Assembly (NCBI GenBank): GCA_050115495.1
Contig: JASFQK010000033.1
Span: forward strand, 1-64,000
Length of the DNA stretch: 64,000 nucleotides
Reading direction: 5' to 3'
Origin: Phycisphaerae bacterium
GTDB lineage: Bacteria > Planctomycetota > Phycisphaerae > UBA1845 > Fen-1342
Part shown: piece after piece, positions 1 to 64,000 of the stretch
Numbering within the stretch: position 1 is the first letter of the stretch
How the letters are laid out: each line of letters begins with the position of its first letter
The notes under the pieces: model-generated
The model's input: only the letters and a program-made list of their open reading frames with translations
Told to the model about the DNA's origin: nothing
The model's database searches: none
Position numbers and translations under genes: made by a program

Positions 1-1
1 C

Positions 2-268
2 CATTACGGCGTAACCGACGACGCCTGGACCGGCTTAGCCCGGCGAATCGTCTTCGCCGCCGGCCAGTACTTCACGCAGCGTTACGCCATCTGGAAGCAA
101 AACGGCCGCCAGCCGGCGTCACCTCCCGCCAACCACCCCCAGCCGCCGCCACGCTCCTGGCCCGCGCGCCTCCTCGCCACCCTCCTACCCCGCCGACAAC
201 CGCCCCCAACGCCCACCATCTCCACCAGGAGATCAACCCGCCGCAAACGCGCGAATCGACAAACGTAG
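2..268 (+). CDS. 3' end of a gene entering from the left edge, product unknown
   Basis: Frame 2 is open from the window edge (HYGVTDDAWTGLARRIVFAAGQYFTQRYAIW...) to TAG at 266-268 and converges on the ROK gene. Confidence 0.4.
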   Translation, partial: HYGVTDDAWTGLARRIVFAAGQYFTQRYAIWKQNGRQPASPPANHPQPPPRSWPARLLATLLPRRQPPPTPTISTRRSTRRKRANRQT

Positions 269-318
269 GGCGGCCCGTGCCCGCCAACCCGCACTGCGGC
301 GGGTACGGCGGTGCCGCC

Positions 319-1221
319 TTAACTGCCCTCGCCGCGCAGCGCCAGCAGCGCCGCACCGATCACGCCCGCTTCATCCGTCGGCAGCGGGGCGCGCTCGAGG
401 CGCAGGGCGGGCGGCGTCAGGCGGGTCTGATAACGCGAGAAGGCCGCGCGGGTGGCGGCGAGCAGTTCGGGATGATGGTCGATGACGCCGCCGCCGAGGG
501 CGACGGCATCCGGCGCGTAGATGTGCACGAGCTGGGCGATGCCGATGGCCAGCGCCCGGGCGGCGCGGGCCACGACGTGCAGGGGCAGCGGCTCGTCGGC
601 GGTCGGGTCGCCCTCCGCGTCGCCGACGGCCCGCAGCAATGCCGGGCCGGCGACGAACGCCGACAGGCTGCCCGGCAGACTGTTCTCGCCGACCGGGGCT
701 TCGGGCGATGTATCGACGATGAGGAAGCCGAAGTGTCCGCCGCCGCCGCGAGTGTGCCGGACGATCGCGCCATCGAGCAGCACGCCGCCGCCGACGCCGG
801 TACCGAGCGACAGGTACACGAGCCGGGCCGGCCGGCGGTCGAGGCGCAACCATTGCGCCCACATGGCCGCGTTGACGTCGGTTTCGAGGTGGACGAGCCG
901 ATCGAGCGCGCCGGTCAGCAGCGCGGGCAGGTTCACGCCTTCGAGCTCGGGCAGGTTGATCGCCCGCTGCATGACGCCGGTCGCGCGGTCCCACACGCCG
1001 GGCAGGGCCACGCCGGCGACGGCGGGTGGTGTGGCGGCGTGGCGGGAGACTTCCCGGGCGCGGTCGGCGAGGAGGCGAGTGAGGGCGTCGGGCTCACCGC
1101 CGGGCGGAAGCGGTGCGTCGGTGCGCGCCAGCGCTTCCCCGTCGGCGGTGACCAGTCCCACCCGGACGCGGGTTCCGCCGATGTCGATGCCGAGCGCGGT
1201 TGTGGTGTCCGGAGGGGCCAT
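319..1221 (-). CDS. ROK family sugar kinase (glucokinase-like)
   Basis: LGIDIGGT phosphate-1 motif, ETDVNAA, LSLGTGVGGG, GHFGF and AGVIGAA. ATG at 1221 chosen over the ORF-track start at 1251. Confidence 0.9.
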   Translation of the reverse strand: MAPPDTTTALGIDIGGTRVRVGLVTADGEALARTDAPLPPGGEPDALTRLLADRAREVSRHAATPPAVAGVALPGVWDRATGVMQRAINLPELEGVNLPALLTGALDRLVHLETDVNAAMWAQWLRLDRRPARLVYLSLGTGVGGGVLLDGAIVRHTRGGGGHFGFLIVDTSPEAPVGENSLPGSLSAFVAGPALLRAVGDAEGDPTADEPLPLHVVARAARALAIGIAQLVHIYAPDAVALGGGVIDHHPELLAATRAAFSRYQTRLTPPALRLERAPLPTDEAGVIGAALLALRGEGS

Positions 1222-1259
1222 TGTCGTGGGCCTTGTCGCGGCGCAGTACACGTCGGTGC

Positions 1260-1568
1260 CACTGGTGGCTTGTCCACCAGTGCCATTGCTGTTCGGCGTT
1301 CGACGTCGGCCACGGGGGGCCGACGCTACGTTCGCGGTCGTGCGCTCTTCGGCGGTCGCCGGCCGACACGGAGGTCGGCCGCTACGGGACGCGTGTGTGG
1401 CATGCCGAAGCGCAGCGCCGGCATGTTCCTCCTGACGCGAAGGAAAGACATGCCGGCGCCTAAGGCTTCAGCATGCCACACTCCGGCTCATGGCTCATGG
1501 CCCGCCAAAGACGTCCGGTACGGAGCCCGGACGCTACGGTACGGCCGACACGGAGATCGGCCGCTACG
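1260..1568. repeat. Cluster of REP-like palindromes: four 27-nt CGTAG+hairpin units plus a second palindrome family
   Basis: Units at 1304-1330, 1360-1386, 1512-1538 and 1542-1568 read CGTAG-[7-8 bp stem]-loop-[stem] on the minus strand. An inverted pair GTGTGGCATGCCGAAG...GCCGGCATGT lies at 1395-1426 and 1448-1481, with another hairpin at 1260-1282. Confidence 0.8.
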
Positions 1569-2039
1569 CTAGCCGGCGATCTCGAAGGTCACGTCGACTT
1601 CGGCCGTGGCGTCCAGCGGCAGCGAGGCGACGCCGACGGCGGCGCGGGCGTGCTTGCCGGCTTCGCCGAAGACGTCCGCCAGCAGATCGCTCGCCCCGTT
1701 GGCCACCTTATGCGGCTCGGTGAAACCCTCGCCGGCGGCGACGTACACGACGACCTTCAGCACGCGCGCCAGGCGATCCACACCGCCGGCCGCCTCCGCC
1801 CCGACGGCGATGGCGTTGAGCGCACAGAGCCGGGCGGCCTGCTGGGCGTCCTCGATCGTGCGGCCGCCGGGTCCGCCGACCTTGCCGACGAAAGCGACCT
1901 TGCCGTCCTTCAGCGGCACCTGCCCGCTCAGCAACAGCATGTTGCCCAGACGCGTGGCCGGTACATACGCACCCACCGGAGCGGCCGCCCCCGGTAGTGT
2001 CAGGTTCAGTTCCTTCAGACGTTCACTCGGCTTGCTCAT
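1569..2039 (-). CDS. RidA/YjgF/UK114 family protein
   Basis: LP.AAAPVGAYVP, SGQVP, VANGASDLL..VFGE.GKHARAAVGVASLP. ATG at 2039 overlaps the scpA end. Confidence 0.9.
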   Translation of the reverse strand: MSKPSERLKELNLTLPGAAAPVGAYVPATRLGNMLLLSGQVPLKDGKVAFVGKVGGPGGRTIEDAQQAARLCALNAIAVGAEAAGGVDRLARVLKVVVYVAAGEGFTEPHKVANGASDLLADVFGEAGKHARAAVGVASLPLDATAEVDVTFEIAG

Positions 2040-2958
2040 CGGCAGGCTCCATTCCGCCGTCCGGCGGTGATTCAGGGAAATCAGACACGGGTTCATCGTC
2101 CTCGCCCGGAACGGAATCCATCTCGGCAGCAGCCAGCGACGGCCCCGCAGCTTCGGGCGCGGACGCCTCCATCTCAGTAGCTTCGGGTGAAGCGAACTCC
2201 GGCTCGGCCAGCTCCTCTTCCGGCGGCAGCTCCGGCTCCTCTTCGAGCAGGAACAGGTAGATCGTGCCGAAGTTGCGGTCCTGCTCGGCGCGGACACGCT
2301 TCGAGCGGACCAGTTCGAGCAGGGCCAGGAACCGCCCCACGACCGTGCCGCGGTCGTGCTGGCCGTCGAAGAGGTCGCGGAAGGTCGTCGGCCCCTCCTG
2401 TTGGAGGATGGCGACGATCTCGGCGGCGTTGAGCTCGATCGGTGTCTCTTCGTACTGCAGGACACGTCCGCCGGGCCCCTGCCCGATCGCCGTCATCACG
2501 CGGTTGAACGCGTCGAGCAGGTCCCAGACCTGGGCCTCTTCGAGGTCGATGCCCTGCAAGTCGGGCGGGAGATCGGCGGGCTTGCGCACGTAGCGCTTGG
2601 CCCGGTCGTCGGCGGCGCTGCCCAGCGAGCGGGCCGCGTCCTTGAAACGCTTGTATTCCAGCAACTGCCGGACCAGCGACGAGCGCGGATCCTCGTCCTC
2701 GCCGTCCAGCGCTTCGAGCGGCGGCGTCGGCAGCAGGGCCCGCGATTTGATCTCCAGCAGCGTGGCCGCCATCACCAGGAAGTCGCCCGCTGTGTTGGGG
2801 TCGAGTTCCTCGAGCATCTTCACATAAGTGATGTACTGCTCGGTCACCCGGGCGATGGGGATGTCCTGAATATCGAGCTCGTCCCGCCGGATCAGGTACA
2901 AAAGCAGATCCAGCGGACCGGTGAAGACGTCGAGTTGCACGCGATACGGTTCGGACAC
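2023..2958 (-). CDS. scpA: Segregation and condensation protein A
   Basis: FTGPLDLLLYLIRRDELDI, FLVMAATLLEIKSRALLP, FLALLEL. GTG start inferred at 2958. Confidence 0.92.
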   Translation of the reverse strand: MSEPYRVQLDVFTGPLDLLLYLIRRDELDIQDIPIARVTEQYITYVKMLEELDPNTAGDFLVMAATLLEIKSRALLPTPPLEALDGEDEDPRSSLVRQLLEYKRFKDAARSLGSAADDRAKRYVRKPADLPPDLQGIDLEEAQVWDLLDAFNRVMTAIGQGPGGRVLQYEETPIELNAAEIVAILQQEGPTTFRDLFDGQHDRGTVVGRFLALLELVRSKRVRAEQDRNFGTIYLFLLEEEPELPPEEELAEPEFASPEATEMEASAPEAAGPSLAAAEMDSVPGEDDEPVSDFPESPPDGGMEPADEQAE

Positions 2959-3037
2959 GGCGATCTCGGTGGCGTGCGGTCTGGAGGCCCCGGGGCACGC
3001 CCGCGGTCCGGGGCTGGATGGGCGGCGCGAGCGGCGC

Positions 3038-4009
3038 TTAGTCCAGGGCCTGGACGATACCGCAGGCCTCGCGGGCCTCGGCCATGACCTGGCGGGCCAC
3101 GGCGCGGGCTCGGCGGCCGCCGTCGCGCAGTATATCCTCGACGTCGTCGGGGCGGGCGGCCCAGGCCTGTCGCGCTTCCCGCTTCGGACCAAACGTCGCC
3201 TCGTACAGCTCGGCCAGGCGCTTCTTGGCCTCGCCGTAGCCCATGCCGCCGGCGCGGTAGCGCTGCTCCCACTCGGCCACTTCCTCGGGCTCAGCGAGCA
3301 GCTTCAGCAGGGCGAAGACCGTGCACGTCTCGGGGTTCTTGGGGTCCTCGACGGGCGTGCTGTCGGTCTTGATGCCCATGATTTTCTTCTTCGTGACCTT
3401 GGGCTCGCCGAAGAGCTCGATGATGTTGCCGTAGCTCTTGCTCATCTTCTGGCCGTCGGTGCCCGGGAGGACGGGCGTCTCGTTCAGCCGCGGCTCCGGG
3501 CGGATAAAGACCTCGCCGTACGTCTGGTTGAAATAGCCGGCCATGTCCTGGGCCATCTCGATGTGCTGGACCTGGTCGCGGCCGACGGGGACGAGGTTGC
3601 TGCGATAGATGAGGATGTCGGCGGCCATCAGCACGGGATAGCAGAACAGGCCGAGGTTGACGGCCATGCCCTTGGCGCTCTTGTCTTTGAACGAGTGGGC
3701 CCGTTCGAGCAGCCCCTTGCCGGTGACCGTGGCCAGCAGCCAGGTCAGCTCGGTGACCTCGGGGACGTCGCTCTGGCGGAAGAACCTCACCTTCGCCGGG
3801 TCGAGCCCCATGGTCAGGTAGTCCAGGGCGACGTTGAGCGTGAGCTGCCGCAGCAGGGCAGCGTCGTTGATCGACGTCAGCGAATGGTAATTGGCGATGA
3901 AGAAGAAGCACTCGTGCTCATGCTGGAGCTCGAGGTGCTGCTTCATGGCGCCGAAGAAGTTGCCCAGGTGCAGGGCGCCCGTAGGCTGAATTCCGGACAA
4001 AACGCGCAT
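3038..4009 (-). CDS. trpS: Tryptophanyl-tRNA synthetase
   Basis: SGIQPTG..HLGN, YPVLMAADIL, VPVGRDQVQH, KMSKS. Confidence 0.97.
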   Translation of the reverse strand: MRVLSGIQPTGALHLGNFFGAMKQHLELQHEHECFFFIANYHSLTSINDAALLRQLTLNVALDYLTMGLDPAKVRFFRQSDVPEVTELTWLLATVTGKGLLERAHSFKDKSAKGMAVNLGLFCYPVLMAADILIYRSNLVPVGRDQVQHIEMAQDMAGYFNQTYGEVFIRPEPRLNETPVLPGTDGQKMSKSYGNIIELFGEPKVTKKKIMGIKTDSTPVEDPKNPETCTVFALLKLLAEPEEVAEWEQRYRAGGMGYGEAKKRLAELYEATFGPKREARQAWAARPDDVEDILRDGGRRARAVARQVMAEAREACGIVQALD

Positions 4010-4137
4010 ACACATCTCCCACGCGAGCACCGCCCGGCCCGCGCGGTGCCGGCCCGGACGATCCTGACGAACCTGGACAGTAGAGCATGCGGCCGCGCAT
4101 CCGACAAGTCGCCACCCGGCGCCGGTCCCGCGGAGGG

Positions 4138-5202
4138 CTACGGCGCCTGGCCGCTCTTGAATTGCCGGGCGGCACGCTCGATCTCGGCGCGGACCGCCGG
4201 ATCGACCTGCTCCGCCTGCCGGCGGGCCTCGGCTTCGAGGGCGGCGACCTCTTCCGGGGAGAAGTGCTCGTCGATCGCCGCCTGCATCTCCGCCTGCCGG
4301 GCGACGAGGACGGTCTGCAGCTTATCGTCGGCGAGGATCTGGCGGGCCTGGGCGCTGTTGAGCAGCGTCGCCAGATCGTTCTGCTCCATGGCCGCCATGA
4401 GGTTCGGGTCGGAGGTGATGGCGTCGACGTGTCGGCGGACCTCGGGCAGGTTGGTGATTTGCCGCAGCCGGCCGTCCTGCACCGCCGCCCAGACGCGGGC
4501 CGGGTTCGCCCCGAGTTCCGCCAGCACCGCCGCCTTGCGGACCGCGGGCACCTTCGCCAGCGGGTTATCACGCACGAGCCACTGGCCGGCGGGGTCCTCG
4601 CGCACCACCGCCGTCGCTTCGGCTAGCGTGTCCAGCAAAACGCGCGGAGCGCTCTGCACGCCCGGCGGCAGCTGGGCGCGCAATACCGCCAGCGGCTTGG
4701 CAAAAACCGCCAGCATCCAGCAGCAGACGACAACCAGCGCCACGCCCTCCCCCGCTCCCAACGCCGCCCCGGCGACGTGGTTGATCCCGTTTAACACGGG
4801 CCGCTTGCGGATCAGCCGCTGCACGCCCCCGCTGAGTATCCCGGCCAGAACCAGGGCCACGATCGCCATCAGCGCGTAGCCGGCAACGGGCACCATTGCT
4901 GGCGGGACGTTGACCAGGCTGCTGAGGAGCGTGCCGAGCTGGATGGCGAAAACCGGCGCAGCCCAGGCGGCCACGATCAGCATGGCGATGCGCAGAACGT
5001 GTCGCGCGCCGCCGTCCCAGTCCCCCAGCAGGCACAGGGGCAGGGCGCATAGTGTCGCCGCCCGGATCACCGGACCGCCGAACGTGAAGCCCAGCACCAG
5101 CGCCAGGTACAACAGAATGCGAAACACGCCCACAAAGCGGGGCGTGCGCCGCCACTCGACCGGTTGGGTGCCGTTCTGCGGACCCTCGGTGGCCGTCATC
5201 AT
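4138..5202 (-). CDS. Membrane protein with CvpA-like (colicin V production) region and helical C-terminus
   Basis: Several TM helices. LNGINHVAGAALGAGEG resembles the CvpA DRxxGxxFGxxxG motif. Confidence 0.6.
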   Translation of the reverse strand: MMTATEGPQNGTQPVEWRRTPRFVGVFRILLYLALVLGFTFGGPVIRAATLCALPLCLLGDWDGGARHVLRIAMLIVAAWAAPVFAIQLGTLLSSLVNVPPAMVPVAGYALMAIVALVLAGILSGGVQRLIRKRPVLNGINHVAGAALGAGEGVALVVVCCWMLAVFAKPLAVLRAQLPPGVQSAPRVLLDTLAEATAVVREDPAGQWLVRDNPLAKVPAVRKAAVLAELGANPARVWAAVQDGRLRQITNLPEVRRHVDAITSDPNLMAAMEQNDLATLLNSAQARQILADDKLQTVLVARQAEMQAAIDEHFSPEEVAALEAEARRQAEQVDPAVRAEIERAARQFKSGQAP

Positions 5203-5358
5203 GTCCGTCCCCTTTCTGTGTCTACTCAATCATGCGTATCGCAAACGCGCATGTGCAACCGGGAAGCCGTGTTCCGCTTCCCGCGGCTGGCGACGGGCCG
5301 GTAAGATGCGGCCATGGTGGCAGCGGGCGACCGTAGAAAGCGACGCGAGCGAGGGCGG

Positions 5359-7365
5359 ATGTCCGGTACGGCCGAACGTCCGACTCGGCCGCCGACCGTC
5401 GATCGCTGGAACGGGCGGGACGTGCTGCTCTTTGCGCTGATCGTGCTCGTGGCGCTCGGCCTGCGCGTGATCTACGACCTCCAGCTCCGCCACAGCCCGC
5501 TCTTCGCCGACCCGAGCATGGACGAGCTGTACCACGACCAGTGGGGGCAGGCTATCGCCGCCGGCCGGTCGTTCGTGGACGGGCCGTACTTCCGGGCGCC
5601 GCTCTATCCGGCGATGCTGGGACTGGTGTACAGCGTGTTCGGGCACAGCTACCTGGCGCCGCGGATGGTGCAGGCGGTGCTTGGCGCGATCAGTTGTGGG
5701 CTGGTCTTCGTTATCGGGCGTCGACTCTTCGGGCGGGCGGTGGCGGCCGTGGCCGGCTTTGCGGCGGCGAGCTATTGGATTCTCATCTATTTCGATGGCG
5801 AACTGCTCATCCCGCCGCTCATCGTCCCGCTCGACCTGCTACTCATCTGGCTGCTGCTGCGCGCGGAGCGATCGTCGGGCGTAGTCATTTTCGCGGTTTG
5901 CGGCGTCGTCCTCGGTCTGTCGGCGATCGCCCGGCCGAACGTGCTGCTGTTCGGGCCGGCGATCGTGCTGTGGTTGCTGATCCGGTTTCGCCGGCAGTGG
6001 CGGCGAGCGCTGCTGCATGCGGCGTGTGTCACCGCCGGCTGCCTTCTGGTCGTGCTGCCGATCACGATCCGGAACTGGGTCGTGGGCAAGGACCTGGTGC
6101 TGATCGCCTCGCAGGGTGGGGTGAACTTCTACATCGGCAACAACCCGCAGACCGATGGGGCGACGGCCATCGTGCCCGGAACGCCCGCCGGCTGGTGGGA
6201 GGGTTACCGCGCCGCGATCGCTCGGGCGGAAGCGGCCCGTGGGGGGAAGCTCAAGGCGTCGGAGGTCTCGGATTACTACTACGACGAGGCGTGGGCGTTC
6301 ATCCGCAACGAGCCCGGGCGCTGGCTTTCGCTGATGGTCCGCAAGCTGCGGCTGTTCTGGGGCGCGTGGGAGATCTCGAACAACAAGGGGATCTACTTCT
6401 GGAGCGAGCAGTTTACGCCGGTGCTGACGTGGCTGCCGCTGAACTTCGCCTTGGTCGGGCCGGCGGGCATTCTCGGGCTGGTGCTGTGCTGGCGCCGGCG
6501 GGGAGAGCTCTTCCCGCTGTGGGGCTTCGTGCTGGTGTACATGGTCAGCGTCGTGCTCTTCTTCTGCACGGCGCGCTACCGCGTGCCGCTGCTGCCGCTG
6601 CTGATTCTGCTCGGCACATACGCCGGCTTCAGCGTGGTGAAGGCGGTACGGTCTCAGCGGTGGCTGGCCGTCGCCGGGCAGGGAGTCGTGCTGGTGCTGG
6701 CGGCGACGCTGGTTCTGACCACGCCGGGCGGTGAGCGAGCCCGCGACGACGCCCAGGACTACGTGCAACTGGGGCGGCGTTACCAGCGGTTGGGGGAGAG
6801 CGACCGGGCCGCGGAGTGTTATGCGAAGGCGGTGAAGCTCGCCCCCGACTTCGTAACCGCCCGCTCCAAGTACGGCACACTGCTGGCGCAAACGGGACAT
6901 CTACCCGAGGCGATCGAGCAGCTCCAGCAGGCGCTGGCCACCGGCCAGCTCCGCCCTGGCGAGACGAAACAAACGCTCGCCCGCGTACACACGAATCTGG
7001 CCACTGCCCTGACGGACAGCGGCTCGCCGGCCGAGGGTGTCGAGCATTATCGCCAGGCGCTCGAATTGGATCCGGCCGGCGCGGAGGACTACGTCCAATT
7101 CAAACTCGGACTGGCGCTCGTGAAGTTGGATCGGTTGGAAGAGGCGGTGTCGGCGTTCGAGAAGGCACTCGCCATCTCGCCATACCCGCTGCTGGTTCTG
7201 GATCAGCTCAGTGCGGCGCTGGCCCGGTTGGGTGAGTACGAGCGGGCGGCGGAACTGGCGCGCCGGGCGATCGACCTCGCCGAGTCGTCTCGAGAGCCGG
7301 CAGAGCCTGACCTGTTGGACTCCCTCCGCGAGCGTTTGGAGCGTTACGAATCCGGCCAGCCGTAG
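5359..7365 (+). CDS. ArnT/PMT-like (GT-C) membrane glycosyltransferase with C-terminal TPRs
   Basis: MDELYH loop, FRAPLYP, ARPN, NFYIGNNP, RYRVP, many TM helices and TPR-like C-terminal helices. Confidence 0.85.
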   Translation: MSGTAERPTRPPTVDRWNGRDVLLFALIVLVALGLRVIYDLQLRHSPLFADPSMDELYHDQWGQAIAAGRSFVDGPYFRAPLYPAMLGLVYSVFGHSYLAPRMVQAVLGAISCGLVFVIGRRLFGRAVAAVAGFAAASYWILIYFDGELLIPPLIVPLDLLLIWLLLRAERSSGVVIFAVCGVVLGLSAIARPNVLLFGPAIVLWLLIRFRRQWRRALLHAACVTAGCLLVVLPITIRNWVVGKDLVLIASQGGVNFYIGNNPQTDGATAIVPGTPAGWWEGYRAAIARAEAARGGKLKASEVSDYYYDEAWAFIRNEPGRWLSLMVRKLRLFWGAWEISNNKGIYFWSEQFTPVLTWLPLNFALVGPAGILGLVLCWRRRGELFPLWGFVLVYMVSVVLFFCTARYRVPLLPLLILLGTYAGFSVVKAVRSQRWLAVAGQGVVLVLAATLVLTTPGGERARDDAQDYVQLGRRYQRLGESDRAAECYAKAVKLAPDFVTARSKYGTLLAQTGHLPEAIEQLQQALATGQLRPGETKQTLARVHTNLATALTDSGSPAEGVEHYRQALELDPAGAEDYVQFKLGLALVKLDRLEEAVSAFEKALAISPYPLLVLDQLSAALARLGEYERAAELARRAIDLAESSREPAEPDLLDSLRERLERYESGQP

Positions 7366-7514
7366 CGCATCGCTCTCCAGAGACGTGACGGCGTAACAGC
7401 CCTCCGCGTCATCCCCCCCGTTTCTCGCCAGGATCGCCCGTTGCCAACTTCTGACTTCTGTCTCCTCTCTTTTGCCTTCTTGCGACCCCTCGCTCCCGCC
7501 CTTAGCATCGCGAG

Positions 7515-8111
7515 ATGAACACGAACAACCTTCACCACGCCGTCGCCGTTCCCGCCGACCGCCGGTACGCAGGCCTCTGCGTCTCCGCGGCGGGCGTTCT
7601 TCTCTTCGCGCTACTGACGATGGTCGGGGCCAGCATCGCGATTCCGCTGCCGGGAACGCCGGTGCCGATCACGCTTCAGACGTTCTTCGTGTTGATGGCC
7701 GGGCTCACGCTGGGGCCGCGGCTGGGCACGGCGAGCATGGTGTTCTACCTGCTGCTCGGTGCCACAGGCTACCACGTGTTCGCCCTGGGCAGCGCCGGGC
7801 TACCGACGATGCTGGGTTCGACCGGCGGCTACATGCTCGGCTTCGTGCTGGCGCAGCCGTTGCTGGGCTGGCTGTCACGGCGAGGCACGCGACGGTGGCC
7901 GGTGATTGCCTCGGCGGTGATCGCGGGCGAAGCGATCATCTTCGCGGCGGGCCTCGTGTGGCTGTCGCTGGTGATGCAGACGGGCCTTTGGCGGACGTTC
8001 GAGCTGGGTCTGTGGCCGTTCCTGCCCGGGACAGCGTTGAAGATCGCCCTGGCCATCGCCACCGGGCGGCTCGTAGCCCCCGCCGGGCGTCGCCTCTTCG
8101 ACGCCGCCTGA
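7515..8111 (+). CDS. bioY: Biotin transporter BioY
   Basis: PVPITLQTF, LG.RLG, GSTGGYMLGF, PFLPG..LK. Confidence 0.9.
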   Translation: MNTNNLHHAVAVPADRRYAGLCVSAAGVLLFALLTMVGASIAIPLPGTPVPITLQTFFVLMAGLTLGPRLGTASMVFYLLLGATGYHVFALGSAGLPTMLGSTGGYMLGFVLAQPLLGWLSRRGTRRWPVIASAVIAGEAIIFAAGLVWLSLVMQTGLWRTFELGLWPFLPGTALKIALAIATGRLVAPAGRRLFDAA

Positions 8112-8278
8112 TCGGCGGAACGCAGCGGTTTACGTACGTTTGCAACGCTTCTGATCCGGCGGCCGGCTGAGCCCTGCGGTTGGGCTGCGGTCACGAATAC
8201 GTCGGATCTCTCCTTTCTTCGTGTGCGAAGCAAGAACATCCACTTCGCTCGGCCCCCACTCTCTGGACAAATGGGGTC

Positions 8279-8569
8279 CTAGAGCGCCCCCGTTCCTGCC
8301 GACCCCTTCTTCTGCGCGGTGGATTGCCCGAATACGAAGCCAAGTATTGTCCCGAAGATCGTAATGATGTGTTCGCCGGGTATTGCCTTCAGCAGGGCCA
8401 AACAAGAGCTGGCTACGACTACCCCCACAATAACGATGAGTTTCACTTTGTCCCCAGCCGCCAACGCTTCTGCTGCGCTCGGTATTCTGCTGATTGCGAG
8501 GAACCATACGACGATAACCAGCGCGAGTGCCCCAATCGTGGCAATTACGATCCAGTGCTCCGGGGACAT
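8279..8569 (-). CDS. Small (96 aa) three-TM membrane protein, unknown function
   Basis: GGAGGAG RBS before ATG 8569, hydrophobic segments and a TIFGTILGFVFG motif. Confidence 0.6.
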   Translation of the reverse strand: MSPEHWIVIATIGALALVIVVWFLAISRIPSAAEALAAGDKVKLIVIVGVVVASSCLALLKAIPGEHIITIFGTILGFVFGQSTAQKKGSAGTGAL

Positions 8570-8799
8570 TCTCTCCTCCCGTCCATCATTGCGTGTTCCT
8601 TGTCTTTCACCGCACCGCCGGCGCATGCAAACCGGTGAGGATATCCCGGCTGCACACAGAACACAAACCTGTTCTGTGGAGAGCCCAAAGAGTGTCAGGA
8701 TTTTCTCCGAGGCAGACTCGGCCGTTTCTCCGGCGTCTTCCGCGACCGGCCGCGGGGGCCGAGGCTGGCTTCCAGGCCCAGCCGCAACGAAACACGTTG

Positions 8800-9066
8800 C
8801 TACCACGGCTGTGAGCCGAGCGGCCGGCCATGACTCACGCTGATCCGCGTCGCCCGCAAGTCCCCATTCGTCTCCGCTCGGCTTACCCGCTCGCCCCAGT
8901 TCCGCGGCCGCGTTGGCCCCAAAGGCTCGACCACGACCACTTCTTCGCGCGCTGAAGGAACTGCGCCCGGCGGGGATTGCCCTCTACGTAACGCAGGATC
9001 GTCAGCAGGTGTTCGTCCCGCTCGATGGGACGTGCGTGCCCTTAACCGCCCTCGCCGGACGTGCGG
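8800..9066 (-). pseudogene. Frameshifted remnant of a Y1 HUH (RAYT/IS200-like) transposase
   Basis: Motifs occur in order but in shifting frames: HVRRGRLR (cf. HxWQGRFK), PIERDEHLLTILRYVEGNPRRA (9029-8964), WSWSSL, RPRNWGERVSRAETNGDLRATRISVSHGRPLGSQPW. Confidence 0.75.
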
Positions 9067-9523
9067 CGTCGGTGGCTGCTTCATCGATCGGTCGCCATCG
9101 CCGACAGCAGCGCGGCCGAACCGGCTGATGGGCGGAGGCTACGGCGCCCAACCGGTGCGATCAACCGGCAGAAGGCCCCCTTCTTCCGCAAGGTATTCCG
9201 GAGTGTGTGGCCTCTTCTGCACCCTCTTCCTCTTGTTTTAGCGGCCCGCCGCGCGCCGCTGTGCTCGACCTTCGTTTACGCGTGAGTGTTAAGATTGCAT
9301 GATGATTCTGTGTGGCGTCGGTGTGCCGAACCGGCGAAGTGAGGTTAATTCGTCACAATGCCATGCATTTGGCTACGCCGACGACGGAAAGGTTTGAACT
9401 GCCGTTGGTGAGAGTGTAGGCTGTTCAGGGGAAGGGATTTATGTCCTTGGCGGCTGGGGCTCGCGGTGAGCGCTGCGCCATAGGTCTCCCCCCACTGCAC
9501 CCGATTTGTGTGGAGGTGAAAAG

Positions 9524-10780
9524 ATGCTCGCTCGCCTGACTATCGCACTCCTGTTGCTCCCGGCAATCGTGTTGGCCGGGGCGAACGACCCCTACTTCAT
9601 TCAGCTAGGCACGCTGCCAGGGTCATTGGACAGCAGCTACGCCACCGCCATTTCCGCCGACGCGCGCTTCATCACCGGTGGAGCGAACTCCAGCAACGGC
9701 AACGAGGCCTTCCTCTGGGAAGACGGCACGATGACCGCCCTCGGCTACATCCCGCCGGACGGCGGCTCGTTCAGTGAGGCCTACGGCGTCTCGCTGTCGG
9801 GCGTCGTTGTCGGGCAGTCCTTCAACGGCACGCAGATCGAGGCGTTCCGCTGGGAAAACGGCGTGATGGTGGGTATCGGCGGTCTGGCCCCGTCGACCGC
9901 GAACACCTGGAGCCTCGCCGAAGGGATCTCCGACGACGGCTCGACGATCGTCGGCTTCTCCCGGACGACGGTCGAGGGCATCGAGGCCTTCCGCTGGACC
10001 GCGGCCGAGGGCATGATCGGCCTCGGTGACTTCGACGGCGGTTCGTTCGCCAGCGTGGCCCGCGGCTGCAACGCCGACGGCAGCATCATCTTCGGCGACG
10101 GCACGACGGCCAACGGCGGCCGGGCCTTCACCTGGACCGAGGCTGATGGCATGCAGCAGCTGACCGGCTTGGCCAACAGCAGCAGCGTCGCCTTCGACTC
10201 CAACCCCGATGGCAACATCATCGTCGGGCGCAGCGTGGCCCCCGACGGTTACGACAAGCTCGTCCGCTGGGTCGACGGCCAGGTGGAGAATCTCGGCGCG
10301 CTGGACAGTGAGGAACCATTCGGCATGGCCTGGGCCTGCTCGGCCGACGGCAACGTCGTGGTCGGCAACAGCTTCGTGGATCCGTACACCGAGGCGGTCA
10401 TCTGGACGCCGAAGACCGGCCTTCTGCACCTGCAGACGTACGCCCAGACGGCGTACGGCCTCGACCTCAGCGGCTGGATTCTCTTCGACGCCAACGACGT
10501 CTCGGACGACGGCCGCTACATCACCGGCCAGGGCCTCTGCCCGGCAGGCCCCCTCATGGGCTTCCTGATGTACCTGCCGCCGCTGGACATGGGCGACATG
10601 AACTGCGACGGCGAAGTCAACAACTTCGACATCGCCCCGTTCGTCCTGGCCGTGACCAATCCTGAGGGCTACGCTGAAGCGTATCCCGGTTGCGACATCA
10701 TCAATGGCGACATCACCGGTGACGGTATTGTCAACAACTTCGACATTTCGCCGTTCGTGGGTCTGCTCGCCGGCAAGTAA
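9524..10780 (+). CDS. Secreted HAF-type extracellular-repeat protein with C-terminal dockerin-like domain
   Basis: GGAGGTG RBS, signal peptide, repeated S.A.GIS.DG..IVG...EAFRW units and a GDMNCDG.VNNFDI duplicated tail. Confidence 0.85.
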
Positions 10781-10813
10781 GACGAAGCAACTAACTAACT
10801 GACTGACCGACGA

Positions 10814-10856
10814 ACACGCCGTCGAGCCGTCGAAACAGGCGGTTCGGCGGCGTGTG
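10814..10856 (+). terminator. GC-rich hairpin after the HAF gene
   Basis: ACACGCCGTCGAGCCGTC-loop-GGCGGTTCGGCGGCGTGT with G-U pairs and a weak U tract. Confidence 0.5.
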
Positions 10857-11103
10857 GTCATTTGCGTTCGCATCGGCTGTATTGGATGCGAAGAGGTGTA
10901 GGCTGCGCAGGGGGCGTCGCTGAAGTATTTGCCTTATTGCAGGGCCTTGATGAATAGTGTTACGATACACGCGGCGTGATAGGTGCGCTGTCGGGCGGCG
11001 CACCGGAGGGGTCGGCGGGCCTGACGGCCGCCGACGCGCACGCTGACACATCTCACTCGCGGCGCGGGGTTGCTCCGGCGGCGGGTTCAGGGAGCGAAGG
11101 GCC

Positions 11104-13953
11104 ATGAACATCGACGACTTTCAGTTGAAGGCGACGTTGCAGCGTTTCAACGAACGCAGGCAGGCGCGGGACCGCAACGAGCGTCTCATCCGGGCGAGGC
11201 GTTTCCTCGAGGTGGACCGGCCGGAGCGGGTCGAGAAGTTCCTCACCCGGCAGGGCTTCTCACCGCGGGATCGCGAGACCATGCTGCGCCACAAGGGGCG
11301 CGGCACGCCGCTGGCCAGCGAGGCCGTTGCCGGTCTGTCCGAGCCGTTCGCCCTCGAGCGGGTGCTGGGCACGAACGACTTGATGGGGGTGGCGTTTCTG
11401 TCGAGCGGGCTGCGCGCCGCCCGTACGGTCGGCCGCATCTGGATCGGCGTCGCCGCCGGACGGCCGCAGGGGTACGGGACGGGCTTCATGGTCTCGCCGC
11501 GGCTGCTGCTGACCAACAACCACGTTCTGGGCGACAGGGAACTTGCCCGGAAGTCGCTGGTGGAGTTTGACTACGAGTTGGGTGACGACGGTCGCATTCG
11601 GGCGTCCACCTGCTTCGCTTTCGACCCGGCGACGTTCCACCTGACCGATCGCGCACTCGATTACGCCCTGGTCGCCGTGCAGCCGGCACCCCTGAATGGC
11701 AATACGCAGTTGGCGGAGATCGGCTGGAACCGGCTGATCGAGGAGCAGGGCAAAGCGATCGCCGCTCAATGGCTCAACATCGTGCAGCACCCAAACGCCG
11801 AGCCGAAGCAGCTTGTCCTGCGCGAGAACCAGCTCATCGACGTGCTGGAGCAGTTTCTGCACTACCGGTCGGACACGTCGCCCGGCTCGTCGGGCTCGCC
11901 GGTGTACAACGATCGCTGGGAGGTCGTGGCGCTGCATCACTCGGGCGTGCCGGATCGGACCGCCGCCGGCGATCTGAAAGCGATAGACGGGCAGGTGTGG
12001 CGCCCGGAGATGGGGGAGCAGCGGGTCAAGTGGATCGCCAACGAGGGGGCTCGCATCAGCCGGGTGGTCGCCCATCTTCGGCAGCAGGCGATGTCGGCCG
12101 CCGAGCTGCGGTTGTTCGAGGAGATCTTCACGGATCCGCCGACGCCGACGGCGCCCGACGAACGTCAGCCGGTTCCGCCGGGCCCCGGCGTTGCGTCAGA
12201 CGTGTCGGTCGGGGCCGACGGCAGCGCGACTTGGACGGTCCCGTTGACCGTGACGGTTCGTGTCGGCGGTGCGGCCGGGCCACCGGCCGGTCCGGGCGGG
12301 GCTCCGCTGCCGGGATCGCCGCGACGGGGGCCGGATGGTCCGGACAGCGGTGGCGGGGACGGGCCGGCGGAGCTCCTGGCGGCCGCGAAACGCGAGTTGG
12401 GCCAGCGGGCGGACGTGCTGAACGTCCGGCTCGGCTACGTCTTCAAGAACGGCTGGATCACGAAGGACCGGGCGGTCGTCGTGACCGTCGCCCGGCGGCG
12501 GGCGCCGGCCGAGCTGCGTGAGGCGGGCATCTCGCCGCTGCCGGACCGCTTTCGCGATTTGCCGGTCGAGGTGACGAACCCGTCGGTCGAGGACCTGGTG
12601 CGGATGGCCCGCGGGCCGGCGGCGGTGGAGGCCGCCTTCGCCGACGCGGATGTCCGCACGGAGGAGATCACGTATACGCCGCCGGATGGGTTGCTGTCGC
12701 CGGTGAGCGGGCGGATGCGCGTCGTGGCGCACGTGAGCCCCGAGGAGGGGTGGTCGCAGCTTTCGAAGTTCCTGCGGGCCACGAAGAAGCGGCTGGTCAT
12801 CGGCATGTACGACTTCGGCGCGCCGCACGTGGTGGATGCGGTAGAGACGTGCGGCCGGAAGACGCGGTTCCAGAAGCTCACGCTGGTGATGCAGGCCGGC
12901 GAGAGCGTCGGCTCGGGTACGAAGAAGGACGATCTGAAGGATGCGGAAGTCGTAGAGCAGTTCCGCGACGCGCTGCACAGCAAGTTCGAGAACGCCTGGG
13001 TGAAGATCGGGTCGGTCAATGGCTGGGTGGCGAGCTCCTATCACATCAAGGTGATCGTCCGCGATCAGAACGCCTTCTGGCTGTCGAGCGGCAACCTGCA
13101 ATCCTCCAACCAGCCGAAGTCCAACGGTAGCATGAAGACCAGTGCGCTGCGGAAGTACAACCGCGAATGGCACGCGATCGTCGAGCACGCCGGGCTGGCG
13201 AAGGTGTACGAGCGGTTCCTCCTGCACGATTACGAGAACAACCGCCACTTCCAGCCCCGGGAGTCGCTCGAGCTGGCGGGCGTCGACAACCTGCCCGATC
13301 TCCTGCTGCCCGCGTCGTTCTTCGAGCCGGACGCGGAGGAGCGGGCGGCGTCGCTGAAGCTGTTCCAGCCGTACGACCGGACGCGTGTCTTCCGCGTGCA
13401 ACCGCTGCTGACGCCGGACAACTACCACGAGCACGCCCTGGAGCTGGTCCGCAGCGCTCAGGAGGAGTTGCTCATCCAAAACCAGACGTTCAATGCGCCG
13501 CGTGAAAGCCACGAGAGCCTCCGCGAGTTGCTGTCGGCGATTCTGGAGCGGCAGCGCGCCGGCGTGCAGGTGCGGATCATCTTCCGCCTGCTGTTCGCGT
13601 CGAAGGCCCGGGCGAACCTCGAAGCCCTGCAGGACCTCGGGTTCGATATGGATTCGATCCGCGTCCAGAAGAACTGCCACACGAAGGGCATCATCGCCGA
13701 CGGGCAGCGGGTGATGCTGGGCAGCCAGAACCTGTCGAACCAGGGCGTGTCGGTCAATCGGGACGCTAGCCTGCTGTTCGACGATGCCGAGCTGGCCGGC
13801 CACTTCAAGGGCATCTTCGAGCATGACTGGGCGGGTCTGGCCCGGCAGAACATCGGCCACGAGGACTTACCGATCGAGTGGGCGACGGCCGAGACCGCCA
13901 CGCCGAAGGGCTCGGTGCGCCTGACGTGGAAGGACTACATGGAGATGTGCTAG
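11104..13953 (+). CDS. Trypsin-like serine protease fused to a two-HKD phospholipase D/nuclease module
   Basis: GTGFMV..LLLTNNHV (His), LDYALV (Asp), DTSPGSSGSPV (Ser). HIKVIVRD...SSGN and HTKGIIAD...GSQN are HKD motifs. No signal peptide. Confidence 0.88.
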   Translation: MNIDDFQLKATLQRFNERRQARDRNERLIRARRFLEVDRPERVEKFLTRQGFSPRDRETMLRHKGRGTPLASEAVAGLSEPFALERVLGTNDLMGVAFLSSGLRAARTVGRIWIGVAAGRPQGYGTGFMVSPRLLLTNNHVLGDRELARKSLVEFDYELGDDGRIRASTCFAFDPATFHLTDRALDYALVAVQPAPLNGNTQLAEIGWNRLIEEQGKAIAAQWLNIVQHPNAEPKQLVLRENQLIDVLEQFLHYRSDTSPGSSGSPVYNDRWEVVALHHSGVPDRTAAGDLKAIDGQVWRPEMGEQRVKWIANEGARISRVVAHLRQQAMSAAELRLFEEIFTDPPTPTAPDERQPVPPGPGVASDVSVGADGSATWTVPLTVTVRVGGAAGPPAGPGGAPLPGSPRRGPDGPDSGGGDGPAELLAAAKRELGQRADVLNVRLGYVFKNGWITKDRAVVVTVARRRAPAELREAGISPLPDRFRDLPVEVTNPSVEDLVRMARGPAAVEAAFADADVRTEEITYTPPDGLLSPVSGRMRVVAHVSPEEGWSQLSKFLRATKKRLVIGMYDFGAPHVVDAVETCGRKTRFQKLTLVMQAGESVGSGTKKDDLKDAEVVEQFRDALHSKFENAWVKIGSVNGWVASSYHIKVIVRDQNAFWLSSGNLQSSNQPKSNGSMKTSALRKYNREWHAIVEHAGLAKVYERFLLHDYENNRHFQPRESLELAGVDNLPDLLLPASFFEPDAEERAASLKLFQPYDRTRVFRVQPLLTPDNYHEHALELVRSAQEELLIQNQTFNAPRESHESLRELLSAILERQRAGVQVRIIFRLLFASKARANLEALQDLGFDMDSIRVQKNCHTKGIIADGQRVMLGSQNLSNQGVSVNRDASLLFDDAELAGHFKGIFEHDWAGLARQNIGHEDLPIEWATAETATPKGSVRLTWKDYMEMC

Positions 13954-14037
13954 GGCCGCGACGCCGCCTCCCCTGATTCGTCTTCCCGCCGATCTGCGAG
14001 CAGCGTTCTCCCGGGGCCGTCCGGCTGCCGTGGGGCC

Positions 14038-16938
14038 CTACTGCATACCGCCCCACTGCACCGAACCACCGTAGCCGCCCGATCTGATCTCGTAACCCCG
14101 TGACCGTGCCCAGGTCTTCGCCGCCTGACGCAGTCTCTCGTTCCCGCAGTTCAGGTAGACCTCGGCCATCGGTACGCTGCCACAAGCGTGGAGCTGTTGG
14201 CACAGCGAGTCGAGAACCTCCGGCTTGCCGATGGCGACCAGCGCGGAGACGGCGTTTGCGACCTTGTGCTGCTGATCCGCGGCGGCATCCGAGAGCAGGA
14301 CCTCGCTCACCATCGGCCACATGGCGTCGATTGCCTTCAAGTCTCTCTTAGCGATGTGGTAGTACACGCGGTGCCGGTCACTCAGGGGAACCCAGTTCAT
14401 GTCGTCCAGGTCCAGGGCTGCTCCGGGGCCGATCATCCAATCGCCGAGTGTATCCGCGCAGGCCGGTGCGTAGCGCCCCTCGTCCAGGATAACCAACGAG
14501 CCCCACGCTGCCTCTCGGACCTCGGTCGACTCGTCACCCAGCAGCCGGATCAACGCGTGGACGGCTCGCCCGTCGCCCAGTTTGCCGAGCGCATACGCCA
14601 CGGCGCCGCGGACGCTGTCGCTGGAATCACGTGATGCCTGCAGCAGCGCGTCCAGCGAAGCCGGGTTCTTGAGGTGCGCCAGAGACCACGCGGCCGCGGC
14701 ACGGACATCCGCCGTTTGGTCGACATGCGCATATCGACCGGCGCCTGCCGAATGCCGATCGAACGAGTGGGCATACACCCACTTCCTGATCACCTCCTTA
14801 TTCAGCAGTGCCTCGATGAGTGGGGCCACGGCTTGGCAATCCCCTATCTTCCACAGGTTTTCCGCCGCCACCTCCCTCAAATCGTAGTAGGTCGAAGACA
14901 GGAGGGGCAGAATGTGACGCAACGCCCGGGCGTCGCGCGTCTCGCACAGCGCCTCGATCGCCGCTTTTGTCGGCCGATGTTCGAGCTGTTGTGCGAGTGC
15001 GGGGATAGCCGGTGCACCGATCTGGCCCAGGACTGTCGTTACACTGCCAACGTCACCCAGCAACTCAATCAGCGGCGGGACGGCGTCGCCTCCGTACTTC
15101 ACGACCTCGCTCCATCTGCGGTTCGCCACGAGAAAACGAATTCCCGGCAATCCCGAAGGTTGCGGTGCGCCTAACCTTCCGAGTGCGACACCCGCGGCAC
15201 ACCATATCGTCGGCACCTCATCGTTGAGCACTTCGATCAGTGCCTGTTGAATCCGCGGGTCGTCCTGATAGCCCAGCGCCCTTACCGACCACAGCCGTAC
15301 GGAATAGCTTTCGTCCTTCAAAGCCGCGAGGAGTGCGTCGACGTCTCCAGCCCCGGCCTTCTCCAACCCGGTCCCCACGGCGCTTTCGAGCCATCCGTTG
15401 CAGTTGCCCTCGCGCAGCTCGTTCAGCAGCAGTTCCACAGTCTCCTTGTGCGGCAGGACCTCGAGACCCTCAATAGCCGCCGAGCGATCTGTATCGTCCC
15501 CCTCTGCGATCCACTCGGCAAACGCCTGGACTCCGCGGTCGTCGCCCAGGCGGATCAACTCCCGGGCGGCGGCGAACCGTACCGCGTGCTCACTGCCCTG
15601 CCGCATGCCGCGGACCAGCCACGCCTTACGCTTCTCCCCCGGCGCCTGCTTGTGCAGTCGATCGAGCAGTCGCAGATCACTGTCACGCACGGCGTCGGGC
15701 GAACTGCCACTACTCGCCTCCGAATGCGAGTCCCGCCCCAGTTCCTCCTCGATCAGCTTGCTCCAGCGGTAGCGCGCGTCCTCCATCAGCATGGTCAGTT
15801 GTGCGTCTGCGTTTAGCTTTCGCAACACGCGGGCGGCTTCTCTGGCCGTCGTGCTGTCGTCGGCCTGGCGGAGTACGTCCGTGATGAACGTGATGCATTC
15901 ATCGCCGCCCAGCTCGACAAGCTGGTACCACCGCCGCAGCGCCACCAGGTGTTGAAGCTGCTGCGCGGTATCGCGCGGCTGCCACTCGACGGATGAGAGC
16001 GCCTCAGCCGCCCAGTAGGTCACGGTGGTGTCCTTCTCGGCGAGTGCTTGCTCCAGCACCTCTATGCCCTGCGGCCCGATCCGGGAGAGAACGGCGGCTG
16101 CCGAGAAGCCGCACGCAAAGGGATGGTTTGCTCGGCGTCGTGCATTGATCTCCATGGAGATCGTGCCGGCGTAGGACCCGTGCAGGCTGCGGTGCGTCGA
16201 GCCTTTCCTCGACCCACCGTACAACTTCTCCGACTCAAACCGGTGTTTCCTGGCAGCTTGCTCCCGAAGATCCGCAGCCAACGCAGGCACGGCCGGTGCA
16301 CCGATCTCGACCAGTGCTGCCGCCGCAGCCCGGACCACCTCCGGCGTGTCGTCCTGCAGCGCTGCAATCAGGGGCTCTATGCCGGCCGTGCAGCGAGACG
16401 CCCCCAGCGCCCAAGCGGCAGCCCTGCGCACCTGCCATGCCGGATCCCCCAGGCCGGTGACGCAGGCGGCCATTCGTGCCGACGGCTCGATTGCGGTCGC
16501 CGGTTGCTCCGCAGCAGGCAGACCGCCCATCGCGATCAGCGCCGCCGCCCGCACCCATTCATCGTCGTCGCCGGCGAGCGTCAGCAACATGGGCTCAGCG
16601 CCGGCGTCCCGCTGCCGAAACGCCAACACCGCAGCGGCGGCGCGTCCTTGCCAGCGCTCACCCTGAGCATCCGCAATCGTCTTCGGATCCGAGAGCGCCA
16701 TCAGCCGTTCGGTGGCGGCTGCATCCGGATCGACCCGGGTCTCCAGACCGGACCCGGAGGTGGAAGACTGGGGGCGAGCCCGCCCGTCCCGTGCTCGTCG
16801 CGTTTTGTCCGGCCCGCCCGACGAGCAACCCCACACAGCCAGGAAAACCACGCAACCGGCCACTGCAATCCGGGCGACCGCTACTCGAAATGTCTCCACG
16901 GCAAAACTCCCCATCACGTGGTACTGCCCGCGCTTCAC
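14038..16938 (-). CDS. HEAT-repeat (PBS lyase-like) lipoprotein
   Basis: FLAVWGC lipobox and many VRxAAAxALG / AVxxLIxxLxD repeats. Confidence 0.85.
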   Translation of the reverse strand: MKRGQYHVMGSFAVETFRVAVARIAVAGCVVFLAVWGCSSGGPDKTRRARDGRARPQSSTSGSGLETRVDPDAAATERLMALSDPKTIADAQGERWQGRAAAAVLAFRQRDAGAEPMLLTLAGDDDEWVRAAALIAMGGLPAAEQPATAIEPSARMAACVTGLGDPAWQVRRAAAWALGASRCTAGIEPLIAALQDDTPEVVRAAAAALVEIGAPAVPALAADLREQAARKHRFESEKLYGGSRKGSTHRSLHGSYAGTISMEINARRRANHPFACGFSAAAVLSRIGPQGIEVLEQALAEKDTTVTYWAAEALSSVEWQPRDTAQQLQHLVALRRWYQLVELGGDECITFITDVLRQADDSTTAREAARVLRKLNADAQLTMLMEDARYRWSKLIEEELGRDSHSEASSGSSPDAVRDSDLRLLDRLHKQAPGEKRKAWLVRGMRQGSEHAVRFAAARELIRLGDDRGVQAFAEWIAEGDDTDRSAAIEGLEVLPHKETVELLLNELREGNCNGWLESAVGTGLEKAGAGDVDALLAALKDESYSVRLWSVRALGYQDDPRIQQALIEVLNDEVPTIWCAAGVALGRLGAPQPSGLPGIRFLVANRRWSEVVKYGGDAVPPLIELLGDVGSVTTVLGQIGAPAIPALAQQLEHRPTKAAIEALCETRDARALRHILPLLSSTYYDLREVAAENLWKIGDCQAVAPLIEALLNKEVIRKWVYAHSFDRHSAGAGRYAHVDQTADVRAAAAWSLAHLKNPASLDALLQASRDSSDSVRGAVAYALGKLGDGRAVHALIRLLGDESTEVREAAWGSLVILDEGRYAPACADTLGDWMIGPGAALDLDDMNWVPLSDRHRVYYHIAKRDLKAIDAMWPMVSEVLLSDAAADQQHKVANAVSALVAIGKPEVLDSLCQQLHACGSVPMAEVYLNCGNERLRQAAKTWARSRGYEIRSGGYGGSVQWGGMQ

Positions 16939-17090
16939 GGCTGACGCCGTTCAGCACCAGCGGACGATTACTCAGACTCCGCCTCACACGTGGTGTGACC
17001 AGTCTATGGCGGAGTCTCTCACATGATCGGAGCGGTTGTCAAACCTCCGCCTGCGGGATGTTGCCCGTGAGGAGGTTGACGAAGGGGGGC

Positions 17091-17146
17091 GACATGCTGC
17101 GCTCGGGCATGCCACACGACGTAGCGTCCGGGCTTTGTACCGGACG
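17091..17146. repeat. REP-like copies (degenerate CATG family plus a CGTAG hairpin)
   Basis: 17120-17146 CGTAGCGTCCGGGCTTTGTACCGGACG is nearly the reverse complement of 1512-1538. GCATGCCACAC matches the 1448-1481 family. Confidence 0.75.
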
Positions 17147-17175
17147 GCTCTTGCGCGTCAGGCACGACTCGCCGG

Positions 17176-19803
17176 TCACTTGCCCAACAGCAGTTCCACG
17201 AACGGGCCGATGTCGAAGTTGTTCACTTCACCGTCGTCGTTGATGTCGGCCAGTTGGCGGTCGCAGTCCGGGTACGCCGTCGCGTAGCCCTCTTCGTTCG
17301 TGAGGGCCAGTACGAACGGGCTGATGTCGAAGTTGTTGACGGCGCCGTCGCAGTTGAGATCGCCGATGATGCAGCCGTTCGGGCCGACGGGCGTGCCGGC
17401 GGGGGTGTTCGGGCAGTGGTCGCAAGTGTTGCCCACGCCGTCGCCGTCGTCGTCTTCCTGGTTGGGGTTGTACGTCTCCGGGCAGTTGTCACAGGCGTAG
17501 CCGATGTTGTCGCTGTCACCGTCGACCTGGTCGGGGTTGTAGGTGTACGGGCAGTTGTCGGCCACGTCGTTGCACAGATCGCCGTCGGCGTCGAGGAACG
17601 TGTCCGGGGCGTGGTTGTAGCGCAGGACGAGCAGGCTCATACCTGGCAGCGTCAGGTAGGCGGACTGAGCGAAGCCGTCGTAGTCGTCCCCACTGGTCTG
17701 GATGCCGCCGGGATTGCCCTGGCCGCTGCCCTCGTAGCCGGCGGACTGGCTGCTGATGAGCTCGTACCACGTGCCCTCGTTGGGCATGCCGATCTGATAG
17801 TTGTAGAACGTGTTGTTGTTGAAGTTGGCGACGAGGACGATGACGTTGCCGCTCGTGTCCCAGCGCTGCATGGCGAGGACGTTGTCGCCGTCGTTGACGT
17901 GGTAGACGTGGTAGACCTGGTAGCCGGCGTTGGCTCGCAGGGCGCCGTTGCTCTTGCGCACGGCGATGGCGTCGCGGTAGTAGCGGAAGATGCCGGCGTG
18001 GGCGGTTTTCATCTCCCAGTTGATGCGGTTCTCGGGGTCGTTGTCCCAGTCGCCGGCGCCGAAGTCGGTGTCTTCGAGCCACTCGGTGCCCATGAGAATG
18101 GCGGGGATGCCGGGCGTGAAGAGCACGAGGCCCTCACCGAGCTTGGTGCGACCCTTGGCGTAGACGCTGTCGTGCGGCCACGTCGGATCGATCGTGCGGA
18201 CGAGGCGCTGGCCGCCGCTGTCGGGCCAGGCTTCATCGTGCAACTCGATGTAGTTGATGCGCTGGCTCGGCGCCAGGTTGGTATCGGTGGCGTAGATGGC
18301 GTTGCGGACGGCCCACATGTTCGGATCGCCGCTGGCGGCGTCGAGGATGGCCCCGCGCAGCGCATCGCGGAACTGCATGTGATACTGGGCGTCGAAGCCC
18401 GCCCCGCCCGAACCCGTGTTGTACGTCACCCACGGGTCGGTGGGCAACTGCTCGGCGATGGCGATCTTGTCGGCAAACCGCCGGTTGATCCAGTCATTCG
18501 CCTGCTGCATGATCAGCCAGCCGTTGGCCTCCTGGTACGCGTTCATGAAGTCGGTACCGTCGAAGCGGAAGCCGTCGGCTCGGTACTCCTCGAGCCAGTA
18601 GAGCATGCTGTCGACGAGGTACTCGCGCACCTCGCTACGGTCGAAGTCCATCTGCGGACCCCACCAGGTCTGCACGGGGGTGCTGTCGTAGTAGCACTGT
18701 GAGCCGACGAAGTCCCAGAGGAAATCGTCGGACGTGGCGTTGTGGTTCCAGACGACGTCGAAGATGGCGCCGATGCCCGCCTGGTGCAGGGCGTCGACCA
18801 TCATCTTGACCTCGTGCGGATGGCCGTACGCCGACTCGACCGCCCACTGCGAGACGGGGTTGTAGCCGGCGGACCAGTCCCAGGGGAACTCGGTGATGGG
18901 GCAGAACTGCACGGCGGTGACGCCGAGCTCCTGGAGGTACGCCACGCGGTCCATCACATCCCAATAGCGCGACGGATTCCACGTCGAGCCGAAGGGATCG
19001 TTGCGGCCGGCGAACGTGCCGACGTGCAACTGGTAGATGATCATGTCCTCGAAGGCGGGCGTCTCGTAGTCGTTACTGACCCAGTCATACGCGAAGGGAT
19101 CGACGCAGACGGCGTTGTAGTTGTTGCCGGGGTGGAGGGCGCGGGCCCGCGGGTCCGGCCGGTACATGCTGCCGTTGAAGACGTACTTGTAGTTGGCCTG
19201 GGGATCGTCGCGGGTGCCGGACTGCGCGGCGGGGACGTGGGCGACGAAGTAGCTGCCGAGGTGGGTCATCGTCGTGCCCGTGGACCAGCCGTTCCACCCG
19301 CCTTTGACCTGGGCCGAGCTGATCGTCGGTGCCCAGACCTTGAAGACGGCGCCGCCGTCGGACGTGGGCGTCGCGCCGAGCGGGGCGTGGCCGAGCTGGC
19401 TGAAGTTGATCTCGTAGCCGGCGGCCGGCGGGTTATCCGACATGCCGTCGGGTCCCCAGTAGTCGGTGTCCGTGCCGTCGGTGAGCTCGATGTAGTAATA
19501 GACAGTAGGAGTCGTGGTCTCGGGAACCTGTGCCGTCCAGACGGCGTACGGTCCGCGGTCATGGCTGTAGATGGCGTCGATCCACATGGTCGTGTCGGCG
19601 TCGACGCGCACGCGGGCCGACGTAATGTCGTACCGGTACACCTGGAAGCAGATCTCGAAGGGCTCGTTGTCGATCGGGCACAGCGGCCGGAGGTCCTGCC
19701 ATTGAACGTGCGATACGCCGTTCCATTCGATGTTGTTATCGGCCGAAGCAGCCGAGGCCAGCGGAACCACCAGCAAGACCAGAATTGCCAGACTCAGACG
19801 CAT
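17176..19803 (-). CDS. Secreted GH13 alpha-glucan enzyme (TreZ/branching-enzyme-like) with CBM48-like domain, thrombospondin type-3 repeats and dockerin-like tail
   Basis: Signal peptide, [27 protein letters not shown] (nucleophile), IAEQ, LHDE, DNCP..YNP.Q.D.DGD repeats and GDLNCDG.VNNFDI. Confidence 0.9.
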
Positions 19804-20077
19804 ACCAGAGCTCCTTCAGCAGACGCCGGTGTAATCGGGTGATTTCGCGACAGCGCAGCCGCCGCGGTCGAAGCCATGCCAGCGCTCGCGCAATCGATGC
19901 ACCCATTATAGCCGTCGCCATGGCGGCGGCGAAGCCCATGTTGGTCGAAACACGCCGGCGCGTGCGCCGCTGGCGGCGTGTGGCGCGCACGGATTGGTTT
20001 TCACCGGGGCAACCGCTATGCTGCCGGTAGTCGGCAACGTGCCGATGATCGTGTGCGGCGGGGAGAGGCAAAGCGCT

Positions 20078-23000
20078 ATGCGACGTTGGTTGGCGGTTGG
20101 ATTGTCCCTGGTGACGGCGGCGTGGGCGGTGCCCGCCGGCCGCGCGGAGAACGTGCATTTCACCTATCTCTGGCACATGGAGCAGCCGATCTACTGGCCC
20201 GATCGGCAGGTCTCCGGCGCCGACCGCTACGAACGCGCCTGGCAGTCGATCCTGCGCACCGACGGCGGGGCGGCGCATCCGGCGAACAACCTGCGAGAAA
20301 TCTTCGGCAAAGACGACCGCGTCGCCGCGTATCAATACCGCGTTCGCGATTGCATCAACGCCATTCATTGGTCGAGCGAGGCTGGGGCGCAGGTCAGCTA
20401 TTCCGGCGGGTTGATCGAGAATATCGCGAGTCTCGGCGACGTGTCGCAATTGGGCTACTCGCCGACGTGGTATGGCGGATATCGCGAAGCCCGCAACTGG
20501 CTGACGACCGGCGGCCAGACGCGGCTGGATATTGTGGTGTTCCCTTTTCACCACCCGCTTCTGCCGCTGTGCGACGAGAGCACGGTGCGCAAGGAGATTC
20601 AGCTCTACCAGCAGGTGTACGCCGACGCCTGGGGAGCGAGCCCAACGCGAAGCCGCGGGCTGTTCCCGCCGGAGATGGCGTTTTCCGAACGTCCGATAAA
20701 GGTGCTTGCCGAGGAGGGGCTCGATTGGGTGGTCGTGTCGAACGAGCACATCTCGCGGGCGTGCGAGAACTTCCCGGTGATGCTGGGCACGGGCGGGGTC
20801 AACTGCGATCCGCCGAACGCGGCCGATCAGCTCAACCCGCCGCAGAGCGACTGGTTGCGGATTCAGATTGATCGGGGCTGCTCGCCGGCGAATGCGTATC
20901 CGCTGGCGTACACGCCGCACTACGCTCGGTACGTCGATCCGGACACGGGAGATGAGTATCGGGTCGTGGTCGTGCCGGCGGCGCAGGCGCTCGGTTGGCA
21001 GGATGGGTATGCGCCGCTCGGGCTGACGCACTTCGGTACGTTGGCGACGCAGAATCCGGCGAGCCGGCCGCAACTCGTGCTGCTGGCGCACGACGGCGAC
21101 AACGCGTGGGGCGGCGGCTACAGCTATTATCTGGAGGCGGTGCCGAACTTCGTGAGCAGTGCATCGGGAGCGGGCTACGTGGCCACGACGATCGAGCAAT
21201 ACCTCGCCAATCACCCCGTGCCGGCGGGCGACGTCGTGCACGTCGAGGATGGGGCGTGGGTGAATGCCGACGGCGATTTCGGCTCGCCCGTCTTCCTCAA
21301 CTGGAACTGGCCGCTCGTCAATTCGTCGGGGCAGATCGACATCGCCGGCGGCTGGGCCGAGGACGAGCGCAATTGGGCGGTGATCACCGCAGCGCAGAAC
21401 CACGTGGATACGGCGGAGCAGATCGCCGGCGGCGTGAACGTGGCGAAGATCCTGTATCCCGATGCGAGCACGACGAACGCCGAGCGGGCGTGGCATTACT
21501 TCCTCGCCGGCCTCAACAGCGGGTTCATGTATTACGGCACGGCGCTCGACCACGAGGTGAAGGCGACGATCGCCTGCAACCTGGCGGTGAGCTACGCGGA
21601 CGCGGTCATCGGCGACGGGTCGGCGGATGAGACGCCGCCGACGGTCTGGCTGCCGCAGCGGCATCCGTGGAACCCGGGATCGCTCAACTTCGGGCCGCAG
21701 TACGGCTATCAGCAGTACCAGGACGACGGCGACTTCTGGGTGTGGACGTTCGTGCACGATGTGTCCGGGCTGACGTCGGTCACGCTGTTGTACCGGCTGG
21801 ACGATGACGGCGCGATCGGCGACGCGAACCAGACGTACGCCGGCGGCGCTGGCGTCGGCACGTGGCAGGCGCTGCCGATGACGCAGCGCAGCTTCCCCAC
21901 GGGTAACTTCTTCAACGACCCGAACATCGACTTCTTCGTCCTGCCGACGTACATCGCCGACGAGTACTACGTCGAGGTCACCGGCGTGCGCGAGGCGCTG
22001 GTCGACTACTACGTCGAGGCCGAGGACGGCCGCGGGAACGTCCGTCGCAGCCCGCTTCAGCACGTCTGGGTGGGCGACGGCAGCGGCGGCGGTGGCGGCG
22101 ACACGGTCATCATCGATCCCGATCCGCCACAAGCGGGCAGTCCGGTGACGATCCAGTACGACGCGACAGGCCGGCCGCTCGCCGGTGCCGCCCAGGTCTA
22201 CCTGCATTACGGCTTCAACGGCTGGAACCCGGTGATGTCGCCGGACCCGCTGATGAGTTGGTCAGAGGCGGCGCAGGCGTGGGTCGTGACGGTCAGCGTG
22301 GCGAGCACGGCGACGCAGCTCGACTTCGTCTTCCACGACGGGAACAACAACTGGGAAAACAACAATGGTGCCGACTGGCACTTCGCGGTCACGGGTGGCG
22401 GTCCGGGCGACGAGTGGGTCATGGACGGCCAGCTCGACGCCGACGCGGTGCTCGTCGCCGAGAACTACGGGTTGGAACTCTACGCGGGCGTGAAGGGAAC
22501 GCAGCTCTATGTGGCCGCGCCCGACGCCGGCGAGGGCAACGACCACTTCATCTTCGTGGCCGACGATCCGGGCGGGCTGGTGGCGGCGCCGTGGGCGAAG
22601 AGCGGGCAGGTGGCCGCGTGGAGCGCATACCTCGCGGATGAGAACGACAACGACTATTGCGGCTGGTTCGACCTGGCGGGTGGGGCCTTCGGCGAGGCGG
22701 CGACGGGTCCGAACGGCGGCTGGCTTGAAGGGACATTCGATCTGACCGGCGAGTTCGGCAACGCGCCGCAGGTGATCTATCTCGCGTTCGCCCCATATGC
22801 TACGGCGGATGGCAGCGGCCTCGTGCCCGTGGCCCAGGTGCCAGCATCGGTCAATGATGACGGGAATGTCGACGCCGCCGAGTACGCAGTATTCACGCTT
22901 GGTCTGCCCGGCGACGTCAATTGCGACGGCGTGGTGAACAACTTCGATATCAGCCCGTTCGTGCTGGCCCTGACGGACGCGGCCGGCTACGCGGCGGCGT

Positions 23001-23098
23001 ATCCGGATTGCGACCGCGGCCGCGCCGACTGCAACGGCGACGGGCAGGTGAACAACTTCGATATCAGCGCGTTTGTGACGCTGCTCACCGGCCGGTAG
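20078..23098 (+). CDS. Secreted GH119/GH57-like amylolytic enzyme with starch-binding-like module and dockerin-like tail
   Basis: WHMEQPIYW, GLFPPEMAFSER (Glu), LAHDGDN (Asp), VYLHYGFNGW...WENNNGADW and GDVNCDG.VNNFDI. Confidence 0.75.
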   Translation: MRRWLAVGLSLVTAAWAVPAGRAENVHFTYLWHMEQPIYWPDRQVSGADRYERAWQSILRTDGGAAHPANNLREIFGKDDRVAAYQYRVRDCINAIHWSSEAGAQVSYSGGLIENIASLGDVSQLGYSPTWYGGYREARNWLTTGGQTRLDIVVFPFHHPLLPLCDESTVRKEIQLYQQVYADAWGASPTRSRGLFPPEMAFSERPIKVLAEEGLDWVVVSNEHISRACENFPVMLGTGGVNCDPPNAADQLNPPQSDWLRIQIDRGCSPANAYPLAYTPHYARYVDPDTGDEYRVVVVPAAQALGWQDGYAPLGLTHFGTLATQNPASRPQLVLLAHDGDNAWGGGYSYYLEAVPNFVSSASGAGYVATTIEQYLANHPVPAGDVVHVEDGAWVNADGDFGSPVFLNWNWPLVNSSGQIDIAGGWAEDERNWAVITAAQNHVDTAEQIAGGVNVAKILYPDASTTNAERAWHYFLAGLNSGFMYYGTALDHEVKATIACNLAVSYADAVIGDGSADETPPTVWLPQRHPWNPGSLNFGPQYGYQQYQDDGDFWVWTFVHDVSGLTSVTLLYRLDDDGAIGDANQTYAGGAGVGTWQALPMTQRSFPTGNFFNDPNIDFFVLPTYIADEYYVEVTGVREALVDYYVEAEDGRGNVRRSPLQHVWVGDGSGGGGGDTVIIDPDPPQAGSPVTIQYDATGRPLAGAAQVYLHYGFNGWNPVMSPDPLMSWSEAAQAWVVTVSVASTATQLDFVFHDGNNNWENNNGADWHFAVTGGGPGDEWVMDGQLDADAVLVAENYGLELYAGVKGTQLYVAAPDAGEGNDHFIFVADDPGGLVAAPWAKSGQVAAWSAYLADENDNDYCGWFDLAGGAFGEAATGPNGGWLEGTFDLTGEFGNAPQVIYLAFAPYATADGSGLVPVAQVPASVNDDGNVDAAEYAVFTLGLPGDVNCDGVVNNFDISPFVLALTDAAGYAAAYPDCDRGRADCNGDGQVNNFDISAFVTLLTGR

Positions 23099-23127
23099 TC
23101 GCCGGCGAGCCTGACAGGGAGTTGCCG

Positions 23128-25683
23128 ATGTTCGTGTGGCGCAGCATTGTAGTACTCGCTGCGGTACTGGCGGTCTGGTCCGGTTCGGACGCGACGGCGC
23201 AGCAGCCGCGGCCGGGGGCTGACGAAGTCTTCTATCACTTCATGCCCATCGCTTGGCGCGACAGCGACAATGACGCCTACCGCTTCGGCGACTTCGACGG
23301 CATGACCGCCTCGCTCGATTACCTCGAACAGCTCGGCGTGACCGCGGTCTGGATGAACCCGATCTTCCCGTCGGTGGCCTATCACGGCTATCAGCACAAC
23401 GCCGCCGACGAGGTAAACGCGTGGTTCGGCAACGAGGCGCAGTTCCTGGGCTTCGTCAGCGCCGCCCACGCTCGCGGCATCAAGGTCTTCGTCGACTTCG
23501 TGGCGTACGGCATTAGCCGGGACAATCCTTGGTTCGCCGATGCGTACGGCAATCCGCAGAGCCCGTACGACGACTGGTTCGCCTTTACGAACGATGGCAA
23601 CACCAATTACCTCGGCTCAACGTTCACGACGTGGAACGGCGACACGGTGCGCTTCATTCACTGGAACCTGAACAACGCCGGGCCGGTCGCCCTCGTCACC
23701 GCCTGGGCACAGCACTGGCTCGATCCGAACGGCGACGGCGACCCGAGCGACGGTATCGACGGCTATCGGCTCGACCACGTCTGGGAATACTACAACAGCG
23801 GGCCGAACGGCTGGGGCTACAACATCGATGACTTCTGGGTGCCGTGGAAGCAGGCGCTGCAAACGGTGAATCCCGACGTGTTCACCTTCGCCGAGCAGGC
23901 GGACTGGGGTAGCTACGGCGTGGAGCTGCTGCCGGCGCACGATGCGGCGATGAGCAAGCCGTTCGAGTTTGCGGCCCGCGATGCGCTTGCGTCCGGGTCG
24001 GCCGCGCAGTTGTACAGCCAGATGGCGGCCACGGTCGCGGCCCTGCCGGCGACGGGCAACTTCGTGGGAATCATCGGCGACCATGACGTGGACCGGCTCA
24101 CGTCCGTGCTCGGCGGCGATCTGGCGAAGGCCCACACCGCCGCCGCCATCCTGCTCACGCAGCCGTTCCCGCCGATCATCTACTACGGCGACGAGATCGG
24201 CATGCTCGGCGTGAAGAACGGCGGGTACACGGGCGACGCCGCGGACATTCCGATGCGCGAACCGTTCAAGTGGAACGCGGTCGCCGGACCGCCGATGAGC
24301 AACTACTTCGTGCTCAACGGGCCGGCGTACGCGGGGCGGTATGAACAGAACCACGACGGGCGCAGCGTCGAGGAGCAGCTCGGCGTGCCGGGCTCGCTGC
24401 TGGAGACGTATCGCACGCTGATCGCCGCCCGCAAGGACAACATCGCCCTGCGCCGCGGCACGTATCACGCGGTGCTGGTCAACAACACGGCCGTGTGGGC
24501 GTTCGTCCGTTACCACGCCGACCAGCAGGTGCTCGTGGCCATCAACCTCTCCGGTAGCGCCGTCACGCCGGCGCTGGATCTCAGCGACTTCGAGATTCCC
24601 GGCGGTACGACGACGCCGGTGGATGTGCTCAGTGGCGAGACACTCACGCCGATCACGAGTGTCAATCAGAACGCGTGGTCGCTGGCGATCCCGGCGCGAG
24701 GCTATCGCATTCTGGAGCTGGCCATCGCCCCGCCGCCGGAACCTGAGCCCGACGTGGATGGCCGTGACATACCGGCGGATCTCGGCGCTGCGGCGCACGT
24801 GGCCACGCAGGACAACGCCACCGGCCTCGGCGACAACGTGAACGAGCTGGACGAACTCTACGTGCGGCCGCACGAGGGCACGCTGCGCATCGGTCTGACC
24901 GGTAACCTCGGCACCGACGGTACGGGCCTCTCGCTATTCCTCGACACGCGGGCCGGCGGGCAGAACGTGCTCGATCTGAGCGACGTGTCGTCACCGCCGT
25001 ACGGACCGCACGATCTCACGGGATTGCGTTTCGACGCTGGCTTCGCCCCCGATTACCTGCTGTGGGTCAACGCGTACTCGGGGCACATCTACGTGAATCA
25101 GTACGAGCTGCTCACCGGCGGCGGGACGAATGAGTCGTACGTCGGCCAGGGCACGGTTGGCGACGGTGACGGCTACCTGCTCGGTGGGTCGAACCCGCAC
25201 GGCATGGAGATCGCGCTCGACAACAGCAACGTCGCCGGCGTGACCGATGCGGACGCGAGTGGCGCCGCTACGGCGGTGACCGGGTTTGAGATGATCGTGC
25301 CGTACGCGGCGGTGGGGCTCGAAGGGGATGCCGCCGGTCCGGTGGGTATTTGCGCGACCATCGCCCAGACCAGCGGCGCGACCGGCAACCAATGGCTGCC
25401 GGGTCTCGGCGGCGGGTACGACAACCTCGGCCTGGCGCCCGATCTGACGCTTGTTCCCGGCGAGCAGTACGCGCTCGTTCCGCTGCGCCTGCTCGGCGAT
25501 CTCAACTGCGATGGCGTGGTCGACAATTTCGATATCACCCCGTTCGTGCTGGCCGTGACCGATGCGGCGGGCTATGCGGCAGCGCATCCCGACTGCGACC
25601 GCAACCTGGCCGATCTCACCGACGACGGGCTGGTCAACAACTTCGACATCGCGCCGTTCGTGCACCTGCTTCTGGGCGAATGA
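23128..25683 (+). CDS. Secreted GH13 alpha-amylase-family enzyme with dockerin-like tail
   Basis: GDFDGMTASLDYLEQLGVTAVWMNPIF, YHGY, GYRLDH, FAEQ, GDHDVDR, IYYGDEIGM and GDLNCDG.VDNFDI. Confidence 0.9.
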   Translation: MFVWRSIVVLAAVLAVWSGSDATAQQPRPGADEVFYHFMPIAWRDSDNDAYRFGDFDGMTASLDYLEQLGVTAVWMNPIFPSVAYHGYQHNAADEVNAWFGNEAQFLGFVSAAHARGIKVFVDFVAYGISRDNPWFADAYGNPQSPYDDWFAFTNDGNTNYLGSTFTTWNGDTVRFIHWNLNNAGPVALVTAWAQHWLDPNGDGDPSDGIDGYRLDHVWEYYNSGPNGWGYNIDDFWVPWKQALQTVNPDVFTFAEQADWGSYGVELLPAHDAAMSKPFEFAARDALASGSAAQLYSQMAATVAALPATGNFVGIIGDHDVDRLTSVLGGDLAKAHTAAAILLTQPFPPIIYYGDEIGMLGVKNGGYTGDAADIPMREPFKWNAVAGPPMSNYFVLNGPAYAGRYEQNHDGRSVEEQLGVPGSLLETYRTLIAARKDNIALRRGTYHAVLVNNTAVWAFVRYHADQQVLVAINLSGSAVTPALDLSDFEIPGGTTTPVDVLSGETLTPITSVNQNAWSLAIPARGYRILELAIAPPPEPEPDVDGRDIPADLGAAAHVATQDNATGLGDNVNELDELYVRPHEGTLRIGLTGNLGTDGTGLSLFLDTRAGGQNVLDLSDVSSPPYGPHDLTGLRFDAGFAPDYLLWVNAYSGHIYVNQYELLTGGGTNESYVGQGTVGDGDGYLLGGSNPHGMEIALDNSNVAGVTDADASGAATAVTGFEMIVPYAAVGLEGDAAGPVGICATIAQTSGATGNQWLPGLGGGYDNLGLAPDLTLVPGEQYALVPLRLLGDLNCDGVVDNFDITPFVLAVTDAAGYAAAHPDCDRNLADLTDDGLVNNFDIAPFVHLLLGE

Positions 25684-25717
25684 GCGGTGGTCAACCTGCT
25701 CTGTTGCGCGTGTGATT

Positions 25718-25750
25718 GTGTGGCATGCCGAAGCTTTAGCGCCGGCATGT
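25718..25750. repeat. Palindromic repeat (CATG family) between convergent genes
   Basis: GTGTGGCATGCCGAAGCTTTAGCGCCGGCATGT closely matches 1395-1426. Confidence 0.75.
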
Positions 25751-25758
25751 CATGGAGC

Positions 25759-27141
25759 CTACGGCAGCGCCACGCCGCGGAGGCCTTCCGGCACGGGCTG
25801 CCCCAGCATCTTCAGGATTGTCGGCGTCACGTCGTAGATCGATGCATCCCGCCGACCGCGCGGCAGCGACGGGTGTGCCAGGATCGATAGCCCCTGCTGC
25901 GCATGGTTGGCGTCGTCCGGGCCGGTGTCGTTTTCCCGCGTGTAGACGTCCGGATTGCCAATCGTCCCGACGCTCCGCCAGCGCAGATCGCCGAAGATGA
26001 CCAGCAAGTCCGGCGGAAAGCCGTTGACGCTCTGGTAGATATCCGTCGGCCGGTAGGCGCGTGTGCCGAGCGGGCGGCCTTGCGGGTCGGGCATGGACTC
26101 CAGCTTGGCGATCAGCTCGTTGCGCAGCGCGTCGTATCGTTCGCGCGGCACGATGCCGTTCGGCTCGCGGCCCTCGACATTGATGAAGTAGCGCCCGTAG
26201 TAGCCACCCTCGCCCCACGCCTGCGTGCGCGTCCAATCGACCTCGTCGACGCGGAACGGTCGCCGCTCGGTGACCGGCTCTTTCATGACGAGCAGCCCTT
26301 CGCGGATCAGCCAGTCGTTGAAGCAGATGCCGCCGTCCAGCCGCTTCGAGCCGTGATCGGAGACGACCCACACCGCCGTCTTCGCCAGGTCCAGTTCGGT
26401 GAGTAACTCGCCGATCAGGCCATCGACGTGCACGTAGTAGTCGTGGATCACGTACTCGAACGGGTTGCCCGGCTCGTAGCGATGATGGCCGGCGTCCATG
26501 AACCGCCAGAAGCCGTGGTGGATACGGTCGACGCCGATCTCGATCATGAAGAACAGGTCCCACGGCCGCGTGCGCAGCAGGTGGCGGCAGACCTGGAACC
26601 GCCGGTCGGTCATCGTGAAGATCTGGTCGCGCAGCCAGGCCTTGTCGTCCGTGCGGAACTGCGGCACGTCCACCATGTACTCGCCGACGAGCTCGGCGAT
26701 CTCGCGCTTCAGGGCCGGCGGATGCGTGTAGTCGCTCTTCAGGCTTGGCGTCAGGAAGCACGTGACCATGCATCCGTTCGGCGGCCGGGCGATCGGAAAC
26801 GTCTGCGGCACGCCGACGGCGATCGTCTGCCGGCCGGCGCGGCCCAGCAGGTCCCACACGCGCGGTGAACGGACATCGAGGCTCGTCGCGGTCGCCAGCC
26901 GGTCGTAGCTGTAATCGCGGCGGTTGCGGAAGCCGTAGATGCCGAGCGTGCCCGGATCGTGGCCGGTGGTCATGCACGTCCAGGCGGGCACGGTGATCGG
27001 CGGCAGGCAGCTTTCGAGGTTGCCGTACAGCCCATTCTCCATCAGGCGGCGCAGGTTGGGCAGATCGTCCCGCCAGCGGTCCAGCACCAGGCTCGGCTCG
27101 GCACAATCGAGCCCGATCACGGCGACTTTCTCAATCGACAT
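25759..27141 (-). CDS. Alkaline phosphatase superfamily protein (type I phosphodiesterase/NPP-like)
   Basis: IGLDCA, PPITVPAW..MTTG, DRIHH, VSDHG, DDANH. Confidence 0.88.
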   Translation of the reverse strand: MSIEKVAVIGLDCAEPSLVLDRWRDDLPNLRRLMENGLYGNLESCLPPITVPAWTCMTTGHDPGTLGIYGFRNRRDYSYDRLATATSLDVRSPRVWDLLGRAGRQTIAVGVPQTFPIARPPNGCMVTCFLTPSLKSDYTHPPALKREIAELVGEYMVDVPQFRTDDKAWLRDQIFTMTDRRFQVCRHLLRTRPWDLFFMIEIGVDRIHHGFWRFMDAGHHRYEPGNPFEYVIHDYYVHVDGLIGELLTELDLAKTAVWVVSDHGSKRLDGGICFNDWLIREGLLVMKEPVTERRPFRVDEVDWTRTQAWGEGGYYGRYFINVEGREPNGIVPRERYDALRNELIAKLESMPDPQGRPLGTRAYRPTDIYQSVNGFPPDLLVIFGDLRWRSVGTIGNPDVYTRENDTGPDDANHAQQGLSILAHPSLPRGRRDASIYDVTPTILKMLGQPVPEGLRGVALP

Positions 27142-27144
27142 CAC

Positions 27145-28251
27145 TCAACCATCCTCGCCGCTTCGTGGCGGCGTTTCGGCCTCCGGCCGCTGCCCGTCGT
27201 CAAAAAAGACGCGCATGGCCTTCGGCCGCACATACACATCGCTGTCCCGGGTGACGCCGAGCTCGCGGAAACGGTCGGCGGTCATCTCGACCTGGAGCGT
27301 TTCGCCGAACTCGGTGAGCACTTCGAGCCTGACCAGCGCGCCGGCGGCGTTGATGAACTGCACGCGCCCGCGCAGGCGCGGTCCGCTCGCGATCTGCGTC
27401 GCGATTTCGAGGTCGTGCGGGCGGACGAAGATCCGCGCCGGCCGCGAACCGGCGGGCAATTCGTCCGGACACTGAATCTCGATCGCGTCGGGTCCCGGCG
27501 TCAGGCTGTTCACCCGGCGATGAAACACGTTCACCGTGCCCAGGAAGTTCATCACGAACGCGCTGGCCGGATCGTGGAAGACCTCCTCGGGCGTGCCGAC
27601 CTGTTCGATGCGTCCGCCGTTCATCACCACGACACGGTCGGCGACTTCGAGGGCTTCGTCCTGGTCGTGTGTGACGAACACGCTGGTGATGTGAATCTCT
27701 TCGTGCAGCCGCCGCAACCAGCGGCGCAGCTCCTGCCGCACCTTTGCATCCAGGGCGCCGAAGGGTTCGTCCAGCAGCAGGACCTTCGGCTCGACCGCCA
27801 GGGCGCGGGCCAGGGCGATGCGTTGCCGCTGACCGCCGGAGAGTTGCGATGGATAGCGCTTGGCAAAGCCTTCGAGCTGCACGAGCCGCAGGAGATCCAT
27901 GACGCGTCGGGTGATCTCCGCCCGCGGCGGACGCATCCGTCGCGGCCGTACGCGCAATCCGAACGCCACATTCTCGAACACCGTCATGTGGCGGAACAGG
28001 GCGTAATGCTGAAAGACGAAGCCGACGCGCCGCTCGCGGACGTGCCGCGTCGTAGCGTCTTCACCCTCGAACAGCACGCTGCCCTCGTCCGGCGCTTCCA
28101 GGCCGGCGATGACGCGCAGCAGCGTCGTCTTGCCCGAGCCGGACGGACCCAGCAGTGCGACGAGTTCGCCGGTGTTCACCCGCAGGTCCACGTCTTTCAG
28201 GGCCACGAAGTCCCCGAAGCGCTTCGTTACCTGGGCCGCCTCGATGCTCAT
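27145..28251 (-). CDS. cysA: Sulfate/thiosulfate ABC transporter ATPase
   Basis: [57 protein letters not shown] coupling to cysW. Confidence 0.95.
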
Positions 28252-29141
28252 CACTCGCTCTCCGCCACCGCTCGCGGCCCGCTCTGTGCCATCCGCCACT
28301 CCACGACGCCCTTGGCCACGATCGTGAGCAGGGCGATGCCCACCAGCAACCCGGCGACGCTGAACGCCGCCGCGAACCGGTACTCGTTGTAGAGAATCTC
28401 CACGTGCAGCGGCAGCGTGTTCGTCACGCCGCGAATGTGCCCGGAGACGACGGACACCGCGCCGAACTCGCCCAGAGCCCGCGCCGTGCACAGGATCGTT
28501 CCGTAGATCAGGCCCCACTTGATGTTCGGCAGCGTCACGCGGAAGAACGTCTGCCAGCCGCCGGCGCCGAGGCTCAGCGCCGCCTCTTCATCTTCGCGGC
28601 CCTGGGCCTCCATCAGCGGGATGAGCTCGCGGGCCACGAACGGCAGCGTGACGAAGATCGTCGCCAGCACGATGCCCGGCCAGGCGAAGATGATCTTGAT
28701 GCTGTGCTCGCTCAGCCACGGCCCCACTACGCCGCGCGCTCCGAACAGCAGCACGAAGATCATGCCGGCGATCACAGGCGACACGCTGAACGGCAGGTCG
28801 ATCAGCGTGATGAGGATGCTTCGCCCGCGCACGCGGAACTTCGTGATCGCCCAGGCCACCGCCAGGCCGAACAGCAGGTTCAGCGGTACGGCCATGACCA
28901 CGGCGAGCGCCGTCAGCCGCACCGCCGCCAGCGCGTCCGGTTCGATCAGCGCCGCCTTGGCCGTCGCCCAGCCCTTTTCGAGCGCGCAGTAGAAGACGAT
29001 GCCCAGCGGCAGGATGAGCATCACGCCCAGGAACGCGACCGCGATCAGCACGAGCGCCCAGCGCACCAGCGCCGATGAACCGCGGATGGCGGTTCCGCGG
29101 GTCGCCGTTGGCGATCGAATGTCGGAGATGATGGATACCAA
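28251..29141 (-). CDS. cysW: Sulfate ABC transporter permease W
   Basis: [46 protein letters not shown]. Start approximate. Confidence 0.93.
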
Positions 29142-29164
29142 TCGCAAAACGCACTCCACCAGTT

Positions 29165-30031
29165 CTACGTCGGCACAGCCCGCCGCGCCCACGCCTGGAG
29201 CAGGTTGATCACGAGCAGCAGCGTGAACGACAGCAGGAGCAGGACGAGGGCTACGGCCGTCGCCCCGGCGTAGTTGTATTCCTCCAGACGCGTCATGATC
29301 AGCAGCGGCACGATCTCCGTTCGCCCCGGCATATTGCCCGAGATGAAGACGACCGAGCCGTATTCCCCCACCGACCGGGCGAAGGCCATCGCGAACCCCG
29401 CCAGCACCGCCGGCAGAATCGTCGGCAGCACAACTCGGCGGAACGTCTGCCCGCGGCTGGCCCCCAGCGTCGCCGCGGCTTCCTCGACTTCGCGGTCGAT
29501 GTCCTGCAACACCGGCTGCACCGTGCGCACGACGAACGGCAGGCTAACGAACATCATGGCGATGATGATGCCCACCGGGCTGTACGCGGCCTTGACGCCG
29601 ATGTGCTGGAGCAGGCCGCCGAGCACGCCGGTCGGCGCGTACACTGCGGTCAGGGCGATACCCGCGACAGCGGTAGGGAGGGCGAAGGGCAGGTCGACCA
29701 GCGTGTCGAGGACCCGCCGGCCGGGAAACCGATAGCGTACGAGCACCCAGGCCACGAGCAACCCGAAGGCCGCGTTGACCGCCGCCGCGATCAAGGCACC
29801 GCCGATGCTCAGCTTGTAGGCGGCGAGCGTGCGCTCCGCCGTGAACGTATGCCAGAACTCCGCCCAGCTCAGGTGCAGGGCGCGCAGCGGAAGCATGGCG
29901 AGGGGGATGAGGATCAACAGGCTCATGTAGACAATGGAGAACCCCATCGTCAGCCGGAAACCCGGCACGACGGCCTGCCGTCTGGCTCGCGCCAACTTCA
30001 CCAATCGCTCCCGACTGCTGCCAACCTCCAT
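29165..30031 (-). CDS. cysT: Sulfate ABC transporter permease T
   Basis: DLPFALPTAVAGIALT, PFVVRTVQPVL, GEYGSVVFISGNMP. Confidence 0.93.
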   Translation of the reverse strand: MEVGSSRERLVKLARARRQAVVPGFRLTMGFSIVYMSLLILIPLAMLPLRALHLSWAEFWHTFTAERTLAAYKLSIGGALIAAAVNAAFGLLVAWVLVRYRFPGRRVLDTLVDLPFALPTAVAGIALTAVYAPTGVLGGLLQHIGVKAAYSPVGIIIAMMFVSLPFVVRTVQPVLQDIDREVEEAAATLGASRGQTFRRVVLPTILPAVLAGFAMAFARSVGEYGSVVFISGNMPGRTEIVPLLIMTRLEEYNYAGATAVALVLLLLSFTLLLVINLLQAWARRAVPT

Positions 30032-30058
30032 TACCACTGCCCGGCGACCGTGTCCCCG

Positions 30059-31069
30059 CTATGGCTTGAAGATCTGGTCGAACGTGCCGCCTTCGGTGAA
30101 GTGCCGCTTGTGCGCCTTCGACCACCCGCCGAACTCGGCGTCCACTGTGATCAGCTCCACTTTCGGAAAGCGGTCCGCATACTTCTCGGCGACCTTCGGC
30201 ATCTGCGGCCGGTAGTAGTGCTTGGCGATGAGTTCCTGCCCGGCCTCGGTGTAGAGGAACTCCAGGTACGCCGTCGCCACCTGCCGCGTACCGCGCTTGT
30301 CCACGACCTTGTCGACCACCGTCACCGGCGGCTCGGCGAGAATGCTGATGGACGGCACGACGATTTCGAACTGGCCCGGGCTCAGCTTCTCCATGACCAG
30401 CAGCGCTTCGTTCTCCCATGCCAGGAACACATCGCCGATGCCGCGCTGCACGAACGTGTTCGTCGCCCCGCGAGCCCCCGTGTCCAGCACCGGCACGTTC
30501 CTGAACAGCTTGGTCATATAGTCGCGGATCTTCGCCTCGTCCCCGTTGCACTCCCGCGTGGCGTAGGCCCAGGCCGCCAGGTAGTTCCAGCGGGCCCCGC
30601 CGGAGGTCTTCGGGTTCGGCGTGATGACGGCGACGCCGGGCCGCACGAGGTCGCCCCAGCCTTTGATCTGCTTGGGGTTGCCTTTGCGGACGAGGAAGAC
30701 GATCGTCGACGTGTACGGGCAACTGTTGTTCGGGAGGCGCTTCTGCCAGTCCTGCGGGACGAGCTTCGCTTCGCGGTGCATCGCATCGATGTCGTAGGCG
30801 ACGGCGAGCGTGACGACGTCGGCCTCCAGCCCGTCGATAACCGCCCGGGCCTGCTTGCCTGCCCCGCCGTGGGATTGGCGGATGGTGAGCGTTTGCCCGG
30901 TGTTCTCCTGCCACTGCTTGGCGAACGCCGCGTTTACCTCTTCGTAGAGCTCGCGCGTCGGGTCATACGAGACGTTCAGGATGGTCACGTCGTTTCCGCC
31001 CCGGGCTGTCCCCGCCGGCATGAGCACGACCGCCGCCACCATCGCCACCAGGAAGAATCCGAATCGCAT
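30059..31069 (-). CDS. sbp: Sulfate-binding periplasmic protein
   Basis: Signal peptide, [50 protein letters not shown]. Confidence 0.95.
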
Positions 31070-31127
31070 CGCCATCTCCTCGCGCGACCAAAACGAACCT
31101 GTACCGCTCCTCATACATCCCGGGGAT

Positions 31128-31143
31128 TGCAGGCGACGTGCCA
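31128..31143 (-). promoter_or_regulatory. Sigma54 (-24/-12) promoter of the sbp-cysTWA operon
   Basis: Minus strand reads TGGCAC-GTCGC-CTGCA, with correct GG-N10-GC spacing, about 60 nt upstream of sbp and next to a bEBP gene. Confidence 0.8.
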
Positions 31144-31208
31144 CGCCGGAAATGGCGTTTCCAGCGTTTCCAACGGGGTGTGGCCATGAAATATCACAGA
31201 ATAAGCCG

Positions 31209-31232
31209 TTGCCCGTCACGGGCCACGGGCAA
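31209..31232. promoter_or_regulatory. Candidate enhancer (UAS) palindrome
   Basis: TTGCCCGT-N8-ACGGGCAA upstream of the -24 box. It could instead be the terminator of the regulator gene. Confidence 0.4.
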
Positions 31233-31275
31233 TCCGTTACATCGGGTTTGGCTGATGGTACTGGTTTGGGAGCGG

Positions 31276-32838
31276 TTACGGGCCCGGCCGGAACTTCTGC
31301 CAGTCGATCCCGAGCCGGCGCATCCGCGACCGGAGCGTGTGCGGGTTCACGTCCAGCACGTTCGCCGTCCCGCGCGGACCCTCGATTCGGCCCTGCGTGG
31401 CGGCGAGGACGCGCTCGATGTGTTCTCGGACCACATCGTCCAGGCGGGAGGATTGGGGCGTGCGGTTGCCGGGATCGGTTCCGGCGTCTCCCCGCCCGTT
31501 CGCCATCGCCGGCCCCAGCGGCATGCCCAAACCCTTGGCGACCTCCAGCCGGCGGCCACGGCCGAGGATCACCGCCCGGTCGATCACCGCCGCCAGCTCC
31601 CGGGCGTTCCCTGGCCACGCGTATCCAAGCAGCAGCCGCAGGTCCTCCGGCGAGACCTGTTGGGCCCGATAACCAAACCGCCGAGCTGAACGCTGGGCGA
31701 AGTGATTCGCCATCTGCGGGATGTCCTCCGGGCGGGCCCGCAGGGGCGGCAGCTCGATCGGAAAGACCGCGATGCGGTACCACAGGTCTTGCCGAAACCG
31801 CCCGTCGGCCACCTTGCCCTGGAGATCGGGGTGCGTGGCGGCGACGACCCGGACGTCGACGGTCAGGCTCCGCTGGCCGCCGACGCGCTCGAACGTCCCG
31901 TCCTGAAGCACGCGCAGCAGGCGAACCTGCGCGCCGGGCGACAATTCGCCCACCTCGTCGAGGAAGAGCGAGCCGCCATGAGCCCGCTCGAACCACCCCT
32001 CGCGCAGCGACGTCGCCCCGGTGAAGCTCCCCTTTTCGTGGCCGAACAGCTCCGAGTCGATCAGCTCCGACGGAATGGCCCCGCAGTTTACCCGCAGGAA
32101 CGGCCCGTCCCGGCGGGGCGAGCGTTGGTGTATCGCTCGGGCAATGACCTCTTTGCCGGAGCCGGTTTCGCCGAGGATGAGCACCGGCAGGTCGGACGGC
32201 GCGACGAGGTCGACGCGTTCCATGACGGTCTTCAGCCCCGACTCGGCCCCGACGATCGCGTCGACGATCGCGTCCCGCCCCAGTCGGCGGAGCAGTGACA
32301 CCTTGTCGGCCTCCGCCGCATCGCGCAGCGCGGAAATCTCCGCCACGCGCTCGTCGTTCTCCAGCGCTACGGTGAGCGGCTCACGCAGCGCCCGGGCGAG
32401 GATCTCGTGTTCGGCGTCGAAGGCTCCGGCCCGCTCGGCGACCGCGAGAAACGCTCCGTGCACGCCGGCCTGATCGGCCAGCGGGACGGCGAGCAGATCA
32501 CCGCCGCCGGTGCCGTGCAGCAAGCCGAGCATGTGGCGGTCGACGATCGGGCTGCTGGCCCGCAGGACCGAGTCTGACCGGCCCCAGGCGAGGAGGTCTT
32601 CGAGCTCCTTCTCGGCGAGCTCATGCTGGCGGGGCAGAGCGGTGGCCACGGCTGGCGTGCGGCTGACGGCGATGGCGTCCAGCCGCCGATGGCTGAGCTC
32701 GATGCGCAATACGCCGAGAGCATCCGCCGGCAGCCGCTCCCAGAGCAGGGGGGCAATGAGCGGCACGGATTCCTCGACGCGCACGTGGCAGGAGACCTGC
32801 CGCCAGACCTTCAGCAGCAATTCCGAGAAGCGTTCCAT
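31276..32838 (-). CDS. Sigma54-dependent enhancer-binding protein (GAF-like N-terminus, AAA+, HTH)
   Basis: [37 protein letters not shown] and a C-terminal HTH. Confidence 0.93.
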
Positions 32839-32905
32839 AGGCAGTCTCGCGCGACGTGCCGGCTTGCCGGCGCGGCGCTGCCCCGGCCGCCCCCGGGGTA
32901 TGGGT

Positions 32906-34177
32906 CTATTCGTGCCGCAGGGCCTCGATCGGGTCCAGGTTGGCGGCGTGCCGCGCTGGGTACAGCCCGAAGACGATGCCTACGCTCATGCTGATGCCCA
33001 CGGCCAGGACGAGGCTCTGTCCGGTCACCACCGTGGGCATGTCCGCCACGCGCGTGATGACCCATGGAATCAGCAGGCCGATCGTTACGCCGATCAGACC
33101 GCCCGCCGTCGAGAGCACGACCGTCTCGATCAGGAACTGGCCGATGATCTGCCGGCGGCGGGCCCCGATCGCCCGGCGGATGCCGATCTCCCGCGTCCGC
33201 TCGGTGACCGAGGCCAGCATGATGTTCATGATGCCGATGCCGCCGACGAGCAGACTGATGCCGGCGATCGAGCCGAGCACGATGTTGAAGCGCCGCTTGG
33301 TGGCCTCCGCCTCGCGCAGCAGGGCCAGCGGCACGCTGATGCGGTAGTCGCCCTTGGGATGGTAGCGGCTCAGCATGCGCTCCAGCCCGGCGGCCACGGC
33401 CTCGACGTGGTTGATGTTGTCGATCTGCACGATGAGCTGATGCAGCTCGACCGACTCCCGCACCATCGAACCCGACGTCACCTCAGTGCGGAAGTCGCCG
33501 TAGCGCTCGCGGGCCACCTCGATCGGGATATACGCGTCGATTTCCTGGTCCGGCGTCTGGATCGAGCCGCCCTGCGCCGACTCGCTCTGGACGATGCCGA
33601 CGACTTCGTAGTACGCGCTGCCGATGCGCAGGCTTTGTCCGATGGTCCGCTCGGTGGCCAGCAGCCGGCGGGCCCCGTACTCCGTCAGCACGACCGCCCC
33701 GCCTCGGCGTTGCCCATCGCGGTCGTTGTGCGTGCGCCCGGCGATCAGCTTGCGCTGCACCAGGTCGAACCAGTCCGCAGACGTGCCCAGCACGCGCAAG
33801 TCCATCGTCCGCTCGCCCAGCCGCCCCTCGCGGCGCACGATCTTCACCGGGACCGTCCGCTCGATGGCTGAGAACGTCTGCCGCGCCCGCCGCTCGTCAT
33901 CGTAGTGCAGGCCGTACATGAGCACGCTGAACGGCGAGCGCGTTCCCGTGTTCTCCTCCTCGGCCGGCTTCATCGACGTGACGATGATGTTCGTGCTGCC
34001 CAGCTTGCGGATCTGCGTCAGGGCCTCCTGGCTGGCGCCCTCGCCCACGGCCAGCATGGCCACCACGCTGCCCACGCCGAACACCACGCCCAGCATGGTC
34101 AGCAGCGAGCGCAGCTTGTGCAGCATCAGCGTCTTGACGCCCAGGCGCACGTTTCGCAGGAGCTTCGCCGGTCTCAT
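32906..34177 (-). CDS. MacB/FtsX-like ABC permease
   Basis: RSLLTMLG, SLLVGGIGIMNIMLASVTERTREIGIRRAIGA, YPA..AA.LDPIEALR. Confidence 0.93.
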   Translation of the reverse strand: MRPAKLLRNVRLGVKTLMLHKLRSLLTMLGVVFGVGSVVAMLAVGEGASQEALTQIRKLGSTNIIVTSMKPAEEENTGTRSPFSVLMYGLHYDDERRARQTFSAIERTVPVKIVRREGRLGERTMDLRVLGTSADWFDLVQRKLIAGRTHNDRDGQRRGGAVVLTEYGARRLLATERTIGQSLRIGSAYYEVVGIVQSESAQGGSIQTPDQEIDAYIPIEVARERYGDFRTEVTSGSMVRESVELHQLIVQIDNINHVEAVAAGLERMLSRYHPKGDYRISVPLALLREAEATKRRFNIVLGSIAGISLLVGGIGIMNIMLASVTERTREIGIRRAIGARRRQIIGQFLIETVVLSTAGGLIGVTIGLLIPWVITRVADMPTVVTGQSLVLAVGISMSVGIVFGLYPARHAANLDPIEALRHE

Positions 34178-34908
34178 GCTGCGCTTCCGTCTATGCGGTC
34201 GATCAGTCCGTCACGCATGTGCAGGCGGTGGCCGGCGTACTCCGCCAGGTCCGGCTCGTGCGTGACCATGATGATCGTCTTGCCCTGGGCGTTCAGCTCG
34301 CAGAGCAGGCCCATGATCTGTTCACTGGTGGCCGAATCCAGATTGCCGGTCGGCTCGTCCGCCAGCAGGAGCGATGGATCAGCCGCCAGGGCCCGGGCCA
34401 CGGCCACGCGCTGCTGCTCGCCGCCGGAGAGCTCGGAGGGCCGGTGCCCCAGCCGGCCGGCGAGCCCGACGCGTTCGGCCATTTCCGCCGCCCGGGCCGC
34501 GCTGCGCTCGGTATCCCAGTCGAGGTAGTACAGCGGCAATTCGATGTTCTCGCTCACGGTGAGCTGCGGGATCAGGTTGAAGCTCTGGAACACGAAGCCC
34601 AGGTAGCGCAGGCGCAGCCGGCTGAGCTCGTCGTCGTTGAGGTCGGCGACATTTTGTCCGACGAGCAGGTAGCGGCCGGTGGTCGGCCGGTCGAGGCAGC
34701 CCAGGAGGTTGAGCATCGTGCTCTTGCCCGAGCCGCTGGGCCCCATGATCGCCCAGAACGTGCCGGAGGCAAAGGAGAGGCTCACGCCGGCCAGGGCCCG
34801 TACCTCGGTCGCCCCCATCGGGTAGACTTTGGTGACGTTATCGAGCAGCGCCACGGCGTCCGAGGCCGTCGCTTCGCGCATTGGTTTCGTACTGACCGAC
34901 GGCTTCAC
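34174..34908 (-). CDS. MacB/LolD-like ABC ATPase
   Basis: GPSGSGKST, LSGGEQQRVA, LADEPTGNLD. Confidence 0.93.
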   Translation of the reverse strand: MKPSVSTKPMREATASDAVALLDNVTKVYPMGATEVRALAGVSLSFASGTFWAIMGPSGSGKSTMLNLLGCLDRPTTGRYLLVGQNVADLNDDELSRLRLRYLGFVFQSFNLIPQLTVSENIELPLYYLDWDTERSAARAAEMAERVGLAGRLGHRPSELSGGEQQRVAVARALAADPSLLLADEPTGNLDSATSEQIMGLLCELNAQGKTIIMVTHEPDLAEYAGHRLHMRDGLIDRIDGSAA

Positions 34909-34910
34909 TG

Positions 34911-36860
34911 CTACTCCCCGCCTCCCGGTCTGTCTCCCGCCGGCCGCTCGCCGCCGCGGGGGCCGCTCGGCTGGCTCGTCGGTGGGCCGCCTTCGCCGCC
35001 CCGTTCGCGGCCTGATCCGCCGCCCGGTCCACGCATGCCACCGCGTTCGGAGCCGCCACCCTGGCCCGGGCCACCACCCTGACCCATTCCGCCGCCGCGC
35101 TGGCGCATCTTCTCCATGAACGCCTCACGCTCTTCGGGCGTCATCTTCTCGAATCGCTCGCGCATGCGCGCCCGGCGATCATCGTCGGAGGCTTGGTCCT
35201 GGCCGCCCGCTCCCGGTCCCTGCGGTCCGGCGCCGGCCGCGGCTCCCGGCCCGCTCGGGCCGCCGCTCATGGCCGCCCCCGGTCCCGCCCCGCCGGTTGC
35301 ACCCGTCGGTGTGCCCGTCGGCGCGCCCGTCGGCGTCGTCGGCGTCATCTCCAGCGGCTCCTGCGCCACATCGACATGGGCTTCCAGCGGTGGCGTCAGC
35401 AGGACTTCCTGGCCGGGCTCCAGGCCGGAGATGACGTGCACCATCGAATTGTTGTCCAGGCCGATCTGGATCGGGTGCGGCTTGAATTCGCTGCCCGACC
35501 GCACGTACACCGTCGGCTGCAGACCGATCCTGGTGACGGCCTGCACAGGAACGCGGAGGGCGTCGGCGTGCTGCTCGACGACGATCTCGGCCTCGCAGCT
35601 CATGCCCGTGCGCAGCTCCGGGTGGCTGCCGTCGAGGTGGATCTCGGTCGCGTACACCTTCAGATCGGGGTTCATCCACGCAGCCTGCGCGTCCGGCAGC
35701 GGGGCGATCTTGGCCACGCGGCCGGTGAAGGCCTGATCGGGCAAGGCGTCAACTTTGATGCGCACCGGCTGCCCGACGCGCACCTTGTCGAGGCTCGATT
35801 CGTGGATCTGAATCTCGGCCATCATCGACTCGGCCGACGGCAGGTAGATCAGCTCTTCGCGCTCACGGACCGCCTGCCCCTCCTGGAGCGGCTCGCGGCT
35901 CCAGCGGCGCCCGCCGGTCTGTACCGAGGTGGCGTAGACCACCAGGCCGGAGCGCGGGGCGTAGATCTTGGTCTTGGCGAGTTGGCTCTGCGTCTTCTCG
36001 AACTTCGAGCGCTGCTGGCGCAGCTCGGTCTCGCGGGCCTTCAGGGAGGCCTCGGCCTGCACGATGTTGGCGTTGGCCTGGAGCTTCACCCGCTCGAGCG
36101 CCATCGCCGTCTGCTCGATGTTGCTTTGCAGCTCGGCCGTCTTGCGTTTCGACGTGTAATCATTGAGCAGCGCCAGCGAGGCGACGGCGAGATCGTGATT
36201 GAGTTCCGACCGCTTGAAGGTCAATTCGTCCGCCTTGTACTCCGTTTGCGAGATGTACTTCTCTTGGTAGAGGCGCTCAGACCACTTCAGCTTGTCGGCG
36301 TTCCGCTCCATCTCTTCCTTGGCCAGCGTGATGTTGGCTTCGGCCTCCTTCACTTCCTTCGGAAGCTGGCCGTCGAGATACTGCGTGAGGTCCTCCTCGG
36401 CGAACTGGTGATCGAGCTCGGCCTTGGAGATGTCGCTCTCGGCCTGGTTCTTCGTCACGGCCAGATTCTCGCGGGCGGTGACGAAGCTGGCGTCGGCGCT
36501 GTCCACCGAGATCTGCTGCTGGGTCAGCGAGTCCTGCAATGAACTCCCGTCGAGCTCGGCCAGCAGGGTCCCCTCCTCCACGCGCGTGCCTTCGGGGATG
36601 AGGTAGATCAGGGTGGCCTGACCCTCGACCTCGCTCTTCAGGGCCACCTGCTCGAGCGACTTGATCGTGCCCGACTCGGTGACGCTGATGGTCAGCGGCC
36701 CTTTCTGTACGCGGTACGTGGGCTGCGTGCCCGTACCGGTGCTCGCGCCCACCGTCCGCGTCCACGCGTACGTGCCCAGCGCCCCCACCACCAGGACCAC
36801 GGCCACCGCCAGGGGCCAGCGGCCCAGCCACGTCCCCTTCTGCTCTTTGCCGGCTTTCAT
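34911..36860 (-). CDS. Periplasmic adaptor (MacA/HlyD-like) with long coiled coil and Gly-rich tail
   Basis: N-terminal TM, lipoyl halves (LIPEGTRVEEG; IYAPRSGLV) and beta-barrel (LRTGMSC). Confidence 0.88.
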   Translation of the reverse strand: MKAGKEQKGTWLGRWPLAVAVVLVVGALGTYAWTRTVGASTGTGTQPTYRVQKGPLTISVTESGTIKSLEQVALKSEVEGQATLIYLIPEGTRVEEGTLLAELDGSSLQDSLTQQQISVDSADASFVTARENLAVTKNQAESDISKAELDHQFAEEDLTQYLDGQLPKEVKEAEANITLAKEEMERNADKLKWSERLYQEKYISQTEYKADELTFKRSELNHDLAVASLALLNDYTSKRKTAELQSNIEQTAMALERVKLQANANIVQAEASLKARETELRQQRSKFEKTQSQLAKTKIYAPRSGLVVYATSVQTGGRRWSREPLQEGQAVREREELIYLPSAESMMAEIQIHESSLDKVRVGQPVRIKVDALPDQAFTGRVAKIAPLPDAQAAWMNPDLKVYATEIHLDGSHPELRTGMSCEAEIVVEQHADALRVPVQAVTRIGLQPTVYVRSGSEFKPHPIQIGLDNNSMVHVISGLEPGQEVLLTPPLEAHVDVAQEPLEMTPTTPTGAPTGTPTGATGGAGPGAAMSGGPSGPGAAAGAGPQGPGAGGQDQASDDDRRARMRERFEKMTPEEREAFMEKMRQRGGGMGQGGGPGQGGGSERGGMRGPGGGSGRERGGEGGPPTSQPSGPRGGERPAGDRPGGGE

Positions 36861-36861
36861 C

Positions 36862-38787
36862 TCAATCCGTCCCTTCTTCGGGAACGTACTCACGCCACAG
36901 TCCACGTTCGTCGACCTCGAGCAGGCCCAGGTCCCGCTGCAGGGCCAACTCGTTCACCCGGTAGTTCACGTGCGCCGACGTCAGCGAGTTCTTCGCCGTC
37001 ACCAGCGCGTCCTGCGCCTCCAGCAGGTCGCGGATCTCCGCCCGCCCCGCCTCCAGGAGCAAACCCGCACTGGCCACGCGGCGCTCGGCGACCTTCACCG
37101 CGTCCACCTGAATCTTGACGGTCTCGCGGGCCTCCAGCAGCCGGCTCAGACCGTTCCGCACGTCGAGCTTGATCTGATCTTCCAGCGCCTGCACGTCGCG
37201 CACCGTCTGCTCCAGGCGGATCAGCGATCGGCGATACGCGTTCCGCTCCGCCGTCCGTTCCAGCGGCAGGTCGATCGTCAGCAGCGCCGAGTAGTGCCCC
37301 TCGTCCGGCCGCAGAATCGCATCGTCCTGCCCCGCCGAACCGACCGACCGCCCCGAGCCCGCCGACGCGTTGCCGAGGATGGTGATCTCGGTTCGCAACT
37401 GGTCCGCGGCGATGGCGACGGCTCGCTGGGCGTCCTGCACGCGGCCCACGGCCACCCGCAGGTCGCCGCGATGCTTGAGCGCCGCCTGGATTGCCACCGA
37501 CTCCTCAATTTCGTAGCGGCCGCCCTTACGCTCCGGCTCGACCAGAACGATCTCGGCATCGGCCGGCGGCGACTCGGCGGCGGGCTCGGCAGTGGCGGCG
37601 GTGGCGGCCTCTTCCTCCACGGGCAACAGCTTCTGCACCGCGTCCTGCGCCGTACGCAGCTCGCTCGGATCGAGCACCACGTGGGCGTCCGTTGACAGAC
37701 CCAGCCGCACCTTGAAGCTGTCCAGTTGGCGCTCGTACGCCAGGCGAGTGGAGATCCACTGGTTGCGGGCCCGCAGCTCGTCCTGACGCGACTGGTCGAC
37801 CTGAATCTCCGGTAACTCCCCGGCATCCGCCAGCCGCCGGGCCCGCCGCGTCGAAGCGATCAGCCGCCGGTAGTTGTCCTCGGCGATGCCCACCGAGTCG
37901 AGCTGGCGCAGCACGGAGAGGTACTCGCTGGCGATATCGACCGCGAAGTCGCGCTTGTACTGCTCGAAGTCGTAGATGGCGTAGGCCACGTCGCGCTCGG
38001 CCTGCGTCAGCGGCTCGCCCACGATGAACTCGCCCGCCCCGCGCAGCAGCGGCAACGTCGCGCTGCCGTCGGCGTAGATGCCGCGCGAGAACAACCGGTC
38101 CTGCGTCAGCATCGACACGAGGTCGAGCGTGATCGCCCCGGTGAAGGACATGCCGTTGGCCAGCCGCTTGGAAATGCCGAGCGTGCCACCGTACTCCATG
38201 CCGCGCACGGCCTGGCGGTCGGTGTTGCCTTCATCGTCGATCGTGACGGTCTGTTCCAGTTGCGTGTCGAACAGCGTCCGGGCCTGTCCATCCCAAGTGA
38301 AGCGGAAGGCGTCCCGCTCCAGGTCGAGGGCCAGCGCCGTCTCGAAGACCTGTTCCTTGCGCGCCTGGAACTCCCGGCTTTCATGGGCCGCCACTTGCAG
38401 GGCGTCGACCAGCGTCAGCGTGAGCGCGGCCGTGGTGTCCCACCCCTCGGCGTACGCGGGCTGGGTCTCCGGCTTGGCCAGGTAGTCGGCATCGGGCCAC
38501 TGCTTGATCGGCTCGAGGTCGCCGGCGCCCAGCGACGCCGACGAGGCGTGCGGCAGCTCCTGGTCCAGCATCAGCCGCCGTCGCAGCGTTTCGGCCGGCG
38601 TCTCGATGGTGAACGGCTCGGTCCGTCCCAGCGTGCTTTGCTGCGCCTTGGACACGATGTCGTACGCCACGCGGTCCGCGTCCTGGCGGTACAGCTTTGG
38701 CGGCACGCATCCCCCGGTCCAGAGCGCCGACAACACCAATAGCCCCGCGATCCCCCCCGGGCGGGCGAGCATCAACCTGCGGATCAT
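36862..38787 (-). CDS. TolC-family outer membrane efflux lipoprotein
   Basis: WTGGC lipobox, LTLVDALQVA, EAGRAEIRDLLEAQDAL. Confidence 0.88.
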   Translation of the reverse strand: MIRRLMLARPGGIAGLLVLSALWTGGCVPPKLYRQDADRVAYDIVSKAQQSTLGRTEPFTIETPAETLRRRLMLDQELPHASSASLGAGDLEPIKQWPDADYLAKPETQPAYAEGWDTTAALTLTLVDALQVAAHESREFQARKEQVFETALALDLERDAFRFTWDGQARTLFDTQLEQTVTIDDEGNTDRQAVRGMEYGGTLGISKRLANGMSFTGAITLDLVSMLTQDRLFSRGIYADGSATLPLLRGAGEFIVGEPLTQAERDVAYAIYDFEQYKRDFAVDIASEYLSVLRQLDSVGIAEDNYRRLIASTRRARRLADAGELPEIQVDQSRQDELRARNQWISTRLAYERQLDSFKVRLGLSTDAHVVLDPSELRTAQDAVQKLLPVEEEAATAATAEPAAESPPADAEIVLVEPERKGGRYEIEESVAIQAALKHRGDLRVAVGRVQDAQRAVAIAADQLRTEITILGNASAGSGRSVGSAGQDDAILRPDEGHYSALLTIDLPLERTAERNAYRRSLIRLEQTVRDVQALEDQIKLDVRNGLSRLLEARETVKIQVDAVKVAERRVASAGLLLEAGRAEIRDLLEAQDALVTAKNSLTSAHVNYRVNELALQRDLGLLEVDERGLWREYVPEEGTD

Positions 38788-38835
38788 CGTCTGTTCCACT
38801 ACGGTTGGCCGGCGGAGATATCCGCCGGTGTACAC

Positions 38836-39027
38836 TTAGGGCAGGGCACCCGACAGCGAGTCCACCAGGGAATCCGCCATCGAAGTCAACGCGGCCGCCG
38901 CCACGTCCGTGATCAGGTCATTGGTGTCGATCGGGCAGCCGCCGCTCAGCAGCGTCACCGCGGCCAGCAGCAGCACTGCCATCACATAGCGCACTCCCCG
39001 GCGCGAATGAACCTCTCGCATCTTCAT
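38836..39027 (-). CDS. Small putative lipoprotein (63 aa)
   Basis: GAGG RBS, LLSGGC lipobox and a short amphipathic mature peptide. First gene of the exporter run. Confidence 0.55.
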   Translation of the reverse strand: MKMREVHSRRGVRYVMAVLLLAAVTLLSGGCPIDTNDLITDVAAAALTSMADSLVDSLSGALP

Positions 39028-39146
39028 TGTTCCTCGATTAGCACTCGGTCGCTCCGCACCTCAACAGGAGGTACCTCGTACCCGCTTTCGCCCGGCAAGG
39101 TATTGTACCGTTGCCGCCGGTCACCGTCACGATCGCCGCGCCGCCG

Positions 39147-40954
<1,808 letters not shown>

Positions 40955-40958
<4 letters not shown>

Positions 40959-41719
40959 CGCATTCTCCTGTCCGGCCGCTTTCGGCCGTTCTCTGTCTCC
41001 CGCTCCGCTTGCGCCGCGGCCAGCGCGCGTCTGAGACTCTCCACGATCGCCGCGTGCCGCCGCCGGCGCTGCGCCGCCGAACAGCACAGGTATCGCTGGT
41101 TCACCTCCAGCTCTATACCCACGTACCTGTCGCGCGGCAGCACCTGCCGCAGGTAGGTCGTTAGTCCGTCCGCCGCGCCGCGGTACGGATAATTCCGGCG
41201 GACGCGCAGGTCGCTCTCGCCGGCGAGCAATTCCCGCTGCCAGCACTCGCAAAACGACCGCTCCGCCGACCGCTGCGGATCATACGGCAGGCCGATCTCC
41301 GCGTTTCTCGTCCGGCCTGCCAGGCGCGGGGTGAAAGAGTGTACCGCCACGTGCACCAACATGGCGCCACGATTTACGCTTTGCCGGACGGCGGCCTCCA
41401 CCTGCTGGCGGTACGGCCGGTAATGCTCCGCCAGCAGCCGCTCGCGGGTGTCTTCGGGTAGCACGCGCGTCACCGCCGACAGCAGCGCCGGATGTCGCTC
41501 CGAGCGATTCAGGTCCACCAGCAACCGCGTCGTCGTCGCCGCGATCAGCCGGCAGCGCAGTCCCGCCGCCAGCGCCCGCGCCAGGGCCAGCGCGCCGGTG
41601 TCGTAGCCGCGATGACTGGCCAGCAGGCGGCCGTGTCCGCGGAACAGCCGGCTATAGCGAGGCGGCACGCGACGGCCGCCATGCTCGCAGGTGAGCAGTA
41701 GCTCGATCATCCCGGACAT
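40955..41719 (-). CDS. N-formylglutamate amidohydrolase family protein
   Basis: [32 protein letters not shown]. Confidence 0.88.
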
Positions 41720-42947
41720 CGAAGCAGCGTCCCTCGGCCAGACACGCACACAGATCGCGATACAGCGCCGGCAGACAGGCCGGTCCACCGTGCTGCTCGA
41801 CCGCCCGCGTCAGCCGCCTCGCCAGCGTGCCCTGCTCGAAGACGAGCTGCAGCGGCGGGTTGAACTGCGCCTTCCAGGCGTCTGGCATGGCCACGTCGTA
41901 CAGGTGCCGCCACAGATCGCCGGCCCGGCACGGCGCCGGCAGCGTATTGCCAAACACGCGCAGGTACGAACTGAACGGAATGCGGGCTTCTTCGCCACGC
42001 CGAATCGCCTCGAGGAAGACTTCCTCCAGCGGCTCGACATGCCAGGCCTTCTGCTGGTCGTACGAGATCCATTCCTCGCGGACCAGCGCTTGCAGCACGG
42101 CCACGACCAGGGCCAGGACGGCCAGGTCCGCCGCCGGGCACTCCTGCACATCGAGCAGGCGGATCTCGAACGTGTTGCGGTCGAAGCGGGCGATGGCTCC
42201 GCGGGCGTTCAGCCACTCGTGTTGCAGGACGCCCTGCGGGTCGTGCGGGGCCATCTGTGCGTACATCCGCCCGAGTAGCTCTTTCCGATAGCCCTCCATG
42301 GTGAAGATCGGCTCGGGGATGATGTGGCCGGCCACCAGCGGCAGCCGCCGCGAGTTCTTGCGATAGTGCTCCAGCCGCGTATCGAGCAGCCCAGTGAGCT
42401 GCCCGTCCGCCACCGGCGAGCTCGCCGCCAGCGCCGGCAGAATGGGTAGCACCAAGCGGATGGCCGCGTGCAGCCGGCCGAACTCGTCGTCGTCGGCGAA
42501 CGGCAGGTTCAGGTGGGCGCTTTGCAGGTTCGCCCAGCCGTGCCCGCGGCAGTTGAACACGCGGTCGAACGCTTCGTACACCGCGTTGTACTCGTGCGGC
42601 CAGAGCCGCGTCTCGGCGTCCGGGTTCATCCAGGGGTGCATCGCCGTCGGCATCAGGCATCCGCCCAGCGGCACCAGCAGCTCGTTCGCTCGCTGGACGT
42701 GCTCCTGGAACGATGCGTCCAGATCCTCCAGCGTCTGGGCCGGGCCGTTGGTCTTGAACTCGATCACGTGCAGCACGAGCTCGTTGGACCAGCTCAGCGG
42801 CCCGAGGTCCACGTCGGACGTGTCCTCCCCGCTTGCGGCGTGCAGCACGCGGTCGCAGACGGGCAGCACGCGCAGGTCCTCCCGCGAGACGATCATGTAC
42901 TCCAGCTCGACGCCGAAGCGCTCGAACAGGCCGTAGGACTCACTCAT
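41652..42947 (-). CDS. Glutamate-cysteine ligase family 2 (GCS2-like carboxylate-amine ligase)
   Basis: GVELEYMIV, NELVLHVIE, MHPWM, NARGAIARFDR..EIR.LD.QE. Confidence 0.85.
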   Translation of the reverse strand: MSESYGLFERFGVELEYMIVSREDLRVLPVCDRVLHAASGEDTSDVDLGPLSWSNELVLHVIEFKTNGPAQTLEDLDASFQEHVQRANELLVPLGGCLMPTAMHPWMNPDAETRLWPHEYNAVYEAFDRVFNCRGHGWANLQSAHLNLPFADDDEFGRLHAAIRLVLPILPALAASSPVADGQLTGLLDTRLEHYRKNSRRLPLVAGHIIPEPIFTMEGYRKELLGRMYAQMAPHDPQGVLQHEWLNARGAIARFDRNTFEIRLLDVQECPAADLAVLALVVAVLQALVREEWISYDQQKAWHVEPLEEVFLEAIRRGEEARIPFSSYLRVFGNTLPAPCRAGDLWRHLYDVAMPDAWKAQFNPPLQLVFEQGTLARRLTRAVEQHGGPACLPALYRDLCACLAEGRCFDVRDDRATAHLRAWRPSRAASL

Positions 42948-44425
42948 GATGTTCCGGCACTTCCGTTGATGGCCTTGGACGCCACGATGCGCTTCAGGAA
43001 CACCTGCATCACGTCACGGTACAAACCGCGCTTGAGGACGCAGTCTTCAAAGCCATGGTCGATGTTGGGGTTGTCGTTGATCTCGATCACGTACACGCGG
43101 CGGCCGACCTGCTTCAGATCCACGCCGTACAGGCCGTTGCCGATCAGCCGCGCCGCCCGCAGCGCTGTCTTGATGACCAATTCCGGCACTTCGGCCACCG
43201 GCACCGCGGCCACCTTTCCGTCCTGGGTGTGTCCGTCCGCGTCCCGCCGCACGATCTGCCAGTGCGACGGTGCCATGTGGTACCGGGCGGCAAACAGCGG
43301 CCGGTTGTCCAGCACGCCGATGCGCCAGTCGAACTCCGTCGGCAGGAACTCCTGGGCGACGACCAGCTCCGAGTCCTCCAGCATCGGTTCCAGCGCCGCC
43401 TCGAGGGCCTGCGGGTCCTCGACTTTGGACACGCCCTGCGAAAAGGCGCCGTCCGGCCGCTTCAGCACGCAGGGCAGGCCCAATTCGCGCAGGATCGCGT
43501 CGCGCGTGTCGCGGTTGACGACGACCGTTCGCGGATGCGGAATGCCGTAGCGCTCCAGCAATTCGGCCAGGAACACCTTGTTCCCGCACTTGAGAATCGA
43601 CTCCGGATCGTCCAGCACCACCAGCCGCTCCGCTGCCGCCCGCCGGGCGAAGCGGTACGTGTGGTGGTTAACGGCGGTCGTCTCGCGAATAAACAGGGCG
43701 TCGAACTCGGCCAGCCGGGCGTAGTCGTCCTTCTGGATCAGCTCGACGCTCAGTTGTAGCCGCCGGCCTTCCGCCGCGAAGTAGGTCAAAGCCCCTTCGT
43801 TCGACGGCGGCGTGCGCTCGTTTGGGTCGTACAGGATGGCCAGGTCGTAGACGGTCTCCGAGCGAACGTAGGCCCGCTCGCGCTTCTGCTCGAAGTAGGC
43901 CTGGGCCGCGGCGCAGGCGAAGTCGCGGTGCGCCTCGGGGATCTCGTTGGCCGACACCGCCCGGATGCCCTTCAGCCGCCAGCCGTCCCGCTTCCGCTCG
44001 AACTCGGCCCGCAGCAGCGGCGCCCGGAACAGCCGGAACAGGTGCCCGGCCAGCTTGTCGTAGCGTTTCGCCAGGTTCTGCCCGAAGTAGATGCTCAACA
44101 CAAACGCCGACGATTGCACCGGCCGCAGGGACCGCTGCATCAGCGCTTCGAGTTCGTCCGAGGCGTGCCGCTTCATCGCCTCGAGCTTCATGTCCTGGAT
44201 GGTCGTGATGCTCGGCAGCGGCTTGTGCCCGCGGGCCATCGCCAGCAGCGATACGTAATACCCCGTCGCCTGGTAGCGGTAGGACCGGCACAGGTTGAAC
44301 ACCCGCACACCCCGCCGGGTCGCGTATGCCGTGCTCGTGAGGTACTCCTTGGCGGCGATGGTCTCGACGTTCGGAATGCGCAGCGGCGATGTCTGCGGAT
44401 TGTCAACAACGATGAGAGGGAGCAA
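42944..44425 (-). CDS. RimK-family ATP-grasp ligase with N-terminal RLAN-like domain
   Basis: NLCRSYRY..GYYVSLLA.ARGH, DALFIRETT, LKRPDGAFS, QEFLPTEFDWRIG, IEINDNPNID. Confidence 0.9.
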   Translation of the reverse strand: MLPLIVVDNPQTSPLRIPNVETIAAKEYLTSTAYATRRGVRVFNLCRSYRYQATGYYVSLLAMARGHKPLPSITTIQDMKLEAMKRHASDELEALMQRSLRPVQSSAFVLSIYFGQNLAKRYDKLAGHLFRLFRAPLLRAEFERKRDGWRLKGIRAVSANEIPEAHRDFACAAAQAYFEQKRERAYVRSETVYDLAILYDPNERTPPSNEGALTYFAAEGRRLQLSVELIQKDDYARLAEFDALFIRETTAVNHHTYRFARRAAAERLVVLDDPESILKCGNKVFLAELLERYGIPHPRTVVVNRDTRDAILRELGLPCVLKRPDGAFSQGVSKVEDPQALEAALEPMLEDSELVVAQEFLPTEFDWRIGVLDNRPLFAARYHMAPSHWQIVRRDADGHTQDGKVAAVPVAEVPELVIKTALRAARLIGNGLYGVDLKQVGRRVYVIEINDNPNIDHGFEDCVLKRGLYRDVMQVFLKRIVASKAINGSAGTS

Positions 44426-45146
44426 GTGTGGTCCTCTTCCGTTTGCCGCGCGGTTCGATCACCAGCAGATTCGCGTCGTAGGTGAGCACACCCAGCAGAA
44501 TGGCGCAGAGCACGCGCTCGATCGCCACGGCATACACATTGCCGAGGCTCAGCGGGTTCGGATGCAGCGGGTCGGCGATGTGCACCGTCCGCTGCTCCTT
44601 GTCGTAGCCGCACAGCAGGACGAAATGCCCCGCCGGCAGGCCACGCACATCATCTTCGTCGCTCTCCGGCCCGTACTCCCGCGGCGCCCGGTACAAGTAT
44701 GTCGAGCTCAGCCCCGTCAGCACGGGCGTGCCCGCTACCAGGTGTCGGCGAATGAGCCGCGTCGTCAGATCCTCGAAGCGCACCACGCCCCCCAGTTGTA
44801 GGAACTCCAGGTACGCCCCGGTCGCCGCCCGCAACTTCTCGTCCTTCTTGGCCGCCGCCTGGGCGATCAGCTTGGCCCGCAGGTCGGTGCCCGCCGCGGT
44901 GAACCACGTCGGGTCGAACATCTGCACGCTGTACGTGTAGATCGTCGCTCCGTATCCCCGCTGCAACGCGTGATTGGCCAGCATCACAGCCAGCGTGCCC
45001 CCGCCCTCGAGGCGCGGAACCTCGTCGATTACGGTGCCGAGCGGAATCGCGTCTCCCCAGTAGCGGTACACGGCGTGCAAACACGTCGGCCCGCACGTCT
45101 CGTCGTCCGGCTGAGGGAGGATCTGCAATTCCAAAGGGGCGGCCAT
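44403..45146 (-). CDS. Papain-fold C39-like peptidase
   Basis: QPDDETCGPTCL (Cys), GHFVLL.GYD (His), IADP (Asp). Confidence 0.82.
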   Translation of the reverse strand: MAAPLELQILPQPDDETCGPTCLHAVYRYWGDAIPLGTVIDEVPRLEGGGTLAVMLANHALQRGYGATIYTYSVQMFDPTWFTAAGTDLRAKLIAQAAAKKDEKLRAATGAYLEFLQLGGVVRFEDLTTRLIRRHLVAGTPVLTGLSSTYLYRAPREYGPESDEDDVRGLPAGHFVLLCGYDKEQRTVHIADPLHPNPLSLGNVYAVAIERVLCAILLGVLTYDANLLVIEPRGKRKRTTLAPSHRC

Positions 45147-45349
45147 GTATGTCGTCTCCGGTCCCACATCACGCGACGATTATAGCACACCCCGAACACC
45201 GACAGATCACCGCCTGCCGCCGTCCAAAACCCCCTCAATCCACCCGCCCGGCGCAGTACAATGAGCACGTAGCGTCCGGCCTCTGCACCGAACGTCTTAC
45301 GTCGCATCCGGACTCAGCGCTGGCAAATCCCACCCCGAGGAGAAACACG

Positions 45350-46693
45350 ATGGTTCAGGACGGGAAAGACGTCGGCGGCGACCTCCGCCGCATCAGCCGT
45401 AGAGGATTCTGCAAGGCCGCCGCCGCCAGTCTCGGCGGCATCACACTCGGCAGCTACTTCGGTGCCACGCCGGCCCGGGCCGAGACCGCCGGCCCGCTCC
45501 TCCCGCCCCTCAACACCGGCCGCTCCCTCGAGATCTGCCTGAACAGCCGGGTCTCCCGGCACTCCGGGCTGGGTGGGACGGCGAGCGACCAGCAGATCGC
45601 CAACATCCTCTGGGCCGCCGGCCGGGCCCCGTTCGTCGGTAGTTATAGGACGATCAACTGCGCGACCCCTCACGGCACCTACATCTACCATCCTGAGACG
45701 CACTCGCTCGAATACGTCTCCGGCAGCACGGTGACGAACGCCTTGCGCATCACCTACGACCGCCAGCTCGACTTCGACGCTGGCGTCTCGTACATGCCCG
45801 CCCTCGCCGCCTCCGTCGCCCTCTGGACCGGAACGTCCTCGCAGGTGGTCAGTTGCCCGCAGATGGCCAACCTGAACTTCGGTATCAATAGCATCGCCGG
45901 CCTGACCGACCAGCTCGTGGCGATCTCCTCCGATGGCTCCCTGCCCGACCCCGTCACCGACGGCGACAACAGCCTGGAGACAGTCCTGGCCGGCCTTCGC
46001 CTCCGGGATCGGTTACGGGCCGACGTCGACCTCAGCCTGGAGCATCTCTCCCAACTCCTCTGGGCGGGATACGGCTGTGCCGCGCACATGACCGCCAACA
46101 ATCGCGCGGGTCTGACCGCCCCTTCGTGGGTCGCCGAGTATTTCCTGACGAATCGGATCTACATCGTCGACCAGCGCGTTACGCGCTACTGCAACCGCGT
46201 CGGCTCGAATCTCACCACGCGCGACCACCGGCTCGATCTCGTTCAGGACGCCGACGTCCGCGCCCAGCTTCAGGCGGCGCTGCCGAGCCTGCCCGAGGCC
46301 CCGTGCTACGTCCTGCTGTGCCTGACCGCGGCGGGCCTGGACGTGTGGTACCAGCGTCTTGAGACCGGCTTCGTCGCCGGCGGCATGCTCATGCAGGCCG
46401 GCGCGATCGGCCTCGGCTGCGCGTTCAAGGCGGCGCTGAATCCGACAGAACGCGCCAACGTGCAGCAAATCACGGGCATACCGACCACCGACTGCCCGCA
46501 CGCGGTGGTCGCGATCGGCCACGTGCCGGCGGACCTCGACGGCGATGGCGACGTCGACGCCGCCGACCTCGCCGCCTTCACCGGCTGCCTGAACGGCCCC
46601 GACAACCCCCCCGGCGCCGGCTGCGAACCGACCGACCTCGACCTCGACAACGACACCGACCTGACCGACTACTCGGAGTTCCAACGCCGGTAG
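45350..46693 (+). CDS. Tat-exported duplicated nitroreductase-fold (SagB/ThcOx-like) protein with EF-hand/dockerin-like tail
   Basis: SRRGFCK Tat motif, two LP...SLE..L..R motifs, ILWAA/LLWAG, ETG..A..M.MQA.AIGLG and DLDGDGDVDAAD. Confidence 0.7.
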   Translation: MVQDGKDVGGDLRRISRRGFCKAAAASLGGITLGSYFGATPARAETAGPLLPPLNTGRSLEICLNSRVSRHSGLGGTASDQQIANILWAAGRAPFVGSYRTINCATPHGTYIYHPETHSLEYVSGSTVTNALRITYDRQLDFDAGVSYMPALAASVALWTGTSSQVVSCPQMANLNFGINSIAGLTDQLVAISSDGSLPDPVTDGDNSLETVLAGLRLRDRLRADVDLSLEHLSQLLWAGYGCAAHMTANNRAGLTAPSWVAEYFLTNRIYIVDQRVTRYCNRVGSNLTTRDHRLDLVQDADVRAQLQAALPSLPEAPCYVLLCLTAAGLDVWYQRLETGFVAGGMLMQAGAIGLGCAFKAALNPTERANVQQITGIPTTDCPHAVVAIGHVPADLDGDGDVDAADLAAFTGCLNGPDNPPGAGCEPTDLDLDNDTDLTDYSEFQRR

Positions 46694-46889
46694 CGCAGCG
46701 GGCCGCCGCGCCGTCCGACACACAACCACGTGTCTCAATAAGGTGTGTCTCAATCAGGTGTGGTCGAGTTCGTCGCTCCCGACAAACGGCAGTAGTCGCG
46801 TCCCACGCAGTCTACACAAGTCCATGCGTATACTCGTCCGGACGTTAATACGTCCGGACTTGTACGCAACTATAGCCACAATGTCTCGT

Positions 46890-47312
46890 TTACGCTTCCG
46901 GGCGGTGGTTGGGTGGCGGTGTGACAATCGGGGGCGGAATTTCTTGCCTTTGGCCAATTGGGCACGATGCGCAGTCGCCGTCTCGTGGTGTTTGCACACC
47001 AGCCGCGCGTTGCTCATAGCACGGCCGCGGGCCATTGCGCGGAATGGGACACCGGTCGGCGTAGGTGCAGCCGGCTGCTCGCCAGCAGGCGGAGTACGCC
47101 AGGAGCGTGCCGATGCTACTGAGCGTGAACCCCTGGTCCTGTATCAGAGATCGGATGGCGCGAATCTGTGAAATGTGGTGTTCGGTGTAGAGCCGATCGC
47201 CCGTCTTTTCCTCACGCGCTGGCCGAACCAGGCCCGCCCGCTCGTACTCGATGATTCGCCGCGTGGAAATGCCCAGTTCCCTCGCCACGTGGCCGATCTT
47301 GCAGAATCTCAC
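46890..47312 (-). CDS. MerR-family transcriptional regulator with Cys-rich C-terminus
   Basis: KIGHVARELGISTRRIIEYERAGLVRPAR..GDRLYT. C-terminus CW...C...CP...CY...C..CP. GGGGAG RBS and GTG start. Confidence 0.85.
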   Translation of the reverse strand: MRFCKIGHVARELGISTRRIIEYERAGLVRPAREEKTGDRLYTEHHISQIRAIRSLIQDQGFTLSSIGTLLAYSACWRAAGCTYADRCPIPRNGPRPCYEQRAAGVQTPRDGDCASCPIGQRQEIPPPIVTPPPNHRPEA

Positions 47313-47770
47313 AACAAACTCCCCATTCCAGAGCCGGTGTGTCGTTAACGCCTGCTGCGCCACGGGCCGGGCGCGCCACCCATTCGGCAGAGCGGCCAAC
47401 AGGCATTCGAGCACGCGGCGAGGTAGGGCGAGGGGGGCAACACGCGCGCGGCAGGCGCACGCAGCCCTGGGCAGAGAAGCGCGATTAAGCTCTTGCTTGC
47501 ATACCCCACAGACAATCGCCTCTGGGCAGTCGCGGCACGTTGCCGTCGCGCCGGGATTGGCCTGCAGCCGTCAGTGCTCTTCCAGGTAACCCGCACCTAT
47601 GATGTATTTTGGCGCGGCCCAAGGCAGACGTCAAGTTGTCCAGGCACGTACCCGTCGGACAATAATGCCACAGCATAATTGGGCGCGACCTGCTAAGGTG
47701 TGTCGCCGCGGCCCGGCGCAACAGAACGCTGCATGGAGGTCTGTTCGAACGGAAGCGCCGCCGCGCGTCG

Positions 47771-48034
47771 TTGCCGCGCACGAGTGAGTTCACTCTCCGG
47801 AGAACGCTGGTGTATGTTGTCGCGGTCGTCGGGCCAGATGTGGTGAGTGAGGAGCGCTTGGTTTCCTCGTGCCGGGGCGCGCTGCGCGTCGCGCGCGGTT
47901 ACAAGCGGGCTTTGCCGGGGGCGACGATTCGCGTTTGGGATGAGGACGGCCGGCAGGTGCAGTGCTGGGCCGAGGGTCGTTTCCGCTTCAAAGGCGGCTT
48001 CTCCCGCCCGGAGCCGAACGCCGGCGAGGTCTGA
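47771..48034 (+). CDS. Hypothetical small protein
   Basis: Compositionally protein-like ORF in an otherwise empty gap. Start uncertain. Confidence 0.35.
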   Translation: MPRTSEFTLRRTLVYVVAVVGPDVVSEERLVSSCRGALRVARGYKRALPGATIRVWDEDGRQVQCWAEGRFRFKGGFSRPEPNAGEV

Positions 48035-48074
48035 GCGAAGACGGCTCCCCCGCCGCGACGCGCGTCACTTCGCC

Positions 48075-49853
48075 TTACGGCGTCGTGATCTTCCACACGG
48101 CCTGATCGACACCCACGAGCCAGTTGGGGATCACCTGCGGGTCGGCGTCTCGCCAGCTCAACTGCGCTCTCATGTGCAGCGTGCCGGGCTCGATGAAGCG
48201 CGCCGGATCGCCGGTGACCGTCACGGTCGTCACGGTGTCGGGACGCGGCGCCTTGCGCTCGTCGACGATCTCGTACTGGCCGGTGACGTAGTTGAGCAGC
48301 TCGATGCGCTGGAAGATGGACAGCGGCGCGTAGGTCGTCGCCTCGACCTTGAATTCCAGCGAGGCGGGGTTGGGAAGCGCCGCCGTAGCGTGCACGAGCA
48401 CACGCACCGGCGCATCGCCCGAGGAACGCCGCGGCCGCGACCGGAACGTCACGCGGTCATTGTCGCTCTGGAACAGGTTGGCCACGCCGCCGGCGAAAAG
48501 CTGCCCGCGCATCGTCGTGAACGTGTCGGGCATGGTGTTTTCCACCATATTGATCACGCCTTCGATGGCCTGCCGGGCGTTCAGCCGGCCGTAGCCGAAG
48601 TACGGGTCGAAGCCGATATCTCCGATGTCGTCCGCGCTGCCCCGCAGCACGAAGCGCACCTGCTCGGGCGTGAGGTTGGGCTTGATCGTGTACATCAGGG
48701 CGACGACGCCCGTCACGTGCGGGGCGGCCATGCTCGTGCCGGTGTAGAAGTCGTAGTCCTGCGGGCCGCCGGCCACCGCCGAATACACGTTCACCGCCGG
48801 TGCGGCCAGGTCCATGTGATTGCCGTAGTTGGAGGACCCGTAGCGCTCGTCGTTGGCGTCGGTGCCGGAGACCGCGATCGTCGTGTCGTAGGCCGCCGGG
48901 AAGTAGGGGATGCCGATGTTATCGTTGCCCGCGGCGCAGACCACGAGGACGCCGTGCGCGTAGGCGTAGGCGCACGCCTCGCGGACGACGTCGGCGTCAT
49001 AGGTGGAGCCGCCGCTGAAGTTGATCACGGTCGCCCCATTGTCCGTCGCGTAGTAGATCGCCTCGGCCAGGTGGCCGTGCGTCGACGAGCCGTCCACGAA
49101 GACGAGCAGCGGCATGATGGTGAAGTTGCCGAGACCGGCCATACCCACACCGTTGTTCAGCCGCGCCGCCGCGATACCGGCCACGTGGCTGCCGTGGCCA
49201 TCCGTGTCCTCCGGGTCAGCGTCTCCGTGGCCGAAATCCCAGCCGATCTCGTCATCGACGAAGCCGTTCTCGTCGTCGTCGATCCCGTTCGGTGGATCAT
49301 CGTTCACCCAGACGGCGCCGTCCTGGAAATCCTCGTGGCCGAAGTTCAGCCCCGAGTCGACGATGGCCACGATGACCGAGGCGTCGCCCGTGGTCGTGTC
49401 CCACGCCGTCTCCGCCTGGATGATCTGCGGCCCGTACTGCTGGTTGTAGAGCGGATCGTTCGGGGCGAAGGCCATCCGGGCGAGGTAGTTCGGCTCCGCG
49501 TAGGCCACCCCGGGCAGTTGGGCGATCGCCTGGGCCATCGCCGGGATGTCCGCGTTGCCCAGCCCCCGGATGATGCGGACGCGGCTCAGCGGGTGCGGCG
49601 CCTCGCCCTGCCCCCGGGCGTGCGCGGCGTGGGCCAACGGCTGCCAGGACGCCCCCGCGGGCAGCGTCGCCACCACGCCGTCGATGTCGGACGGCGCCGA
49701 GATATCCTCGAAGGCCACGATCAATTCGCCGGGGACCCAGTCCGTGCCGGCGAGGACGCCGCGCTTGGCGCCTTTGCCGGGGCCGGCCGCCGCCGCCGTG
49801 CACAGACACCATCCGAGCACCCCCACGACACCCGCCATTGCCCAGAGCTTCAT
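48075..49853 (-). CDS. Secreted subtilisin-like S8 peptidase
   Basis: Signal peptide, YAEPNY propeptide, VAIVDSG, HGSHVAG, AAGN, GTSMAAPHV. Confidence 0.95.
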   Translation of the reverse strand: MKLWAMAGVVGVLGWCLCTAAAAGPGKGAKRGVLAGTDWVPGELIVAFEDISAPSDIDGVVATLPAGASWQPLAHAAHARGQGEAPHPLSRVRIIRGLGNADIPAMAQAIAQLPGVAYAEPNYLARMAFAPNDPLYNQQYGPQIIQAETAWDTTTGDASVIVAIVDSGLNFGHEDFQDGAVWVNDDPPNGIDDDENGFVDDEIGWDFGHGDADPEDTDGHGSHVAGIAAARLNNGVGMAGLGNFTIMPLLVFVDGSSTHGHLAEAIYYATDNGATVINFSGGSTYDADVVREACAYAYAHGVLVVCAAGNDNIGIPYFPAAYDTTIAVSGTDANDERYGSSNYGNHMDLAAPAVNVYSAVAGGPQDYDFYTGTSMAAPHVTGVVALMYTIKPNLTPEQVRFVLRGSADDIGDIGFDPYFGYGRLNARQAIEGVINMVENTMPDTFTTMRGQLFAGGVANLFQSDNDRVTFRSRPRRSSGDAPVRVLVHATAALPNPASLEFKVEATTYAPLSIFQRIELLNYVTGQYEIVDERKAPRPDTVTTVTVTGDPARFIEPGTLHMRAQLSWRDADPQVIPNWLVGVDQAVWKITTP

Positions 49854-50238
49854 CGTCTGCACTCCTCGACCAGCGCCGGCGCAACAGCCGGCGGACAGGC
49901 ATTAACCTATTACATATTGTCGGTGCTTACGCGATCGAAACGAAACGCACCGCTTCCCCTTATCGAAGTTTAGCCCCTTGGACGGCAAAACCCAACGGCT
50001 TTCCGGCCTCCGGCGGGGGGGCTCGCGGCACGCGCATGGGGCCGCCGGTTGACCGTCTGCGCCCCGTCTGCTAGCATTTCGTCCGGCTTCGTCCGGCTGC
50101 GCCTGGATCGCGCCGGCGGGCCGCGCGGGCGGGTGGTCCGCAGCACGTCCTCTAATCATCGCCGGCCGCGCTGCTTGGTGTCGGCCGTCGGATGGCGGAC
50201 ATGGGAACCGGAGATCCGAGCAACAGGGTGGCATAACC

Positions 50239-50445
50239 ATGAAACACACGTGGCATTCGCGCTGGTTGGCGCTGTGCGGCCTGGCCGTCGGCATCCTGTG
50301 TCAGGCAGGCCCCTGCGCAGCGCTGGTGCAGTCGGAGGAGGGACGTCAGTTGCTGGGTCAGACGGCCCAGCAGACCGCCGTCAGCGCCTTCGCCGACACG
50401 TTGTTCTTCCTGCTCGACAATCTGCTGGTTCGGTTTTCCGGTTGA
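50239..50445 (+). CDS. Small exported or membrane peptide (68 aa)
   Basis: Signal-like N-terminus with Cys and an amphipathic C-terminal helix. Co-oriented with the downstream genes. Confidence 0.5.
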   Translation: MKHTWHSRWLALCGLAVGILCQAGPCAALVQSEEGRQLLGQTAQQTAVSAFADTLFFLLDNLLVRFSG

Positions 50446-50483
50446 ACCGGCTGAACCAGCCCAACTGACAAGGAACACTGCTC

Positions 50484-50672
50484 ATGTGGAAACGGCTTGC
50501 TTCGTTGAGGTGCCTGGCTGGCAGTCTGTCCCTGCTGGCCATCGGCGGCTGCTTCACCGGCGCGCAGCTCGGGGACTTCGCTCGCACGGAGTTCGCCCGT
50601 CTGACAGCGGATTTCGTCGGCCAGCTTCTGTCGACCTTCGTGCAGTCCGCCAGCACGTTCTCGGTGCAGTAA
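50484..50672 (+). CDS. Small putative lipoprotein (62 aa)
   Basis: AAGGA RBS, LAIGGC lipobox and an amphipathic helix. Confidence 0.55.
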   Translation: MWKRLASLRCLAGSLSLLAIGGCFTGAQLGDFARTEFARLTADFVGQLLSTFVQSASTFSVQ

Positions 50673-50723
50673 CCCCCGGACGCAAGCGGTGAACGGGGGC
50701 CGGCCGGCGCGCGGTCCGGCCAC

Positions 50724-50751
50724 CGGCGCGGCCGAGAGCCGCGCCGCTACG
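50724..50751. repeat. GTAG-type REP-like palindrome
   Basis: Minus strand reads CGTAG-CGGCGCGGC-TCTCG-GCCGCGCCG. Confidence 0.6.
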
Positions 50752-50783
50752 GTTCGGAGTTCATCTCTCTGGGGAGTAGGCAC

Positions 50784-52823
50784 ATGCGCTGCTCGTCACG
50801 CGTCCATCGTCGAAGCTGGTGGCTCGGGGTTGTCGGCCTGAGTCTGGTCCTGGCCCTTGGTCCGCAGGTTGGCGCCGCCCAACCCGCCGATCCTCCGCCA
50901 TCCGCCGCCAACACCGTGAAGCTCAACCAGGGTATCGCCGCCTACCATGCCGGCATCACCCTGGGCCAGTACGGGGAGGCTCGGCAGATCCTGGAGGAGC
51001 TGCTGGTCGAAGAGCCGCACAACGCTGCCGCGCTCTACTACCTCGGCCTGATCTACCTCTCCGACGGCTTGCAGGCCGCCGCCAAAGCGGAGAGCCTCTC
51101 CGCCGAAGCCGAGCAGCTTGCCGCCGCCGCCACGCCGGACGAGGCGGCCGTTTCGGCGAAGGCTGCCGAGGCCCGGAAGAAGGCGACCGAGGCCCGCACG
51201 TTGTTCGCCGTCGGCCGCGAGCACCTCAAACGCGTGATCGAGCTGGCCGACCGGGAGCTGGCCGACCCGCACCTGGTTCCGGTTCAGGCCGCGCTGTTCC
51301 TCGGCATTGCGCAGCTCGCCAGCCAGGACGAGAGCATCCGGGCCGAGGCCGCCCAGTACGCCCTCGACGGCAAGCGCACCCTGGAAACCTACGTGGCCGG
51401 CGAGGGCGACAGCGATCCCCTCGGCCACTTCTTCCTCGCCGTGGCCTGCTACCGGTTGGCCACGCCGCTCGAGTCCGAGCAGCCGGTCGGTGACCGGGCG
51501 GCCCTGCTGCGCCAGGCGATGAACGAGTTGGGGCAGGTGCGGGCCCTGCTCGCCACCGAGGGCGGCATTCCCGCCGCCGACGAAGCCCGCATTCTGTACT
51601 ACGAGGGCCTTGTCCTGCTCGCCCAGCGCGCTCACCCCCAGGCCGTCGAGAAGCTCGAAGGCGTGATCGAGCGCGACGAGGGCGGCTTGCTGGCCAAGAA
51701 CGCCGAGGAGCTCGTCGGCCAGGTCCGGCGCCGCGAGGCCCTCAGCCCCGAGCCGATCACCTGGCACAGCCCGATCGGTCCCCTCCGCTTCGAGGGTGAC
51801 GTGACCATCGGCGGCTTTCACGACACGAACGTCATTTTGCTCGGAGAGAACACCGCCCTGCCGCAAGGCATCCCGGATGAGGCCGACCACCGCTTCGGCG
51901 TCGAGGCCGGCTTCGACATCACCCGCCTGCTCACCTCGACCGACGACCGCATTCTCGGCGAGACGCTGCTCCTCGGCGTCGGCGGCACCACGGCGCACTT
52001 CTGGCAGCCGAGCATCGGCGAGTTCGACGTGAACTCCTATTCCGGCCGGGCCTACTTGAACTGGGAGCCTTTCCGCACGGTGTACCTCGGCCTGCAATAC
52101 GACTACGCCTACACGCAGCTCGGGCACGAGCCGTTCATTTCGAGCCATCGCCTGACGCCGGTCGTGTCGAAGATCTGGCTGCGGCCGCGGCAACACCCGC
52201 AGGATCCGGAACAGGTCCTCGGCCGTACCGATGTGTACTACAGCTTCGACGACCGCAACTACCTCGACAGCCTGCGGGACCGCCGCTTCGACCGCGACGG
52301 CAACTACCACTGTGTCGGCTTCACGCAGCGGTTCAACATCGTGCAGGCGTCGCAGATGTGGCCTGGGTACTACGCTCCCGCCGAGGATGGCCATCGCCGC
52401 GACTTCAGCGACGCCGCCCGCTGGCTCAGCGTCCGGGCCGGCTACGCCTTCCGCGACGAGCGCACCGGCGGCGACGAGTTCGATCTCCACGGCCACACGG
52501 TGCTGGCCGGTCTCGACGTGCCGCTGCCCTGGCGGCTCAGCTTCGGGCTGGCGGCGGAGTGGACCTGGGACGCCTACCAGCAGCCCAGCCTCTTCGACTT
52601 CGAGCGCAAGCGCCGCGCCGACTTCGTGCAGCACTATGACTTCGGCCTCACCCGCACCCTCGTCGGTCGTGGCGAGTGCAGCAGCCTGCGGACGCTCGAC
52701 GTCCGCCTGCGGGCCGGTGTGGATCTGACCATCCAGGACTCCAATATCTGGAACCGGCTCCACGAAGAGGTCTACTCCTACGATCGCTTTATCTACAGCG
52801 TGAAGCTGATGGTCTCGTTCTGA
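50784..52823 (+). CDS. TPR plus outer-membrane beta-barrel protein
   Basis: Signal peptide, ALYYLGLIY and YYEGLV TPR helices, alternating aromatic beta-strands and a terminal Phe (VKLMVSF). Confidence 0.75.
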   Translation: MRCSSRVHRRSWWLGVVGLSLVLALGPQVGAAQPADPPPSAANTVKLNQGIAAYHAGITLGQYGEARQILEELLVEEPHNAAALYYLGLIYLSDGLQAAAKAESLSAEAEQLAAAATPDEAAVSAKAAEARKKATEARTLFAVGREHLKRVIELADRELADPHLVPVQAALFLGIAQLASQDESIRAEAAQYALDGKRTLETYVAGEGDSDPLGHFFLAVACYRLATPLESEQPVGDRAALLRQAMNELGQVRALLATEGGIPAADEARILYYEGLVLLAQRAHPQAVEKLEGVIERDEGGLLAKNAEELVGQVRRREALSPEPITWHSPIGPLRFEGDVTIGGFHDTNVILLGENTALPQGIPDEADHRFGVEAGFDITRLLTSTDDRILGETLLLGVGGTTAHFWQPSIGEFDVNSYSGRAYLNWEPFRTVYLGLQYDYAYTQLGHEPFISSHRLTPVVSKIWLRPRQHPQDPEQVLGRTDVYYSFDDRNYLDSLRDRRFDRDGNYHCVGFTQRFNIVQASQMWPGYYAPAEDGHRRDFSDAARWLSVRAGYAFRDERTGGDEFDLHGHTVLAGLDVPLPWRLSFGLAAEWTWDAYQQPSLFDFERKRRADFVQHYDFGLTRTLVGRGECSSLRTLDVRLRAGVDLTIQDSNIWNRLHEEVYSYDRFIYSVKLMVSF

Positions 52824-52859
52824 CGGCCGGCTCTCGCCGGTCTGTCGCTGGAGGCAGCC

Positions 52860-53924
52860 ATGAACGGGTTCAAGGCAGGCGGCGGTTGGCTGGCGGCAGC
52901 CGTTATCCTTTTCTGCTGTGCCGCCCAGGTCATCGCTCAGGACGCGCCGGTCGTCACCGGCGTTTCCAGCCCGACGGGCATCACCTGGACGCCCGCCGGC
53001 GGCGAGGCCTTCTCCCCCGACTGCGGCGTCCGGCTCGACCGCGGGCAGTTGATCGTCGCTGCCGAGCAGCAGGCGATGCTCTACAGCGCCGGCGGCCAGG
53101 TCGCCATCGTCGCCATCGGCCCGTGCACGCTGGATGTGCGGAACGAGGACGGCCAGCGCGAGCTTCTGCTTCGTGAAGGGCGACTGGCCCTAGCTTCCAC
53201 GATGGCGGGTGCGGAGCAGGTCCTGGCCTTCGCGGCCGCGGGTGCTGGCACCGTACGGGCGGTCGAGGGCTACCCCGCCCGGGGCTGGACCTACCTGGCC
53301 TGCGACGGTGACACGGTCGACGTGGCCTACATCGCCGAGACGCAGCCGGCCGAGACGCTGCCCGTCACGGTCGGCGGCGATACGGTCGAGGTGGCGGACG
53401 GTCAGCGGCTCATCGTCTCCGGCGGCATGGCCCGCACCGAGCCGCTGGACAACTGGCTCGCCGAGCAGGGCTTCCGCCAGGCCTGGCCCGAGCGTATCGG
53501 CGTGGCCTCGGCCCGTGACCGGCGGCAGTCGTTGCAGAAGGACCTCTTTCTGAACGTGATCAAGTGGGACCGCTACAGCCAGGCCCAGCAAGTCATCACC
53601 CGCCTGCGCGTCGAGCAGTTCCGCCCCGAGATTCGTGTCGTCCAGGTAGCCGTCACCGGTCAGTTGGCCTCGACCGGGCAATATGGGACGACGACCCGTC
53701 CACCGCCGTTCTCCGGCGCCAACGAGGTGCCGCCGCTGTCGCCGGCGGCGGTCAGTGTCGGTGGTGTGACCGCCGTGCAACTGAATGTTAATGCGCGCGA
53801 ATTGCTGACCGCGACCGGCTCACGCGGACTGGGCTTCAACGGGCTGAGCCGGCTGGCGATTCCCGGCCTGCTGCCGGGTGGTCTGCTGTCTACCGGACCG
53901 GCCGGTTTGGGTGCGCAGCGCTAA
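52860..53924 (+). CDS. Exported beta-rich hypothetical protein (possibly FecR-like)
   Basis: GGAGG RBS, signal peptide and an LLLREGRL strand pattern. Confidence 0.6.
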   Translation: MNGFKAGGGWLAAAVILFCCAAQVIAQDAPVVTGVSSPTGITWTPAGGEAFSPDCGVRLDRGQLIVAAEQQAMLYSAGGQVAIVAIGPCTLDVRNEDGQRELLLREGRLALASTMAGAEQVLAFAAAGAGTVRAVEGYPARGWTYLACDGDTVDVAYIAETQPAETLPVTVGGDTVEVADGQRLIVSGGMARTEPLDNWLAEQGFRQAWPERIGVASARDRRQSLQKDLFLNVIKWDRYSQAQQVITRLRVEQFRPEIRVVQVAVTGQLASTGQYGTTTRPPPFSGANEVPPLSPAAVSVGGVTAVQLNVNARELLTATGSRGLGFNGLSRLAIPGLLPGGLLSTGPAGLGAQR

Positions 53925-54246
53925 GCGTCCGAGTTTGCGGTCCGATACCTCTGCTCGCGGCCACCGTGGCAAAAAAACGCTCACTGTCGCCGGGGCGAGC
54001 GGAGTAGAATTAAACCTAGGCCGAATGCGCGCGCCGGCTTCGGGCAGGTCGGTGGAAGTGCCGCGGGGCACGCGCAACTGGAATCAAACGCCGACAGGGA
54101 GGCAGGCGCGCATGTCAGCGGCGCACGGAGGCGCCCCGAGGGACGGTACGTCAACGTGGATAGCAGCACGCGGGACCTGACACGCTGCGGCCCGGTCCGC
54201 CGCCACCCGGCCAGCCCGCTGCCTTGGAGAGTCTGGAGGTTACGTC

Positions 54247-57200
54247 ATGCCTACCGTATCGAACAACACACGGGTAGTGACCAGGTCGACATCCTCACGC
54301 CGGCGACGCGGAGCGCTTAGCGTCGGCCTCTGGCTGGCCGCGATGCTCCTCGCCGCCTGGCCGGCCAGCGCGCTGGCCCAGACCGACCCGGCGACCTCGA
54401 CGGTCGTGGCCGCCGACGGCGTGGCCGTCGCCAATGGCGTCGACACCGAGCTCATCACGGTGACGTTGCTCGACGCCACGTTGAACCCTGTGGTGGGCCA
54501 CACCGTCTCGCTCGCCGCGATCGGTGCCCCCGCCGGCGTGGTCATCAGTGCTCCCTCCGGGCCCTCCGACGGCAGCGGCGAGGTAACCTTCACCGTTACC
54601 TCGACCGACTCGTACGCCGCCCCCGGCGTCGAGTTTGAGGCCACCGACGACACCGACACCGTCACGATTATCCAGACGGCCTTCGTCGTCTTTGACCCCG
54701 GCCCGACCAGCGCCGCGACCTCGACCGTCGCGGCCGCCGACGGGACGGCGGTTGCCGACGGCATCGAGACCGAGATCATCACCGTCACGCTGCTCGACGC
54801 CAACAGCAACCCGATTCCCGGCCACGCCGTCTCGCTGCTCGCGGACGGGTCGCCGGCGGGTGTGGTCATCGCCGCGGTTGGCGGACAAACCCACTCCGAC
54901 GCCAACGGCCAGGTCTTCTACGCCGTTCGTTCGAGCGTCCCCCACAGCCCCGTCGGCGTTACGTTCCGGGCCTATGACCTGACCGAGCTCGTCGCCATCA
55001 CGCAGACGGCCGACGTCGTCTTCACCACCAACGAGACCGACGCCGGCACTTCCACGGTCAGCGCCAACCCCGCCACCGTGCCGGCCAACGGCACGACCAC
55101 CAGCCTGATCACCGTCGTGCTGAGCAACGCGGGTGGTAATCCCGTGCCGGGTCACGCGGTCTCGCTCGCGGCGATCGGCGCCCCGTCCGGTGTCAGCATC
55201 AGCGCCCCGTCCGGTGTCTCCACCGCCGCCGGCGTCGTCACCTTCACCGTGACTTCCACCGACGTCCACGCCGCCCCCGGCGTCGAGTTCGAGGCCACCG
55301 ACGACACCGACGCAACGACCATCATCGACACGGCCTTCGTCGTCTTCGCGGCCGGCACCACCAGCTCCTCGGCCTCGACCGTTGACGCGGCCGATGGCAC
55401 CGCCCTGGCCAACGGCGTCGAAACCGAACTCATCACCGTCACACTGTTCGACAGCAACGGTCACCGGCTCGCCGGTCACAACGTCTCGCTGGCCGCCGTC
55501 GGCAGTCCCGCCGGCGTCGCCGTCAGCGCCCCCTCGGGCCCCTCGGACGTTGCCGGCCAGGTGACCTTCAGCGTCACCTCGAACGTCGCCCATGGCGCCC
55601 CCGGCGTTGAATTCCGGGCCACCGACACGACTGACGGCGTTGCCATCGCCGACACCGCCTTCGTCGTCTTCACCCCTGGCGCCACCAGCGCCAGTGCCTC
55701 GACCGTTGATCCGGCGGACGGCGCCTGCACCGCCAACGGCTCCGAAACCGAGCTCATCACCGTCACCCTGCGTGACGCCAACAACAACCCCATCGCCGGC
55801 CACAGCGTATCGCTGGCGGCCGTCGGTGCCCCCGCCGGCGTGAACATCAGTGCCCCCTCCGGACCCTCCACTGCCGCTGGCGTGGTCACCTTCACCGTGT
55901 CTTCCAGCGTGGCCTACGCCGCTCCCGGCGTTGAGTTCGAGGCCACCGACGATACGGCGGCGACGACCATTCTCGACACGGCGTTTGTCGTCTTCACCAC
56001 GGGTTCGACGAGTTCGACCACCTCGGCGGTTGCGGCCGCCGACGGCACCGCCATCGCCGACGGCGCCGAGACCGAGCTGATCACCGTCACCCTGCGCGAC
56101 GGCAGCAGCAACCCGGTCGTCGGCCACAACGTCTCGCTGGTCGCCGTCGGCGCCCCGGCGGGTGTGGCGATCAGCGCCCCCTCCGGTGCCTCCGACGGCA
56201 GCGGTCAGGTAACCTTCACTGTCACGTCGACCGTTTCCCACGCCGCCCCTGGCGTTGAGTTCCGCGCCACCGACACGACCGACGGCATCACCATCACGGA
56301 CACGGCCGCCGTCGTCTTCACCGCCGGCCCCACCAGTGCCGCGGCGTCGACCGTCGTTGCGGCGGACGGCGTCTGCGTTGCCAACGGCATCGATACCGAG
56401 CTCATCACCGTCACGCTGCGCGACGCCCTGGGCAACCCCGTCCCCGGCCATAACGTGACGCTCACCGCCCTCGGCGCCCCCGCTGGCGTCGGCATCAGCG
56501 GCCCCTCCGGCATCTCCGGCCCGGACGGCGTCGTCACCTTCACGGTGACCTCGACCGTGGCCCACGGTGCCCCCGGCGTCGAATTCGAAGCCACTGACAC
56601 AACCGCCGGCACGCCGATCACCGATACGGCGCTCGTCGTCTTCGGCTCCGGCTCGACGAGCTCCACGACGTCCACCGTCGCCCCGGCGGATGGCTCGGCT
56701 GTCGCCGACGGCGCGGAGACCGAACTGATCACCGTCACGCTGCGAGACGTGAACAGCAACCCGGTCGTCGGCCACAACGTTGTCCTGGTCGCCGTCGGCG
56801 GCCCGGCGGGTGTGGCGGTCGGCGCCGCTTCCGGCCCCTCCGATGGCGCCGGCATCGTGACCTTCAACGTGACCTCGACCGTCTCCTACGCCGCCCCCGG
56901 CGTTGAGTTCCGCGCTACCGACACGACGGACGGCGTCGCCATCGCCGGCACGGCGTTCGTGATCTTCGTCCCCGGCCCGACCGACGCCACGACCTCGATC
57001 GTCGATCCGGTCGATGGTACCTGCGTCGCCAACGGTAGCGACGGCGAGCTCATCACCGTTACGCTGCTCGACGCACTGGGCAACCCCGTCCCCGGCCACG
57101 ACGTCACACTCGTCGCGGTCGGCGCTCCTGCCGGCGTCACGATCAGCGCCCCCTCCGGCTCCTCGACCACCGCCGGCATCGTCACCTTCACGGTCCGGTC

Positions 57201-60200
57201 GACCGTGTCCTACGGAGCCCCCGGCGTTGAGTTCGAAGCCACCGACACGACCGCCGGCACGACCATCAACGACACGGCGCTCGTGATCTTCGGCTCTGGC
57301 TCGACCAGTTCTACAACGTCCACCGTCGCCCCGGCCGACGGTACCGCCGTCGCTGACGGCGCGGAGACCGAGCTGATCACCGTCACACTGCGCGACGTGA
57401 ACAGCAACCCGATCGCCGGCCACAACGTGTCTCTGGTCGCGGTCGGCGCCCCGGCGGGCGTCGCGATCAGCGCCCCCTCCGGTGCCTCCGACGCCGACGG
57501 TCACGTGACCTTCACGGTCACCTCGACCGTCACGCACGCTGCCCCCGGCGTCGAGTTCCGCGCGACCGACATGACTGACGGTATCACGATCACGGGTACG
57601 GCTCTGGTCGTTTTCACCGCCGGCTCTACCAGTGCGGCCAACTCCACCGTCGACGCGGCCCCTACGCAGGTCGCCGCCGACGGCGTCGCGGCCAGCACCG
57701 TCACCGTCACCCTGCGTGACGGGCTGAACAACCCCGTTCCCAATCACAACGTCTCGCTGGCGGCCACTGGCTCTCCGGCCGGTGTGGTCATCAGCGCCCC
57801 GTCCGGCCCCTCCGATGCCAACGGCGTCGTGACCTTCACCGTTACGTCCACCATGGCGTATGACCCGCCGGGCGTCGAGTTCGTGGCCACGGACGACACC
57901 GTCGCCGTCACCATCACTGACACGGCGGACGTCGCCTTCACGCCGGACGCGACCAGCCCGGTCAACTCCACGGTCGATGCGGCCGATGGCACGGCCACGG
58001 CCGACGGCGCCGACACCGAGCTCATCACCGTCACCCTGCGTGACGCCAACAACAACCCCGTGCCCAACCACGACGTCGCCCTCGAGCTCGTCGGCGGCGG
58101 CACCATCGACTTCGGCGTGCCCTCCGGGCCCTCCGGCGCGAACGGCGTGGTCACCTTCAACGTCTCCACCACCGTCGCCGCCTCGCTCACCATACGGGCC
58201 GTCGACACCACGGCCAGCGTCGTCATCAACGACACGGCCATCGTCGACTTTGTCCCCGGCCCGGCTGACCACTTGAGCTTCGTGCAGCAGCCGACCAACG
58301 TGGCCACGGGCAGCACGATCAATCCGCCCGTTACCGTCGAGATCCTCGACGCCCAGAACAACCGCGTCACCACCGCCGTCGACCTGGTGAACCTCGTCAT
58401 CGAGGCCAACCCTGGCGGTGGCACGCTCGACGGCACGCTGCCGCAAGCCGCGGTTGCCGGTTTGGCTACGTTTGCCGATCTGACCATCGACCACATCGGC
58501 GTTGGCTACACGCTGCGGGCCGAGGCCGTCGGTCTCACGCCGGCCACGTCGGCGCTCTTTGACGTCTCCGCCGGCCGCAACCTGGTCGCCACCAGCGTCG
58601 AGCTGGTGAACGTCGGCGAGCAGCGGCACCTCCAGGCCAACTATTTCGTCGAGGGCGCCGAAATGCTCGGCGAGTTCGACATCACCTATCGCATCGAGCG
58701 TGCCGGCGGCGCCCTGGTCCATGAGGACACGGTGCGCATCACCGCCGCCGACCTGCGCACGCCCGGCTCGCGCAAGGCTGACCTGGGCGACATCCGTCCG
58801 TTCCTCAACGAGGTTATCGCTCAGGGTGACCGCCTGCTTATCGCCCTCGATTCCGCCAACGAGATCGACGAGGGCACGGCCGCCAACGAGACCGACAACG
58901 ACGCCGAGACCTCGCTGACCGTCGACCTGGCCAGCCAGTCGATCGTCGCCGACGTCCAGGGTGTGAACTCCAGCGTGCGCGTCACGTACGCCGTGAACAG
59001 CCCCGCCGACGTGCCGCCCTTCGTCATTCGGGTCGGGATCGACACCAACGGCGACGGCACGATCGACGACACGCTCCGCGACTACAGCACGGCGGCGGAC
59101 GAGATCACGCCGGGCACGCACGTGGCCATCGTCGCACTGCCCACGCAGTTCACCGCCCGCGGCCTCGCCGCCAACGCCAACATCCGCATCGTGGCCCAGT
59201 TGGACGCCACCGGCACCGTGCTCGAATCCGACGCCGGCAACAACCGGGCCAACACGCAGACCACGTACGGCGTCGACCTCGTGCTGACCCGCCTGGTCTT
59301 CCCCGGCACCGCTCTGGGGCAGGACTTCGAGGTCACGCTCGACTACACCGTTAACTCCAACCCGGTCAGTGAGAACTTCACGATCGGTTTCTACGTCGCC
59401 GGCGATTCGCAGATCAGCGCCGCCAGCCTCGGTTCGGCCACGCGCTTCGCGACGCGGACCATCACTACCGCGGCCGACCGCACCGTCGGCCTGCACACGA
59501 AGACGTTCGTGCTGAACATCCCGGCGGATGCCTTCGCCAGCATCAACTTCTTCGTCAAGGCCCGCATCGACGACGGCGCCGGCGTGACCGAGGTGGACGA
59601 GGGCAACAACATCATCGCTTCGCCCAACTCCACGTCCGATCCGAACGCCGATGTCGACGGCGACGGTCTCACCCGGCAGGAGGAGGAATCCGGCTTCCAG
59701 ATTCCGGCGAACCAGATCTACCGCGCCGATGAGCCCCTGAGCAACGCGATCAGCCCGCTCGGTACCCGCACGTTCGATACCGAGCGTGACAGCGACGCCG
59801 ACGGCCTCGACGACCGCCTCGAGCGTAAGACCGGCACCAACCCTGCCGACCGCGACAGCGATGGCGACGGCATCACGGACGGCGTGGAAGACGCCAACCA
59901 GAACGGCATCGTCGACGCCGGCGAGACGAACCCGCGCCACTGGGACTCCGACGAGGACGGCCTCTCCGACCTTGAGGAGTTGACCGGCTTCGACATCACC
60001 CGCTACCCGGCCGGCCTCCAGTCCGGCCGCTTCCAGCGACAGCTCGTCGTGCGCGTTACGACCGATCCCCGAAGGGCGGACACCGACGGTGACGGCCTCA
60101 GCGATTGGGACGAGGTCAACACCTACGCCCGGTCCGCCGACGGTGACGGCGGCGTGCCCAGCATCGGTCTGGACGCGCTCACGGCCCGGATCAGCCGCGC

Positions 60201-61032
60201 CGTGAACAAGCCGGTCTGGGGCATTCGCACCGACCCGACCCTCATCGACACCGACGAGGACGGCCTGCCCGACTCCACCGACCCGGCGCCGGCCATCAAC
60301 CCGGCTCGCTGGGGCTACGACACCCAGCCCGACGGCGGCACGGCGGACGGCCTCTTCAACGACGAGGACATCCAGCGCCTGCGCACCGACCCCCGTCTCA
60401 CGGCCGAACAGCAGGCCACCTACCCGACGACCGTCGAAGCCTTCCAGCGCCTGCTGCTCGACTTCGACCAGGACCGCGACGGGTTCCTCGAAGCCCCCGA
60501 CGCCAACGGCGACGGTTTCCCCGACTTCACCCGCTACAACGAGGCCACCCTCGAGCAGTCTTACCGCATCGACTTCAGCAACAACGGCAGCCTCGATGAC
60601 GGCTTCGACGTCGGCGGTCTCAACCCCGGCAACGCCGACGCCCCCGCCGACACCAGCGGCGCCGCCCGCTACGGCTCCTACCGCGTCACCCACGCCGACG
60701 CCGGTGTGGCCCGCGGCGACGGCACGCTCGATCTCGCCGACGACACGCTCGATGCTCCGGGCGACGCCATCGGTTTCCTGCTCCTGGCCGACAACTGCCC
60801 CAACGAATACAACCCTGGCCAGGAGGACTTCGACGGCGACGGTCTCGGCGACCTGTGCGACGCCGATCTCGATAACGACGGTGTGCCCAACGACATCGAC
60901 TCCGTCCGGCAGACGCCGCTGGCCACGCCGGTCTGCGGTCTCGGCGTTGTTCAGGCCATGATGCTCAGCCTGGCCGGTCTCATGGGCCTGCGCCTCGGCG
61001 GCGGCGCGCGTCGGCGACGCTCGGCCTGCTAG
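54247..61032 (+). CDS. 2261-aa surface adhesin: 12 invasin-type Ig (Big_1) repeats, CARDB-like domains, Ca-binding DxDxDG/TSP3 repeats and a C-terminal CGxG-TM-basic anchor
   Basis: Signal peptide, repeated STV.AADG.A.A[ND]G..TELITVTL.D..NP.GH.V.L units, E.DE.NN motifs, DSDGDG repeats and PVCGLG-hydrophobic-RRRR. Confidence 0.9.
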   Translation: MPTVSNNTRVVTRSTSSRRRRGALSVGLWLAAMLLAAWPASALAQTDPATSTVVAADGVAVANGVDTELITVTLLDATLNPVVGHTVSLAAIGAPAGVVISAPSGPSDGSGEVTFTVTSTDSYAAPGVEFEATDDTDTVTIIQTAFVVFDPGPTSAATSTVAAADGTAVADGIETEIITVTLLDANSNPIPGHAVSLLADGSPAGVVIAAVGGQTHSDANGQVFYAVRSSVPHSPVGVTFRAYDLTELVAITQTADVVFTTNETDAGTSTVSANPATVPANGTTTSLITVVLSNAGGNPVPGHAVSLAAIGAPSGVSISAPSGVSTAAGVVTFTVTSTDVHAAPGVEFEATDDTDATTIIDTAFVVFAAGTTSSSASTVDAADGTALANGVETELITVTLFDSNGHRLAGHNVSLAAVGSPAGVAVSAPSGPSDVAGQVTFSVTSNVAHGAPGVEFRATDTTDGVAIADTAFVVFTPGATSASASTVDPADGACTANGSETELITVTLRDANNNPIAGHSVSLAAVGAPAGVNISAPSGPSTAAGVVTFTVSSSVAYAAPGVEFEATDDTAATTILDTAFVVFTTGSTSSTTSAVAAADGTAIADGAETELITVTLRDGSSNPVVGHNVSLVAVGAPAGVAISAPSGASDGSGQVTFTVTSTVSHAAPGVEFRATDTTDGITITDTAAVVFTAGPTSAAASTVVAADGVCVANGIDTELITVTLRDALGNPVPGHNVTLTALGAPAGVGISGPSGISGPDGVVTFTVTSTVAHGAPGVEFEATDTTAGTPITDTALVVFGSGSTSSTTSTVAPADGSAVADGAETELITVTLRDVNSNPVVGHNVVLVAVGGPAGVAVGAASGPSDGAGIVTFNVTSTVSYAAPGVEFRATDTTDGVAIAGTAFVIFVPGPTDATTSIVDPVDGTCVANGSDGELITVTLLDALGNPVPGHDVTLVAVGAPAGVTISAPSGSSTTAGIVTFTVRSTVSYGAPGVEFEATDTTAGTTINDTALVIFGSGSTSSTTSTVAPADGTAVADGAETELITVTLRDVNSNPIAGHNVSLVAVGAPAGVAISAPSGASDADGHVTFTVTSTVTHAAPGVEFRATDMTDGITITGTALVVFTAGSTSAANSTVDAAPTQVAADGVAASTVTVTLRDGLNNPVPNHNVSLAATGSPAGVVISAPSGPSDANGVVTFTVTSTMAYDPPGVEFVATDDTVAVTITDTADVAFTPDATSPVNSTVDAADGTATADGADTELITVTLRDANNNPVPNHDVALELVGGGTIDFGVPSGPSGANGVVTFNVSTTVAASLTIRAVDTTASVVINDTAIVDFVPGPADHLSFVQQPTNVATGSTINPPVTVEILDAQNNRVTTAVDLVNLVIEANPGGGTLDGTLPQAAVAGLATFADLTIDHIGVGYTLRAEAVGLTPATSALFDVSAGRNLVATSVELVNVGEQRHLQANYFVEGAEMLGEFDITYRIERAGGALVHEDTVRITAADLRTPGSRKADLGDIRPFLNEVIAQGDRLLIALDSANEIDEGTAANETDNDAETSLTVDLASQSIVADVQGVNSSVRVTYAVNSPADVPPFVIRVGIDTNGDGTIDDTLRDYSTAADEITPGTHVAIVALPTQFTARGLAANANIRIVAQLDATGTVLESDAGNNRANTQTTYGVDLVLTRLVFPGTALGQDFEVTLDYTVNSNPVSENFTIGFYVAGDSQISAASLGSATRFATRTITTAADRTVGLHTKTFVLNIPADAFASINFFVKARIDDGAGVTEVDEGNNIIASPNSTSDPNADVDGDGLTRQEEESGFQIPANQIYRADEPLSNAISPLGTRTFDTERDSDADGLDDRLERKTGTNPADRDSDGDGITDGVEDANQNGIVDAGETNPRHWDSDEDGLSDLEELTGFDITRYPAGLQSGRFQRQLVVRVTTDPRRADTDGDGLSDWDEVNTYARSADGDGGVPSIGLDALTARISRAVNKPVWGIRTDPTLIDTDEDGLPDSTDPAPAINPARWGYDTQPDGGTADGLFNDEDIQRLRTDPRLTAEQQATYPTTVEAFQRLLLDFDQDRDGFLEAPDANGDGFPDFTRYNEATLEQSYRIDFSNNGSLDDGFDVGGLNPGNADAPADTSGAARYGSYRVTHADAGVARGDGTLDLADDTLDAPGDAIGFLLLADNCPNEYNPGQEDFDGDGLGDLCDADLDNDGVPNDIDSVRQTPLATPVCGLGVVQAMMLSLAGLMGLRLGGGARRRRSAC

Positions 61033-61062
61033 GCGGCCACGCCGCGGCGCACCACATAAAAC

Positions 61063-61094
61063 AGCGGCGGCCGAACCAACGTTCGGCCGCCGCT
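61063..61094. terminator. Intrinsic terminator between convergent genes
   Basis: Perfect 14-bp stem AGCGGCGGCCGAAC-CAAC-GTTCGGCCGCCGCT, followed by GTTTTAT on the minus strand. Confidence 0.8.
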
Positions 61095-61132
61095 TGCGTT
61101 ATCCAGTCTGATTGCGGTACCTGGCCCGCCCC

Positions 61133-62434
61133 TTACGGCGCCGGCTGCGTCGTCGCCGGCGGCTTGGGCCGCGCCCTGTGCGGCGCGCGCACCACCGGGA
61201 TGCGCAGCGGTTTGTTGCCGTCGTTCTCCGTTCGCACGATCACGAAGGTTGATCCCGGCGGCTCGTAGTCTGCGGGGACCGTCAGCGTGATCACCGGTCG
61301 CGGCTCTGCATCGTAGCGCACCTTGACCGTCGGGTCCGTGCACGACACGTTCACGACCTTGTCTTCCTGGCCCGGTGCCCACGCCAGCCGCACGGCGAAG
61401 TCCTGCTCGGCCGGCAGATTGGCCGACAGACCGAAGCGCGGCGGCACCGATCGCAGCCGCGGTGTCAACTGCCCGATCACGCGGATTCGCTCTTCCGGCG
61501 ACTCCGGCACACCTGTCTTCACCACCAGCGTCTCACGCAGGTACTTCTTCGGCCAGGGCGGTGTGAACGTCACTTGGAGCTCGTACCGCTCTCCCTTCTC
61601 GACCTCGCGCACCTCCACCGTCAATTGCGGGTTCTTCGGCGTTTCCACCACCGGCGCGATCGGTCCGCCGTCCCCGCGGGTCAGCCTCAGCTTGCGCGTG
61701 ATGGCGGGCGTGCTCGCCGTGACCAACCCGAAGTTCACGAGCGACGGACTGAGGCGCAGCGGCTCGTACACGAAACCCTTGCACACCAGCCGCAACTGTG
61801 CCTGCTGGGCGTCGTTCGTCTCAACGCGGACAGTCTTCTCGAACTTGCCCCGCCGAGCCGTCGTCGGGACACTCACCTTGACTTCTTCTGCCTGACCCGG
61901 AGCGATGGTACGGTCCAACTGACCGTGGATGGTGAGCCCTCACGGCTTCAGCAGGTGGATGTCCAGGGCGCCTTGCCCCTCGTTGCGCACCGAGAAAACG
62001 AACTCGATGCTTGGGCCCCGCCAGCAGGCCGCCTTCTCCAGCTCCGGCTTGTCACACGTCACTTTCGGCTGCGGCTGATCCGCTGGCGGGGGGATCAACC
62101 GGCGATTGCTGGTATCCCCGCAGCCCTTCGCCCCCGCCGGCTGCGTGGCCGGCTGCGGTGTGGCGGGTTTCTTCTCCTGTGACTTATCGGCCCCTTCCTT
62201 CTTCTTCGCCTCGTGGGCTTGGCGGACCGCCTCCTCGATCATGCGGATCAGCTCGGCGTCCGATTGCTGGGTCGGCTGGCTGGCCGGGGGCTCGGTTACT
62301 TCCTGCGGAACCGGGCCAGCGCCCGCCCGCGGGACCACCGCCACACCCAACGCGATCGCCAGCACCAGCGCCCCGCCCGCAATCCACGGGCCCGGTCGCC
62401 TGCCGTTTCGCCCCTTCGCCCTAATTCCCTTCAT
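61133..62434 (-). CDS. Exported DUF1573-like Ig-domain protein, paralog B, with in-frame UGA at 61940-61942 (candidate selenoprotein)
   Basis: GGAG RBS, ATG 62434 and signal peptide. FSVRNEGQGALDIHLLKP-UGA-GLTIHGQLDRTIAPGQAEEVKV continues in frame to TAA at 61133. Confidence 0.75.
61910..61926 (-). promoter_or_regulatory. Candidate bacterial SECIS hairpin (paralog B)
   Basis: ACGGUC-AGUUG-GACCGU starting 13 nt after the UGA. Confidence 0.6.
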
Positions 62435-62622
62435 TGACTCCGTCCTGGGTAGGCCCACTCGCCGACCAACGTACGCCTGCCGGTTCCCGACCGACAACAG
62501 CCGGCTATTCTATCGACCACTTGGTTATTCACCAAAACCCCCCGGGCGCACGCCAAATAGAACCGCCGCCGGCAGAAGCCGGCGGCGGTCTGATAGTCGT
62601 CATTGCGATGCGCCCGGTCGCG

Positions 62623-64000
62623 CTACGGCGCGGGCTGCGTGGTCGGCGGTTGCGCCCTGACCCGCGACGGCGGCTTGGTCACCCGCGGCGCGGCCTGCCT
62701 GGCAGGCTGCCCCCGTACCGGCGGCGTCCCGGCCCCAGCTCCAGCCGCCGGCCGGATTCCTCGTACCGGCTGCCGCACGACCGGAATCCGCAGGTTCGGC
62801 GCTTCCGTATCGTCCGTCATCACGGTGACCGCCACCACGCCCGTGGGCGAGTAATCCGCCGGGATGCTCACCACAACGTACGGTTTTCCGTCACGTTCCT
62901 CGTACCGTCCCGTCAGAGCCGTGTCCGAGCACACCACCTTCAGGACCTTGCCCGGGTTCGATCCGGCCCACATCAACTGCACCGGCACTTCGAGCGCATC
63001 CGGCAACACGGCCGGCACACTCAGCCGCGGCGGATTCGCCCTCAACCGCGGCGGCGTCCGGCCCAGCACCGAAATCGTCTCGATCGGGCTTTCGGTCACG
63101 CCTGTCTTGAGCGACACCGTCCCGCGGAAACTGCTCGACGGCAATGGCGGCGTCAGCGTCACGTCCAGCTCGTATCGCTCGCCGGGCTCGACTTCCCGAA
63201 GCTGCGCCGACATCTGCCGCTCGGCGATCGGCATGAGCTCCAGGGCCAGCGGCCCGCCGTCACCACGCTTGATCTGCAGCGTCTTCGTCTGCGGTCCGCC
63301 TTCCCGGTTGAACGCGTTGAAGTTCACGATGCGCAGGTTCGTCGTGAACGGAACCAGCGCCTTGCCCTTGCACGATAGTGCCACACTGCGGTTCTGCGGG
63401 TCATTCGTCTGTACGCGGATGTCCTTGCTGAAGGCACCGGACCGCGACCGCGTGCTGATGCTTACCTTCACTTCTTCCGTTGCGCCCGGCGCGATAGAAC
63501 GGTCAGCCTGACCGTCGATCTTGACGCCTCACCCTCCCTTGGCGCGGATATTCAGCACGCCCTCTCCCTCGTTCTTGATCTTGAATACGAACTCCGCCAT
63601 CGCCCCGCCCCACGTCGGCGCCGCCTCCACGAGCGGTTGCTCGCAGACGTACTTCGGTTGCGGCTGATCCGCCGCCGGCGGCGTCAGATCCAGCTTCCCC
63701 GTCGCTCCGCCACAGCCCGACGCCGGCTTCGCCGCCTGCGGCGCTTTCTGAGTCGGAGTCTGCGGGTTGGCGGGTGCCGGTCTCACCGGACGCACCACGG
63801 GCGGAGCCGTCTTCGGCGGCGCCGTGGTTCCCTCCTGCTGCGCCTGACGGACCAGCTCCTCGATCTGCCGCGTCAACTCCTCTGCCGTCGGGTTGTCGCC
63901 ACCGGCCGGCTGCGATGCCGGGGGCTGTGCGCTGCTCACCGCTTGCCCGGCCCCATCACCAGCCCAGGCAACCTCCGCCCCCAGTAACGTGACTACCAGT
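62623..64000 (-). CDS. Exported DUF1573-like Ig-domain protein, paralog A (5' end outside the window), with in-frame UGA at 63529-63531 (candidate selenoprotein)
   Basis: Frame is open from the window edge (LVVTLLGAEVAWA, signal-like). FKIKNEGEGVLNIRAKGG-UGA-GVKIDGQADRSIAPGATEEVKV continues in frame to TAG at 62623. Confidence 0.75.
63499..63515 (-). promoter_or_regulatory. Candidate bacterial SECIS hairpin (paralog A)
   Basis: ACGGUC-AGGCU-GACCGU starting 13 nt after the UGA. Confidence 0.6.

Follow-up and report, generated by a model that had tools for sequence, protein, structure and literature searches.

The window, i.e. the whole stretch of 64,000 nt that was analysed (positions 1 to 64,000 of contig JASFQK010000033.1, Phycisphaerae bacterium assembly GCA_050115495.1), carries near its right-hand end two tandem genes on the reverse strand (Table 1). 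The source genome gave 11 weak PF07596 matches, which together with motif usage suggest a planctomycete, probably of the Phycisphaerae. In an earlier note on this DNA, four open reading frame pieces were read as two frames, each broken once by TGA, and the pair was proposed as candidate unannotated secreted selenoproteins. We found both TGA triplets where they had been placed, and when TGA was translated as selenocysteine (Sec) the frames were uninterrupted, with the TAG and TAA named there as their true stops. Both proteins end with TTQPAP, as had been reported; this ending was not a feature of the family, and the tails varied among orthologues. The probable ATG start of gene 1 was located at C33:64071, 71 bases past the window edge. 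In two relatives from the same genus a single copy adjoined ilvC, so the tandem pair probably arose by local duplication; in the tree, the gene 2 branch was longer than the gene 1 branch. Convergent with gene 2, a gene at 54247-61032 (+) encodes an exported protein of 2261 aa, probably a surface protein; repeats of about 100 aa occur in it many times in tandem, and its C-terminal part is acidic and rich in D-x-D-x-D-G.

Table 1. Features of the two split genes and their flanks, in positions of the window.
Feature	Positions	Strand	Remark
Gene 1, predicted exported three-Ig-domain DUF1573 selenoprotein, 482 aa	62623..64000	(-)	ends TAG
Gene 1 signal peptide, part within the window	63961..64000	(-)	basic N-region, hydrophobic core, A-x-A end; by eye and hydropathy
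Linker Cys of gene 1, within G-C-G and 61 residues N-terminal to Sec	63712..63714	(-)	candidate partner thiol
Gene 1 DUF1573 (PapD/ASH-like Ig) match spanning the UGA	63361..63603	(-)
Gene 1 in-frame UGA, predicted Sec181	63529..63531	(-)	context G-G-U-G-V
Gene 1 SECIS-type hairpin	63499..63515	(-)	6-bp stem, 5-nt loop, G at loop position 2
Terminator-like hairpin 3' of gene 1	62563..62575	(-)	consensus match only
Gene 2, predicted paralogous exported DUF1573 selenoprotein, 433 aa	61133..62434	(-)	ATG 62434, ends TAA
Gene 2 signal peptide, 39 aa	62318..62434	(-)	A-x-A end; by eye and hydropathy
Linker Cys of gene 2, within G-C-G and 60 residues N-terminal to Sec	62120..62122	(-)	candidate partner thiol
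Gene 2 DUF1573 match spanning the UGA	61769..62020	(-)
Gene 2 in-frame UGA, predicted Sec165	61940..61942	(-)	context K-P-U-G-L
Gene 2 SECIS-type hairpin	61910..61926	(-)	stem and register as in gene 1
14-bp terminator-like hairpin 3' of gene 2	61063..61094	(-)	consensus match only

Neither TGA is an assembly error, since other contigs span them without differences: the gene 1 TGA is covered by a contig from an RNA run, and that of gene 2 by a DNA contig from another study. The RNA contigs cover gene 1 alone and are silent on expression level and strand; the lack of one over gene 2 says nothing of whether that gene is expressed. The absence of a genome-wide code change, argued previously, was borne out, as TGA terminates 479 of 1185 long coding-like frames in the source genome. 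The tRNA-Trp of this genome has the ordinary CCA anticodon. After ordinary TGA stops the codon bias was lost (mean GC3 minus GC2 of -0.04); past the two in-frame TGAs it persisted (0.17 each, with 0.45-0.48 before). In the collection searched, NCBI, JGI and Logan records contain the downstream halves as separate proteins of 282 aa and 261/247 aa. For this collection, the description of the genes as unannotated holds, but DUF1573 selenoproteins as such had already been catalogued, as the accessible parts of three papers indicate (PMC9312934, PMC13188914, PMC1976440), and the novelty claimed earlier was for this reason overrated.

Each protein begins with a signal peptide and a disordered linker rich in Pro and Ala; these are followed by three beta-sandwich domains and a tail of low complexity. 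A search of the translation through the UGA matched DUF1573 (PF07610) with 43.5 and 47.9 bits, in comparison to the Pfam gathering cut-off of 26.1, which agrees with the family proposed in the earlier note. The UGA had also been placed at the C-G-C motif of this domain; we can specify that it aligns with the first Cys, and that neither protein has the second one. Two AlphaFold models had mean pLDDT values of 93.2 and 92.3, and the alignment together with the confident model placed the Sec site in an exposed loop that follows the third main strand of the first domain. The best structural matches were PapD-like/ASH Ig domains (HYDIN, CEP192, VesB) and the P. gingivalis protein 2QSV, with Z 10.9, rmsd 3.4 and 104 aligned residues for the first domain against HYDIN 2e6j and Z 11.1 against 2qsv. 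These matches share the fold only, showing no function, and none of them points to a Sec or redox site. We know of no function for DUF1573. Crude scans indicated a hydrophobic N-terminal segment in 79 of 94 relatives and a lipobox-like site in 31 of 94; both window proteins look as if they are cleaved by signal peptidase I. Among the same number of relatives, both Cys of a pair at -38 and +53 (relative to Sec) were present in 53, one in 32 and neither in 9, so a fixed disulfide between them is only partly supported. The source genome also has three DUF1573 paralogues of the C-G-C type (G000:C1:82880-84975 and C24:11666-12613), two of them in tandem.

To examine the UGA column, we collected homologous domains in two samples. 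The family sample covered 72 genomes, with 150 of 249 matches listed, and comprised 30 loci, a further 40 regions picked among the top-listed matches, and five loci of the source genome itself; it gave 81 distinct domains, of which 48 had TGA, 32 Cys and one Asp in the column. The order sample came from a profile search of 251 genomes, with 150 of 595 matches listed, of which the 60 top regions not belonging to the family were used; among the 62 domains obtained from them, 45 had TGA and 17 C-G-C. Altogether, the column held TGA in 93, Cys in 49 and Asp in one of 143 domains, and never Trp, as expected from the earlier proposal; this sample is biased to best hits, since the regions were drawn from the top of the match lists. 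Frames were split at TAA and TAG when extracted, and the search tables read through all stops; among the matches listed, the internal stops were TGA only, except for one TAG outside the column. The identity was alike on the two sides of the UGA (0.38 vs 0.40). Six of the 93 TGA genes encode U-G-C, and the other 87, which we refer to as lone-Sec genes, have no Cys at +2; in this best-hit sample the latter were distributed over 74 genomes, 40 genera and five families of one order. Of 400 other genomes of the phylum that were searched, a single one had a match at E < 1e-40; its scores were weak and internal stops were absent. Among the genomes searched, the lone-Sec subfamily was not found outside the order.

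Downstream of the UGA, both genes have a hairpin whose stem begins sixteen bases from the UGA start and whose loop lies 19 nt after the UGA. At least five of the six pairs were formed in 90 of the 93 TGA genes in comparison to two of the 49 Cys genes, and six Watson-Crick pairs in 77 of 93 vs none of 49. Of 135,877 TGA triplets genome-wide, 33 had this stem together with the loop G. For the 48 family genes, pairing was seen in 94.6% of the cells, whereas slid controls gave 11-47%, and two-sided changes numbered 31 vs 9.1+/-2.4 in shuffles, a test that is inflated by kinship. At the outer pair, each of the four possible Watson-Crick combinations occurs. The 3' base of this pair falls on the third, synonymous position of an Arg codon and is complementary to the opposite base in 77 of 90 cases. 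The 45 genes from outside the family, which were fetched after the stem had been defined, keep the hairpin with new pair types. Folded alone, each hairpin was no better than its shuffles (z from -1.0 to +1.4, not significant). According to the accessible part of a 2026 catalogue, the consensus bacterial SECIS has a loop of 3-9 nt, a stem of 4-16 bp, a G in the first two loop positions, a distance of 16-37 nt from UGA to loop, and an energy limit of -7.5 kcal/mol (PMC13188914). The window hairpins fit this consensus in loop length, stem length, G and spacing, and their energies over 42 nt were -13.4 and -10.1 kcal/mol; however, they lack a conserved lower stem. Three relatives (L077, L079 and L152) retain the hairpin through a register shift or a one-codon insertion, away from the usual positions. 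In the source genome, searches with a regular expression and an RNA model, the latter scoring 150 of about 7,949 candidates, indicated no other convincing gene with the hairpin.

The search for sel genes suggested previously was successful: selA, selB, selC (tRNA-Sec) and selD were all present in the 92% complete genome, above curated cut-offs. The selD gene (G000:C36:5956-6891, L018) has its own in-frame TGA, and the hairpin after it is unlike the DUF1573 hairpin in sequence. ARAGORN also proposed a second tRNA with a UCA anticodon (G000:C3:95769-95868), which was poorly paired and without a Rfam tRNA-Sec match, and is probably false. Across the family, selA was found in 68 and selB in 64 of 72 genomes. 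A TGA copy of the lone-Sec subfamily is present in 38 family genomes; every one of these has selA or selB, and 32 have both; this correlation is uninformative, since selA and selB occur nearly everywhere in the family. In roughly half of the family genomes, the SelA match falls in two pieces within one open frame (~1-183 and 192-366), which suggests an insertion.

The complete machinery, a column occupied by TGA or Cys in all but one of the 143 domains and a covarying hairpin confined to TGA genes support the programmed Sec insertion put forward in the earlier note, and, judged from these comparative data, the UGA of both genes is almost certainly decoded as Sec through a SelB-type hairpin. 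It is very improbable that the UGA stands for Cys or Trp or is passed by leaky readthrough, or that the genes are split or dead. The public gene calls that split both genes, the second UCA-anticodon tRNA on C3 and the restriction of RNA contigs to gene 1 could be read in this way, but the tRNA is the poorly paired one described above, no domain has Trp in the column, and TGA is the sole internal stop among the matches listed, bar the TAG off-column. Moreover, codon and hairpin are kept together in 87 genes of 40 genera, and the identity is alike before and after the UGA.

DUF1573 selenoproteins with the motif U-G-C are included in catalogues of 2022 and 2026 (PMC9312934, PMC13188914, in their accessible parts), and the prediction goes back to a 2007 study of the Olavius symbionts, in which the accessible text names OS_HP2 (PMC1976440). 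From the tables of the reviews, as far as these are accessible, and an NCBIfam match we infer that OS_HP2 is the DUF1573 entry of the catalogues. The window proteins resemble OS_HP2 in the domain, in Sec at the first Cys of C-G-C, in export and in a SECIS inside the coding sequence. However, OS_HP2 has U-G-C, whereas the window proteins have U-G-V and U-G-L, with no Cys at +2; the lone-Sec proteins also differ in forming a separate clade with a conserved remote Cys, and in that their Cys paralogues are of the Cys-Cys type. In its accessible part, the 2026 catalogue gives U-G-C as the sole motif for DUF1573 and treats differing Sec motifs as separate subfamilies (PMC13188914). We found no description of the lone-Sec variant in the literature searched, where supplements may list such sequences. 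On the NCBIfam model NF041425 (cut-off 100), the window proteins scored 46.6 and 51.7 bits and six orthologues 41-62 bits. The six U-G-C relatives, all from the same family (L085-L090; G048, G049, G053 and G058) and with the identical SECIS hairpin, scored 88-96 bits, so they would escape annotation just below the cut-off. The earlier note contained neither the SECIS nor the missing vicinal Cys, the latter being the distinguishing feature here.

The pattern of cysteines described below was noticed only once the data had been inspected. Of the 40 lone-Sec proteins that were evaluable in the family (two further ones were not), 38 have a linker Cys at -58 to -63, mostly as G-C-G, and Cys is otherwise rare in the low-complexity parts (8 of 3523 tail residues). 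Across the order, with 84 evaluable lone-Sec proteins, the linker Cys was present in 59 (57 with a clean motif) and a Cys at +26 in 14; none had both and 11 had neither. By strand topology, position +26 should belong to the loop that follows, at the sandwich end that also bears the Sec loop. A similar motif lies further upstream in two of the 11 proteins with neither Cys; two others have a lipobox Cys only and one has a Cys at +32, and the remaining six have no obvious substitute. The linker Cys was left unplaced by AlphaFold (pLDDT < 50 for residues 7-14 and 1-9 in two models).

Seven close paralogues have Cys in place of Sec, and all seven have gained a Cys at -1 and lost the linker Cys; in six of them the hairpin core is lost as well. 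The linker Cys was kept in none of the seven Cys-Cys and none of the six U-G-C forms. Three more distant Cys forms have no Cys at -1. The Cys-Cys forms come from five genomes, all with sel genes, and in four of these the Sec copy is kept. A tree of 285 columns, with the trait columns masked, required five origins of Cys-Cys and rejected a single one (p-AU 2.7e-49); trees from shorter alignments forced only two. This suggests that the Cys-Cys pair arose repeatedly, up to five times. The +26 Cys group may be one event, as a single origin was not rejected. Independent contrasts on well-supported branches agreed in four of four cases (p = 0.125), a number too small for significance. Two tandem pairs of a Sec gene and its Cys-Cys paralogue, L105 / L059 (G003:C202) and L045 / L067 (G029:C62), can serve as natural controls; in G029, an N gap lies upstream of the Sec copy.

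These observations would be accommodated by the following mechanism. SelB bound to the in-frame hairpin would deliver Sec-tRNA to the UGA, yielding a full-length exported selenoprotein. The Sec loop of the DUF1573 domain would need a second thiol, and the G-C-G Cys on the flexible linker, ~60 residues upstream, could swing in and form a reversible selenenyl-sulfide with Sec; through this reversible bond the protein would serve the cell envelope as a thiol-selenol redox site. A working analogy is provided by mammalian MsrB1, in which, according to the accessible part of the report, Sec95 is paired with the resolving Cys4 on a flexible N-terminus, the pairing having been tested experimentally and the substrate being known (PMC1278935). 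The window proteins share with it the Sec and a distant Cys on a flexible N-terminal segment, but they belong to an unrelated family, and their pairing is a proposed one. We infer that the DUF1573 loop is a two-chalcogen site with the linker Cys as partner, comparable to Cys4 of MsrB1. The whole statement, that these selenoproteins are exported, have three Ig domains and cycle between redox states through pairing of Sec with a remote linker Cys, seems to us somewhat probable.

Two other explanations have to be weighed against redox cycling, which we rank first. Instead of forming a redox pair, Sec and its partner Cys could be an envelope binding site for a soft metal or metalloid (Cu, Hg or As), and a requirement for two thiols and loops of the Cys-Cys or C-x-C type suit metal binding equally well. 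However, none of the 36 neighbour proteins scanned at 20 loci was a copper- or other metal-handling protein, and no His or Met is conserved among the invariant or nearly invariant columns, so that we regard this explanation, ranked second, as unlikely. Ranked third, and less likely still, is a linker Cys with an unrelated role, such as an inter-chain disulfide or acylation, which was lost by general divergence while Sec acts alone or with an outside partner. The 11 of 84 proteins without either candidate partner, the AlphaFold models without docking of the linker and the non-significant contrasts would all be consistent with it, and by Ig topology the linker would enter at the pole opposite to the Sec loop. 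Against it, all 21 proteins that gained a Cys beside or close to the Sec site (seven Cys-Cys and 14 at +26) have lost the linker Cys, these being the product of up to six events, and the spacing of the linker Cys is held at -58 to -63 in the family.

The redox reading can be extended to the subfamily as a whole: an uncatalogued, order-wide subfamily of exported Ig-fold selenoproteins whose Sec lacks a vicinal Cys and is resolved by a tether Cys ~60 residues off. In evolution, this arrangement would have been replaced repeatedly, either by a Cys of a nearby loop or by a Sec-free Cys-Cys pair in paralogues from Sec-competent genomes. In this full form, we would expect the statement to hold or to fail about equally. 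If it is true, the partner swaps are natural evidence for the DUF1573 loop as a two-chalcogen active site. The Cys-Cys forms also exemplify how the loss of Sec is made up for by a newly gained vicinal Cys where the genome can still make Sec. The Sec call alone is an annotation fix, by which two split genes are mended and at least 87 further ones in a single bacterial order are flagged; what would be new to a specialist are the partner-cysteine swaps. They make the function of DUF1573 testable with natural controls, e.g. the G003 gene with Sec and tether beside its Cys-Cys sister.

Across 20 loci, the gene neighbourhoods had no shared operon and no conserved redox neighbours. The recurring neighbours were housekeeping genes (ilvC, ychF, riboflavin synthase), which differed between lineages. 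The 36 neighbour proteins scanned included one Fe-S protein and one DsbD-like protein. The latter is encoded by a DsbD-like thiol:disulfide interchange gene (L206:8158-10632, G208), located directly 3' of the selenoprotein gene at one of the 20 loci.
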